Part shown: one piece after another, positions 1 through 64,000 of the stretch
How positions within the stretch are numbered: the first letter of the stretch is position 1
Layout: each line of letters opens with the position of its first letter
Program-made: the position numbers and the translations under genes
NCBI GenBank assembly: GCA_010093705.1
Contig: MU006092.1
Span: 316,623 to 380,622, forward strand
Origin: Patellaria atrata CBS 101060
Lineage: Eukaryota
Length of the DNA stretch: 64,000 nt
Direction: 5' to 3'
Notes under the pieces: model-generated
Databases searched by the model: none
What the model saw: only the letters and a program-made list of their open reading frames with translations
Told to the model about the DNA's origin: nothing

Positions 1-698
1 CCAAGAAAGATCCAAATACGGTAAGAGTATAACCGTATTGCGCTCCATCAAAGCTATCCATAGTACATCTGACGACTCTTGAAACTAGGTTACTAGCCTT
101 TTGCGCCTGTGGTAAGGTGGTTTTGTACGACTGGTGTTGTATTTAGTTAGGCCAGTTGGATTTCAGTTGCTGGGAATACGAGATTCTGTTGAGCCTGGCG
201 GTATTGTTGGCTCTGTACACAAGTTGATAGGTCGTTGACATGGTTAATATAATGTTCGACAGCCGAAGGCGGTATGATGCATCGATTATCGTCACTACAG
301 TTATAAGTAAGTGAATAAGTTCAATTGATGGCGTTAAAACTTACGATGATGTATAAGAGACGGAACGACGTGTATCACGACAGATTATGGATGATGGTTC
401 CTATTTGTTATAGGAGGTGAGAACAGTAGCCAGATTATCCTCGAAACTTTTATTCTCCAGTTCCAATGGAAACTCTCTGGTATTGGGGGAGGTGACTCCT
501 GCACGTTGGGTGCGAATGTTGTCTTGTAAACTCCCTGGTATCGTGGGAGGCAAGAGGTCTGTACTGTTTACCGGAGCCAAAGTACATCACTGCCGTACAA
601 CGGTGAGTTCAGGAAACAGCTCCACCCTTTTCTAGGTTGGGTTGGGTAATATTCTTCGAGAGGTCTTCAAAGTGTAGAGGGGATAGCGCGAACGACAT
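1..698 (-). pseudogene. Degraded spliced gene of unknown family, running off the window start
   Basis: ATG at 698 (MSFALSPLHFEDLSK...). Frameshift near 630. Canonical 50-bp intron 344-295 (GTAAGT...CTGTAG) that preserves the frame. Several in-frame stops (e.g. TAG 401-403, TAA 147-149). Pyrimidine-rich 5'UTR-like tract upstream. Confidence 0.5.
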
Positions 699-1121
699 GT
701 TGAATGCTTGTTGAGAATCAGATCAGGCACTACAAGTAGATGACGAGAGTAAAAGATTTTTGCATGAGATGAACCGTGATCAAAAGAAGAATGCAGTAGA
801 GGTGAATGATGTGGAAGAAAAGAGTTCGTTGTGGAAGAAGCGTGCCTTAATGTTTCTGTTGCCGTTTCGTAACGTACCTGCCTATGATTAGTTCTCTATT
901 TGTTGTTATTTTTATACCCAGTTCTGACTGCTTTACCATATATAATTTACCGGTACCTTATTGTATTCGAAACATCGTGTTGGGTGATTCCTACCTTACT
1001 ATTGATTCAGTGAAAGAGGATCTTTGTCATGACCTGGCTACGCGATTAGAGCCTACGATAAAATATTATGTGTACTGTACAGCAACTAAGGTATGGCACA
1101 GTGAAAAAACATTTCGATGAT

Positions 1122-1634
1122 CTATCTATATGACATATAGTACTCGAATTCGCCCAAAACACTTGGATCTGGGTACTGGTACTCAGTGTTGTAAGAGGTA
1201 GGAGCAGTGGCTAAAGCATTCTCGAAACTTATATTCTTAGGTTCCACAACATCGGGCATCGTGTAGGATGGTTCCTGCACGATGTATGAGGTAAGAGCAT
1301 TAGCTGTATTATCCCAGAAACTTGTATCCTCAAGTTCTGAACTCCCTGATATCGGGGGTGGTGGTTCCTGTAAGTTCGGTGCCAATGTTGTATTTTTGAG
1401 CTTATTGCTCTTCGGCTTCTTGATCTTCCCCGATTTGACGGCGCACCCTTCCTTCTCAACACGACCCTTCCTTGGCCCATACTTCCTCTTATTGGCTTTT
1501 ATGATCTGACTCATTGTCATACCACTGCTGAGGGCATCACGAGTCTGCTGGTTGAGGTTGAACCATCCATTGTTGGCGTTATTGACAATGATCTGTTGAT
1601 GGTTCTGAGGAAGTAGAGGAAGCTGAAGTGCCAT
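1122..1634 (-). CDS. Hypothetical 170-aa protein with a basic Lys-rich (NLS-like) segment
   Basis: Intact ORF with a good start context (CAAAATGG) and a CA-rich 5'UTR-like leader. No family recognised. Confidence 0.5.
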   Translation of the reverse strand: MALQLPLLPQNHQQIIVNNANNGWFNLNQQTRDALSSGMTMSQIIKANKRKYGPRKGRVEKEGCAVKSGKIKKPKSNKLKNTTLAPNLQEPPPPISGSSELEDTSFWDNTANALTSYIVQEPSYTMPDVVEPKNISFENALATAPTSYNTEYQYPDPSVLGEFEYYMSYR

Positions 1635-3473
1635 TTTGAATAGATATGTTTGTGTTTATTTAAGTGGATGAGTGTTTAGATGTATATGTGTGAGTATTTA
1701 TATGGATATGGGAATGTCAATATGTGCGTGTGTCTGTGTGTGTGAGGATTGTCTGAGGAAAGAAAAACAAAAGGGAAAGCAAGGGAAAAAAGGAAGATTT
1801 ATAGACCTCGTGGGCTTCATCTTCTGGTAGCGGATGAAGGCCAAAATCGAACGCATTACTGCAATAAAGGCTTCAGGTACACGGATTCCCGGCAACTCAC
1901 TAGGCTGGTATGCTTCAATGGGCTTGAAAATCCTCAGTACCCACAAATTCTTGACTAGCGGTTGTGTTGTATGATTTCGAGGCATCACATATGGTCCGGC
2001 AGTGCTATCATCCGAAGTATTTGACGTACCATGGAAATGGGGAGCTTTGAGCTGGTTACGATGATAAACTCACAGGCAATAACTGAGAATTAGGGTGTCA
2101 ACTCGCTAAGCTCAGCAAGCAAACTTAGGAACCGTTGGATCTCAAGTGGATTGGACTCCTATGAATGGTACGATGACTCTCGAGAAGTTCTGCCAACAAT
2201 AAAAGAACGAATTGTTGGGAGGGGAAGGGGAAAAGAAGGGAAGGGGGTAGAGAGGAGGGGAGGGGGCCCCCTTCGGCGAAGAGGGCGTGTGCTTGCGGAC
2301 CGGGGAACCAGGCACTTTATGAATGTAGATAACTGATAACATATAACACTGAGAACTTATACTATGAGTTGATATGCTCCATAGAGTCGATAGTCTTTAT
2401 AGCGTAGACATGATTAGAATATGCTGGTGTGTGTCTGGAATGCTAGTGTCGTATAGTAGCGAGAACCTAATCCGATATCGTCGTCTTGGGGAGAGTTGAG
2501 GTACTTGACTATGCTTATGTCTTCTTTCTTCTTTCTCTTTCCATAGACTTTAGCAGCGGACGATGACAGTATTATTCATTCAGCATCCGGGGCTGCAAAT
2601 GCACACCGCGATTAGAAGCTCGCCATCACATCGGACATCTAGCATTTCTGCGTGGTGGTACGCTTCTCGCCTTTCTGCATTGGGTTTTTTTTTTAATCTC
2701 TCTCTCTCTCTCTTCTTTCTTTTCATCTCTTTTTTATTCTCTTTAACATAACTAGGGAGTCACCACGGTTATCGTATGGGATAGTTTTGAATCCGCGCAT
2801 GTTGGATTTAAATAACATTTGCTAATTCATTTTAACTACAAACTTCATGCAGTCGGTGCAGTCTGCAGTCGATATTGATCTCTATCTAGTATGAGTACTC
2901 TGCATTTTGATATGGGTGTAAAAAGGAATTGTGCAAAATCATCTTCTGATCCAGCTGCCAGAAAAAGACTCGCTCTCACTCACTACCAATGCCCCCTCAA
3001 GCTCAAGAGATACATGATCAAGCCTTCGAAGGCGATTTTCAACGTTTTGGAAGGTAAACACCTTTTAAGTGCGCAAAGAAAGAGAATCAGTCTTTACTTG
3101 ACGTTCTTTTAAGAACCGATCGTTTGTCGGATTATCCCGCAGCTATTTTTCTTATCCAGACGCTTGGGACGCGGATGTGGAGAGATCTACGGTGCACCAA
3201 CTGCCATTGTTTATACAATAGTCAACTGTAGCTCACCAAAAACTTAAACACATTCCAAACGTCAGATTGGAGCAGAGATGGAAGTCTAGGTACAGTACCT
3301 CCGCGCAAAGCAAACTCCCAATAAACGTCTCGAGACACTAGTGTCGACTGTTTGCTCTGTCTGAACCCCCCGAGTTTCAGCTCGTTGAGTGGAGCTTCGG
3401 AGCTTCCACTTAAAGACACTCTTACCAGCTCGATTTCCAGGCTTCCTGACAGTTACAACTTACAAACGTAGCG

Positions 3474-4785
3474 ATGAGCGTCATCCTCTGTACTGGTTGG
3501 TCCTCTTCTTTATATCCTCTCGCCATACCTAGATACTGATTTTGACTTAGCTGGCTACGACCACACAATCCGGTAAGCGATCCATACTCCATCCAACTGT
3601 CACCCTACATACCTACTGTCAAACGAGATACTCACATCCATAGCTTCTGGGAAGCCCTCTCCGGTATCTGTTCCCGCACAATCCCACACCCGGACTCCCA
3701 AGTCAACCGCCTCTGCATATCGCCAGACAAACGCTTCCTCGCCGCGGCCGGCAACCACGCCGTGAAGCTCTACGACATCAAGTCCTCCAATCCAAACCCC
3801 GTCCTCACCTTTGACGGCCACACTGGGAACGTGACGGGCGTGGCTTTCCACTGCGAGGGCAAATGGATGGTCACAAGCTCGGAAGACGGGACGGTCAAAA
3901 TCTGGGACACTAGGACAGGAAGCGTGCAGAGGAACTACACACACGGCGTCCCGGTGAACGATGTAGTCATACATCCTAACCAAGGAGAACTCGTGAGCTG
4001 CGACCGAGGCGGCAACGTGCGGATATGGGACCTAAGCGAGAACAAATGCAGCCACCAGCTCATCCCGGAAGGCGAAGACGTCTCCGTAGCCAGCGTAACC
4101 GTCGCCAGCGACGGGACCCTCCTCTGCGCCGGCAACAACGCCGTAAGCCCTTCCAACTACCCCTTCCAACCCCCCCTCTTACCCCACTAACCCCCTCCAG
4201 GGCAACGTCTACGTCTGGCGCATGGTTCAAACATCCCACCTCACGACCCTCCTCCCCGTGACCAAATTCACCGCCCACAACACCTACATAACGCGCGTCC
4301 TGCTCTCCCCGGACGTGAAACACCTCGCCACCTGTTCCGCCGACCACACCGCGCGCATTTGGGCCGTCGACCCGACTTCCACCCTTACTAGCACTCCCTC
4401 CCAACCCCCAGCCCCGAACTACCTCCTCACCCCCGCGCCTCCGCACGTCCTCCAATCCCCGCACAACAACCCCAACAATCCTGCCAACACGACAAACCCC
4501 CCCATAAACATGCAAGCTCTGCACGCGCCCGCCCCAGCCCCGGTCCCCGAGACCAGCGCGAAGATAGCGGAGCCGACCCCCTTTCCCCTTGAGACGACGC
4601 TTATGGGCCATCAGCGCTGGGTCTGGGATTGTGCGTTCTCTGCGGATAGCGCGTATCTGGTTACGGCGTGTAGTGATCATTATGCGAGACTGTGGGAGTT
4701 GGGCAGTCAGAGCATTATTAGGCAGTATAATGGACATCATCGGGGGGCGGTTTGTGTGGCGCTTAATGATACTGCGTTGAGTTGA
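3474..4785 (+). CDS. LST8: TOR complex WD40 subunit Lst8/Wat1
   Basis: Spliced translation [28 protein letters not shown]...GHQRWVWDCAFSADSAYLVTACSDHYARLW. Introns 3496-3550, 3573-3643 and 4143-4200, all GT-AG. Confidence 0.96.
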
Positions 4786-5479
4786 GGAGGGGGGAGGGGG
4801 TGCTTTATTGAGCGTTTGGCATTATGGGTGGGTTGCGGGGTTTTGGGGAGTATGGTATGGTATGCTATGGGATGGAAGGGCACAAAGGAAAGGAAAGGAA
4901 GGGAGTTAATGAGGGAGTTAGGTTCACGATTACATCTAAACATACGTACGTGAGAAATGGGATAACTGACCAGCCGGGAAATCAAAGTTCAAGCATGATA
5001 CCCCTCTCTCATTCACTCAGTCCTTCATTAACTATCTACAATACATTTTCCTTCTTCGACTACTCTGCTCAATCTCCGATCAAACCCAGCTCCATGAGAT
5101 AGAGCACATCCATAACGCTCGCCATCATAGCAAACACACCTTGCCCTGATAGAAAGGACCCAGAGCGCCGAATATCGCTCATGCACCACGGCATAAAAGC
5201 ATTAAATAACATTAACCCGTGCAATCACGGTATCCACGCCTCGGTTCATCCACGCCGAACCAGAAAATGAAAAGTGGAGAAAAGTATGGTATGGTACAGT
5301 ACAGAAAAATCCCACGCAGTCAAATCCACAATATGGGATGGGATGTGGGTCGGTTGGGGTTCGTGAATCCGTGGTTCTGGTTCTGATCAGAGCGAGGTGG
5401 AGCCCAGATCCGGAACCAGGGAAATATTGATCGGGAAAATAACCACTTGGTCCAAAATCGGCAAGTGGTCGTGCGTCTA

Positions 5480-8400
5480 CTAAGTTTGTCCGGGTTCATC
5501 CAGCGGCTGTTCCTTCGCCTCGACGAATTCCTGCGGCGGACTCGCGTTCTCCTTCCCCGTCTCTCGTGAGTCCTGTGCGCCATCTGTCTGCAAACCAAGT
5601 GTCTCTCGTTCCTTAGCCTCGCGCTTCTTCCTCAAGCGCTCCTGCTTCTCGCGCTCCCTTTGAAGCATAACCTCATGCTGCTCGCGCCGGACCCTCTCGT
5701 CTTTAATCTTCCTAAGACGTTCCACTTCCTCAACCCCACCACTCTTCTTCAGTTTCCCCTCTTCGACGAAACTGCCGAGCTCCTTCTGAAACTCGCCGCC
5801 CTTGCGGGACTCCAGTTCCTTCAGACGCTGACGTTCGGCGCGTTCGATCGCCTCGAGGCGGCCTTCGTGGTTAGGTTGCAAGGCCCTGACCTCGCCAAGG
5901 ACGCCATCTTTCGCCTTGCGCGGATCGACAGCCTGGTCCAAGGCCACGGCGCGGAGGTTGGCAGAAGCGCTGCGAGCGCCGGAAGTGGTGCCGACTTGCG
6001 CGTTCTGTTGCTTGGTCGCTTGTTCCACCAACGCGAACGTTTCCGCTGCTTGCTCTAGATCTTGTTCCAGATCCGCCATGTACTCCTCGTGCAGCTTCAA
6101 CTGTTCCTGATCGTCGCACACGCTCTGCAATTCGCGCTCGTGGAACTTCTTCCACAGGGGACGTTCGCGTTTGATCGTCTCTTGGAGCTTCTTGAGCTCG
6201 GAAGTCGCGATGGAGATGTCTTTGGCGACGGTTTCGAGTTGACGCGGGAGGGGCCGGACACCTCGGCTGACGACGTCTTTGCGGAGGTCTTCGACCAAAT
6301 CTTGCAGGTCGTCGACGCGGGTGATGAGCTTTTCGGCATCGTCGGAGAGCTGCTTCTTGCCGGCGTTGACGTAAGCACGGCCGGAGTCACCGTCGAGGGT
6401 TGGGATTGCGGCTTTGATGGCGGTGGACTTGACGACAGATGCCTTGGAACGGATGGTGGACATGGTGGAGTTGATATCTGAGACGAAGGAGCTGTATGTC
6501 TGGCGGACGATGGCGAGATCACGGCGGAGGTTTTGGACTTCTTCGAGCTGGGCTGCGGAATCTTTACTCGGAACCGCCGTTGAAGATCCGATGGGCGATA
6601 GAAGTGGCGTACGGTTGCTGAATAGCGAAGCACGATTTGATATTGTAGGTGCGGAGGCAATGCTCGCAAGCTCTTTGGCTGCGTCTTGTTGCTTTTCGGA
6701 CACACGCTGGATAGATGCCTTCTGCTCGTCGACAACGGTCTTGATGCCTTCTATCATTTGGCGAAGTCCACCAATTCCTTCATCAATATGGCGTTTGACC
6801 TCATCAAGAGCTTCAACGTTCAGGACCAGTACGGAGCGGTCCTTGATATCACTGAGATCTTCTAATTCATGACGGACACCGGAAACGGGATCCTGGACAT
6901 AGATCTCTGGTAAGTCGATGCCATTGCTATGAGTGTTCCAGGCAAACTTTTCGATGAATGCTAACTGCAGACGAGCCATGGTGAGATCCGTATAACCATC
7001 CTGAAGCACGAACTTTTTAATCTTGCTCTTGTATTGCAGGAAAAGTGTAAGTTCCTTTCCTGGTTGTGGTGATTGTTCCGGAATGAAGTGTTGTGACTGA
7101 GGTGGTGAAGGAGACTTTGTCTTGGACCTAACTCCTGGTTGAGACGGGATGCCGGATTGTCGGCGCAACAAAGAACCACTATCGACACGTTCGGGCAATT
7201 CTGTCACTGGTGGGTCGTCGCCGGGACCAAATAATGTCGCTCCCATCTCTATCTTCTCCGGTTCAGCTGGTTGAGGACCTAGTTTATCCTCAGGAGTCTT
7301 GACCACCGGACTATCGCCTGGGAGTTCCTCAGCCATAGGATGCTTGAACATCGATGCATCACTGCTGATATCAGTCTCCTCAGATATCCTCTTAGAAACC
7401 GGACCAGTTGTTATCCTGCTTGGTGATGATTCTCCCGCGAGCCGATTGGCAGAACGCTGGCGTTCTCCGACGTATGAGCGCCTTGCTCGGACAGCATTCA
7501 GGGATTCGCGAACATCTCTTCCTCTATTCGGAATAGGAGAATTCTGAGAAGGTGGGATCATCGGGATACCATTCGGACCGCCAAGGTGTTTTTGAATTTG
7601 ATATGCTGAGAATCGGCGTGAGGCCCTACGTTCTAAATCACCACCTTTCTGAAGCGCAGCGAGAGCATCCTGTTTTGGAGGAGGCGGTGGAGGTGGTGGG
7701 AAGTCAATGGCATATGATGGAGGAGGATTCTCAGCAACTGGCATTGTGTCTTCAGCCGGATAAGGAGCGATGACCGGGAGATTTTGCATGGTCTCACTTG
7801 AGAGTGAAGAAGGTTCCGAATGCATCGAGCTCTTGGAGATATTCCTGTTCACACGTGGGTTTGCTGGAAGGGTCTCATGTCTATGCGGTGATTGCCTTCC
7901 GCCAACAGCTGAGGATGTTCGAGGAGGAAGTTCGGAGAGTCCATCTGGAGCGATTACATCGCCACTGTCCGAACGCATGGCAAGCAGTCTACTACTTGAT
8001 TGTCTGGGTGGAAGATCTTCACCGCCAGTAATAGCATTGACGAAATCGCTGCTGCTGGAGCTATTTGATTTCACACTTCCTTCTTTTGCACCGAACCTCT
8101 GTCGGAGCTTTTGTTGCTTCTTCTTCAGGCCATGCAGGAGGTTTATGATGATGTCTCGGATTCGGGGAAGAAAGCGATCCAAGCTTGCCTGAGATGCCTC
8201 TTGACTGAGTGTCTCCTCTAAGATTTGTCGCAAGAGGTCTGGGACCGGTCCAAGATCAGAAGTATCAACCCCTATAGAGTTGAATGATCGTGAGGCGATA
8301 TTGAACTCATAACCTAGTCTGACGTAAACATCCGAGACGGCAGCTTCTGTTGCAGTACCTCTTGACCATTGTGTAAGAGTCTCTAGGAGTTGTTTTGTTG

Positions 8401-9003
8401 CGACGAGGAGGTGGGTGACGCTCTTCTCGATAGAGGACATCTGTTGTTGCGGCTGCATGTTAAACGTAATGGTTAGCATATGATCTAGCAAACAACGAGC
8501 GTCGCACGCAAACTTGAAGGGAGTTCTAATAAATGAGGACGCTATCCCATCTAGATTTAAAGACTTACCGTAAGTGCACGCTTTGAGGAACGGCCTGCGG
8601 AATTTTGAGAGTTTTGAGAGGCCCGGGAGCCAGGTTCTTCGGCGACAGGAGGCATTCTTGTTGCGATGGTGGGAGAATAAGATGGTACTATGTCGCTCTC
8701 TGGCTTGTTATTAGTAAAGACAGTTTCTCTTAAGCTTGAGCGCAGTGGTATCTGAAGAGGGGGGGGCATAAGGGTAGGGTCACGATCGCGTTGAATACGA
8801 CTTTGATATATGGCTGTTAATACGGGAGCTGACGGTAATCTTACATCCGAAAACCTCCCAAGTATTGCCATCGATTTGGCTCTTGAGAGCACAGGACGAG
8901 CCTTGATCCCTGACCTCTCCGACCACTCGCTTATAGCTGTATTGAGTGCCTTCATCAGCGAATCATTCTCAGCCATTTTAAATTCTCCGAGAGAATGAGG
9001 CAT
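5480..9003 (-). CDS. BUD6: Actin-interacting polarisome protein Bud6/Aip3
   Basis: SSIEKSVTHLLVATKQLLETLTQW N-domain, ELTLFLQYKSKIKKF...LQLAFIEKF AIP3 core and coiled coil. Intron 8568-8453. Start uncertain: ATG 9003 or a later in-frame ATG such as 8655. Confidence 0.93.
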
Positions 9004-10599
9004 GAAATCGTCACCAGTTAACAAGCTTTGGGTTTTGGAATAGAAGATGGTCCATCAAAGAAGTTTTTATTTGCAAGTTGTGCGAAAGTCAAGCCAAGCA
9101 GTCGCGTCGGGTTCTGTGACTTCAATCTTCACTTAAAGTATTCCATGAATGCAAACGCCCAACTACGGTGACTAATGGAGGGGACCCAGGTTTACCTTAG
9201 CTTATCAGAGCGGAGTGTCGTTTGAATGTTACTGTAATTTACCTCAGCTTAACGTAGTTATATTGTCCTCAAATTCAGGAAAGAGCAAAGTGAGAATTTC
9301 AGATCAACTTTCTTCATCGGATGGTGGTTGTTGAACATCTATGGGGGTTTCAATCTACGTATCACCTCATGATACGGTACCCTTAATCCCACTAGCCACA
9401 GATCTAGTCTCAACTGAGCCTAGCGCCGTAAGGTAGACCCGGTTCCCAGTTCAGGACCTCAAAACCCTCTGGAGACGTGGAATAACTTAGTCAGACTTTC
9501 TAGAGTCAATGTTTATGTGAACTCCTCAAGTCCGCTCTCTCAATATAGTACAAACTATTGTCCCCCGATGAATCATTATTATTGCATGTGTGTCATATTG
9601 ACAAGTTATCGAAGAGGGCCAAATAAGGTCACCTTGAAAAGGGCTAAATATACAGTGCAGAGACGTACCTATACGAGAGAACCACTTGGTGAGATACTTG
9701 GAGTTAGTTAGGTATATTTCTAAATTGGTCATGTTCTGAAGAGTCAGACTCGTTACACGACGGCCCCAGGTATTTGCTGTAAGTCCAGGTGACGAGCGAT
9801 AATAATACTCCATTACCCATGATAATAGGAAACTATTAGAATCAACGGAGAGAGAAGACTTTGCAGAACCAATGTTGTGACCAATATTGTCCGAGATCGC
9901 ATTATCGTCGTGCCTCTGCAATAATCTATATCAAGCTCTCCATATTCCCCGAGAGAATGAAAGTTGTAGCCCAGGTTTGAGCTCCTCGGCTGGGTCGCCT
10001 CAACGTAGTTCTACGGTACTAAGCTTGTATTTCAAAACCTCCGCACTTTCTCTCGCCAACGTGAACGAGTCCTGCAGTTTCACAAGCTCCCACTTCCTCC
10101 GCATGCTTCAACTTGAAGTGAGGTGATCCTTTGTCGGTAAGAAACAAGGAGAAAACAGCAGAGACCAATAATACTTACAGTACTGGTTAAGTACTTGGTA
10201 CTGTTTCCCTAGTTGGACGGGGAGCCAGACGATCTCCTCCTAGCTCCCGGCCTACCTAGGCTTGGCGGTCCTGGTTGCTCCTGCCCTCTGCCTCACTTTA
10301 CTCTGACTGCACCAGAAAGAAAGTCCAGTGCCTCACCAAACTTGAAAGTCCAAGCACCTTTTCGATCTCACAACCTCCTCCCCCGGACTACAACCTTTTT
10401 TTCCTTCACCCTTCTCACCACCTTCTTCTCTTCAAAAAATTGCTTTGCCATCTCGAGGCAGAGAGCTTGTTCTTTTCCATTCAAGCTACTTATTTATCTC
10501 CATTGCGCTTGCCCGAGCGTGAGCTCGTTGGCCTCGTGCTGCCCCGTTTTCCTGGACCTACCTGATCCCCTCAACATTCACCTCAACTCCAACAAATAC

Positions 10600-13500
10600 A
10601 TGTCCACCAACGCAGCTACCCCGTCGCTCAACGGCGCATCTGCCGCTTCAAATAACCTTCCTGCGAACCCTTCAGCTTCTACTTCATCCTTCATCGGAAG
10701 ATCACTCAAAATGAACACCTCAAATAAGCCTATTGACGGAACGCGCAAGCAATCGGGAAGCCCAATTGATGGTACTCAAAGGTATAACCCTCTTCCGACT
10801 AAAAGATCGTCAGCACTTCGTCCTGAATGTCATTTCAAGAACGTATTTTTACATATCTCACTTATCGTGTCTGCAATTCCCAACCGAGCTTCCCCATTTC
10901 GTGCAAATTACCTCAATGCGCATCTGCTATTGCTTATTCTCCATCCTACATTTGACCCTGAGCCATATTACTCCGTGTCACAATTGTATTCAGTTACATG
11001 CGGACCTTTATTCACTTGGAACATTCGCAATTATCTTTCATGGACTAAGCTGATGCACCTCCGTTTCTAGGAAACCACCGCAAAAAGCATGGGCTCACGG
11101 AACTAACCCCCTCACACAACGTTCTTCAAACAGTCCATCGTTAAATGGCACTGTCAATACACCAAAATCCTCTACAAATACCAAATCAGCTTCAACGACC
11201 TCTAAAGAATCGAATACACCTGACAGACATGCCAATGACAGGCTGTTGTTTCTCTTCGCTAACTTTATTGTGAGTCAACGTTTGAGTAGTGGTTCCACTT
11301 TTGTGATCATGTTTCTCATTCGTGTCAAACATTTTTATGTCTTTGTTCGTTGAGTTTATGCAATGACAAGCAGCGATTGACCACAAACTATAGGGACTCA
11401 CCTCTACCATCACCCTCAAGAATGGTGATAAGTATTCCGGCATATTCTCTGGTAGCAGCCAGGAAAATCCCAACGATATTCGCTACGTACTCAAGATGGT
11501 CAGACGACTTTCATCTGCGAACGATCAATCTAACGGTGTTCGTGACGAGGGCTATATCGGCAACGGGGATGAGCACGTCATGTTATTCGACTCTCATGAT
11601 GTTGTTGACCTTTCAGTCGCAAGTGTCTCGATAGACAAAACTTCGAAGACACAAAATGGTTTGTTCAACATTGTAATTATAGTAAACCCCGCTAATAACC
11701 TGCAGGAGTATCAGGCGGATTCAAAACCGACGCGGATATCTCGGGCAATCTAGCAATAAGAGAACGCAATCTTCAACGCTGGGAACCGGCTGATAGCGGT
11801 AATGTTGACTTGTCTCTCGAATCTTCCCCAGCGGGTTGGGATCAGTTTGAAGCAAACGAACGACTATATGGTGTTAAAAGTACTTTCGATGAGAACATCT
11901 ACACCACCAAGATCGATCGTACAGTTCCTGGATATAAGCAAAAAGAAGCGGACGCAGAAAGGATTGCTCGCGAAATTAATTCAAGCAGCAATACCAATGC
12001 TCACATTGCGGAAGAACGTGGACAAGATGTGATTGATGACAGTGGTCTTGATGAAGAAGACAAGTAAGATAGTTTCCCTTCATTATGCTGCTCCGTACTG
12101 ACCATGGTACCAGGTATAGTGGAGTCCGTCGTGGAGGAGCAGTTTCAACAGGTAACAAATACACACCACCTGCTCGACGAGCGCCTACTGGTCACCCAAC
12201 TGTTTCTGGAGCTCCTGTCGATCCCGCCATCATATCTGCCCAAATTGCCCGACCAAGTCAGCAACTTGCGAAGACACAGCCGCAAGTCGAATCAAAGCCA
12301 GCTCCAGAAACTGCTGTCAAGCCGACTGAAGCTCCGAAGACCGTCCTCCCTCCGAAGTCCGCGGAGACAAAAGGTTCTGAACCTGCAAAGGCCCCTGTAC
12401 CTATGAAACCGGCAGCAGATACTGCTCAGAAGACCGCAGCTGCGCCTAAACTTAGCGGAACCGGAGCGAGACGCGGAGAGAACGCAACACAAAACGTTGA
12501 GAATGAACTTCTCGATTCATTCAGATTATTCTCCGCCAGTGAGAAATTACGAGTCCAAGAAAGTCAACGCAGGAAGGCTACTGCAGACAAAGCCGTCAAG
12601 TTAAACGACCTCAAGAAGTTCTCGCAAAACTTCAAGCTCAATACACCTGTCCCATCAGACTTAGTACCTATCCTCGCCAAAGATAAGCAAAAGCAGGAAC
12701 AGATAGTAGAGAAAGCACTACGTCAAGTTGAAGAGCTTAAGTCGACGCCTCCAAGAGGAACTGCGGCGGCAGCACCTGCAGAACAGCGCAATCAAAGGGG
12801 TCCTCCAGGTCGTTTCGACGCCTTACCTACATCGCCTAATGCCCAAGTTGATCGCCAAAATATGCAGCAACGCGGTCGTCCCAACCAACCAAATTTCTCA
12901 CAAACTGTTCGCGGGGAGCGTCCAGCTCAACAGCAGAATGTGAACAATGTACCCCGTGGACAAGGTCTTTTGAGCCAGAGGCTTGCACTTGCCCAATCAC
13001 AACATAAGCAAGGTCAAATGATTGCTGCAAATATGTCCCAAGCAACTTCGATTCACGGCCTCAACATTCCCCCATCTGGTGGTCCTTCAGCAGCAACAAG
13101 TGGAAGTCACACTCCCACGTCGAGTGTCTCAACTAGATTCAATGTCGGCGCTAAAGAATTCAGACCTAACCCTGGAGCAGCCTCATTCAATCCCAGCAAC
13201 AAATCTAGCCCGAAAGGCGAACCAGCTACTCGTCCACCTCCTCCTAAGCCCACTCCCGCCAAGTTCTTCGGAGATCGTAAATCGTCACCTCCAGCTTCAC
13301 GACCATCTATCGATGATGCGTTCAATCCCGTGAAACGCATGAAGAAGGAAGAATCAGAGAACCCATCTAAAGACTATTCCATGAACGACGGCATCCCTCA
13401 AGCTTACCGCACCCATCCAACTTGGGACGTTTCGGCGAAGAACCAAGAGAAGACCTATCAAGATATGTTCGACAAGACCCCTCTGACCGTCCAATCTATC

Positions 13501-14423
13501 TCTCCTGCTCATAACATGATACCAAATGGAGCTATGCCTCATCACCACCAGCTACCATTCCATCTTCAGCATAATGGTCCAGTTATGCAAAATGCTCATA
13601 CGCCCAATCAAACTCCTCGCCACGTACCAGCTCAACCTCACCACAACCACAACGGTCCTCACCACTTCGAGGGTCATCCGATGCAATTTTCAGCTTCCAA
13701 CACTGCTCATTCATCACCAAGACCACCCATGGCTCAATATGTGCCCTATGGAACACCTCAGGCTCAACCAGTGCAGATGTACCCCCAGATGCAAGGGTAT
13801 AGCATGAGTCCTAACCCACAAGCAGTGACGATTAGACAGTTGCCTCCCGGTGCGCAATTTGTACCTGGACCGCAGATGGGTGGACAAATGATGGTCAGTC
13901 AGCCTTCGAACGGACCATATATGAATATGCCTCCAGGTCAACCTGTCTTCATGCCATCTCCTGGTCAAGGTCACATGTTCCCACATAATGGTGCACCAAT
14001 TCCTACTCATCAGGGGCCGAACGGATATCCCAGTCCTAGACCCGGAGGAGCACCTATGATGGCCCACCAAGGGTCACAACAAGGTCATCAGCAGGTTTAC
14101 TTTGTACCACCAGGAAGTCATGCCCCTATGTTCGCTCACAACCCGGGAGGTGGACCAAGTAAGTAATAGATACTATACGATTTGATACGTAATGCTAATT
14201 GGCGTCAGTGACTCCCATGCGGGTACCGTATGCTCAGCAACCTCAGCCGCAACATTACGGAACCAGTCCTCATCAGCAACACCATTATCCGCAGCAACAT
14301 CGCGGCACACCAAGCACTAATTACGTCCAGCCCATGATGCCTACACACTCGATGCCACCTCAAGTACCTCCTCCCTCCGGTCCAGCCAGCCATATGCAGG
14401 AGGGGGTTGAGGAATCCAAATGA
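10600..14423 (+). CDS. PBP1: Ataxin-2/Pbp1 poly(A)-binding-protein interactor (Sm-ATX, LsmAD, PAM2-like, P/Q-rich tail)
   Basis: TITLKNGDKYSGIF Sm-like exon, WDQFEANERLYGVKSTFDENIYTT...AEERG LsmAD, FNVGAKEFRP PAM2-like motif. Five GT-AG introns (~10782-11070, 11270-11393, 11659-11705, 12064-12113, 14159-14208). Confidence 0.92.
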
Positions 14424-15426
14424 GAGGGCATACGAAACAATCTTGAGTTTAATCGCAGGTCATTATACCATATCAAACTTTTGAACCCTTTTGTGCTCGC
14501 ATTTAGCGTTGCTTGGTTTTCATTCAGGGTCATTCTTGGGTGGCTGGGCTGTAGGATCAAAAAGGGACATTGCATTAGCGATCGGCGTTTTGTCGAAGCA
14601 GGTACTGGGTGGTGTTGGTGGAAGAACATGTGCTGCGAAGCATATGTTAGTCGACAGACTGTCAGCGTACATGGTCGTGCGCGGCCCAATCTCAGTAAGT
14701 ATTACTGGGTTATTGGAAAGTTCTGGAAGGGACTTCAAGGCGGATAACAGTGCTGTCATCTGGCAGCAATTGAATTTGGAGCAAATACTTGTTCTGAGGG
14801 AAAGGGTGGATAGGCGTGTTCATATATATATATCGGAGAGCGAGTGTCTGTCGGGAAGTACTCCGTTCAGTACAATTAACTACCTTAAGGTACCTCAGTT
14901 CTCACTTATTAGTGCGAGAGTAACAGGGTAAGATACCTTACTCTCAGCAAGCTAGAAGAAGTAGGACAATATGAAAACGGTGTTTGCCTATTATTATGAA
15001 AAATCTTAGGCTTAACTTATGTTCACCCCTTCTAAATGCTTTTATTACCTGTACGGGAGTCATTATTTTCATCTTATCTTATCAATCACCTTAACGGATC
15101 TAATTCCCCCTGTCTCTCTGTGCCGATAGCCGACCGGAGTCCTTGTCCCTGCAGGAAATAGGAATTAAATGTCCATTCCCTCAGACTAACTTGACTAAAC
15201 TGAACCTAAACTCATAGTCTCATACTTTAAAAACTTGCCCAGACCCTCCCCCCCTCCCCACGACGCAATTCCGACTACAAGCTCCATTCCCGACTCCAGC
15301 TCATGGCAGTCTCATACTTTGTTGAACTCCACCACGACGTCTCGTCCCAATAACACCTCTGAGATCGACACGCCCGACAGACTGGACGCAACAGCCCTCG
15401 AGACTGACGAGATCGAACTCCAGACC

Positions 15427-17462
15427 ATGCCCACCTCCGACGACCCCGCCGAGGAACCGCTGATACAGCCGCAAATCTCGGACCTCGAACACTCGGGCAC
15501 GCTGCCCGCGCTCTCTCGCGCCACGAGTAATTACTCCAGACACGCTCGGCCGGGACTGTCCAGGACGACCAGCAGCTACAGAGATGGAGAGGAGGTGGAT
15601 GAGAGCGCGATACGCACGGCGGGGACGTTCGTGTGGGCTCTGACGCTGTGCGCGGGGATAAGCGGCGTGTTGTTTGGGTACGAGTACGTATAGCATACTT
15701 CTCCCTTCCCAGACGACTTGAAAGAGTGGGATTCACTATGAGATGAGGTGGATGAGTAGATAGAGGTACTGATGCTTGTTCGTATAGTACTGGCGTCATA
15801 TCCTCCGCCCTAGTGACAATCAAAAACAGCTTGTCCAACCGCGCCCTAACAACCCTCGACAAATCCCTCATAACTTCCTCAACCTCGCTCTTCGCCCTCC
15901 TCGCCTCACCAATCGCAGGTCTCCTCGCCGACTCCTACGGCCGCAAACCCGTCGTCCTAGTCGCGGACGTCCTCTTCGTCACCGGCTCCCTCATCCAGGC
16001 CCTCGCGCACGAAGTGTGGACCATGGTGCTGGGCCGCTCCGTCGTCGGTCTCGCCGTCGGCGCCGCGTCCTTCGTAGTCCCCCTCTACATCTCCGAGCTC
16101 TCCCCTTCCCCCATCAGAGGTCGACTCGTCACCATCTCCGCCCTACTCATCACCTTCGGCCAGGTCGTCGCCTACCTTGTCGGCTACTTCCTCTCGACGA
16201 CTGACGACGGATGGCGCTGGATGGTCGGTCTCGGCGCCGTGCCTGCGGCCCTCCAGTTCATGCTGCTCGGTAAACTGCCCGAGACGCCGCGCTGGTTGGT
16301 CAAGGCCGGACGGACCGATATGGCACATCGCGTGCTTAGGAAGGTGTACGGTTTGCACGGCGGCCATGAGGTGCGAAATGCGCGACGGGACGGGCGCAAG
16401 CGAGAACGCGTCGTCGAAGGCGTGCTGAGGCGCGTCGAGCGGGAAGTCGAGGAGGAAGAGGAAATCCACGCTTCACGAGAGACTGTAGACACCAAATCCG
16501 GAAGCTGGCGCGGCAGGGTGCAAACCGTGCGCTGGAGCTTCCACGAGCTCCTCGACGTCGGCGCGTCCAGGAGGGCGCTCGTGATCGCGTGCGTGCTGCA
16601 GGGTCTGCAACAGCTTTGTGGATTTGTACGTTGCTTTCGGGTTTCTAAATCTACTTTCCCTCTATCCCCTCTCCCTGCCCCCCCTTTTCCTTTAAAAATT
16701 TCAAAATTTAAAATTGAAAATAAACCCAACCCCAACGACATCAATCTAACACACAGCGAATAGAACTCCCTAATGTACTTCTCCGCCACGATCTTCCTCC
16801 TCGCCGGTTTCTCGACCCCAACCCTAACGGCCCTCAGCATAGCAGGGACGAACTTCGCCTTCACCCTCGTGGCCTTCAGCCTCATCGACCGCGTGGGCCG
16901 CCGGCGCATCTTGCTCTCTTCCATCCCCGTCATGGTGCTCGGCCTCGTCGGCGCCGCCGTCGCCTTCAGCTTCTTGGATCTCGGGTTCGGTGGTGGGGAG
17001 GGGGATGGTGAGGGTGTCGGGAGTCTCGATGGCGGTACTGCCACAGGAGGAGACAGAGCAGCAAAACCCCTCCTCCTGACCCTCCTCCTCTACGTCGCCG
17101 CCTACGCCACCGGCCTCGGCACCGTCCCTTGGCAGCAATCCGAGCTCTTCCCGCTCCCCACGCGGGCGCTGGGATCCGCTCTCGCCACCGCCACAAATTG
17201 GGGTTCTAATTTTCTCGTTGGGCTGACTTTTTTGCCGCTCATGGAGGCGCTGGGGCCGAGTGCGACGATGGCGCTGTATGCGCTCGTTTGCGCGGCCGGG
17301 TGGGCCGTCGTGTGGGGGATTTATCCTGAGACGGCGGGATTGGGGTTGGAGGAGGTGAGGGGGGTGCTTGAGGGGGGTTGGGGGGTGAGGGAGAGCGTGA
17401 GGGGGTTTGGGGAGAGGAGGGGGAGAGATGGGGGAAAGAGGGCGGGGAGGAGGTGTATTTAG
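15427..17462 (+). CDS. MFS sugar porter, myo-inositol transporter (ITR-like)
   Basis: LFGYD/TGVIS, DSYGRKP, PLYISE, PETPRWL, LQQLCGF/NSLMYFS, DRVGRR, QSELFP and PETAG sugar-porter motifs. Introns ~15684-15787 and ~16626-16763. Confidence 0.92.
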
Positions 17463-17710
17463 TGGGGTTCTTTAGGGCTAGATGGGGGCGCGTGTAGACA
17501 GGGGACAGGGGGAAGGGGAATAAGCGGGAGGGTGTATATATTCCATCAGTCAATTTCGATCCAGATCCTAGATGCGATTCCGCTCCCCTTTTACTGAAAT
17601 CGGAGAAAGTCCCGTCACGCACTCCGATATACCTCTCCTGACCTCACCGAGCATCCCCCGGTTTCCGAGCGTAAGAAACACCCTCATCCGCCACGGACCA
17701 AGGCAAGCCC

Positions 17711-18991
17711 TCAACAACCCCCCCGGAGGATCCGTCGCCGGTTCCGCTCCCACGCTACCCACGCCGCAGCTTGCAAGAGACAGTCGGCCAGGTCGTCGAG
17801 TTTGCCGTGCGGCACTGCTGCTTGCCCGAAGTTGGGGTCTGGTGGAGCTGTATCCGCGTCCATAGCTGTAGTTGTATCCGTAGATTTCTTGAGAGATTTA
17901 GAGGCTTTTCCTTTCACTTTGACTTTGGGTCTAGGTTCGAAAGCCGATTTCGTGGTCGTGACATCAGCGTCCGGTGCGAAAGCGAGATCGAAGCCGGAAG
18001 GAGACGTGGATGTGGAGGTGGAGGTGTGGATCCAGCGCGCCACGAGGGCGATCTTGTCTTTTTTCTGTATCTTGATCGGTTCTCTCTTTTGCCTTTTACG
18101 CTCTTCTTTATCGTCGTTGTTGGTGGTAGGTTTATTCTTCTCCCCCTTACCCTTCCCCATACCCGTGGTCGAGGGTGGGGTTAATTTATGACCTCCCTCT
18201 ACAGGCTCGGACCCAAGCCAAAACCGACCGACGCGTTTGGGGTTGACGTCCCACACGGCCGGGAAAGTCACCTCTTCCTCTCCGTCGATGTTGACCCCTC
18301 TCTCTGCCCTCAGCGTCTCCAAAACGGCATAAACCATAGCCTCAAGCATGTTAACCCTAACGGTCCACTCCTGAATCGCAGCGCCGCCTCCGGAGCGGAA
18401 GCGCTGTCTTTCTATCAGTATCGTGGTTGGGAAGTAGGGGAGTAGTGTCTGTTTCAGCAGGGCGTAGGCGGTCCGGGAGAGGGGGAGGGGATGGTATTGT
18501 TGTGGTGTCTCGGTCTCGTCTGGATTTGGAGAGTTTGGATCTGAGGTAGGTCGGGAGGAGGTAGGGAGGACGAGTGAGACTTTCCTCCATGCTATGACGG
18601 TGATGTTGGGCATCGCATCTTCCGTGCTCTTTTCTACGTCTGTTTCCACGCTCTTTTCTCCACTCCGAGACCCTTGAACCCCAAACCTCACATCCACAAC
18701 GCAGAATGCAAGATTTCGGATTCCCATGTCGATGCTCAGGATCCGTGTTTTCCCCACCTCGTCCCTTCCCCCCTCTTTCTCCACCTTCGTATTTTCCCCC
18801 TTCTCCCCCTTTCCCTTCTCACCCCTCCCACCCCCCGTGAGAGGAAGAGCGAGACGCGGGACCAGCAATTCCTTCCGCAAGCGCGTCAGAAGCACCGTTT
18901 TGGTTCCCGAAGTCTGCGCACCGATGGAGGAGAGGAGGTGGCGCAGCTGGAGGAGTTTGAGGGATGATAGGGAGGATGGAGGGGGCCGCAT
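17711..18991 (-). CDS. CCE1: Mitochondrial Holliday-junction resolvase Cce1/Ydc2 (SAP-like N-terminus plus RuvC-like catalytic domain)
   Basis: ILSIDMGIRNLAF, ILIERQRFRS and KLDDLADCLLQ catalytic motifs; SAP-like LKLLQLRHLL..GTKTVLLTRL. First ATG at 18991. Confidence 0.9.
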   Translation of the reverse strand: MRPPPSSLSSLKLLQLRHLLSSIGAQTSGTKTVLLTRLRKELLVPRLALPLTGGGRGEKGKGEKGENTKVEKEGGRDEVGKTRILSIDMGIRNLAFCVVDVRFGVQGSRSGEKSVETDVEKSTEDAMPNITVIAWRKVSLVLPTSSRPTSDPNSPNPDETETPQQYHPLPLSRTAYALLKQTLLPYFPTTILIERQRFRSGGGAAIQEWTVRVNMLEAMVYAVLETLRAERGVNIDGEEEVTFPAVWDVNPKRVGRFWLGSEPVEGGHKLTPPSTTGMGKGKGEKNKPTTNNDDKEERKRQKREPIKIQKKDKIALVARWIHTSTSTSTSPSGFDLAFAPDADVTTTKSAFEPRPKVKVKGKASKSLKKSTDTTTAMDADTAPPDPNFGQAAVPHGKLDDLADCLLQAAAWVAWERNRRRILRGGC

Positions 18992-19590
18992 GCTGAGAGT
19001 ATCTATTCGGTCGTGGTTGGTGTATGGAGGTGGATGTGAATTATCTCCAAGTTGCAAAGATTGGGATTGGAGTTAGTTGGTCTGGATCGTCGTGGAGATG
19101 TTTGGATGGGCATTTGGGCGGAAATTGGGGGGGAAGATGTGGTGGATGTAAGGTTATGATGTATGTATACAAGAGGAATGTGGAAGAATGAGGTGAGTTG
19201 TATTGATGTGCGGAAAGTGGGAAGAGAGAGGAGTCGGGTACGGTGAGGTCTTAAGTTGAGACGCGAAGCGAGAGATACCTTTAGACGCGTCTTAGACGAT
19301 GCGCTCTCACGTGCCATGCGAGCCGATATTAAAGGTGGAATAAGCACGATCATTCTTAAACTCCATAGCATGAATTAAGAATACTGAAACGATGTATTGC
19401 TAAGCCAAATGCTGGATGACCAAAACCGATGCAATGATAATGCGCCGACTAAGCCATAAAACCACCACGAACTCCCTAAAGGTACGCCGACCAGATGCAA
19501 TCAACCACCAACCCTAACCCCAATACCCAGTTATCATGAATGACATTTCCCCCTGAAACCAATCCCTTATCCCTCCAGTCGTAATTATCG

Positions 19591-21977
19591 TCACCTATGC
19601 CCCAACAACTCCAATAGGTCCTCCTCATCGTCTTCGCCCTCCTCCACTTCCACCTCATCATCCACATCATCCATACTATCATCACTATCCTCCTCCCCAC
19701 TGTCTCCCCCGTCCATATCCCCCGCCTCCTCTTCACCGCTCAAGAACCTACCATCTGCACCCCAAAAATCAACCTCACTCTCCTCACCATCCGCATCCGT
19801 CATCTCCTCGTCCCCATCGATCTCCGTGTCGCCCTCAAAAACACCAAAATGCCTGCCATTGAGGTAAGAAGATAGTCCGGGTGATAGACTCCGGGAGACG
19901 CGGTGGAACATCTCAAGAGCGCTGGCACGACTGTTTCCGAGGAATCCTTGACCGGATGAGGAGGAGGCGGGGCGATCTGAATTAGCTTCGGCATCGGCGG
20001 CCAGGAAATAGGAACCGGATGCCCGACGCAGACTATCCGTACGAGCGTGCGGTGCAAGGGTCGGTTGAAATTGAATGCGAGCTGGACTGGGTATGTTTGA
20101 GGCTACGGGAGTATTTTCGTCCAGGTCGGTGGGGGAGTGTAGAGGTAAGGGACTACTCCTAGTAGAGGGAATCGTGCCTGCAGCAGCTACGTTGGATAAC
20201 CGTCGATGTCTTTGTTGAGCAAGTATTGCAATATCCTCAGTCCGGCCAAACATCCTGATTTCGCTGGTATTGTAGCTATCACACGTTCCGCACTTATTGC
20301 CAAGCCAGTGGTATTTGCCTTCACTCTTTGCCTCGCAGTCATTGCAGTGAACCACCACCCTAGTGTCATCAAACTGCGGGGGCATGGGTTGAGTTTCGAT
20401 CGCATGGTCAATTTTGCGCCATTGGACATCCATGTTGACAACGCTCTTCTTGCATATGGGGCATTTGTACGCCGTCTCCATATATTGATTGTAACATTCT
20501 TTGTGGATATAGTGACCACAAGGCATAGCCACGACGGAAGTATTGGATGTGAACATGTAGTCACCGCATATTGGACAATCACACTCAGTAGCACGTTCGA
20601 TGCATCTGTGGTTCGCATAATACGAGATTGAGATACAGACGTTGCATTTCTATTCACTATTTTAGTTACAGTCTTCCGCATCGTTAGATGAAATACCTTG
20701 CAGTGGTTGAAATCCCTCCCTAGACCTTCCCCTATTCGACATATTCCACAATCATTGCAATGATAGATTCTCCTCAGAGCATCATCTTCCCAAAGGTGAC
20801 AAATATCGCAATAATACCATCCTGGGCTGACTCCGCAATTCCGGCACATGTCACCAACGGGCTGTGGTGTTGAGCATAGCATGCAATACATATTTTGCGT
20901 CTTTCTCCGCCTAACTTCATGATCTTCTGCTTGGTTATGGCAGATCCGACATGTGTACCAACGTTTACAGTCGAAACATTGCATCTTGACGTTACGCTTG
21001 TAGTGTTCACAGCCCAGTTCTGGCACATATTCTTGAACCTGTTCCGATGAATTTGCCGACTGTGTAGCTAGAGGTCGTGGTCTAAAGTGGGGCTGTTTTT
21101 CTTCTACTGTCATCTGCAACATGAGGCTTGAAGGATCATAAATTGCAGAGGGAGAGCTCCTTTGGAGTTCAAGATCGGTAATGGATATCGAAGAACTAGG
21201 CGTGATGGGAGTATCCGAAGACTTAATGCTCGAGGGGGAGACAGGTCGTAGGACGTGAGACTTTGTTGGAACGTAGTCTTCCATCATCAATTGATGCATT
21301 CGTTTAGCTTTCTCATCGTTCGATATGGGTAGTTCACGGATTGCATGTATTCGTTCCCGCAATGAGCGCATGCCATCATCGGCAGGTAAAGTTTCAGACA
21401 TCTTGACTATTTGTTGACCACTTGGACTCGATCTTGGGGTGTCCCTACCGGTGTTCGCTCGTGATCTTCCCGCTGTAGTACCTGTGCTCCCACGCCTCGA
21501 TTGTATAGAGTCAAAAGTATCGACCGATCGAAAACGCTGTGGTATACCGAAGGAAGGGTTATGTGACATGCCCTCATCGGGAAGGATTTCGATGGGTGAA
21601 GCAAGCAATTCGACATTGCCTGATCCGGTGCTAGAAAATGGTGGCCGCACAGGATCGGGTGCGGGCGCTGAGGAGGACAGAGAAGCCTCAGTAGCGACTA
21701 CATCTGCGGAGGGAAGCTGATCAGAGGGAGGATTCGGTCTTGAGCTTAGAGATTGTGTGGGGAAGAGATCATCGGCTAGAGCTGATGGAGGAGGTTGGCG
21801 TTCTATCACACCTTCGTCAGTTGCTCTAGGATCGGACGGCAAGGCAGTAGTAGTGGTGACTGCATGCGCATGTGAAAGGGAGTCTCCGTCCTCGCTATCT
21901 GATGTTGCAGTTGTGGTAGAAAGCCTTCTTGCTTGACGAACTACAGGCTGGATTAGAGATGATATCAGGTTGGTCAT
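19591..21977 (-). CDS. CHY zinc finger / RING-H2 / zinc-ribbon E3 ligase (Pirh2/RCHY1-like)
   Basis: GCEHYKRNVKMQCFDCKRWYTCRICH (CHY), MPCGHYIHKEC...CPIC (RING), CNDC...YHWLGNKCGTCDSYNT. 47-bp intron 20696-20650 joins the two ORFs. Acidic tail. Confidence 0.93.
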
Positions 21978-22844
21978 GAGGAAACATGAAACAATAGCGC
22001 ATAGAGATTATGAAGAACTCTCGCCGAAGGAGAGAATAATGGGGAGAAATTCACGAGTAAGGGAGGAGGAAGACTTGAGTAGTGCATGAAGTGTGGTCCA
22101 AAAGCTGGTTCACCATCTGACGACATGACCCCTAAGGGTAACGTTTAACCCTTCCAGCTTAGGTTGTGCTTGCCCCCCCCCCCTCCCTTTCCCCCCCATT
22201 TTAGGCCTCCTACACCCATGAAAACGGGCTGTAAGGCCCAACTTGGACCCCAAATTCGACAGGAAGCAGACACAATCCTGTCAAAATTTCCCCACACTTG
22301 ACATTTCACGTGATAAGGCCAAAATTACCTTACCTTCAAAATGAACTGTAAACTTAATGAGATCACAATTATTCAATGGGAATTTGTAGATCAAAGTCAT
22401 TCGCGCAGTCATCTTTAATTACAGATTGCTAATGCTCCCCCATCTATGATACAAGCCCCTTTTTTGGATCAAGCTCCAGTGGCTAAGATGCTAACCCCCA
22501 TTTTGTCCCTTTTCCATGAACCTTTTGGACCCCTTTGATGCAATTCCGTCCTGTGAGGGAGCTGCTCTTTTCCGAATCATACACCAAAGGGAAACCCTTA
22601 AACAAAACCTGGAAGGACTTGTCGCCACGCTGATGAGGTATCTCGAAAAAACACAAGAAAAGAAAGCCTCAAACGCCGGACACCAAACACCACTCACTTC
22701 TGCCCCGATTAAAGGCAGAGGAGACATACATGTCATAATACCGTCTCATATCGAGAGGTCTGTTGTCGTAACTCCTCGCTATCCCCATGATAGCAACGAG
22801 TTGTAAATAACAAATGCGAAATATAGATGTAAAAGTAAACATAC

Positions 22845-25800
22845 CTAGCTGGACTTTTCCTTTTGCAAGAAGTTTCGGAAGTCAAACCTATCTCTTGCGC
22901 TTTCCCGACTGATAGTAGTAGCAAGACTTGTGGTGCTTTCCGTGGACACAGAAGATCTAACTTTATGAGAGTCCTTTGACTCTACCTGAGACGATCGATC
23001 GCATTGCGCATTTGGGTCTATTAATTTCGGATTGCTCCGCACACGTTCGATTTCCTTTCTGATCCACTCTTGCATCTCCGGTAGAATTGTCAAGTTGTGT
23101 GGGACCTGGAATCGTTCGAGTTCTCCGATGAATTTCACCTCCCGCATGTATCTATTGAAATTGATGGCCTCGATCCCCTTTTCACTTCCATTTCCTGGGA
23201 GTTGGCGGGTCTTTGGGTTACCCATATCGTTCATCACAAGGTCTGTGAGATACATACCCAACCACGGTATGCAAGGCCCAACCTCGTTGCGCAAGCGGGC
23301 ACGAAGTACCTTGTAATTCAATTTTATCGTAACTATCGCCTTCAGTTCTTCATGACGTGCCTTTGTCTTAGCTGAAACGTGCTCCCAAGTTCGTTCCAGC
23401 CGTTTGACACCGGTAGAGGCCACTCCCATTACGACGACGTTCAAACAATGGTAATTCTTGAGCTCGAGGAGACTCATCGAGACCTTCACCCATCGCTTGA
23501 TGATGGATGCACGTTTCTTTGGCTCCTCCACACTGAAGATTGAGTCCACGACCACAGCGTTCAAGTTATCTGCAAGCGTAGACATTGCTGACACGTTAAA
23601 CGCTTTGTTGTCCTCCTTCATCCATTCTTGCCCTAGCAACTCCTCAGGTTGAAGACTACAGAATGACCGAGAAGCGATGATCGTGAGTTGCCTTGCAAGC
23701 TCCAAAGGGTCGCAATCCAGGACGGTGCACGCAGTACCCGACTGAACGAAACTCTTCAGCGTCATGAGCTGATTTTTGTTCACAGCCAGGCTAGGAGCTT
23801 GTTCATCCGAAACCGAGTGAATAGATCCCGAAGTGCTCATCTTGCCAACAGATGATACTGATTTGGGGACTATGACGCCTTCCTTTATCTCGACCACCTT
23901 TGAGGTGAGCTCGATCAATTTTTCAGCAGCGTTGGGCAGCGTAGGTGCAACTATTTCGATCGCAAATTTTCGGATATGATCCAAGGCTTCCCTATCAGTA
24001 TCGTTATTCCAATGGGTTTCAAGCCACTTTTTAAGGACATTGTAGACCCTGAGTCGCACGGGCTTCGCCTTCTCTTCGCATTCTCCAACATAGTTGAAAC
24101 GATCTGCCAATGCTTGCAAGAAACCAATAGGCGTCGTGAACATTCGAAAAGTAATGAAGAACGTTGCGGCGAAAGTAGGCTCCGGAGGAGAGTCGTGCAT
24201 GGTAAGGCTTTCGATCAGAGCGGGGAGTGAGCCAGCTGAGATTTGACCTTCCTTATTATATACGAGCTCGTGAGCATATGTCTTATAAGACGGCTTTACT
24301 TCCACATTGACTGGTTCCTCTTGCACAGATTCCAACTCCGTTATGCTCCCGAAACTACTTAACAGATTCGGTTCAGGTTGCTGAGAGATTGGGGACTTGT
24401 CAGGGGTCGTTGCTCGTGTCGATGCTTGTGAAATGATACTACCTTCATCTCCGCGAAGACTATTTGGATACGTGCTATCTGTGTGTATAGATGGTCCGAA
24501 GGAAAGGTGACCTGATTTCGCAGTTGCTGGAGAGACTTCTACCGGGCTTTCTACCACTGTCGCATGATCCGGTACAGGAAATGTCGGAAGTGGAGGTAAG
24601 GAAGATTGCGAAGATCTCAGCGAAACAGTAATCGGACTTTCTATGACCACCGGTTCGGGAGCAACGGTCAAGACCGGTTCCGGTGAAAGTAAAGGTGTCC
24701 CCGGTAATGGTTTTGATTCAGTCAGAATTGGAGGAGGGGGTGGACGAGATGATGGCTCCGGTGGCGGGGGTAACGGTTTGTCTGTATCCGCTTGCGTCGT
24801 GATCGTTGAAGTGCAACTCGTTGACTGGGATGGCACATGCTGCTGTGAGGACTCGATTGCGTCGAAAACTTCCTCTCCTAGTCCGAGACCTGCGTGTTCG
24901 AATTCAAAGTCGCCTATTTCTCCGATAATAGTCTCGGTGATATTAACACATTCGACCGTAGATTTTATGCATTTGGTAGCAGCGTTCATGAGGAACTCGT
25001 CCGGTGGGAGGGTTGCAAGCTCATTTAGAGCATTATCGAACTGACAGAAGTAACGTGTCATAGCACGCGCGAAATCATGGAAATTTGCGTACATTGCGTC
25101 CTTTGCTTTATCCAGAATGTCCAGTTGTCGTGAATCACGTTCCCACACCTCGTTCACAATCACAAGTATATTGTGGTGTGGAATAGCAGCTTCTCGGATG
25201 ATAAGGGGAAAGTTGTCGAGGGCGTCTAGGGAGCGCGAGTCGAGATTCGCCCCGATGAAAATTCCCATAGATCCAAGGAAGCTGTAATGGACGTCCTTCA
25301 GGTGTTGAGAAGCGAGTTTGACTTTCCCTGCTGTCAAATTGCGTGACGTGTGCGACAAGCGATCAGTGACCGAAGTTGGTTCAGCTTGCCCAGACAGTGG
25401 TCTTGAGGGCAATGAGTTCGATTGCTTCAACTCGGCTTGCGGGGTGGACGTAAGTGCGCGACATGCCAGAGTAGGTGATGGGTTTGAGTTGCAGGTCGTT
25501 TGGTCTAACTCGGTTGGTGCTGACAGTTCCGAAGGTGACACGGCAGAGTAAATTCCATAAGAAGACTCGGATTGCTCACGATAGGACCGGTCTATATCTA
25601 TATCCGGATCTATTGGTGGCGTCAATGGACGGTCAAATTCATACCGCTCCTCAGCTTCTACAAGCTCTTTCCAAATGTCAAGAAATTTTACGCCACGGTT
25701 AACGACTTTGAACGCCTTACTCTCAACTTCGGCTAACAATTCGAGAACATCTACTTCCGGATCCTGGTCGTCGGGGACACGATGCAATCGTTTAGCTGAT

Positions 25801-26567
25801 TTTACAAGTGAAGCCAAATCGCCTAGCAGGCCCTTGCGAGTGCGCCGTAGAGCGACACTTCCTTGCACGAGGGAAGATTCGCGGGTCAAGCAACCCGTTC
25901 TCTCCTACGGACGGTGTCAGCTGAGTTGTATCGCAAATTGAATGATTTTTGATGGACAGAGAGGGAAGGTGTCACCGGTTTGAGAACGTACAAGTAAGAG
26001 GCGCACTCCCGCTATCATTCCCCTAAAGTAGTCCCGCCCGTACAACACAGCTGGACTGTCGCCTTGACGGATCAGGTCAAACAGGTTGAGCAGGGAGAAG
26101 AGTAGATTTTTCATTTGTTCTTCGTCGTAAGGATTGCAATAGTTAGTTGGTAACCAACCTCGTGCACCCGACCAGAGCAAGGTACCATCCGCCCAGCCAT
26201 TAGGATGAACCGAATGCACCAAGATGATGTCGCCTGCGTTAATTGGAACAACAACAGATGACTCTTCCGATTTCGAGGATATTGCTGGCTCTGGATGATA
26301 ATCATGGCAAGCGCGCATGAAATTGTGGAAGAAATTGGCATACGATTGGTTTTCATCGAATTCCCGCGAAGCTCGTGGAGTCAATGGAGGAGACATGTGT
26401 TGAGATTTCGAAGACAGCGATGCGCGACTTTTGGAGGAAGAAGGACGCGTGTGAGAAGATCCGTTGCTTTTTCTACGCGTTGGACTTCTTGTTATTTGGA
26501 GAGGTGCAACCATGGCGCTGGCGCGCATCATGTCCATATCGACCTGGAAATCCGAGATCGCGGACAT
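22845..26567 (-). CDS. SH3-domain Ras guanine nucleotide exchange factor (Cdc25/Bud5 family; REM + RasGEF)
   Basis: SH3 HSVHPNGWADGTLL..RGWLPTNYC; REM GSLPALIESLT..FFITFRMFTT..RLRVYNVLKKWLE; RasGEF DPLELARQLT, PCIPWLGMYLTDL, INFNRY. Intron 25991-25905. Confidence 0.93.
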
Positions 26568-29500
26568 GGTGAGAATTGAGGATGTTAAGTCTCTAAAGAA
26601 CTTCCGGTTCTAGACGTAGGCAGGTGGTGAGACCAACATGGAGATCAATCGGCCGAATTAGGTAGCCGTCGGTGTCAGGTGATGGACGGTTGGAGTGAAG
26701 TAGGACGTTTGTCGAATGATTCCAAGTTACTGTAGGTTGTTGCACTTTGGTGAATGGTCCTAAGTTGTGAGCAAAGTAAGGTAATTCAACAGAAGAGCGG
26801 GTTTACTACGGTAGGGTCTGTTTATGGACAGTCAGTTAATTGTTGTGCTTTCAGGTGAAAGAATGTGCCTGCCCACCTTGGGAAGTTGACAAGAATGCAA
26901 GTGCTATCCAGATGCACCGCAACTCAATGTTCGATCTAGATGGCGGAAAGTCACGTATCCGTAATTCTAATTCACCTTACTCCCTACGGTAGGTAAGGCA
27001 GACGGTAAAATCTTTTGAAGTAAATTCCCACTAAGATCCTTCTAGTTTTCTCCAGGCGTTTGTCGTCTCAGACGTCGTTCAATTTGATGCCCAGCCCTTC
27101 GCGATCTCTTCTACGTCTTTCCCATACGCGGTAGTGCCAGAATATGCAACGTGACGGCCCGCCCCCTCGATATGCAAATCTTCTATGATAACTTTTACAA
27201 ATTATTATTCCTCAAATGCCTTATACTCGTCAATTAACCCCGAAACGAACTGGAAAAATGCTGTTGGTACCTGAAACGGGTGTTCGTACTAGGACCAAGC
27301 TCCAGAAACGAGTCTGATACCGGGTTAGAAGTTTCGAGCCGACACTGGTAAAATATCGCGTGGAAGTTTGGGATTCCTTCGTCACACACAAAAACTGTTT
27401 CAGTCCACTCGACAGACTGTTTAAATCGCTCCGGGAAGATATCTTGCTGAAAGGTCCCAGGTTCAATTGAGAGGAAAAGGTTCCTAAAGGCTATGATCCA
27501 AGCAAGAGCTCTGCAGCTGTCCTGTATTAAGGGCGACTCAATGCACACTCCGGGTGCTCGAAACTCGAATTCGGTTCGACCAAATAATGAAGAGATGGCA
27601 GCCAACACGTAGGTGCAAGTCAAATCAAAAGATTTCACGATTGCAGAACGTGGGCGAGGTTGAGATGATAACGAAGGGACCAAGGGACCGCACGAGCATT
27701 CGACATGTTATTTCCACTTGGGCCACATTGGCACCCGTTCTCCCTAGAGACAATTTTCAAACCCTCGACCCCAGTCAGCCATCAAAGCAACCCTTGGATC
27801 CTTTGATGGACCATCATGGCCATGACACGTCTAGCGTACTCATGGGTTTGAGCCAGTAGGCTGGTTGGAGAGACGCCACAATCATATCCAATCCTCTAGC
27901 TTCCAGCGACCCCTCGTGCAGTACGTCTTACACAATCGGCCGTCAATACTTTCAAGCAAGCCGTTAACAACGGTCAGGATACTACAGTACAGTATGCTTT
28001 TGAGTGGGGGATGTGCCTGGGTTGACAGACCTTTCCTACAACCGTTTAGCCTGTTCTAGAAAACATTTTTCATACATGATTCTGCAAGTCTACAGGAGAT
28101 TCGTTATTCCAAGTCAATTGATGCTCAGGAAACTCGAACTTCGACCTGAGCCCGAAGGATGCCACCCGGGTTATCTTCGCCCAAAGGCCTAGCATCTCTT
28201 TTTTTGCTCGATAGCGGGATAAGGAGATCAATCCATCCAGCCATCTAAGCCAAAAGAACTGAAGACGTTCCTCTCATGCATTATCACGGAAGAGCTAAAC
28301 CTGTAAGGGCAGAGCTAGATACTAGTGGAAAAGTACTAAACACGACCCGTCAGACCTTTGAATCTTTGACCGAGTGCCGGCCTGTAGGCGAGATGCAGCC
28401 TATCCCCCCCCCCGAATTTTTGTGATTCGTTGCAGGACAGCAGGGTTCTCCACGGGGCCAAGGAGGCCTCCCACGACTCCACGAGCTTTGCCGTTCAGGT
28501 ACCAAACTGTCCCTTGCGTCTTACCAAGTCAAGGCGGGCTTGCACCTCTTGAGCAAAGCCATGACGATAACTAGTCGCGCCAACTTTGCGCCCAAGAATC
28601 GCATCACAGCAACACAGCGTGCACCAACATTTGAACAATTTCCGATCTTACTGGGGACAACTCCAAGAGGAAAGAGCATTGTTCAAACTATAACAGTATA
28701 ACCATCCTCCGACGAGGTTACGATAGAAATTTGCCAGATGGACCTTCGAAAGGTGCCTAAATAACACTGTACCTGCAGTACGCAAGGACAGCTTCCATTC
28801 ATGGTAGAATGAAGACATCTGTTCGATATTGCTACAATTTTAGCAACCCTTGTGACACCAGGTTCAATAATACTTGAGAAAGCATCACTCCAGTCGCACC
28901 CTGTATCAACAATTGGAACGCTGTCTTTCTCCCCCCTCTTCCAGCATCAGATATCGTTGTTATGCAGGAGTCGTCCATTTCTTTCTTAATCGAGAGTCCT
29001 CGTGATTTGCTGCATCTGTGGTGCTTCCTTCTCCTTTGTTCTACGCGTGCTAATGGTTTAACTTCTGTTGTGAGCTTGACTGCCACAGAGAGACTGGAGG
29101 TAATTCTATCCCCGCTCTGGAGCTCATAGTACTTCAAAGTCCTCCAAGGACAGTACTTTAATAAGTCAGTTCGATAAAAAAAAAAAAGCATTACGACCCA
29201 GACCCTTGGGTACCTCAGTGGAGTTCAGTGTGTACCTCTCTGTACATTGTGAAACTCCACCATCTCGCCGCGCACCCAACCGTCCTGTTAGTACCTGTCG
29301 AAGCTTCTACTACAGAGAATCAAAAGTTCAACCTCCACGCCTCAGTCGAATAGTTGAACAATCAACGACACTCTTAGTTGCTGATCTAAAGTGGGCCTCA
29401 AAACAAGTGGAGGCACGGATCAAAAAAGATTCAAGATTGAATCCGAAGACGTGGAGCAGTGGAGCAGGCTTCGTATTTGTTTACTTGATTGAAGAGAATA

Positions 29501-32500
29501 CGGTATCCCGTCACGACAATCTCTCAAACTGCATTCGTCATTTGCTACGACGTACATTCTTTGACTATCATGCTAGCCGCTCAAAGCGCGTAAGAGACTA
29601 CGAGTGCAATCTTTCCACTTTCCATCCACTGCTGATTCCACTCCGGTCGAAGAGCTGAAATCGGTGGCACCCAATAGCATTCCTAATGCTAACTGGATGA
29701 TTATAAGTTATAGTGTGAAACATTGTAGCGGTGCTAATAGTGTTACCAGCACTCTTTCTTTACTGGTGAATCTGAACTCACGCGATCTCGAATTCCGAGA
29801 CATTCTCCACAGATCCTTATGGTGTAATATCACAACACTCTGGATCCAAAGGCCTCCATTCACATCCGTTCGCGTGGCGATGCATTACAGTCGCGGGGTA
29901 AGAACGAGGTCATGCAACTTCAAGGACGATGATCTTTAATTGGTTCAAAGAAACCCGTCACTTGATGAAGAAAAGGGGATCCGAATGTACGCCTGGCTGC
30001 ATCCTTCTGCATTCTCCGCAGGAGGTTGATATCCGAGCCTTTGGGTACGTTTTCGCTTCATCGGGGAACGGCAATTGATTATTGATTTTCTTTTTCTTCA
30101 CGTCGATCAATTCAGCTACTGACTTACAGCACTCGATTTTTGTACGGTCGTTAGACGTACCCATCTGATCACGTCTTCGTTTCAGAATTAAGCCAATCCA
30201 GTGTCGAGAAAGAGAACGTTCTGGATGAATAACTGGTTGTATTTTTGCGCTCAAACGTTCCTGTAGGATGCGCTAACGACCGTAGAAAATCGGGTTGCTG
30301 TATCTTTGGTCGGTACTAATAATGCACGTATAAAAGTTTTAAGACGTACCATTGTTGTCGAAATACTTGTCGTCGTCAAGATATCAAGATTCAAGTCAAG
30401 TAGCTTTCTAACTTTTCATCAGAACTCCCCGTATAGGTGCTTTATACAGTCGATCATCATCTCTTCCACTCTCTGGTTAAACTGATAGGCTCGAGGAACA
30501 ATCCCTTCCGCAGACGGCAACTAGGGCCAACCCGTCTCATCCATACCGTACCCAATCATGCCAATCTTCAAAACCAGCCTCAAGATTAGCAATCGATATT
30601 GTGCGGATGAGGCGTCATCAAATCTCTTCAAGATAAACAAAAGCCGAGCTAAATCAGCTAAGGATCAAATACAGGAAATTCTACCCGGGTAAAGCTACTG
30701 CCTTTCACGGAAAATCAGTGATAGCAGCTAGAGTTTAGTAGAGAAGATACTGAATATCTTTTGTACGCGATACTCTACTGTAACGTTACATACAACTTAA
30801 CAAATATCTGAGGACATATCGACCACACATACAATAGAACTACAGTACTTTAGAAGTACAATCAGGCCCGCACTTTGAATGATTGATGCATGATTTCAAT
30901 AATCAAGCCTGTCCACATACCTTAAGGGTCTGAGGTTTTGACAATTGACAGTGGGCAGTTCACACGCGCATATGACACGGAAAAAGCAGCCCAAGTCTTC
31001 CGAGCGACTGTTATGATTCCGTAAAGGGAACCGCTCCGCTGTGAGGTTCTCAATCCGGTCGCGTCTTGCAGATCTTGAAGACGTTCAGGGGCAAATATTA
31101 CGCCAATCTGCTTCCCCGGCGCCAATACTGTCAGGCCCCTTGGCACGGGCGGGACCTGTGCAATTCGGAGAATTCTGCAAAAGAAATTCAAACAGGGACT
31201 CGGGTGAAGTCGAAATATTGGTTGACATCCGCAGTCAGTACTGTACTGCCACTTCGCAAGGTCTTTTTTTCGTGACAGACTGAACATGCAATTCTTTTCA
31301 AGGATGAGCAAGTACGATGCTCCTTTGAACAACAATTACCATACGAACTTTTCTTCTGAGGCGTAAATTCCCTGGTCCAAAGAGGTCTCGAAGGATCCAG
31401 AGAGACTGAACCATATTTCGTGCAGTCGTACGTAAGATCGATGATCGAGTACAAGGTACATGAGTTCTCTAGACTCTTAGGAACGATTAGAACTATCGTA
31501 AATCATCGAGGAAACCGCACAGGGTTTGGTATTCGTTGATGTAACATCCATGATTATCATGATTAAGGTAGGGAAGAACAGCTTTCGGACTCAACTTGAA
31601 GCAAGCTAAACAAAACAATCAACAATTTTTTTCTAAGTTTATCTCAATTTCTCAATTGCATATTTTCCAAATTAATACTACGTGTGTCCAATTAGATCAC
31701 CTCAATTCAACCATTTCTCCGCCGCTCATCGAAAATCAACGTTCGAATTTTCCACAGGGACAGGCTTCAACCGTTTGACTCGCAACAGTCGTAAGACGCA
31801 AAGGTTTCCTATTATCAAGACCCTGGCCTATAACCAAAGACTTTTAAGACTTCTTTAGAGGGAAGTTTAACCGCACGGCAACGATTTCTGGACTTCGATT
31901 GCGGAATTCGAAGTGATTATTTGTTGCAGACGGTCGATCATAGAGTTTATCAGCCGTCCCCAGCTCCATCCGGGCCGTGGAAGGGTCCTCAAAGGAGCAA
32001 AAAGCTCATCATCCGCCGGGGAACGATTGTTGTGGATTGATTGAATCAGATCGGATTATCACATGAATTGATTGAATTGAAGAGATCCTTGCTATCGATG
32101 GCAAAAGGAGCAAAAGTACTTCGTAGTGTTGTTCAAGTAAAGCAAGAAAGAAATATGCTCACTGACCATCCATCCTAAAGCTTAACGAGTCAACATTTGC
32201 GGATACCTGCGCATACCACAAAGTATCAGAGTCAGCAAGGCTGACCAATTTTCCACAACGTCAGAGCACCTTGTGGTGCATCCTCCAGTATGAAGCTACA
32301 AAAGCTAACAACCTTATCATCAAAAGATGACAACTGCAGAGAAGGTAATTTTAAGCATTGAATGTCGTCTATAACTGAACTACCGTACTGTACTTTCAAA
32401 GAATTTCTTATTTATTAAACTTACCCCAAACGCGTCTGGTCCAATAGCCCTTCGGCCCCCTCTCTCCCACACTATCACGACTCGCTAGCCGATAACTAAA

Positions 32501-34767
32501 TCCACTGCCGTTGCAATCGCCCCAAACCCGACGTCCCCCCACCCCGAGTCATCGTCGGTTCAGCATAAGGAGTTTGATATGAAGACGATAGCTATCAGAT
32601 ACGGTAACTGAATTTGGTGCTAGCAGTTCCACTTGCGATGGACCGATGTCTACCCCAAACTTTGACAACCACGATTCTCCTTTCCACCAGACTCAGGTCA
32701 TGGAGTCGAGACAGACAGGATGGTATCAAGTTTGGTACGCCAGAGAATAGGAGGTGCGACTACGGGAAGACATGTGCTCAGCACGCTCAGCACGCTCAGC
32801 TATCGTTACTATTTCGCTCGTCCGACTACTCACTCTCGCCATCATCCGCCGTCATACAGAATTGTCTCTCAGCCCTCGTGGAAAAGTGTGGAGATATACG
32901 CCCAGTGCCGTCGGCCCAAACCTGTCATCTATGACGGCGGATACTCGCTTCCATAACCATATCTCCACGAGGGAAACTAAGCCTTGCTAAGGAGTACTAC
33001 GAGCACCACGGACAAGCGAGGGGGAGTGGTAGCTCGGGACGTGGTTAAACGTCGTCAGGGGAATTAGACGAGAGTTTCCTGAATGGGGGTTAGGGCTTTC
33101 GGGTTTGAAGTTGATGCTTTGATAACGACCGACTGTGAATAAGTTAAGGTAGTTTCTGATATTGCGGTAACCGAAGTTCGGACTTGATTGGGAGACATGA
33201 AATTCCTACGCTACTTTCATGCATGGGTAGGTGCTAGTAGGCAGAGTATTGCCCTTTCTCTGTCACACCCTGTTCTACTTGGGATCCATAGCCCTTCCAT
33301 TATTCGGACGTCTTCTCTTTAATGATGGTAGTACAGTACTATCAAACCCAACATAGTAGACATAGCACACTCAATCGAAATGCCCATCACACGTTTCGAA
33401 TCCCAACGCTTCAATCAAGCAAACATTCGTTGTCCTGACTGCAGATATGAGGATATCTCACCACAACCACATTCCCAACACAAAGAACGAAATTGCTAAC
33501 AGTAGTATTTTCGGGTTATCGTCACGCGTACATACACCGCAGGTAAATATACAGTGCAGTACCGTGCAACTTCTGACATTGATATCGACATCGGAACTTG
33601 TGAACTAAAACCCTCCCCCGACGATCTGGGTGGGGATGTCCCCGTGGCCGAGCGGGTGTTATGTCCTCGTAGTGCTCTCTGTACTTGCGCCTCGAAGAGG
33701 ACAGAGAACAGGACAGTAGATCGACTCATCCCCTCTAGACGACCAACTAGAAAGTCATCCCCAGCGCCACGCCGACGATATCCCCCTAACATCTCCACTG
33801 TATCAAACTCCGCCACGCAACACATTTTCTCCGCGAAATATCCGAACCTCTTGATTATGAGCATACCGGTCCCCCCCGATTACGGCCTATGTGGCTTTCA
33901 ATTGCCTTTCTATCCATCGAACACCCCAAACACCTCACAACCACCTTCCCAACATCCCTTACCGTAATATCACCCCCCCCCCCCCTCCTCCTCCTCTTCT
34001 CCCTGTGTGATAGGACAGACAGCGGAAGGTACGGCGGGAGACTGTCTATCTGTCCCCGCTCTCGTTTGGGGAGTTTCCGCATCGTGCTTAGGGATAGGAG
34101 GAGGAGGGATACGGGAATTGTGGAAGGTGGGAGGTTTCAGTATTGTGCTTGGGTACGTTACTGAGCGGAACGAGGCTGTGGCGGTTGTTTTTGAGGGTTT
34201 CGTTGGTGGAACTGCTGGTGGCGGCGCTGAGTTGGCTGAGATGTTTGTTTGGGGCAGGGGGTATGGATCGAGGTTAAGGTGGGAGGTTGAGGGATTAGTA
34301 GACCTATCAGGCTAGTTGATGGTACCGTAGGGGGCTTTTACTTTCATTTTTGGGTGACACGTTGCGGTGCATTTGGTGGGATTGGTGAGAGGAGACGGAG
34401 GTCTGTGATGTTGAGAGTAATTTTATATATGAGTGATGTAGATATGAATGGGGTTTTATGCGATTGTTGCGCTTGAGTTTGTGGATGGGGTGTGTTTCCT
34501 GGTTGCGATTCACACTAAACTATATATGTCCCGGCTTTATATTGGATTCGAGATTTTATGGGTTTTTTTTTTCGGAGGTTTGTCTTCAAGAGTTGAATCT
34601 CGGTGTTATTTTGCAGTTTCTCGAATTTCAGGAGTACATCCCTAGAGAGCCTTTCTTTTCCTCTTGGATTCATTCGCAACGCAATTGATCGTTTGTCGCG
34701 TTTGCTCAATATCGCGTAGCCCAACAGATGCGGAATTTTGACGACACACTCCACGCGCTCCAACCCC

Positions 34768-35677
34768 CTACAAATCATCCATATCATCATCCCCCGACCC
34801 ACCACCATCCTCCTCCTTCTCCCTCCTCGCCTCGATCTTCCTATACATCAATCAGCAAGCTCATTCACCCCCCTCTCCCCCCCATCTTCCCACCCAACCA
34901 AAACAAAAACCCAGAAAAAGAAGACTCACCTCAACCCATCAACCACGCCGCCCAAAAACGCCCTCCCCTCCGCAACCTCCATCCCCCCGACCCCCGCTAT
35001 CCTAACCCCACCCCCCGCCTCCAACTTCTCCACCATCGCCCTCACCTTCGCCATCCGCGCGTCTCGCAGATCCCGCAACAGCCGCCTTACCGCGTCCGGG
35101 TCGTCGAAGTCGTCGGCAGCGGCTTCTAATAGTATTTCGCCGAGTTCAAGCCAGTGGTAGGGTAGTGCGTCGCTCGGGGCTGAGGCGGTGGATGAGGGTG
35201 TGAAGGGGGGGCTTATGGGGGTAGGTGTGGATGTTGAGGTGGAGGAGAGGGGTTTGAAGGACAGGTTGGGCGGCGGAGAAAAGGTGGATAACCCAGTTTC
35301 GAGATCTAGGATTTCGCCGAGAGAGGAGGGAGAGAGCCAGGGGGGTGGAGCTATGTTGGCGCGTTTTTGGCGCTTGAGGAGGAGGGCGAGCCAGAGGGGG
35401 AGGTTGGTGCGGTGGGGTGGGGTTAGCGGGGGTGTGGGACCCTGGTGGTGTTAGGTTTTATTGTTGTGGGAGAAAGAGGGCATAAGGGGGTTATTGTGAT
35501 GAGAGGAGGGAGATGGTTGGGGACGTACGGTATGGTGAGGTGAGGTGAGGGGGTTCAACTCACTCCTAGAAGCTTGAGTCCTTCGAGTCGTTGGCGTGGG
35601 ATTATGGTTACGAGCTCCATTTCACAGAGGAAGGCGATTTCGGGGGGTGTTAAGCCGGGTGGGAGTGGAAGGGCCAT
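34768..35677 (-). CDS. PSF2: GINS complex subunit Psf2 (missed by the ORF track because of splicing)
   Basis: Exons 35677-35564, 35441-34930 and 34840-34768 give [31 protein letters not shown]...[21 protein letters not shown]...[13 protein letters not shown]...[12 protein letters not shown]. Confidence 0.93.
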
Positions 35678-36001
35678 TTTTGGGAAGTCAGATATTGCGA
35701 TTGGGCGCGTTTTTGTGGGATTGGTTGTTGGAACTCGAGAGGGTTAGAGATGTCGTTGACATCGAGGTGTTATGCCGGGATTTAGCCGAATACAGAGTTC
35801 ACGTTTCTTGACGACGATGCTAGTGCTTATGCAAAGTTATATCTGACTTGCGTGAATTTAAGGCCCCCTTAGCCTACTTATTTTTTTATAGAGATGTTAT
35901 AGTTGAATTATGTGCGGGAAAATGAAACTCCCCACCTAAGGTTGACATCGGGTTCGTTGTTGAAATATCAAGAGGACTATTAAATTTCTGTATGAGGAAA
36001 C

Positions 36002-37649
36002 ATGGCGGGAAATCGAATACTTCCGTTAGCAATAGTAGGCTCTACCATAGCTATACTCTCTGGGCAGTGGCTACGATTAGTCTCTCGTACGGTTCCGGGG
36101 CCATATCTTGTACGTTTCCTTGGAATAATACGTTCACTACCGTCAAACTCACCGGTAACAGGATGAAGTTTTTCATGTTCGACAGGCCCAACTCTATTGC
36201 AAGGGAAACTTCTCCTTCTGGGACCCCAAAATCACAACACCACCGGGCTTATATCTCATCTCATACCTTGTCGCTCTGGTAACTGGTCATTGTAGTATCC
36301 TAGCCCTTCGAGCCGTCAACTGCTACGAACTGGTATGTGTGGCAGTACTGAGCCTCGCAATCTGGCGAATATTGAAACCGAATGCTAAGGGAGGTCTCGA
36401 TGGTGTTCATGATGCTATCAACATCGCTCTTTTTCCACCTCTTTTCTTCTTTTCGGGACTCTATTATACGGATGTTTTCTCCACCGCCAGTGCTCTCTTG
36501 ACGTATAAACAGTTCCTTGATTCTGATACTACGTCTAATACCCTCGATATGATTGTATCGGGTATCATTGCTCTTTTGTGTCGGCAGACGAATGTCTTTT
36601 GGGTCGCCGTCTTTCCCGCTGGACTGGGTGTAGTACGGAAGTTACGAGGACTTGGCCCTCAGAACAGAATCTGGTGGGAAGCAAGAACTCTATATGAAAA
36701 GGGTGCTGGAGATGCCTGGGTTGAAGATTATGTAAGTATAGCATGTGCTCTTGCCATAGCAGCGCTCGCTAGTTTTGGCCCTATACTCCGCGCAATTGCA
36801 CCGCAACTTATCCTCCTCTCCCTTTTCGGCGCGTTTGTCGTCTGGAATGGTGGTGTCGTACTTGGTAGCTACATAATACCCCTATTATACATATGCGAAT
36901 CAACTAACTCATTATCAGGGGACAAATCCAACCACGTGGCAACCGTACATCTCCCGCAAATACTCTACATCTGGCCCTACATAACCTTCTTTTCGTGGCC
37001 TCTAATTCTCAATTCCATCCTCATCCCTTTCCTCACCGCCTTTACCTCCAACACCCCACCACGCGAAGCTATCATCCGGGCCGTAAAACCCCCACGTATC
37101 TCAACCATCGTCATATTCACTACCGTCGCTCTGGCAACCATCCACTGGAACACCATCATCCACCCCTTCACACTCGCCGACAACCGCCACTACATCTTCT
37201 ACATCTTCCGCCTCCTCCGCCTGCATCCAACCCTCCTCTACGCCGCAGCCCCCATCTACACCCTCAGCGCACACCTCGTCCTCTCTTCCCTCAGCGGTCC
37301 CTCAACCTCCCCTTCCCCGCCAGCAAACCCCGTCCCCATCAACTGCAAACCACTACCCGCCCCCCCACCATCTACCACCGCTTCCCCGATGCCGACAACT
37401 ACATCCTTCGCCCTAATCTTGCTGGGCACGACCGCCCTATCCCTCGTAACCGCACCGCTGGTCGAACCACGCTACTTCATCATCCCCTGGCTTCTCTGGC
37501 GCCTGCACTTACCGCCGCAGACCCGGGGCGCGCTCGTGCTCGAGACGCTCTGGATGGGCGCCGTCAATGTGGCCACGGTGTACGTGTTTCTCTACCGCGG
37601 GTTTGAGTGGCCCCAGGAACCGGGGAAGGTACAGAGGTTTTTGTGGTAG
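36002..37649 (+). CDS. ALG10: Dol-P-Glc alpha-1,2-glucosyltransferase Alg10/Die2
   Basis: PYL/DEVFHVRQAQLYC..WDPKITTPPGLY, RQTNVFW, GVVLG/DKSNH, HPFTLADNRHY, EPRYF and QRFLW. Introns 36110-36161 and 36865-36918. Confidence 0.94.
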
Positions 37650-38356
37650 TGGGGTGGTTACTGGGTTCGGGACTCTTGGAAGGATGGTGGGGTTCTGTGT
37701 ACTATTCGATTTGCGGTTGAACCTCGATTTTGTGAGAGGTGGTAAGTAGGGTTGAGAGGGGTTAGTGGATTTGTCGTTTTAAAGGTACGCGTGGCATTCC
37801 TCGGCCTTGTACTGTATAGTACGTCTGACAGATGACTGCGGCTGAACTGTCATGTGCGGCTTGTCAACAGTTCTTTACTCTCTTCCCGACTTGAGTCCTA
37901 AATACGCTTGGGGCTCCATCGTACTGTGCTGACTTTGGTACTGACCGTACAGTGGATGAGGAAGGCTATCACAGGGGAGGAGATAATCAGGGGTTATAGT
38001 GAACATTTTCCTTCACGGACAAAATTAAGTATAGAGAGAATAGAACCTCCCTGTACGGAATCGAAGATATATATCGCACCGTATAATCATCTTAGTGAAA
38101 GCTTGGGAATATCTGCTTATTGCGCTGAACTTGCTCACATCCCATCCAAGCTAACCAAAACGGTTATCATGCTCTCATCGATCGACTGATTACCCACGCC
38201 CCACACTGCTGATGGAACCGCACAGGGAAGGGTATAGCATGGAGGTGTTTTGGCTGTCTAACACACCGGCCAACTTGCGATCAGAAAATCAAGAACAAAC
38301 CCCATTCCCAGCCCACACCCCTCGAAGTCTCATGAAGCAAACTCCGCCAACAAACG

Positions 38357-41300
38357 CTAGACCCTAATTCTCCCTCCCACCCGCGCGGGTATCTCGTCCC
38401 CACTACTATCATCGCTCGCATCACTGCTCAATTCCAACACCTGCGGCGCCTTCTTCGGCGGTCTACCCGGTCTCTTCGCGCTCTCAACCTTTGGCGGTCT
38501 CCCTCTGCCCCTACCCCTTGAAGCCGACTGCGGGGTAGCGCTCACCGGACTCCCCGGGGCCTTTACGGACGCACCCCCACTCCCATGCTTAGGAGGTCTG
38601 CCCCTCGCTCTCTTCGCCTCGCCATTGGTCGGACTAGCATCCGTCGCAGCCGCACCCTTCGGTCCCACAATCTTGATCTTCTTTCCCTTCGCCTTCATCT
38701 TCTCCGCCAGACTCATCAGCTTGGCCTCGTTCGCTTTGGGTGGAGATTTCGGTCCCGGGCTGACGAAGATGGCGGATCCGGCTTCGGAGTCCGAGGATCC
38801 GCCGTCGCCGATCACAGAGTTCGGGCTCCCGACCCACTTTGCGGCTTGCTGCTTCGCTTTTAGGTTCTCCTCGGCAAGCTGTAAGGCGGCCTTTGTGGAG
38901 GCGGATTCCATTACTTTGGAAGCTTCACGGGCGTAGTGAATTGCGTCTGTGGAAGCGGAGGTGGGGACGACGGGCTTAGAAACAGGTGGAGCGGGCTTGG
39001 AGGATGGAGGGGCCGGTCGGTTGGTGAGGGTGGAGGTGACATTATCGGCTCTAGCGGGTGTGTTTATGGCTTGGAAACCGGAGGAGAGTGGAGGAGCTGG
39101 GGTGGAGGCCGCAAAATCGTCGTCCTCAAAGAGAGCGTCGATAACGCTGTCGTCGCTTCCGGCAGCGATGCCGCCTGTGCTGGCTCGTGCTGGACGGATG
39201 CTGGGTCTCTTTTGTGCGACGGGCATGGTTTGCCGTCGTTCTTTTTCCTCGTTCCTGGTGCGGCGTCTGCCGTCTTTGAAGTCTGGAGGTAACTCATCTG
39301 GCAGGTCATCGTCTTCTTCGGCACGTTTGCGTGATAACCATGCTAATGCGCGACGACCGGTAGTAGCATTTTGCTGACGAGCTGTAGTCTCATACATATC
39401 ATTCTCGTCTTCTTCATCATCGAGATCAGTCTCCTCGTAGCGAGCACGTTTGCGGTTCGAGGTTTTTCCTTGGGCAGTTGGGTCACTGGTCTTTTTGTGA
39501 TCACGACGACTTGTCCGGAAATCCTCATCATCCTCCACGCGATATCGAAAGATGCTTTCTTTCTTCTTTGGGGGTCCATCTGCTTTCCGTGCATTGGGGA
39601 TATTGATATTTGATTGGAGTAAGACTGGTTGTTCCGCACCATCTACATCTACCGCACCGTCGAGATTTGCGGCTGCCGCTCTTCTCCGCTCATCTCGTTT
39701 AGCGGCCAATTCCTTATCTCGGAACTCAAGTAACTTCTCGCGTGGAAGTTTGAGTTTTACCAATCTCCTTCGGCCGCGCATACGAGCATGCGCAATGATG
39801 TACCTTCCTGCCTTCTTCGCTTCCTCGAGTTGACGCCTCTCTTGAGCTTGTTGCCATTGTTTCGTGGCTGTATTGACCTTCTCTACTGGCGCTGCGGGCT
39901 TGTCTGCCTTATCGACTTTTCGTCTCTTGGGTGGTAGAAGCTTGATATATTCCCGGTCCTCTTTCCCGCCCTTACGCTTCTTGCCGCCTTCCGGTGGTCT
40001 TTGTGGTGGATTACTTGGCTCAGGGTAAAGGTAGGATTCATCTTCCATCTCCGCGTCATGTTGATGGTAAACGTCAGACGGCGCAACGAACCCTGAATGA
40101 TTGTATCCTGGGTCCTCGTACCCATTATACAACGGTAGATTGTCGTTCGATGGCATTGTGGTATCCATTTCGTAGTCTTCAACATCTTCTTCGCCTCGCA
40201 ATGCGGGATCAATCATCGAATTTGCCGCGTGTGGATGTCTAACACTCGGCTGTCCACTACCGAGAGTAGGGTCGATGGTGTCGTCTACGTCGTACTCAAT
40301 TCCATTCCCATTAGGAGGCGGATACGGTCCTTCTGGGGCTTCAGAAACGTATCGATCGCCGAGTGTAACGTCTTGCATCTTCGCATGTTCCGCTTCTTGC
40401 TTTCTCTTCCTGAGTCTCGAACTCTCCATCTCCTCAGATTCCTTTAGCCAGTTCAGATTTGAATGACCGAAATCAACAAGACATTCGACACTCCGTGCGT
40501 CCGCAACTTTCTTGGTATCATGTCCAAGCAGAGTACCTTTGGGTTCGTACGGTTTCTGCCGAGGATCACTCCTACATGCGCCCCTCGAGCAAATCTTCAT
40601 ACAATGGGGGCACTCCCAAAATCGATCCGTCATTATGGTTTGGGGCATTAAGTCGTATGCTCGCCATAGAGTCCCATAACACCAATATTTTTCACAATTT
40701 GTGCATACAGCCATCTTCCAGAGGGGATGGCGTTTAAGACATACGTGACAGGACTTGTGGTTCTTCAGGTAAGCCTCCGATTTCTTCTTTTTGGACTTTT
40801 TGACAGTACCGTCGTCATTTACGACGATTTCTTCTTCCGAATTCTCATCCTCATCAGGAATATTTGGGTTTTTGATATCAACCCAAGGTCGGAGTTTTAG
40901 CTGTTGTTGACATACTGCTGCGAGGGAGTTCTTGACCATCCGTGCTCTTTCTTCTGAGAGTGGTAGAGGGCTCTCTGGTGTAATTACACCTCCTTCAAAC
41001 TCGATGACTTGTTTCCTCCACTCTTCATACTGTTTATTTAAATCCCTCCATTTCCACTGTTCGACCCATTTTAAATCAGACAAACAACCACAACTCCTGC
41101 CCATCGCATAGCAGTCCATGCAAACGTCGTAGGGCTCTTCGATTTCACCACCCAGAGCTCCTGTACACGTCTTGCAGGTTAAGAATCGATTGAAAATGTT
41201 GCCACGACAGTATGCACATGTTACGTTGCTGTCAAATTGAAGATACTCAGGATGTTCCTTTGGACCATCTGGATTGAACGTTTCTGAGAGAAGAATATCC

Positions 41301-42600
41301 TTGAAGAGGGCGAATAGTCGCTTGAAATCTTTTCGTAGTTGTCGAACTTTTGTACTAGATTGAACACGGGCGCCATCGTAACCGCCGTGCTCAATCATTG
41401 CTTTGGCTTGCTTGAGGAGACTAGAGTATTTCTGCAGCGTGTAGTAGATGATTGCCTTATTTTTGTATTGCTCATCACGGCAGACAATCCGCGAATTCGG
41501 CAAAGCTTCATTTATTGCCATCTCCAGTGTCTCTACCGTTGTCCGATTCCAGGCAACCTTCATGGTCCGACTGCCCCTATTCCAGACTTGATGCGGCGCT
41601 AATGGTGGGATTAGAATGAAATCACCAGGGCGTTGTTCCACTACATAAGTCTTGAACGGTGCCTTCTTCCACGCTATAAGTTGCGCGAAATGGTTTTCAA
41701 TCTCGATATCATGACCTAAGACGGAAAGCCAATACTCAGCAACAAGATGACGGTCTTTAGTCTCCGTCATGAACCAGATAGATGAACCGGGCTTTTCCGG
41801 TTTACCGCCCTCACCGACAGTTCCTGACGCTTCAACCATAATGTTTTGCCCAAGTGATGCGCACATTTCTCGATGAGCGGGGGTGTATGTTCCCTCATGG
41901 CCAATATAGCACATAAGATTGTCCGCACGCATCTCGGCCGGGAGACTGCTCATCAAATCCCCAGCTCTGGCGATTCCCTTTCCTCTTCTTCTCCCTGGCG
42001 CATTTGGCAAAGCCTCGTCTACTGCTCCTGCACCACCAATCTCCCCCGTGCTATCATTCCAGTAGAATAGAGCGGCGGGAATTTGCTCTTGTAACTTATC
42101 TGCCCATACTGGAGGGCAATCAATATCTTTGAGATAAACCCTCTGTCTATTCTTGTCTGCGAAATTCTTAGGATTCTCAAAGAATTGGTCGGTGAGCTTC
42201 GGCATGTGTTCGAGGTAGTGTTTTATTGTTAGTGGGATGTTTTGCTTAGTTGTCAGATCCCTTGCCTGTTCGACTGTCCAGAAGATTAGTAAGAGTACTC
42301 GAAAGAGATCTCGTATATGCACCAAAACGCACCTTTACTGCCATGATTGTCACGAAGCCAACCAGGTGTGAATGTCCAAGGGTCCAGCTTGGTTTCAAAG
42401 CCATCGACGACTAGAGGCTTTCCCCCAACAACCACATGGAGTAGAACCAATTTTTCAAACTTGTCGATTCCTTGCTCCTGTATCATCTCACACGAGATGC
42501 GATCGACATACTGGAAGTTCTCTGTATTTTCAACGAGGGCTCGTACATCGAAATTCGGGGGAATGGGTTCGAATGAGGCGCGCGCCCGCTGAGCAGGCAT
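38357..42600 (-). CDS. JmjC-domain protein with CXXC-type zinc fingers and C-terminal AT-hooks (putative histone demethylase/hydroxylase)
   Basis: YLKDIDCP, MCYIGHEGTYTPAHREMCAS and QRPGDFILIPPLAPHQVWN (JmjC); several CxxC clusters; RGRPPK/GRPPK AT-hooks. Intron 42332-42274. Confidence 0.92.
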
Positions 42601-43214
42601 CTCGCCGTTGTCAAAGTTTCAAATCTTTCAGAATATTTGGCGTGGCATTGTTGAAGTCGTAATTCATGAGTTGCGGCTCTCGTGTTGTAGAAGGAAAACC
42701 GAGCGCGTCGAATCCCGTCAAGTGGGGCAAATGTAGGAACTGAGTCAAGTGATTCTGTGGTGGACGCGACCACAAATTCAGTAACGAGCGAATTGAAAGT
42801 GATGTTCACTGTGGGAGGTGGCTGGTAGTAGTGGAAAGACACGAAAGGCAAATATCCGCGGCGTTATAGAAGCTCGGGCCAACTTAGGGTATCGCGGGTT
42901 CCATTTCCACACTCAGAGTACAAACGGAAACTTGGTGACTTAGGTTTCATTCAGTTGTTACATCATTTGTCACAAACCTTTATAGATCTGTTAAGCTCCA
43001 AGAATATGCGTTCGGGAGCCCATACACACGCCCAATTCGGAACTCATTGACCTATACATCCGGCCTCAAAGGACCATCAGGATAGCGAAAGAAACAAACT
43101 ACTCATGTGAAGAGGAATGGACACTTTCCTCGATTTGTTTTCGTTCTAAGGGTTGTCGTTCCTAAATGTAAAAGCTTGGAAGGTTTTCTACATTCAATAT
43201 ACAATTCCCATAAG

Positions 43215-44534
43215 ATGTTAAGGCAAGGGCATATACACCTAAGGGGGGAGATATGTCGAACGAGCAGCAGACCATCATGGATCCTTCCAATCGGAATACT
43301 CAGTCCTCAAATGAATTGCTTTAGACAGATAGGAATAAGATTCACACATCGAAAGATGCGGGAGACAAACACCTTGCGACTTAAGGCTCGATATGCCCCC
43401 AACCGTACAATGAACAGTGGTGTCACTCATCCAACAATTCCGTACTCTCAAAGTCGACATTCGACAACTACATCAACGTTAACATCAGTCCCTACCGTCT
43501 CTTCATCACCTTTCTCCGCTTACAAACCTCCGACAACCGGCCTCCTCTCCTATCTCCCTTCACCCTTTATTCCCTACGCCGAGCTCATTCGCCTCGACAA
43601 ACCAACAGGAACCTACTACCTGTTCTTCCCCTGTCTCTTCAGCACTCTTCTCGCCGCCAGCGTTACTCCTTTAACCCCTCCCCTCGTAGTCGTCAGCACC
43701 AGTCTACTTTTCCTAACCGGTGCTCTCGTCATGCGCGGCGCCGGCTGTACCATCAATGACCTATGGGACCGCAATCTTGATCCCCATGTCAGCCGCACGC
43801 GCCTCCGTCCCATCGCTCGAGGCGCCGTGAGTCCGCGTGCGGCGATCGTCTTTACCGGGTTCCAGCTGTTGACAGGCCTTGCGGTGTTAGTTCAATTTCC
43901 GGTCGTGTGTCTGTATTATGGAATCCCTTCCTTAGTACTCGTGACGCTCTACCCGCTGGCCAAGCGTGTGACGTACTACCCGCAGTTCGTCCTCGGGCTC
44001 ACTTTTTCCTGGGGCGCCATTATGGGCTTTCCTGCCCTAGGCGTCGATGTGCTACAGAATAGCGCGGCGCTGGCAGCCGCAGCGTGCTTGTATGCAAGTA
44101 ATGTCGCTTGGACGATATTGTACGATATGATTTATGCACATATGGACGTTAAAGACGACGTTAAGGCGGGGATCAAATCTATCGCTCTTGCACATGGGGA
44201 GAACACTAAGGCGGTCTTAACCGGTCTGGCGGTGGCGCAAGTGGGACTACTTTTTGCTGCTGGAGCGGCGATAGAAGCTGGACCCATATTCTTCGTAGGA
44301 AGCTGCGGGAGCGCGGTACTCACGCTCGGGACTATGATATGGAGGGTCAGGCTAAAAGAGGTGGGAAATTGTTGGTGGTGGTTTAGGTATGGTTGCTGGT
44401 TCACTGGTGGAGGTATTGCTATGGGATTAGCGGGAGAATATATTACCAGGCTTATGGGATGGTACGGCAACGATGAGGAGGAGGAGCAAGAGACAAAAGT
44501 ACGCGATGGCATTGTTCTAAACGTGAAGCAATAA
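43215..44534 (+). CDS. COQ2: 4-hydroxybenzoate polyprenyltransferase, mitochondrial (UbiA family)
   Basis: RLDKPTG, MRGAGCTINDLWDRNLDPHVSRTRLRPIARG, YPLAKR and YDMIYAHMDVKDD motifs; Arg/Ser-rich presequence. First ATG at 43215. Confidence 0.95.
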   Translation: MLRQGHIHLRGEICRTSSRPSWILPIGILSPQMNCFRQIGIRFTHRKMRETNTLRLKARYAPNRTMNSGVTHPTIPYSQSRHSTTTSTLTSVPTVSSSPFSAYKPPTTGLLSYLPSPFIPYAELIRLDKPTGTYYLFFPCLFSTLLAASVTPLTPPLVVVSTSLLFLTGALVMRGAGCTINDLWDRNLDPHVSRTRLRPIARGAVSPRAAIVFTGFQLLTGLAVLVQFPVVCLYYGIPSLVLVTLYPLAKRVTYYPQFVLGLTFSWGAIMGFPALGVDVLQNSAALAAAACLYASNVAWTILYDMIYAHMDVKDDVKAGIKSIALAHGENTKAVLTGLAVAQVGLLFAAGAAIEAGPIFFVGSCGSAVLTLGTMIWRVRLKEVGNCWWWFRYGCWFTGGGIAMGLAGEYITRLMGWYGNDEEEEQETKVRDGIVLNVKQ

Positions 44535-45659
44535 GTTCAGACCGTGAAGTCAAGTCAGGCCGAAGATGAATGCTGTAAGTTATTTAAACTGATAAGGTTA
44601 TCCTGTGATACTATGGGTGATGTATTGTATCTAGTTCCTTTCTGCGAGAGTCCTGGCCCTTACTGTAAACTTGGCCTCGAGAATGTCTCTGATTCCACAG
44701 GTACAAGTCGGCGAGACCGAAAAAGACGAGTAACCAAAAAAATTCAAAATTGTATCGGATGACTCAACTGTACCGGATTACCCTATTATAATGGCAAGGC
44801 TAAACCAACAAAAGCTTCAGGGACGTTCCCACATTTCAAAAGGGTATTATGCTACAATACGGGATTGATAGCCGGCTAGGGATCCCTTTGGTTCGATCTA
44901 CCGCAATATATTCCTACCCTCAAAGAAACCATGTTGTTAAAGTTTACCTCATCATCTGCTTCCGAGAGGTTCACACCAGGAGAGTAAACTAGATCCTCAT
45001 CGAGAGCAGAACCTAAGGAACTTAGGCACATATAGAATTCCGTCTTGTTAGCTTTTCGAGTCGTTTACATGCAGTGGGATTATTCATCGCTCGGTTCTGG
45101 GGATGAGGGAAATCAAAATGTCCTCGAAGGTTTAGACTCTTGATGTTGCGGGAATATGGAGTTATGAGAAAGTGTTGTACTGTACCACCTAATGAACAGT
45201 CAAACAAAGGGCTTCCAATGAGCCACAAGAAGAGAAGATGTTGTATCACCACACGATGAGCTCTACTAGTATCCCAGTTTCGAATATGAACCCAAGCTCT
45301 TCCTCTCAACTTCAATGGGCCTTTTGCACCATATTCTCTTCTCATGCAGTTTCTTGTCGTTTGCTACTGTTGGTATTGCTCAATCCTTGTAAGCTTTGCT
45401 GAAGATTACTGGCAAGGTTATAAGCTTGGAGTATCAAGAGATTGATTTTCGCTGTACAGTATCGTTAAGTATTCTGTACGGTTGGGATTTTTCATACGGT
45501 TTGACTTTCTCATACCGTATAGTCGAAAGCCCCCTTTGAGAGTGGCCGTACTGTATAACAAGCGAGAATTATAACGATAAGGGCAAGAATAGAGGCAATA
45601 TCTGATTTGATCAATAGACAAAACTCTTCGGCCTTCAGATATCAGAATGTGTCAGGCTA

Positions 45660-47158
45660 TTACCATGGGTTTTCCAAATATGGAAGATCGTCCTCCACAG
45701 GTAACTCGCCCTCTTCTTTTATAACCGTAGCCACTCTATCAATCCCCCCCCAGACGCGCAGAAGGTTGCCGCCGATTATTTGCTCTGCGTGAGTATCCGA
45801 AATACCTTGTTTGAGCATCTCTGCAACAAGGTCAGGGAACTTCGAAACGTCCTCTAAGCCGCGGGGAGTAGTAGGCATCCCGTCAAAATCACTGCCAACG
45901 CCAACGTGATCATAGCCGAAAAGGTCTCCTATATATCGCATATGTCGAACCACTTGGTGTATGGTAAGGTTAGGACCGTATCACTCTTGGAGCCCGTCCG
46001 CAATATCATTAGGGAAACAACAGCTAACAAAGTCGGGTGAAAATGTAACCATGACAAGGCTATTCCGTGCCTTTACGAGTTGTAGAACGTCGTCGGGGAC
46101 TTTACGAGGGCAAATCGTAAACGCTGAACTGTGGCTGAAAATTGGAGGAGCTTTGCTTCCTGGCCAACCTTTTTCGGGTGTTCCCCTAGAACATCCCGCA
46201 TCGTGTCCGCACTCACATGTGCAAGATCTACAATCATTCCTAATCGGTTCATCTCGTGGATGATTTTCCGCGCCTTTTCGCTGACGCCGCCCCAGTGAGG
46301 CTGGGCTGCTTCAACGCCCCCTTCTGGTAGATCGACAAGAGTAGAATCGGCATAGATATTATGACAATTATGAGTTAGGGTCGCGTAACGTACCCTCGGG
46401 CATGATATTCGCGAATTTTTGTAAATGAATTGCCAACTAGGTGCAAAACTTCAAGCCCAAGTGGTAATACTATGCGACCAGACCGAAACATCTCTATAGC
46501 AGCCTCACTGTTGTCATGCCTTTCGAATGAGGACGAATATTTAGCTAGGAGACGATGTACGCAATCCACAGCAGATCCACAATTAGATAGAGCTATGAAA
46601 TCATGAGCGTTTGGTGTGTGTAACTGCATTTCTGGGAATCTATTTTTGCTAAGTATTCTGCGGTATAATTCGAACCTTTCTTTGGACAATCTGCAAAGAC
46701 TGACCAGAACATTCCACCAACTCGACCTTTTTGTAAACGAGCAAGGTCGACATGCTCTTCTAGGTCGCCTTCTTCGAATGGATATGTAAAGTTGTGTTGA
46801 TAGATGTGGTGGCTATAGGCCACTTAATATAGTATGTGAGATGGTTATGACCATCTGGATCTAGGTTTAGACTTTTGAGAGCACCACAAATGAAAGCAAG
46901 TTTCAACCTACCAATCAATGGGGTAGTTTCCATGATATTTCTCACTCTTGATTCGTTAGTCTTTCGAACCTGATCCGGAGCTCGCTCATCAGTACCCAGG
47001 AGCAATTGTACGTGTTCCTTTCGAGTCACATAAGAGACGCACACAACAACAACACTCAGGAATACAATAGAAACGCTGAGACATGACCAAGCTGTGCCAC
47101 TTTTACGCCTCTGTTCTGGCGGTATGGCTGCTGATGCTAAATTAGACATTGCTTCCAT
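45660..47158 (-). pseudogene. Membrane dipeptidase (peptidase M19) pseudogene
   Basis: N-terminal TM anchor; [46 protein letters not shown] and HVGVGSDFDG motifs spread over different frames. Frameshifts near 46820 and 46395; in-frame TGA near 45981. Confidence 0.88.
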
Positions 47159-47636
47159 GGGTGGCTAATTTGGTGTCTTTCAGCCCTGGATTCAAACTGT
47201 GTGGTTGTAATAAAAAGAATATAACCCTCTTTCACATTTGAGATTACCTATTATATGGATTTATTAGTCAGTTTATGGCACCCGCAACGGAAATGTGGTG
47301 TCATGTCCCTCACAACAGTTGCTGACCGAGATGCACTAATAAATACTTTTGTGTTAGTACTTGCGATATTGAATCGGGGAGGACTATTTCATTTACTTAT
47401 CTCTTCTATGAGGTTTCTACCCAGATATAGTTTTCTTTAGTTAATTACATTCATACCATAGTCTGGTAAGCTGGTCTGTGGAAACAAATTCAATAAAATG
47501 TTGGCGGCTTGCGTAGCTTTTACTGTTGTACAAAAGTACCTCCTTCTGCCGCAACATACAGTAAGATGACCGGTCTATAGTATGACGCATCGTTTTTGAC
47601 CTACAATTGACGTCTCGCATCAAGTCAGCCATTCTA

Positions 47637-47912
47637 TGTCAAGGCTCAACCTCAGATGAGAGCTGAAAGGTATATTGCTGTATGTACATGAAGCTTAAAC
47701 TTAAGGAAAGAAAGTAAAAGAGAGTATCAGAACAGCGTGAGCTGTTCTATTAAAGTACAACATGACTAAGCTACTGGATCATGCATGGATCTTAAACTTA
47801 AGGAAAGAATGTAAGAAAAAGTGCTAGAACAGCGTAAGTTTATTAAAGTATAGCATAGCTAAGCCGCTGGATCATCCAAGGCACTTATACCTATCGGGTC
47901 TAACCCGTGACA
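47637..47912 (+). mobile_element. Solo LTR, family A (probably Gypsy-like), with an internal ~97-bp tandem duplication
   Basis: Ends TGTCAAGG...CCGTGACA; both ends match the inverted copy at 49831-50372. Flanks TTCTA / CCCGG do not form a TSD. Confidence 0.8.
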
Positions 47913-48789
47913 CCCGGTGGGTTCCGAACTTCGGGTTTCGGGCAGAGTATACGGCCATACTATTCATCTTATGGAGTACACTTATGAGTTAAGTCTCTTT
48001 ACGTCAGCAGTCGTCAAGACCCAACGTTTTTACTCCGGGAAGGGGGAGAAATCAAAGTCCTTGCATTTTATGGGAGAGCAAAATTCGACCCAGCCAAAGA
48101 TCATCGAAGAATCGCTGTGATAGCGCGGAGGAGGGAGGGAATCGTAGCCTTGGTACATGCAAGTGCCAATATCGGCGACTTCCTTGTCGCTGTCTCACCG
48201 CAGATTTTACCCCTGGTGGGCGACCGAGGACGCAATGGTGATTACCGGATGGAACTATCGGGGGAAGCTCTATTCCTCATGATCCGGCCGTTAATTGCGG
48301 TAATCTGAGAAATTGGAGATCCTACAGTCAGGTTATCGAGAAGTTCGGTAACCATTTTGAATCTCGTGGGCCAGTCGTGACCAACCATACACGCACTTCG
48401 GGCAATATCCCTTATCTAGGAAAACAGACGGAAAGAGTTGAAGATCTCGTGCGAAGGGAACCTATGTAGGGCAGCTTATGGGACGATGTTTCGAAATTAC
48501 CATTACAAGAACTATTACTATGTTAACTATATTTTACAGCGCCCACCGCTTCCAACCCACTTTGTCTATACACGTACTTTTCGTATGTATTTTAAGAGCC
48601 ATGACTTGTAATATGGGGGTAAGAATTCGGATAATACGCACTATATTCTCCTTTCGCTGTCGCGTTTAGCACTCTTCGGTCACTGTACGGTTAAAATACT
48701 CTGCCAGGTGGACACTCACATTAAGTTCTCGGAAGCTATTTGGGTGTTCTATACGAAGTTAGCATTGTACAGTTGACAGTCCATTGTAC

Positions 48790-49064
48790 AGTCTGACCCA
48801 GTACATACAGCGGAGCCGGGGCTGTTTTTCGGATCAAGTGCACAATAACTTTGAGGTACGGAAGGGATAACCTGCTATTTGGTATTTCTTGGTCTCTGTG
48901 TGCTTGGTAAATAACTGCTTGTATGCTGGGGATCCTATATTGCAATCAGCATTTGTTGTTTGTATGATTAAGTCCTCGTACAAGGCAGGCGCTATTCTTC
49001 CATTGTAAAGTTTAATATACAATGAGACTAGAGAGCTTCGGTAGTTCTTGACGTCAGGGGACAT
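48790..49064 (-). pseudogene. Fragment of an unknown gene (paralog copy 1)
   Basis: SLYIKLYNGRIAPALYEDLIIQTT...YKQLFTKHTETKK aligns by eye with the degraded frame at ~50610-50860. Confidence 0.45.
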
Positions 49065-49162
49065 TGTGCCATTCTGATCGTGTTCTAATTCAAAAAGAAT
49101 CCATATCGCTGATGGCCATGGTCTGGAATATTCTGGATTTGCTGAAGATTTTCAGAAGCCAT

Positions 49163-49456
49163 TTAATCCCGGATTGTTTGGATTAAGTCAATGATTTTAT
49201 CCCAACTGATCTTACCTTCCTCCATTAGCAATCCCATGCCTACAGATAAAATTACCTTCGTTAGAGAAGCAAATGAGAAGACGGTGTCCTCATCTATTGG
49301 AAGCTTCGCTTCGAGGTCACGAAAGCCGAAGCTTCGACTGTGAATGAGACGGCAAAGGTGAAGCACGCCTAGCGCAAGGCCTATAGTACCCCCGAGCTTC
49401 ATAAGTTCTTCAACCGTCCTGTCGAGGTGAGAATGTCTCTTTGCTGCTGCTTCCAT
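49163..49456 (-). pseudogene. Truncated serine beta-lactamase/AmpC-like hydrolase (N-terminal fragment)
   Basis: GTIGLALGVLH..FGFRDLEAKLPIDEDTVFSFASLTK (SxxK catalytic motif)..GLLMEEGKISWD; the frame ends after ~97 aa. Confidence 0.8.
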
Positions 49457-49914
49457 CTCGGTTTATTGAAACTCTGAGGATGTTGTTAATATAAGTTAGG
49501 GGGAATAGACAAGGAATAGACAAGCCAGCTTACAGCGCTGATCCTGCTTCTGATCCATATCTGGGAGGGGGAGGAAATTGATGCTTGTACGAGAATGTAG
49601 AGTAAGGTAGGAAACAAGTCCTTCTTCATTCTTATCTCTCGTCACCATTGTTCTCTTCTCAATAGCCCTGACGAAGGGGTATTAATCACAATACTGACCT
49701 ATTTACACAATCTGAACGAATCGTACAGTTAGGGGGCTCCAGTACAATTTCGACTCTCCTGTACAGTAGAGTCAGAGAAACCTCAAGGAGTTGTTGTATA
49801 GCACCTAAGGCCCTATCGTCAGTAACTTATTGTCACGGGTTAGACCCGATAGGTATAAGTGCCTTGGATGATCCAGCGGCTTAGTCATACTGCACTTTAG
49901 CAGAACAGCATATG

Positions 49915-50270
49915 ATGTATATAGGGAGTTGCGCCATAGCTTGAAGGCTGCATGCGCAGTATTGTAGATAATTGTGAGATAAACTGGATCTGCAGGTGCA
50001 CTGAATATATCGCTTGATTTGCAACTACTGAGAGAGATATGGACTATATACTGAACAGTTGACAATGATACCGGGTCAGAAAGAGAACAGATAAAACACC
50101 ACAGATCCGTGCTCTCGTCAGAGATCTGTTTTAATACGGTTTGACGCTCTGTCTCAAGCTACCGTTCCATACCATTGTTTTCACCACTGTTTTGAACTAG
50201 TAAGCATCCATTTACCCGGTAGCGAACCTCACCATTCTAACAATAATACAATACAATGGGAAAAAAAAAA
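49915..50270 (+). mobile_element. 5'-truncated non-LTR retroelement (LINE 3' end) with poly(A)
   Basis: 13-bp TSD AGAACAGCATATG (49902-49914, 50271-50283), poly(A) tail, and 3' motifs shared with the 50970-51252 copy. Confidence 0.85.
49973..50242. mobile_element. Solo LTR, family B, inserted in the LINE stub
   Basis: TGTGAGA...TCTAACA imperfect inverted termini; 5-bp TSD ATAAT (49968-49972, 50243-50247); absent from the sister LINE copy. Confidence 0.82.
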
Positions 50271-50609
50271 AGAACAGCATATGCTGTCTCAACACTTCCT
50301 TTCCTTAAGTTTAAGCTTCATGTATATGTAGCAATATACCTTTCAGCTTCCATCTGAGGTTGAGCCTTGACACTTATAGAATTAGAAGTAGGGGTTCAGT
50401 ACCATGACTAAGAAAATGGACGCGGTTTCTTACTCCTCTACTGTAATTTGACAAAAGTCACAGTTTTTCATCTCCATTTCCGATCCTGACATGATACGGG
50501 AAGGCAATGCTTTTCGTGGGAGAAGGGATGACGTATGTTGTATCAGCAATAAGGTAAGTAAACATTTGGTTCAAATCAACAACGAATTCAGCGTATAAAG
50601 AAATAAGAT

Positions 50610-50860
50610 AGTCCCGCATACCTGCTGGAAAAGTGCCCAGATCCCGTAAGCGTGCACAGGTATATTGCATTAAAAGGCACCATAGTACGATGCGTTAAAC
50701 TTAACATTTCTCGCTCTCTATACGTTTATGGAACAATAACCGGTAAACTGCGAACGTGGCGGTACAATTGAATTCCGTTGTCTGTACGGCTAAGTCCTCG
50801 TACGGCTGGGCACTATTCTTATATTATCAACTTTCCGGTATAGAGAAGCAGGAAACCATG
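50610..50860 (-). pseudogene. Fragment of an unknown gene (paralog copy 2)
   Basis: SLYRKVDNIRIVP/PYEDLAVQTTEFNC..YRLLFHKRIESEK with a frameshift and stops; similar to 48790-49064. Confidence 0.42.
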
Positions 50861-50969
50861 TCAAAAGAAAGGCGTACCGTAAATCAGGGGAAGGGAGAGC
50901 TTTCAGGTTAGTATAGTAGCAGTATTATGAGCAGATAGCATGTTCAAGACATCTGTAAGGCCCCTCTAA

Positions 50970-51252
50970 AACATATTAAAAATGATAGCATACAGGGGAA
51001 AAACTAGATCGGTATATAATGCAGGGAATTGAAGAGGAAAGGATATAGTGGAGTTGGTTCAGTTTTTCTAATGCTTGGATTAGACTGCAAAGTTTGAACA
51101 ACTGGGGAGCTTCAATCCCCAGACACTCTCACTAGACATATTATTGCCCTAGAATAGGGATTTATGTAGATAGAAAAGTAGCGCCATAGCCCAAGAGCCT
51201 GCATGCGCAGTATTGTAGATAATGCAATACAATGGATTAAAAAAAAAAAAAA
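50970..51252 (+). mobile_element. 5'-truncated LINE 3' end with poly(A)
   Basis: Long A tail; near-perfect 13-bp TSD AAGGCCCCTCTAA / AAGGGCCCTCTAA (50957-50969, 51253-51265); shares GCGCCATAGC..CTGCATGCGCAGTATTGTAGATAAT..CAATACAATGG with 49915-50270. Confidence 0.8.
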
Positions 51253-52320
51253 AAGGGCCCTCTAATCTTTTGTCTGTACCAGCGTTTCTTATTGGGCTTA
51301 AGTTCTCAACTCCTACAGTCCCTACCATAAAATTCGTTCGCTACTGTACACTTGGGTTTTGAAGGGTCTCTAGATATACTGTTCAAACCGGTCGAAAGCG
51401 CAAGAACAGCGGAGCGACTAGACCGTACAACTAGGGAACCCGTTGAATCTGTCGGATTAATAAAACGCCCAAGACTATTCAGCAAGTGCATATACAGTAC
51501 GGAGCTCGAGAAGTCCGGGTGCCAACCACACCGGGGACGATGATAACTCTGAGCCGAATACTTGCTGTTTTCTTTTCTTATAGAAAGGTACGGCATCCTT
51601 ATGTCGACGTTTAGATATTTTTGTTAAACATGAGGGAATAACATTCTTGACGCTTATGTCTACTACAATAATGTTAGCTAAAGTATTGGTCATGTTCGGG
51701 TAAAAGGCAAAGGCTTGATACTTGCGCCAAAGCTTGAGCTAGTTCTAAGGTAGGCCAATTGCCCGCTATCGAATTACTTGGAATGGAACGTTTCTTTGTA
51801 ACTATTCATATATGAGGAAGTCAAAAGTCCGAAAAGAATTCGCATTCTTCGCATTCAGTGAGTAGAAAGAAATATATTTCTCTTGGGAAGGCATCAAGCC
51901 GTTGTTGTGGCTTGAAGTGACCGGGTATACATCCAAGAATAGAGTTCGGGCCTCAGGGAAATAGCACATTTTATTAGGACCGAGACTTTAATTCCGGCGA
52001 CTAAGAACAACCTTTACTTGTAGATGCTATGGTATCTCACTCTGCCGGCTACTGTTATATGTGAAGTTGGGGAGCTTTTTTTTAAAATGCAACTGTCCAA
52101 AATGTATATCGCTTGATCCCCTGATAGCTGAAAACTAAGCACTGAACGTCTGCCAATGGTTCTCGTTAGTATTACTGCATCGATAGATTTTATATTGAAG
52201 TACACAAGCCACAAATTCCGCTCTACCCAGAATAGGGATGCTAAGCATGGAACATAGAAGTATGAAGGTCTAGAAAGACCTCTCTATCTTTAGTCTGGGA
52301 TGCAACGATGAAACATGTTG

Positions 52321-52330
52321 TCTATAAAAG
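52321..52330 (+). promoter_or_regulatory. Candidate TATA box of the secreted-protein gene
   Basis: TCTATAAAAG about 170 bp upstream of ATG 52494. Confidence 0.45.
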
Positions 52331-52493
52331 CTGGTCCTGTCTGGAGAATGTCTGATAAGAGTCCATCAGCTTTTGAACAAACACTGCTTGTAAAAGGAAT
52401 AACGAAGTGTAAAAGGTATTTACACCGAGAGACTACTTTACGCTTGAGAGACTGACTCTAGTAAAGATCGTCTTTCTTACACCAATTTTCAAG

Positions 52494-52814
52494 ATGCAAC
52501 TCACGACCATTATCACTCCGCTGCTTCTTGCATCCCTAACATCAGCCTGGAAGGTTGGCCTTTGGGGTAGAGATGTTGACTATCAATTCTCTGGAACTTT
52601 CCATGGCTGCAACTCGGTCAATCCCTCGATTAAAGCTGGGCAAGTCACCTTTATTGGGAAATCGAGTGGTTGGACGGACGGAAACACCGTGGCCCTTTTT
52701 AGCGCATCTGGGTGTAACAAAAATTATCGATGCCATGGACCAATGGCACCAAGCAGTGCGGGAGTCAACATCGCCAATGGTGGTTGCCAGGTGCGGAGCT
52801 TCAGAATTGCATAG
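52494..52814 (+). CDS. Small secreted Cys-containing protein (106 aa), effector/toxin candidate
   Basis: Intact intronless ORF, CAAGATG start context, signal-peptide-like MQLTTIITPLLLASLTSA-W, 4 Cys, upstream TATA. Confidence 0.82.
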   Translation: MQLTTIITPLLLASLTSAWKVGLWGRDVDYQFSGTFHGCNSVNPSIKAGQVTFIGKSSGWTDGNTVALFSASGCNKNYRCHGPMAPSSAGVNIANGGCQVRSFRIA

Positions 52815-53369
52815 TCGATGGTGGAGGATCGGTAGTGAGCTCCTATATGATTTCTATCGTGAATTGGGATGAAGTCTTGTCGTTGAGCACCTTGCTCTGC
52901 ATGGACCATATTCAAATTTTCGTGTATCGTTCTACTTCACGTCTCTCTGTATTTACACTCATACTGTAATATTCACGGTCTTGGTGTAGGACTTGACTTG
53001 GCCTCGTTGCATGGAAGTAGGAAGGATGAGGAATCTAGACTATTGAACACGAACACCAGATCAGTAAATGTCGCCCTTTATCGCTTTGCAGTTGTCTCTG
53101 AGCTTGCATCGTTGAGAGTGGCGACCGACACGTTCTTGTCAGTGTGGCCAACTATCCGTATCGATAAGGTATTAGTATTCTCAGTATTTCATCGGTATTG
53201 TATCGAATATCATAATACCTTAACAATACTCTTGGCATTTTAAGATTTTTTTATATTCTTTAGATGTTGAAGTATGGGTCCCCTTATTAGACTGAAGATC
53301 TTGGTGGAAAGGATAATCAAGTATATCTCCTACTGCCTAACGCTAGTTATTAGTATCATTCCTTTAACA

Positions 53370-53451
53370 CAGCTGCCTAGTAGGTATCAACGCTGTTGCC
53401 TGCATGTTCTCAGTTGCCTAGTAGGTATAAACGCTGTAACCTGCATGTTCT
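53370..53451 (+). repeat. 41-bp tandem duplication in the hAT left arm
   Basis: CAGCTGCCTAGTAGGTATCAACGCTGTTGCCTGCATGTTCT followed by a near-identical unit. Confidence 0.85.
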
Positions 53452-53857
53452 CATGTATTTAAACGCTCTTTAGAACAGTCATTAAACAATCGAGCGATTA
53501 TCTTGATCATTTTCAGCACCCTTACGTCTGACATTAGAATTCAACTAAAATATTATCGTTTTCTTAGAAATTTAATTAAAATAAAGATACTCTTCGTACG
53601 AAGGGATTTTATAGCTATGAACAACATCTATAGCTATTCTAAGATAGAAGGCACGAGGGCGTGCCTACGTGCCTACCTGTCCACCTGTCTACTGGCCCAC
53701 CTGCCTACCTGCCAGTTTGTACAAAATACATCTTCTTTTTGAATTTCTCTTCTTCTCTTCTTCTCTCCTTCTCAATCTTTGATTTTAGTAACTCAAAGTG
53801 TAAATACTCAGCTTAAACCTATCGTACGAAGGCTAATATTACTATGGTATAGCCAAT

Positions 53858-54271
53858 ATGCAAGTAGTTCTCTATAACCCAGCGATCACGGCTGCCGCTA
53901 ACGCGAACCGCAACCCGGTGCTACTCGTAACACAGCAGCAATTGGCTCCGTGGTGTCATAGCCCACAGAATAGAGCACTTCTGGCCGTCGGTGGAGGTGT
54001 TGATGTTGAGTTCGTACGCGACTCTATCACACCCGAGCAGATTGGTTCTCATAGGCAGTCATATGTCAATGGATTCTTATCCAGTCTCGTGGAGGTGATG
54101 TTGATCCTTGTGCGGCTTGTCGTACGAGAGGTTTTCGTCCCTTCCTTAGTTATCACCGCGCTGAGGGACACTTTGGCGGAACATGCGCTAACTGGAAATG
54201 GCGCGACCATGCAGCACGCTGTTCCGTACGAGCTGGTGGTCCAGATGAGCCTGCTCAAGGAGCCTGGGTGA
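53858..54271 (+). CDS. hAT-internal accessory ORF of unknown function, convergent with the transposase (possibly truncated by a C-to-T stop)
   Basis: 137-aa ATG ORF inside the TIRs, preceded by a CT-rich 5'UTR-like tract and TGCCTAC-like repeats; more GC-rich than the flanking arms. Confidence 0.6.
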   Translation: MQVVLYNPAITAAANANRNPVLLVTQQQLAPWCHSPQNRALLAVGGGVDVEFVRDSITPEQIGSHRQSYVNGFLSSLVEVMLILVRLVVREVFVPSLVITALRDTLAEHALTGNGATMQHAVPYELVVQMSLLKEPG

Positions 54272-54817
54272 TTGGACCTGGTTTAGGGGTTGACGGAGCT
54301 GACGGCACCGCCCCTGGGAATGCTTTATGCTGGACGACGATGAGGGGCTTACTTCCCAAAATGCTATAATCATTGGTTAAGCAGAGCTTCGTACGAAGTA
54401 TTCTTTGGCGTTTAAGCGTTCTGGCGTTTCGGTGTTCTGCTTTGCCTAGCTATCCAGGGCTGTTGGTAGCACTCAGACGTGATCTGTACCTTTACGTGTG
54501 TCTGAGATTAGTAGCCATTAGGTGAAACTAAACAGATCGTACGAACCTTTCAATAAATTTTTTTGTTTTGCCCAATGTTTAAGACATTCAGTATGTTCTA
54601 ACTCTCTTGAACTTAAGCGTGATCTTTCCCATGATACCGTACGACGAGCTGCTGAAAACACTCGTTCTGGTTCATCGCTCATTGCTGGAATTGAGAGGAT
54701 CTCAATTGCAAGTATAGATAATCGTGGAAACCGAGCTCTTTGAGTATCAGTTAACCACCATTTAATAGGTGAAATGTCCCCAATATCGTACGGATCTTGG
54801 TTGATATAGTCTTCAAA

Positions 54818-54981
54818 TGTAACAGGCTAGAGCCTAGTGGTATGAGCGCGCCCTGCATCCGAAGATCAGCCAGTAATATTTTCCTCAAACCTGCCTTCAG
54901 ACTCTTCTCTTCTTCTTTATCTTGATTGTAGATAGCATCTGGACTAGATAGTTGGAACACAATTACTAGAGGCCGCTCACA
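54818..54981. mobile_element. Solo LTR (164 bp) inserted in the transposase C-terminal region
   Basis: TGTAAC...CTCACA with 5-bp TSD TCAAA (54813-54817, 54982-54986). Removing it restores DEFEDYINQDPYDIGDISPIKWWL. Confidence 0.88.
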
Positions 54982-56620
54982 TCAAACTCATCTCCACTTA
55001 AGGGAGCCTTATTAAACCACTCAATTTGATTAAGAACACGTTCAAAATCAGTCATATTCTCAGGTAGAGTTCTTCTCTTTTCTTCGTAAGATGCTGATAA
55101 CGGTACTGAACAGGTTTTACTCCATTTTTCCCAGTATAATCTAGCAAGCTTAATCATCTGCTCGCCTTTCCCTCTTTCCTTCTTCCAACCTTCCCTAATA
55201 AGCTTTGTACGATAGTAAGGAGTAAAGATTGTCGCAAGAATATGGTAAGGTGAGGTAAGAAGTGTAGAATAATACTTCTTAAAAAGCTGTAAAGCTTTAT
55301 GAAGCTGAGGTCCAAAGTCTTTCTTATATGTACATTCATACTTTTTTAAAAGAATATCAAAACCAAGCATTGTACGAAGTGTCATACCGAATGTTAGAGA
55401 ATGGCCTTGATTTAGAAGCGTTGCCTCATAAAAAGGGCGAAGAATTGTATGGATCGTACGAAGCTTTTCCCAATCTTTATGCGAAAGAGAATCTTCTTCA
55501 AGATCACTATACCATCTCTTAACATACGAGTCAATTTCTTCTTCTTTACTTAGCGCAATATCTATCATAATATACCAGCTATTCCATCTCGTACGATTAT
55601 CAAGTGGAATCATTCTCTCTGCTCTTGTGGTAAAATCTTTCAAATGACGTGTAGAGCTTCAAATATGAACTATAATATTATGAAGCTTTCCAAGTGGCCC
55701 TACCGTACGGAAGGTTGACTGTCTCTACTTTCTTAAGCTGGCTTGTCTTATCTCATATTCCTCTATTGATACTTTAAGTGTAAGACTACTTAGCCCTTGA
55801 GATTCAGTCTGTTCCTCAGCGTCGTACGACTCAAGTAAGTCTAAGTCTATTGTACCTGAAAAGAGAAAGGTTTGTACAGCCAAGTTAACGATATGGCCTA
55901 TACATCGAATTCTTTGAGATGAATAGTCCCATATCAGCTCTTGACTCTTGAAGATATTGACTAAGTAACTGGCAAAGCTTATCATTCGTGGAAGCATTAT
56001 CACCAATGATAGTACCAAGCCTTCATACGATACCATAGTCTTGAAGAACTGGAAGAAGTACCTCAAGTTGTTCACTAGATGAATGGTTTCCTACTTCTTT
56101 AAGGCCAAGCAATGCTCTTTAAGGTATCTCCTCCGTACGATCAATGAAATGCGCGATAATACCAAGAAGAAGTATCCGATTTGGAGAAGTCCAGATATCA
56201 AGTGAGATATGGATGTTTACAGGCGCTGATTGAAGTTGTTTTCGTACGAGATCTTTTTGGAAAGAGAAAGAAGCTGTAATTCTGTTCGAAATTGTTGAGT
56301 GTGAAGATGGAATAAAGCTCTCTGACTGCGGGTTAAGAGCTAGACAAAATGCGCGAAATTCAGGCCATTCAATCATACGGAAGGGGAGTCTTCGTACGGT
56401 AAGTAGTTGAGATAGCGCTTTATCAATAATATCTTGATTAAGAATCTTTTGTAAGACTAGCTGATCCAGCTCATTTAATCCAGTATACTCGCTTGACCGG
56501 TAAAGATCTAATAGTCCTTGGAAAGCGTCTTCCCCTATCTTCGTACGAGGCTCTTCTAAAGCTATATTGTGTGTTTTAAGAAGATACTTCTTAAAGTTTG
56601 TACTAATTGTTGTATTATAT

Positions 56621-56818
56621 TGGTGAAATTGAGGGTCACGCAAGGTGGCTGGATATCAGATGGCTGGATATCAGATGGTTGGGGACCAGGATAAGTGAGA
56701 TGGTTGAGCAAGCAATACTATAAGATAGCATAGGCACCCACTCCAGATAGTTGACAATCAATGAACACCCTTACCCTTCTATCTACTACTTTAGCTCATA
56801 CCTGTGTGGATTTTATCA
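56621..56818. mobile_element. Solo LTR (198 bp) inserted in the BED finger
   Basis: TGGTGAAAT...ATTTTATCA termini, TSD TATAT (56616-56620, 56819-56823), internal 15-bp tandem repeat TGGCTGGATATCAGA x2. Removing it restores QCKYNCSYNTTISTNF. Confidence 0.85.
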
Positions 56819-59800
56819 TATATGAACAATTATATTTACACTGATAGAGAGGCTTGTTTTGATCGTTTCGTGGAGGGTCTCCTATAGTTTGTATACGCGT
56901 ATGTTTCCAAAGAAGGGATCTTGTTGGTCGTACGATAGAAGATGATGGTTCTGAGGTAAAACTTATTATTGAATCGATTTAAGAAGCCATTATTTAGGAG
57001 AAGAACCACCTTATCGTACGTAAGGGTGATGAATTCTATTAAATTGTGGGTTTCGCTATATTAAGCGAAGTATTGTTAAGGTATTATTAAGGTATTTATC
57101 GATATCGATCCGATACAATACTAATCCGTATTCGATAGTATCTAATACTAAAGTATTATTGGCCACACTGGTTCTTGTGTGTCCTATTTCAAATTAGCGC
57201 TAGTCCGACTAGTTCTAGTATCTATTTATTGTCCGTTCTCGTATACTTCACTCTTTCCTCAATCTGCTTCCCATGGGGAGTACGTGGTTCATCAGCCTCT
57301 ATATCGATATCCCGTTTCTGGACAGTGTTGTGAAGTACTCTAGAACTAGAACTAGTTCTAACCTCTTTGGGAATTGCGCTTGGCACAAGGCTAGAACGAG
57401 TAGGTCTCCCTCCACCGACGATCCATCAGCAAAGTCACCTTCAGCTTTTGTTCAGTTCCTTTCATCAAACCTGGTTGTATAATTCTTTTGACTGTCCTAT
57501 CCGTCAGGTGACACTTTAAGGAAGATTCTCTTACGTTTGTGGGGACCTTTGTCCTTGTCGGCGACGAATCTTCAGGTATGTATTTTGTCAGAATAGAGCC
57601 CTGCCCATCCGATGCACATATATCTCCAATTCTTTTGGTAAGGGTTCCATCGGCAACGGCTCGTCCATAATGTCATCACTGCTCTATCTTACAGACCTCT
57701 CTAGAGTAGGGATCGGAAAGAATTTCCAGAGCCATTGAGACCCCACAACTCATAGACCGGTCATATATGCACGACTTTCGTCAGTAGAAATACCATGATC
57801 GTCTTCCATTTCTTATATTTCAGATGGATCTCACTCCAACTCTAGGAGCATTATCAGGCAGATTTGTCAACCTGGAGGACCCAGTGCAAAATTCACGGTT
57901 TGCACTCACCTACCGTTTCATTACAACCATCGAGATTGGATGGACTAAGTATTTCGCGACTGGTTATGTCTATATTGAGCAAAAACGATTATACCTTTCA
58001 TTAATGCCTTAACCTATCGATGTTTCGCCTCTAATCCCCGAAGCACAGCCGTTCATCTATATGTCTTAATACTTGCAATCTCTAGTTCTTCTTTCTCTGC
58101 CCCGTTTTCACAAAGAAATTCCGGTCCTTTAGTGATTGCGGCTATCTACTACAAAATAACTGTCGGTGTTCCCGGACGAGGAACACTTGTATAGTCTGGA
58201 TGGTTTATAAACATGCGACGCGTAAAGTATTTTAGACGAACGGAAGATCGTTGCTATACTATATATTCGATGAGGACGGTCAAGTACTGTTCATCCCCGT
58301 TTCCCGCATTGTACGTGCGGGTTTCCTACGCCGCTCAAAATTTCCTTTGCGGGCGAATGTTTGGGGACGAATGCGGGCCATACCACATAAAACTCGGCAC
58401 TTCACAAATGGCTCTATAGTGGATACCATTCGCGAGATGATTTCCCAGCGTCAAATGAGCGAACCACGGTCGAATGTCAGGCTGAACTCATCTTCGCGTC
58501 CCACCCATAGAGTTCAACATTAGCATTCAGACGCTCCCGTCGGTACTCTTCACCTAATCCTTCATATGTATAGATACGTTCTCACTACGTCACTCACCGG
58601 TCGCATGAGCTTTAGTCACACATTTTGTATTTTCAAGCTTGCTACATCTGGGTTGGTGTTCCTGGTCGATTCGTCAATTACCGTAGCCAATACTTGGCAG
58701 TATCTGCGCTTGAATGCTTCAGGACATTGAGGGACACTGTGCTCGTTCAACAGAGAGCTTGACTGAATAGCATACAGCCTCATCTTCGCTTCATACGGTG
58801 GGATTGTCGTCAGGAGTATACCAGGAGCCGACCGAGTTTCACCGGCTCTCCCGGAGCTAATTGCAAGATTTCGAGTAAAGAGTTCGCCATTGAAAATATC
58901 ACCACATGGATATCTGATTGCTCCCTTGTTAACTGTTTTGGGGACCTGAAAGTTGGTTTCTAAGTTAGGGAATCACAACTTCTATGGGCCGGACAGGACT
59001 AGACAGGACGAGAAGTTTTGATACTATGACCCTAAGATTCTCGTACGGCCTATGGGTGGATGGTGCCTCTCTGTTCTGAGTAATTCAAGAGATCTAGAAG
59101 AGACGATCTACAGAAGATCGTCGTGCAGTTTATACGTTTCCCACACAATGCTATTTGTACCAAAGTCGGACCTAGGGCTTTTTGTTCAGTCTTCTCAGTT
59201 CCCTTTATTTTCCTGCAAAAGAGTAAAATTTCACCGCAACTTCATTATTAAGGGTTTAGGCTGTCGTTTACTGCACCGCCCTTTTCACAATCATTTGTCC
59301 GGCAGCGGTACCTACGCACTTTGATCTTCAAATTTGGCACCGTTCTTTATTCCATCGATAATATTGTAATACCTATGTCACATTGCATATATCAGCTCAC
59401 AATTCCTTTTTCTTTATTTCATTTAACTTCCTGTGCGACTCGATGATTTCTCAAACAGATCATGGATGATTCGCATATGAATTCGATCCGGAGCAAGTGT
59501 GAGTCCCGTTTGAACCGGTGGTATTTCAATGATATAGTAAGCGGGCATGTATGTGTTGGGCACACGTCTGCGAATACCAACCGGAGCCTCAGTGGTTCCA
59601 CGAAACTCGTCATTTTGAGTTTTCAGCCGGTATAACCAAGCGTTTTGATATGTGATATTATTCCATCCACACCGGCTGCCACGTGGGATTTCCATACATG
59701 TACTCCCGATATACATACGATATACGCACGCGGCTATACAGGCAAGGCATCCTGTATTGATGAGCAAGGGGTCCTTGCTATATGGCTGGGTCCCCTTTAT

Positions 59801-61177
59801 TTGAGTAGCTGAAGCGAAAAGTTGCTACCACACGACTATCACTGCCACCCACCATCTGCGTACGAGCCCAAAACGAAGCTGGATTCATGGCCTACCTACC
59901 TTACCATCTCTCAAAATTTAGACGTGAGCGATGGAAAATATATGTTCAAAGCCCTACGCCCTAGGTTTAACTGGTTCTGAGTTAGTAAGGTAGAATAACC
60001 AGCGAAACGGCACCGCCACCCTTATAAACTAGTCTCTTAACTCTAACTTAATGTTAATTTCAACTATCAATCTGAAAAACTGGACCGAATCTTTGGGCAG
60101 AGAGGTTCTGGTACGTCTTACTGTCACTCACTGTCACTCACTGTCAAAATTCAGTAGTGGCGAGATCATTGAAATCGAGTATCTCGCACTTACTAATATT
60201 TCTAGAAGGTCACTAGTTCTATGTGTGCGCCGCACCACCACAGTGATTCAAGATCCCTTCCTTTAGGATCACGACCACGGACCGGATCTCGATAAGTTGC
60301 CCTCGTGGATATTAAGGATTGCGACCCGACATTACGAAAATTCGGAGATTAATTGGTGTTCAAACGGGACAAATACCTTTGATACCCGAATGCATCAAAG
60401 GGATCGTGGCAGCCAGCAAGATAATATCGCAGCAAGAGGTTCCCGCTGTCGCCACTGCCATGGAGTCCAGGATCGGTTTCTATCAACTGTAAACGGGCCA
60501 GGCTATCTTCGCTCAGTCATGCTCACTCGGTCAATTTTGCATCTCAATTTATTCTAGATGACTTTGTAGAAGCCTGCCTCTAGGACGTTGCGGCATTGGA
60601 ATCTGGACCCCTGTCCGGGTCTCGTAGCACTTTAAATCCCCGGCTCATTAATTACCCCATACCCCACACTACAACGTTAAACCAAACACTTTTTCTGACC
60701 ACCAATATCATAATCGCCGGACGAGCGTTCCAAAGAGACTGTAACATCCAAATCACGGGCAAGCACCTGACCCTGCTCTTCTACGATATCCATTTAGCCC
60801 ACCTGAGCCGAACGCCTATCAGCGCCCCACTCTCTGCTAGGGCTATTGCTCCTGTAAACGAGCAATCAAGCTCCCAAGATCTTTCTAGCAAGAAGAATAT
60901 GGTTTTCGAATCAATCCACCCAATCAATGCTCCGTGGCCCAGAACAGTAGATTGGCTACCGGTGCCTCTCCTTTCGGCAAATACGCATGCCGGCAAAAGA
61001 CATTTCCAGATTGCGAACAACTTCTAGTACTTTAGGGTGGTGGGTACTGTAGCATGGCGCTTGCAGTAGAAAAGCTATAAAGAGACCCGTGGGAATAATC
61101 AGATTTCATCCTTAACGTCAACTTCTCCTTCAGTCCCCAACACCGTCACAGTCAACAGAACAGGAGTTCCGGTCATC

Positions 61178-62392
61178 ATGCAGTGGCTTTCCCTCGCCGC
61201 GGTCACCGCGCTATTGGCGCAGAATGCTGCCGCCCAGAATATGCTTCGTTTCGCATGCTCGCAGTTGGTCGTTGATCGTGTCGACCCTTTAGTCAACCCG
61301 GGCATGACCTACACCCCGCATCTTCATCAAATCGTCGGAGGAAACTCGTTCAACATTAGCATGGACCCGGCAAGTCACGACTTGGTTTCTAAGTCAACCT
61401 GCACATCCTGCAGCTTCCAGGAGGATCTATCCAACTACTGGACGGCCGTTATGTTCTTCAAGCACAAGAACGGGTCTTACCACCGTGTCCGACAGGTCGG
61501 TAACGGAGGTCCCCAGGGCAGACTCATCAACAATGGCGGTCTCGATATCTACTACATTCCCAACGGCAAGACCACCGCGTTCAGGCCGGTAAGTTTTCTC
61601 GACGGCTACGAATGAGCTTACGCTAACTGGCCATAGGGCTTCCGCATGCTCATTGGTAACGCTGTTAACACCGATAACAACAAAGTTCAGAAGGCAAACA
61701 TCTGCCATCGATGCTGGAACTCCGTCAATGAGAACACCTTTGTCGGTGGTGCTCCTTGCTCTGGTAGCGATACTGTTGCGATCCCCAAGGACCCTTCTTG
61801 CAAGATGATCCGACAGACCATCATCTTCCCTGCGTAAGTTCTTCAAGATGTTTCTTTTTGGTTTTACAACGGCTTACAAAATCTTCCAGTTGCTGGGATG
61901 GAAGAAATCTTGACAGCCCCGATCATACCAGCCACGTCGCCTATGGACAAGGATCTGGCGCTAATGGTGGTGGTGCTTGCCCGTCAAGCCACCCCGTCAA
62001 GCTTCCTCAAATCATGTACGAACTCATGTGGAACGTCACCGAATTCTCCGACAGGAACATGTGGCCCACCGACGGCTCCGATCCGTTCGTGTACAGCATG
62101 AACATCGGCGGTGCCGCAGCTCACGGTGATTACGTCTTCGGCTGGAAGGGTGACAGTCTCCAGAAGGCTATGGACAACAGGTGCAATCTCAACAACGACT
62201 GCCCCGCAGCTGGTCTTCACTCTCAACCTCCTGAGAAGTACAACGCCTGCACCATCAAGCAACAAGCTCCGGAACCAGTTGATGGATGTAAGTGACTTAA
62301 TAACACTCCTAACGTAAGGAAAACAAAATGACTGACTTTTCGTTCTAGGGCTCTCAGCTCTCCCTATGGGTGAGGGTGCCATGAGGGCATAA
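61178..62392 (+). CDS. Secreted DUF1996-domain protein
   Basis: Signal peptide; RVDPLVNPG..HLHQIVGGNSF, CTSC..EDLSNYWT, FPA/CWDGRNLDSPDHTSHVAY, CPSSHPVKLPQ, HGDYVFGW. Introns 61589-61636, 61834-61889 and 62288-62348; TATAAAA near 61076. Confidence 0.93.
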
Positions 62393-64000
62393 GCGCAGTT
62401 CTGCATCATATCTCCTTCCTGTACTTCATTCATCGACTGGAGCGGTTTTGTAGAGACTCTCGGACTGTAAGGGTTAAATTGCCAGGTGCACAGACTATAC
62501 CCAGACTACTTGACAACTACGCTCAGTGAACTCGTACGGATACATCAGCAGTTCTCTGATCTGTTGCTCTGTGTTGATGCGCTCTGCTGGTTTAGCATGG
62601 TATCCATAGTATCGGTAATATAGCTATGAAATAGACGTTCTTAAAATTCACGATGACTGCACACAGAATCACTTGTATTCCTCCAATGTATCGTTTACTG
62701 GCCATTCTTCAACCGCGAAATGGCTCTACGGTTTTCAGACATGCACTTGATCGTTAAGTCATTGAGTAAACCCCATCTTGAAAGTATTGTGTGACTACTG
62801 GATGCCTTCGTACATCCTACAAGGACACTAGTTACCATTTAATCAAGGTTATATATTAAAATAAACAATCCGATCGAAACAGCCATGCGAAGGAAGACCG
62901 TCCGTATGGCAACAACTAGAGTGGGTTTTCTGTTCAACTTCCTAACTTAGCATAGGCCCAGCTTTTTTCAAACTCCATGAAAAATCGTATAAGATTCCAT
63001 GGAACTAGTTTCCTCAAACCTGTTTCTTTAGTAGTCGATATTACCGTGACATATAGTATACTTCGAACATCACAGAGGTATGTATCTGTGTACGGAGTGG
63101 AAGTATAAGGAACAACCGATCTAGCGTAAGAAATGACAAGACTGAAGCTGAGACTCTTTTATAGCATTTGTGGGCTGAATAAAACCATAGAGAGCATGTG
63201 ATTGATACTTGACAAGGCACCAGATGCTCGGACGATCTTGCATCGCACAGTACCACACTGTACACTACTATTACAGTACCTTTGCAGTACCTTTTGCAGT
63301 ACGGAGCAAATGGTCTCAATAGGCACGGCACCTGGGAACGAATGCCGGGCATACCCAGCCCCCGATCGTGCGCTCAGATCCCCTCCAATATCCCCGAAAG
63401 ATTACCTTTACTCCACATTAACGGTTTCTCTATCTAAAACCACTATAAATAAACGATCTACGTGGGGAAACAGGGTTCGGCTATTGGAAGGCTTCCTTTC
63501 AGGCTGAAATGCCGCCTGCCAAGACTGGGGAACGTTTCTAAAAACCCCTGGCTCCACATGTCTTAGGAAGCGAAGTTAATATCCACGACTCATCTTTCAG
63601 CATCTTGTACAAGTCGCCCCTAAGTTGAAGCGTGAAGATTACGTCGCCCCTGGGTTTTATTTCAAGCATCGTATCCAGTCTTGTTAGGACATATTCGGGA
63701 CTCCGTACGGATGGATTTCCAGATCACTTTTGTATTTGTCCGTCGGCGAGATCTTTCGTCGATATCCATGATGACATCACTACTCTCTTGTCCCGGAGCC
63801 TCACCATGGGAAGGGCCATATTGAACGCTGGAAGAACGCTCTGGTAACTGGTACCCGGAGTGTGCATTGCTGCATAAGTGGGGTTTGCGCGCGCAGAGAG
63901 AAGTTGTTTGACTTTCTCTCTGAAGATATATATTTATGAGCATACAGTAGTCACCCCCTTGGACATTATCACACTCAATTGACGAGATCAAATGGTTCAA

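Follow-up and report, generated by a model that had tools for sequence, protein, structure and literature searches.

An evenly spaced CGTACG palindrome array through a hAT transposon of Patellaria atrata and through transposons of unrelated classes: a possible row of protein docking sites

A decayed hAT transposon in the window (the whole 64,000-nucleotide stretch of contig MU006092.1 of Patellaria atrata CBS 101060 that was analysed) carries the eight-letter palindrome TCGTACGA, or its core CGTACG, in even steps through its interior, coding sequence included. The word is under purifying selection at the DNA level. Since the same array is found in unrelated transposons, often beside a gene for a small zinc protein, it has the appearance of a hitherto undescribed series of docking sites; a literature search, supplements excluded, found no account of such arrays. 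We put at about 0.5 the probability that the sites would be read by the element's own DUF3716 protein, which would thereby keep the element active.

The element and its parts are as follows (a strand is assigned to the genes only).

53140..57170, no strand: whole hAT element, 4,031 bp, a decayed copy, recognised by its Dimer_Tnp_hAT match, its ends and its duplication
53140-53151 and 57159-57170: inverted ends of 12 bp, CAGTGTGGCCAA, read from the sequence
53132..53139, no strand: left copy of the 8-bp target-site duplication GTTCTTGT, read from the sequence
57171..57178, no strand: right copy of the 8-bp target-site duplication GTTCTTGT, read from the sequence
54518..56655, minus strand: hAT transposase remnant, four pieces in three frames (56119-56655, 55725-56090, 54966-55658 and 54518-54826), taken from the ORF list
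53858..54369, plus strand: gene for the accessory DUF3716 protein with six cysteines; in the window copy its frame breaks near 54070 and it continues in a second frame
53260..53533, no strand: later insert 1, 274 bp including one TTAGA copy, with TG..CA ends, a 5-bp duplication and no CGTACG
54813..54981, no strand: later insert 2, 169 bp, with TG..CA ends, the 5-bp duplication TCAAA and no CGTACG, skipped by the contigs of other copies
56616..56818, no strand: later insert 3, 203 bp, with TG..CA ends, the 5-bp duplication TATAT and no CGTACG, skipped by the contigs of other copies
53595..57020, no strand: the array, 19 exact CGTACG, 11 of them TCGTACGA

Short terminal inverted repeats with an 8-bp target-site duplication place the element in the hAT superfamily, as does a transposase with the C-terminal hAT dimerisation domain (PF05699 in 54518-54826, minus strand; E 1.1e-16, 60.9 bits against a cut-off of 21.4). 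Contigs of other copies begin at 53140 and end at 57170, the same borders. The only N-terminal ORF of the window scanned for a BED zinc finger (56796-56978, minus strand) gave no Pfam match; zf-BED reached 20.3 bits in the relative L006, just under the cut-off of 20.6, and PF02892 is carried by some database relatives. The window copy is dead, its transposase being broken and its accessory gene frameshifted (other copies have one extra base after 54070), and it differs from the other copies by many transitions. Insert 1 is absent from the contigs of other copies, with a junction overlap of 5 bases. The first-pass annotation had spoken of two later inserts without sites; they are indeed free of sites, but there are three of them.

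All 19 CGTACG that had been listed for the element (53595, 53823, 54013, 54121, 54225, 54390, 54538, 54638, 54787, 55455, 55590, 55704, 55823, 56134, 56243, 56393, 56542, 56929 and 57015) are exact, every one is preceded by a pyrimidine as had been stated (15 T, 4 C), and the count of 11 full words among the 19 is likewise correct. When the flanks were folded over both strands, T at -1 (29/38) was the sole informative position, and the word is therefore TCGTACGA and not longer. Another 12 CGTACG lie in the other 60 kb, in line with the earlier estimate of about a dozen, giving 31 in the window, a number reached by none of 100 dinucleotide-preserving shuffles (mean 8.28, maximum 18). Not one of the 12 has both flanks, and the surrounding 60 kb contain no TCGTACGA. 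Within the element CGTACG is the most frequent hexamer, 54-fold in excess of the 0.35 expected from a first-order Markov model, and no hexamer excess of comparable size occurs in any other 4-kb stretch of the window. Within the window the array is restricted to the element.

Besides the exact sites there are four decayed ones.

55085..55090, no strand: decayed site CGTAAG, restored to CGTACG by 55089 A>C, present in every contig of runs X1, X2 and X3 that covers the position
55206..55211, no strand: decayed site TGTACG, a CpG transition, exact at column tnpC 150/151 in 17 of the 20 listed relatives
55371..55376, no strand: probable decayed site TGTACG, column tnpC 96 being exact in two relatives, L037 and L052
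56024..56029, no strand: decayed site CATACG, restored to CGTACG by 56025 A>G in X1, X2 and X3; relatives L072 and L083 have a site at column tnpB 22

The first of these was missing from the earlier list, and relatives carry CGTACG at its column (tnpC 191). Of the one-transition variants that had been proposed as members of the array, those at 55206, 55371 and 56024 hold up against the columns of relatives or the other copies, but CATACG at 56374 is probably a chance occurrence, as a real site is only 19 bp away and none of the relatives carries one close to its column. Whether the sites predate RIP had been proposed as a check, and they are older than the decay of this copy: two that it has lost (55085 and 56024) are present in other copies, in comparison with which its decay removes sites rather than creating them.

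With the inserts taken out and the four decayed sites mended, the restored element has 23 sites at a mean gap of 138.5 bp (sd 38.4, CV 0.28). The spacing is much more regular than random placement would give: among the 19 exact sites of the window copy no gap is below 86 bp, a minimum reached in only 3 of 100,000 random placements (P = 3e-5). In the insert-free element the array runs from approximately 180 bp inside the left end to approximately 150 bp short of the right end, with 21 sites between its first and its last, and the outer 150-180 bp are free of sites.

For each transposase piece the sequence was compared with up to 20 hAT relatives of 27-63 % protein identity, which share ancestry, so that counts of relatives are not counts of independent events. 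Sites are shared at columns tnpA 87 and 137, tnpB 89, tnpC 22, 67, 150 and 191, and tnpD 13 and 62. The codon pair GTA-CGA at tnpA 137-138 is retained in 16 of 16 relatives, and in the codon before it the amino acid varies (L/V/I/T) while the third base is always C. Where an amino acid is shared, the codon is identical for 203 of 226 motif codons compared with 1353 of 2788 elsewhere. Distant relatives thus use the same codons at the same columns, a positive outcome of the proposed check on synonymous positions, and the word is under purifying selection at the DNA level. That the motif falls in various reading frames was also found to be true, all three codon phases being used both in the window and in intact ORFs elsewhere; the 163 sites in stop-free ORFs divide 68/46/49 among the phases. 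The array-bearing stop-free ORFs are 1,147-2,077 aa long, and in intact coding sequence exact sites outnumber all one-mismatch variants combined. With the excess confined to the element, the sites older than the decay, the codons conserved and three phases in use, the array is, as first proposed, a selected element-wide signal and not a product of RIP.

Metagenome contigs were scanned by the DNA pattern alone (three spaced TCGTACGA), giving at least 121 loci. Among these listed loci, 64 have a median gap of at least 95 bp, and of these dispersed loci 30 encode relatives of the window transposase and 12 a DUF3716 protein; the 39 listed short-period repeat loci include none with a transposase relative and none with a DUF3716 protein. 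The pooled median gap of the dispersed arrays is 133.5 bp. Borders can be sharp: at locus L010 a stretch of 3.65 kb holds 27 sites, and the 13.2 kb that flank it hold none. By Pfam, dispersed arrays are found in hAT, IS3EU-like, pogo-like, Copia, Gypsy, LINE and helicase-bearing elements. The view of the array as a hAT feature was therefore too narrow; retrotransposons and other DNA transposons carry it too. Loci outside the hAT superfamily include the following.

L067: Copia-like, 57 sites, with an antisense DUF3716 gene
L053: IS3EU-like, with a DUF3716 gene
L064, L068, L107 and L114: IS3EU-like, dispersed arrays
L020: pogo-like (DDE_1), dispersed array
L061: Gypsy, 42 sites
L044: LINE, 30 sites
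L035 and L080: helicase-bearing, both with a DUF3716 gene

The antisense gene of L067 recalls the Boty-like elements, for which we know of no described motif array. In Botrytis cinerea the extra antisense gene brtn of a Boty-like Ty3/Gypsy element likewise lies on the strand opposite to pol (PMC8365987, citing Zhao et al. 2011, Virology 417:248). REP9 of Zymoseptoria tritici, a DNA transposon of the IS3EU superfamily, resembles L053 in carrying DUF3716 accessory genes, two in its case, but differs in that the available text mentions no motif array (PMC8232023).

The accessory ORF of the window matches PF12511 (35.2 bits, cut-off 22), as do 109 of 110 aligned relatives, and an intact relative of 174 aa (P0001) is known from Patellaria atrata itself. 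Its six cysteines (C85, C88, C99, C110, C113 and C122) are nearly invariant in the 110 sequences, as befits DUF3716, with the spacing C-x2-C-x10-C-x10-C-x2-C-x8-C. A profile search for the DUF3716 family gave 1,199 clusters at 50 % identity. The predicted fold is compact and confident (pLDDT above 90 for residues 21-125). The order of the cysteines, C-x2-C ... C ... C-x2-C ... C, is also that of the Zn2Cys6 clusters of Gal4 and Hap1, domains that bind CG-containing half-sites as dimers. The accessory protein differs in its longer first loop (x10) and its conserved N-terminal part (residues 21-80), and no member of the 110 matched the zinc-cluster family PF00172 at E up to 1. Among solved structures Foldseek returned only chains of HAP1 zinc-cluster/DNA complexes, at E about 5 and probability 0.12, VIA-align 2 gave nothing at Z >= 2, and a profile search of PDB sequences with the accessory family found no match. 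A DNA-binding member may exist in the family: a Fusarium DUF3716 protein is stated to be the orthologue of Neurospora NCU05718 (PMC10776026), which as recombinant protein directly binds double-stranded repeat DNA, its target being TTAGGG repeats and not TCGTACGA (PMC4650311).

Within the window a DUF3716 gene occurs inside the hAT element only. Among the loci listed, a DUF3716 gene lies on the same contig as the array in 8 of 11 long arrays (at least 2.4 kb and at least 12 sites), an association that concerns loci selected by the motif; none was found on the long-array contigs L044 (LINE), L061 (Gypsy) and L068, all three of which are cut at their ends. The gene and the array co-occur in at least five transposon classes, and the involvement of the accessory protein, raised at first pass, gains support from this.

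We suggest that the row of TCGTACGA may provide docking sites for a sequence-specific, probably dimeric, protein that binds double-stranded DNA, with one site per approximately 120-150 bp across the element except in its outermost 150-180 bp. It is probable that the word is bound by some protein, and the likeliest candidate, with a chance slightly better than even, would be the element's own product, the small DUF3716 protein with its six cysteines. Bound along the full element, it might keep the element open and transcribed in an enhancer-like or anti-silencer-like manner; such an activating or anti-silencing effect is put forward tentatively, at somewhat less than even odds. Unrelated classes may each have acquired this gene, and placed the word throughout their own ORFs, because bound DUF3716 protein would keep them open.

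The closest parallel is the VANC/VANDAL system of Mutator-like elements in Arabidopsis (Hosaka et al. 2017, PMC5735166), in which an accessory gene also stands beside the transposase, a short word is multiplied in the element, and the proposed logic is of an element's own DNA-binding protein acting on its own copies. In the published text the VANC targets lie in non-coding regions and are often tandem repeats (PMC5735166), whereas the fungal word is dispersed in approximately 140-bp steps, in coding sequence and in three phases. The hosts differ as well, plant and fungus, and the fungal module is found in both class I and class II elements. The accessory protein has no VANC homology, Pfam giving only DUF3716 in the window protein and its relatives. 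By analogy, the fungal array may have a VANC-like anti-silencing function.

It is unlikely, though not far-fetched, that a conserved host transcription factor binds the sites, that diverse transposons gather them for transcription and that DUF3716 is unrelated. In Pseudocercospora fijiensis the Pfcyp51 promoter contains "element A", whose palindromic core is TCGTACGA; a single copy in the wild-type host promoter acts as a dose-dependent enhancer and expression rises in proportion to copy number, up to six (PMC6637983; PMC8252799). That element is in a host promoter, and hence fits a host factor equally well. It shares with the array the same 8-bp palindrome, the class of fungi (Dothideomycetes) and a copy-number effect, the factor being given as unknown in the cited texts; it differs in that its one to six copies stand close together in a host promoter, with neither an element-wide array nor a transposon, and a transposon origin is speculation by its authors (PMC6637983; PMC8252799). 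A host factor would also suit the arrays of L061 (Gypsy) and L044 (LINE), whose contigs are cut at their ends and show no DUF3716 gene. Against it, enhancers are not usually placed at even 120-150-bp steps through whole coding regions with the same codons kept, the surrounding 60 kb of host DNA contain no TCGTACGA, and a host factor would not account for the pairing of array and DUF3716 gene in at least five transposon classes.

The same DUF3716 reader might instead act as a shield, a tight row of it preventing the assembly of nucleosomes or heterochromatin, the methylation of cytosines, or the pairing of homologous DNA that sets off RIP, which we regard as quite unlikely. At 133.5 bp the median gap falls short of the length of a nucleosome with its linker, repeat-directed defences act on every transposon class that carries the array, and the word contains neither CpA nor TpG, so that the classic RIP change cannot hit it; dead copies lose their sites by CpG transitions. 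On the other hand, the window copy was mutated despite its array, and the sole functional data on the word indicate activation (PMC6637983).

A role in RNA, in which self-complementary 8-mers would drive RNA-RNA pairing (dimerisation, packaging or double-stranded RNA), is very improbable: the word acts from a promoter in P. fijiensis (PMC6637983). It is self-complementary and lies inside transcribed retrotransposon ORFs, but it is also found outside coding sequence, as well as in cut-and-paste DNA transposons whose genes converge, and together with its T/A flanks it forms a DNA palindrome of the kind that dimeric DNA binders typically recognise. It is scarcely credible that the sites are bound by the hAT transposase. 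Short repeated words are bound by hAT transposases, as in the subterminal repeats of maize Ac, which lie within a few hundred bases of the ends, serve the transposase and resemble the array as a short word repeated many times within a hAT element. The fungal array, however, is interior, avoids the outer 150-180 bp instead of concentrating at the ends, and recurs in Copia, Gypsy, LINE, IS3EU-like and pogo-like elements, which have other enzymes; a separate repeat, GGTATT/GTATT, occupies the subterminal 130 bp, where all four GGTATT of the element are found. Mutational bias, RIP or chance has practically nothing in its favour beyond the many transitions of the window copy, and the RIP-product reading is refuted by the intact ORFs, the same-column sites and the codon identity in distant relatives, in addition to the 54-fold excess without a counterpart in other 4-kb stretches or in the three inserts and the loss, not gain, of sites in the window copy.

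A broader reading, which we hold to be somewhat less likely than not, is that ascomycetes possess a portable module of reader plus array, consisting of DUF3716 and TCGTACGA every 120-150 bp across the entire element, a second code on top of the one for protein; at least six unrelated transposon classes (class I and DNA elements) would have acquired it independently as a counter-measure against silencing or repeat-directed mutation, and the P. fijiensis factor would be a member of the family.

Fungal genome defence against repeats is unusually harsh, and we know of no transposon-encoded anti-silencing system common to class I and class II elements. If the proposal is true, it would reveal a DNA-level code on top of transposon ORFs, selected at single-codon resolution across deep divergence, and possibly the first transposon-encoded chromatin or anti-silencing system in fungi. 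The array is easily searched and therefore offers an inexpensive way to pick out elements of this group in assemblies. For the DUF3716 family the proposal would supply a function and a candidate DNA target, and with them a candidate for the factor behind the promoter palindrome that is linked to fungicide sensitivity in the banana pathogen.

Thirty-one copies of CGTACG were counted in the window, compared with a mean of 8.28 and a maximum of 18 in dinucleotide-preserving shuffles. The first-pass annotation had assigned 19 of these to a single hAT transposon and about a dozen to the rest of the window. An exact CGTACG was found at each of its 19 coordinates, the remainder of the 64 kb holds 12, and, as it had also described, a pyrimidine precedes all 19 sites and 11 of the 19 read TCGTACGA. 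CGTACG is the most frequent hexamer of the element (19 observed, 0.35 expected under a first-order model), and no comparable hexamer excess was seen in any other 4-kb stretch of the window. With the strands folded together, T at −1 was the sole informative flanking position (29 of 38), so that the word is the 8-base palindrome TCGTACGA and no longer. The 12 copies outside the element are mostly CGTACGG (G follows in 8 of 12) and none is the full TCGTACGA; the flank of the host background is thus unlike that of the array sites.

Features of the array-bearing element
53140–57170 (4,031 bp): hAT element, 12-bp inverted ends and 8-bp target duplication
Minus strand: hAT transposase remnant, four pieces (tnpA to tnpD) in three frames, hAT dimerisation domain in the last piece
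Plus strand, convergent with the transposase: accessory gene with a DUF3716 (PF12511) domain match
53260–53533 (274 bp as skipped): later insert 1, TG..CA ends, 5-bp duplication
54813–54981 (169 bp as skipped): later insert 2, TG..CA ends, 5-bp duplication
56616–56818 (203 bp as skipped): later insert 3, TG..CA ends, 5-bp duplication

The window copy of the element is decayed. Compared with contigs of other copies, obtained from public sequencing runs of three organisms, its differences are mostly transitions, and its accessory gene is one base short near 54070 relative to most other copies, which leaves it in two frames. Patellaria atrata CBS 101060 has annotated intact relatives of the accessory protein, 174 and 178 aa long. 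The deviant sites predate the decay: at 55085 and 56024, where the window copy has CGTAAG and CATACG, the other copies have CGTACG. The later inserts are free of CGTACG, as had been claimed, but they number three and not two. All three are private to the window copy and resemble solo LTRs, each of a different family. The family of insert 2 is probably abundant, since read depth in the bins containing it (54728–55015) was several-fold above that of adjacent bins in two of the runs, X1 and X2. All four copies of GGTATT in the element lie within its outer 130 bp (53140–53270 and 57040–57170), and this word is probably the real transposase-binding repeat, separate from the array.

The sites avoid one another, with a minimum gap of 86 bp that was reached by only 3 of 100,000 random placements. 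Free of inserts and with four decayed sites restored, the element is 3,385 bp long and carries 23 sites with a mean gap of 138.5 bp (sd 38.4, CV 0.28), its outer 150–180 bp being without array sites.

Relatives of the window's transposase among the matches listed are 27–63 % identical to it, and their sites share codon columns (tnpA 87 and 137; tnpB 89; tnpC 22, 67, 150 and 191; tnpD 13 and 62). The decayed sites of the window also fall on columns that carry sites in these relatives. At tnpA 137–138 the codons are GTA-CGA in 16 of 16 relatives, and in the preceding codon the amino acid varies (L, V, I, T) while the final base is always C. Where the amino acid was shared with the window, motif codons were identical in 203 of 226 comparisons and other codons in 1,353 of 2,788, counts which include relatives of common ancestry and are not independent events. 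Synonymous positions outside the motif are about half randomised at this divergence. By these codon counts the constraint lies on the DNA rather than on the protein, and the selected signal proposed by the first-pass annotation is upheld by the same columns and codons recurring across such distant relatives. Mutational bias, repeat-induced point mutation (RIP) and chance are ruled out as the origin of the array by this codon-level conservation.

The DNA pattern, comprising three TCGTACGA separated by gaps of 92–122 and 127–157 bases, was the sole query in a scan of metagenome contigs; this gave at least 121 loci, sorted here by the median gap between sites. The same pattern found 3 loci in viral contigs, all discarded, two being short-period tandem repeats and one a contig of 71 % G+C.

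Metagenome loci by median gap, among the matches listed
Below 60 bp (ordinary tandem repeats): 39 loci; hAT-transposase relatives 0; DUF3716 0
60–94 bp: 18 loci; hAT-transposase relatives 0; DUF3716 1
95 bp or more: 64 loci; hAT-transposase relatives 30; DUF3716 12

Pfam scans of the ORFs from array-bearing loci showed that the array is not confined to hAT elements but is spread across transposon classes.

Array-bearing metagenome loci (L-numbers) outside the hAT class
Copia-like, L067: 57 sites over 7.3 kb, 41 of them within an uninterrupted 1,730-aa ORF
Gypsy, L061: 42 sites
LINE, L044: 30 sites
IS3EU-like (integrase core and Clr5), L053, L064, L068, L107 and L114: dispersed arrays
pogo-like DDE_1, L020: dispersed array
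Large DEAD-helicase ORFs, L035 and L080: dispersed arrays

Twelve stop-free ORFs contain 163 sites in phases 68/46/49, the site being translated, depending on phase, as RT, xVR or (S/P/A/T)Y(D/E/G/A/V). In all six arrays examined, exact sites outnumbered all eighteen one-mismatch variants combined. The array is confined to the element, and its border at L010 is sharp: 27 sites lie within 3.65 kb, and the 13.2 kb of flanking sequence has none. Convincing terminal repeats were looked for at the ends of this element and were not found. Long runs of 12-bp tandem repeats (L010:5571–6505) directly adjoin it. For the 492 gaps pooled from 36 loci the median is 133.5 bp and the mode 120–139 bp, and gaps below 50 bp make up 7 % in 17 long arrays, compared with 30 % under an exponential model. 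A second, smaller peak occurs at 60–69 bp (27 gaps, 16 and 14 in the adjacent bins), about half the main mode. The spacing showed no strict or helical period and no peak near 10.5 bp, Rayleigh power increasing only as the scan (3–200 bp) approached its longest periods.

Site columns are partly common among the IS3EU-like relatives, and in the accessory gene they are common within a lineage and different between classes. It follows that each lineage wrote its own array. At L035 (1–10201), a 2,077-aa OrsD and DEAD-helicase ORF adjoins a DUF3716 gene. Its sites are mostly TCGTACAAT, on one strand, in 30–42-bp tandem units within coding sequence, and TCGTAC occurs 80 times, including 38 TCGTACAA compared with 20 TCGTACGA. 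It is possible that TCGTACAAT is an oriented word variant corresponding to a divergent DUF3716.

With a profile made from 12 sequences, a DUF3716 protein was detected in 13 loci among the matches listed, all 13 with dispersed arrays; hAT, Copia-like, IS3EU-like and helicase-bearing elements are represented among them. Eleven arrays among the matches listed are 2.4 kb or longer and contain 12 or more sites; DUF3716 was present in the same contig in 8 of them, three of the 8 being one family, and the contigs of the three without the gene are cut at their ends. A relaxed search of the Gypsy and LINE contigs for DUF3716 gave ordinary CCHC knuckles only. In the window, DUF3716 matches are limited to two frames inside the hAT element.

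The DUF3716 family comprises 1,199 clusters at 50 % identity by profile search. The ESM Atlas rows were DUF3716 clusters only; all are from eukaryotes and, where members have a record, the phylum is most often Ascomycota. The N-terminal part of the protein is conserved, six cysteines are nearly invariant, and the predicted fold is confident (pLDDT above 90 for residues 21–125). Foldseek against solved structures gave no convincing match, only Hap1 zinc-cluster/DNA chains at an E of about 5, and a wide structural search, a PDB sequence profile search and Pfam gave no further resemblance. Among longer DUF3716 proteins searched for fused effector domains, one carries DDE_1 and the rest DUF3716 alone. 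The exception, the predicted database protein P0082 (469 aa), combines a pogo-type DDE_1 transposase domain with DUF3716, and is either a fusion protein or a gene model in which the transposase and accessory genes of a pogo-like element have been merged.

A literature search found no account of such arrays. Two DUF3716 genes are reported in the IS3EU transposon REP9 of Z. tritici (PMC8232023). Neurospora NCU05718, stated to be the orthologue of a Fusarium DUF3716 protein (PMC10776026), is described as binding double-stranded TTAGGG repeats directly in recombinant form and as lacking an annotated DNA-binding domain (PMC4650311). Among known systems, VANC of the Arabidopsis VANDAL elements, as described in PMC5735166, comes closest; from it the present elements differ in protein family, in an evenly spaced array placed in coding sequence, and in spanning both transposon classes.

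The main rival explanation is that transposons exploit a host factor. TCGTACGA is reported as the palindromic core of a Pfcyp51 promoter element of Pseudocercospora fijiensis; in a promoter swap, expression rose in proportion to the number of copies of this element, which is one to six, and the authors consider it most likely an enhancer, with a factor unknown to them (PMC6637983; PMC8252799). On the best-supported reading, the array offers successive docking sites to a dimeric DNA-binding protein, and the DUF3716 protein encoded by the elements themselves is its most likely identity. As a variant of this reading, the protein may shield the element against methylation, heterochromatin or RIP. 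As a reader of the array, the DUF3716 protein would coat the element at a spacing below that of the nucleosome, and this coating would keep the element active.
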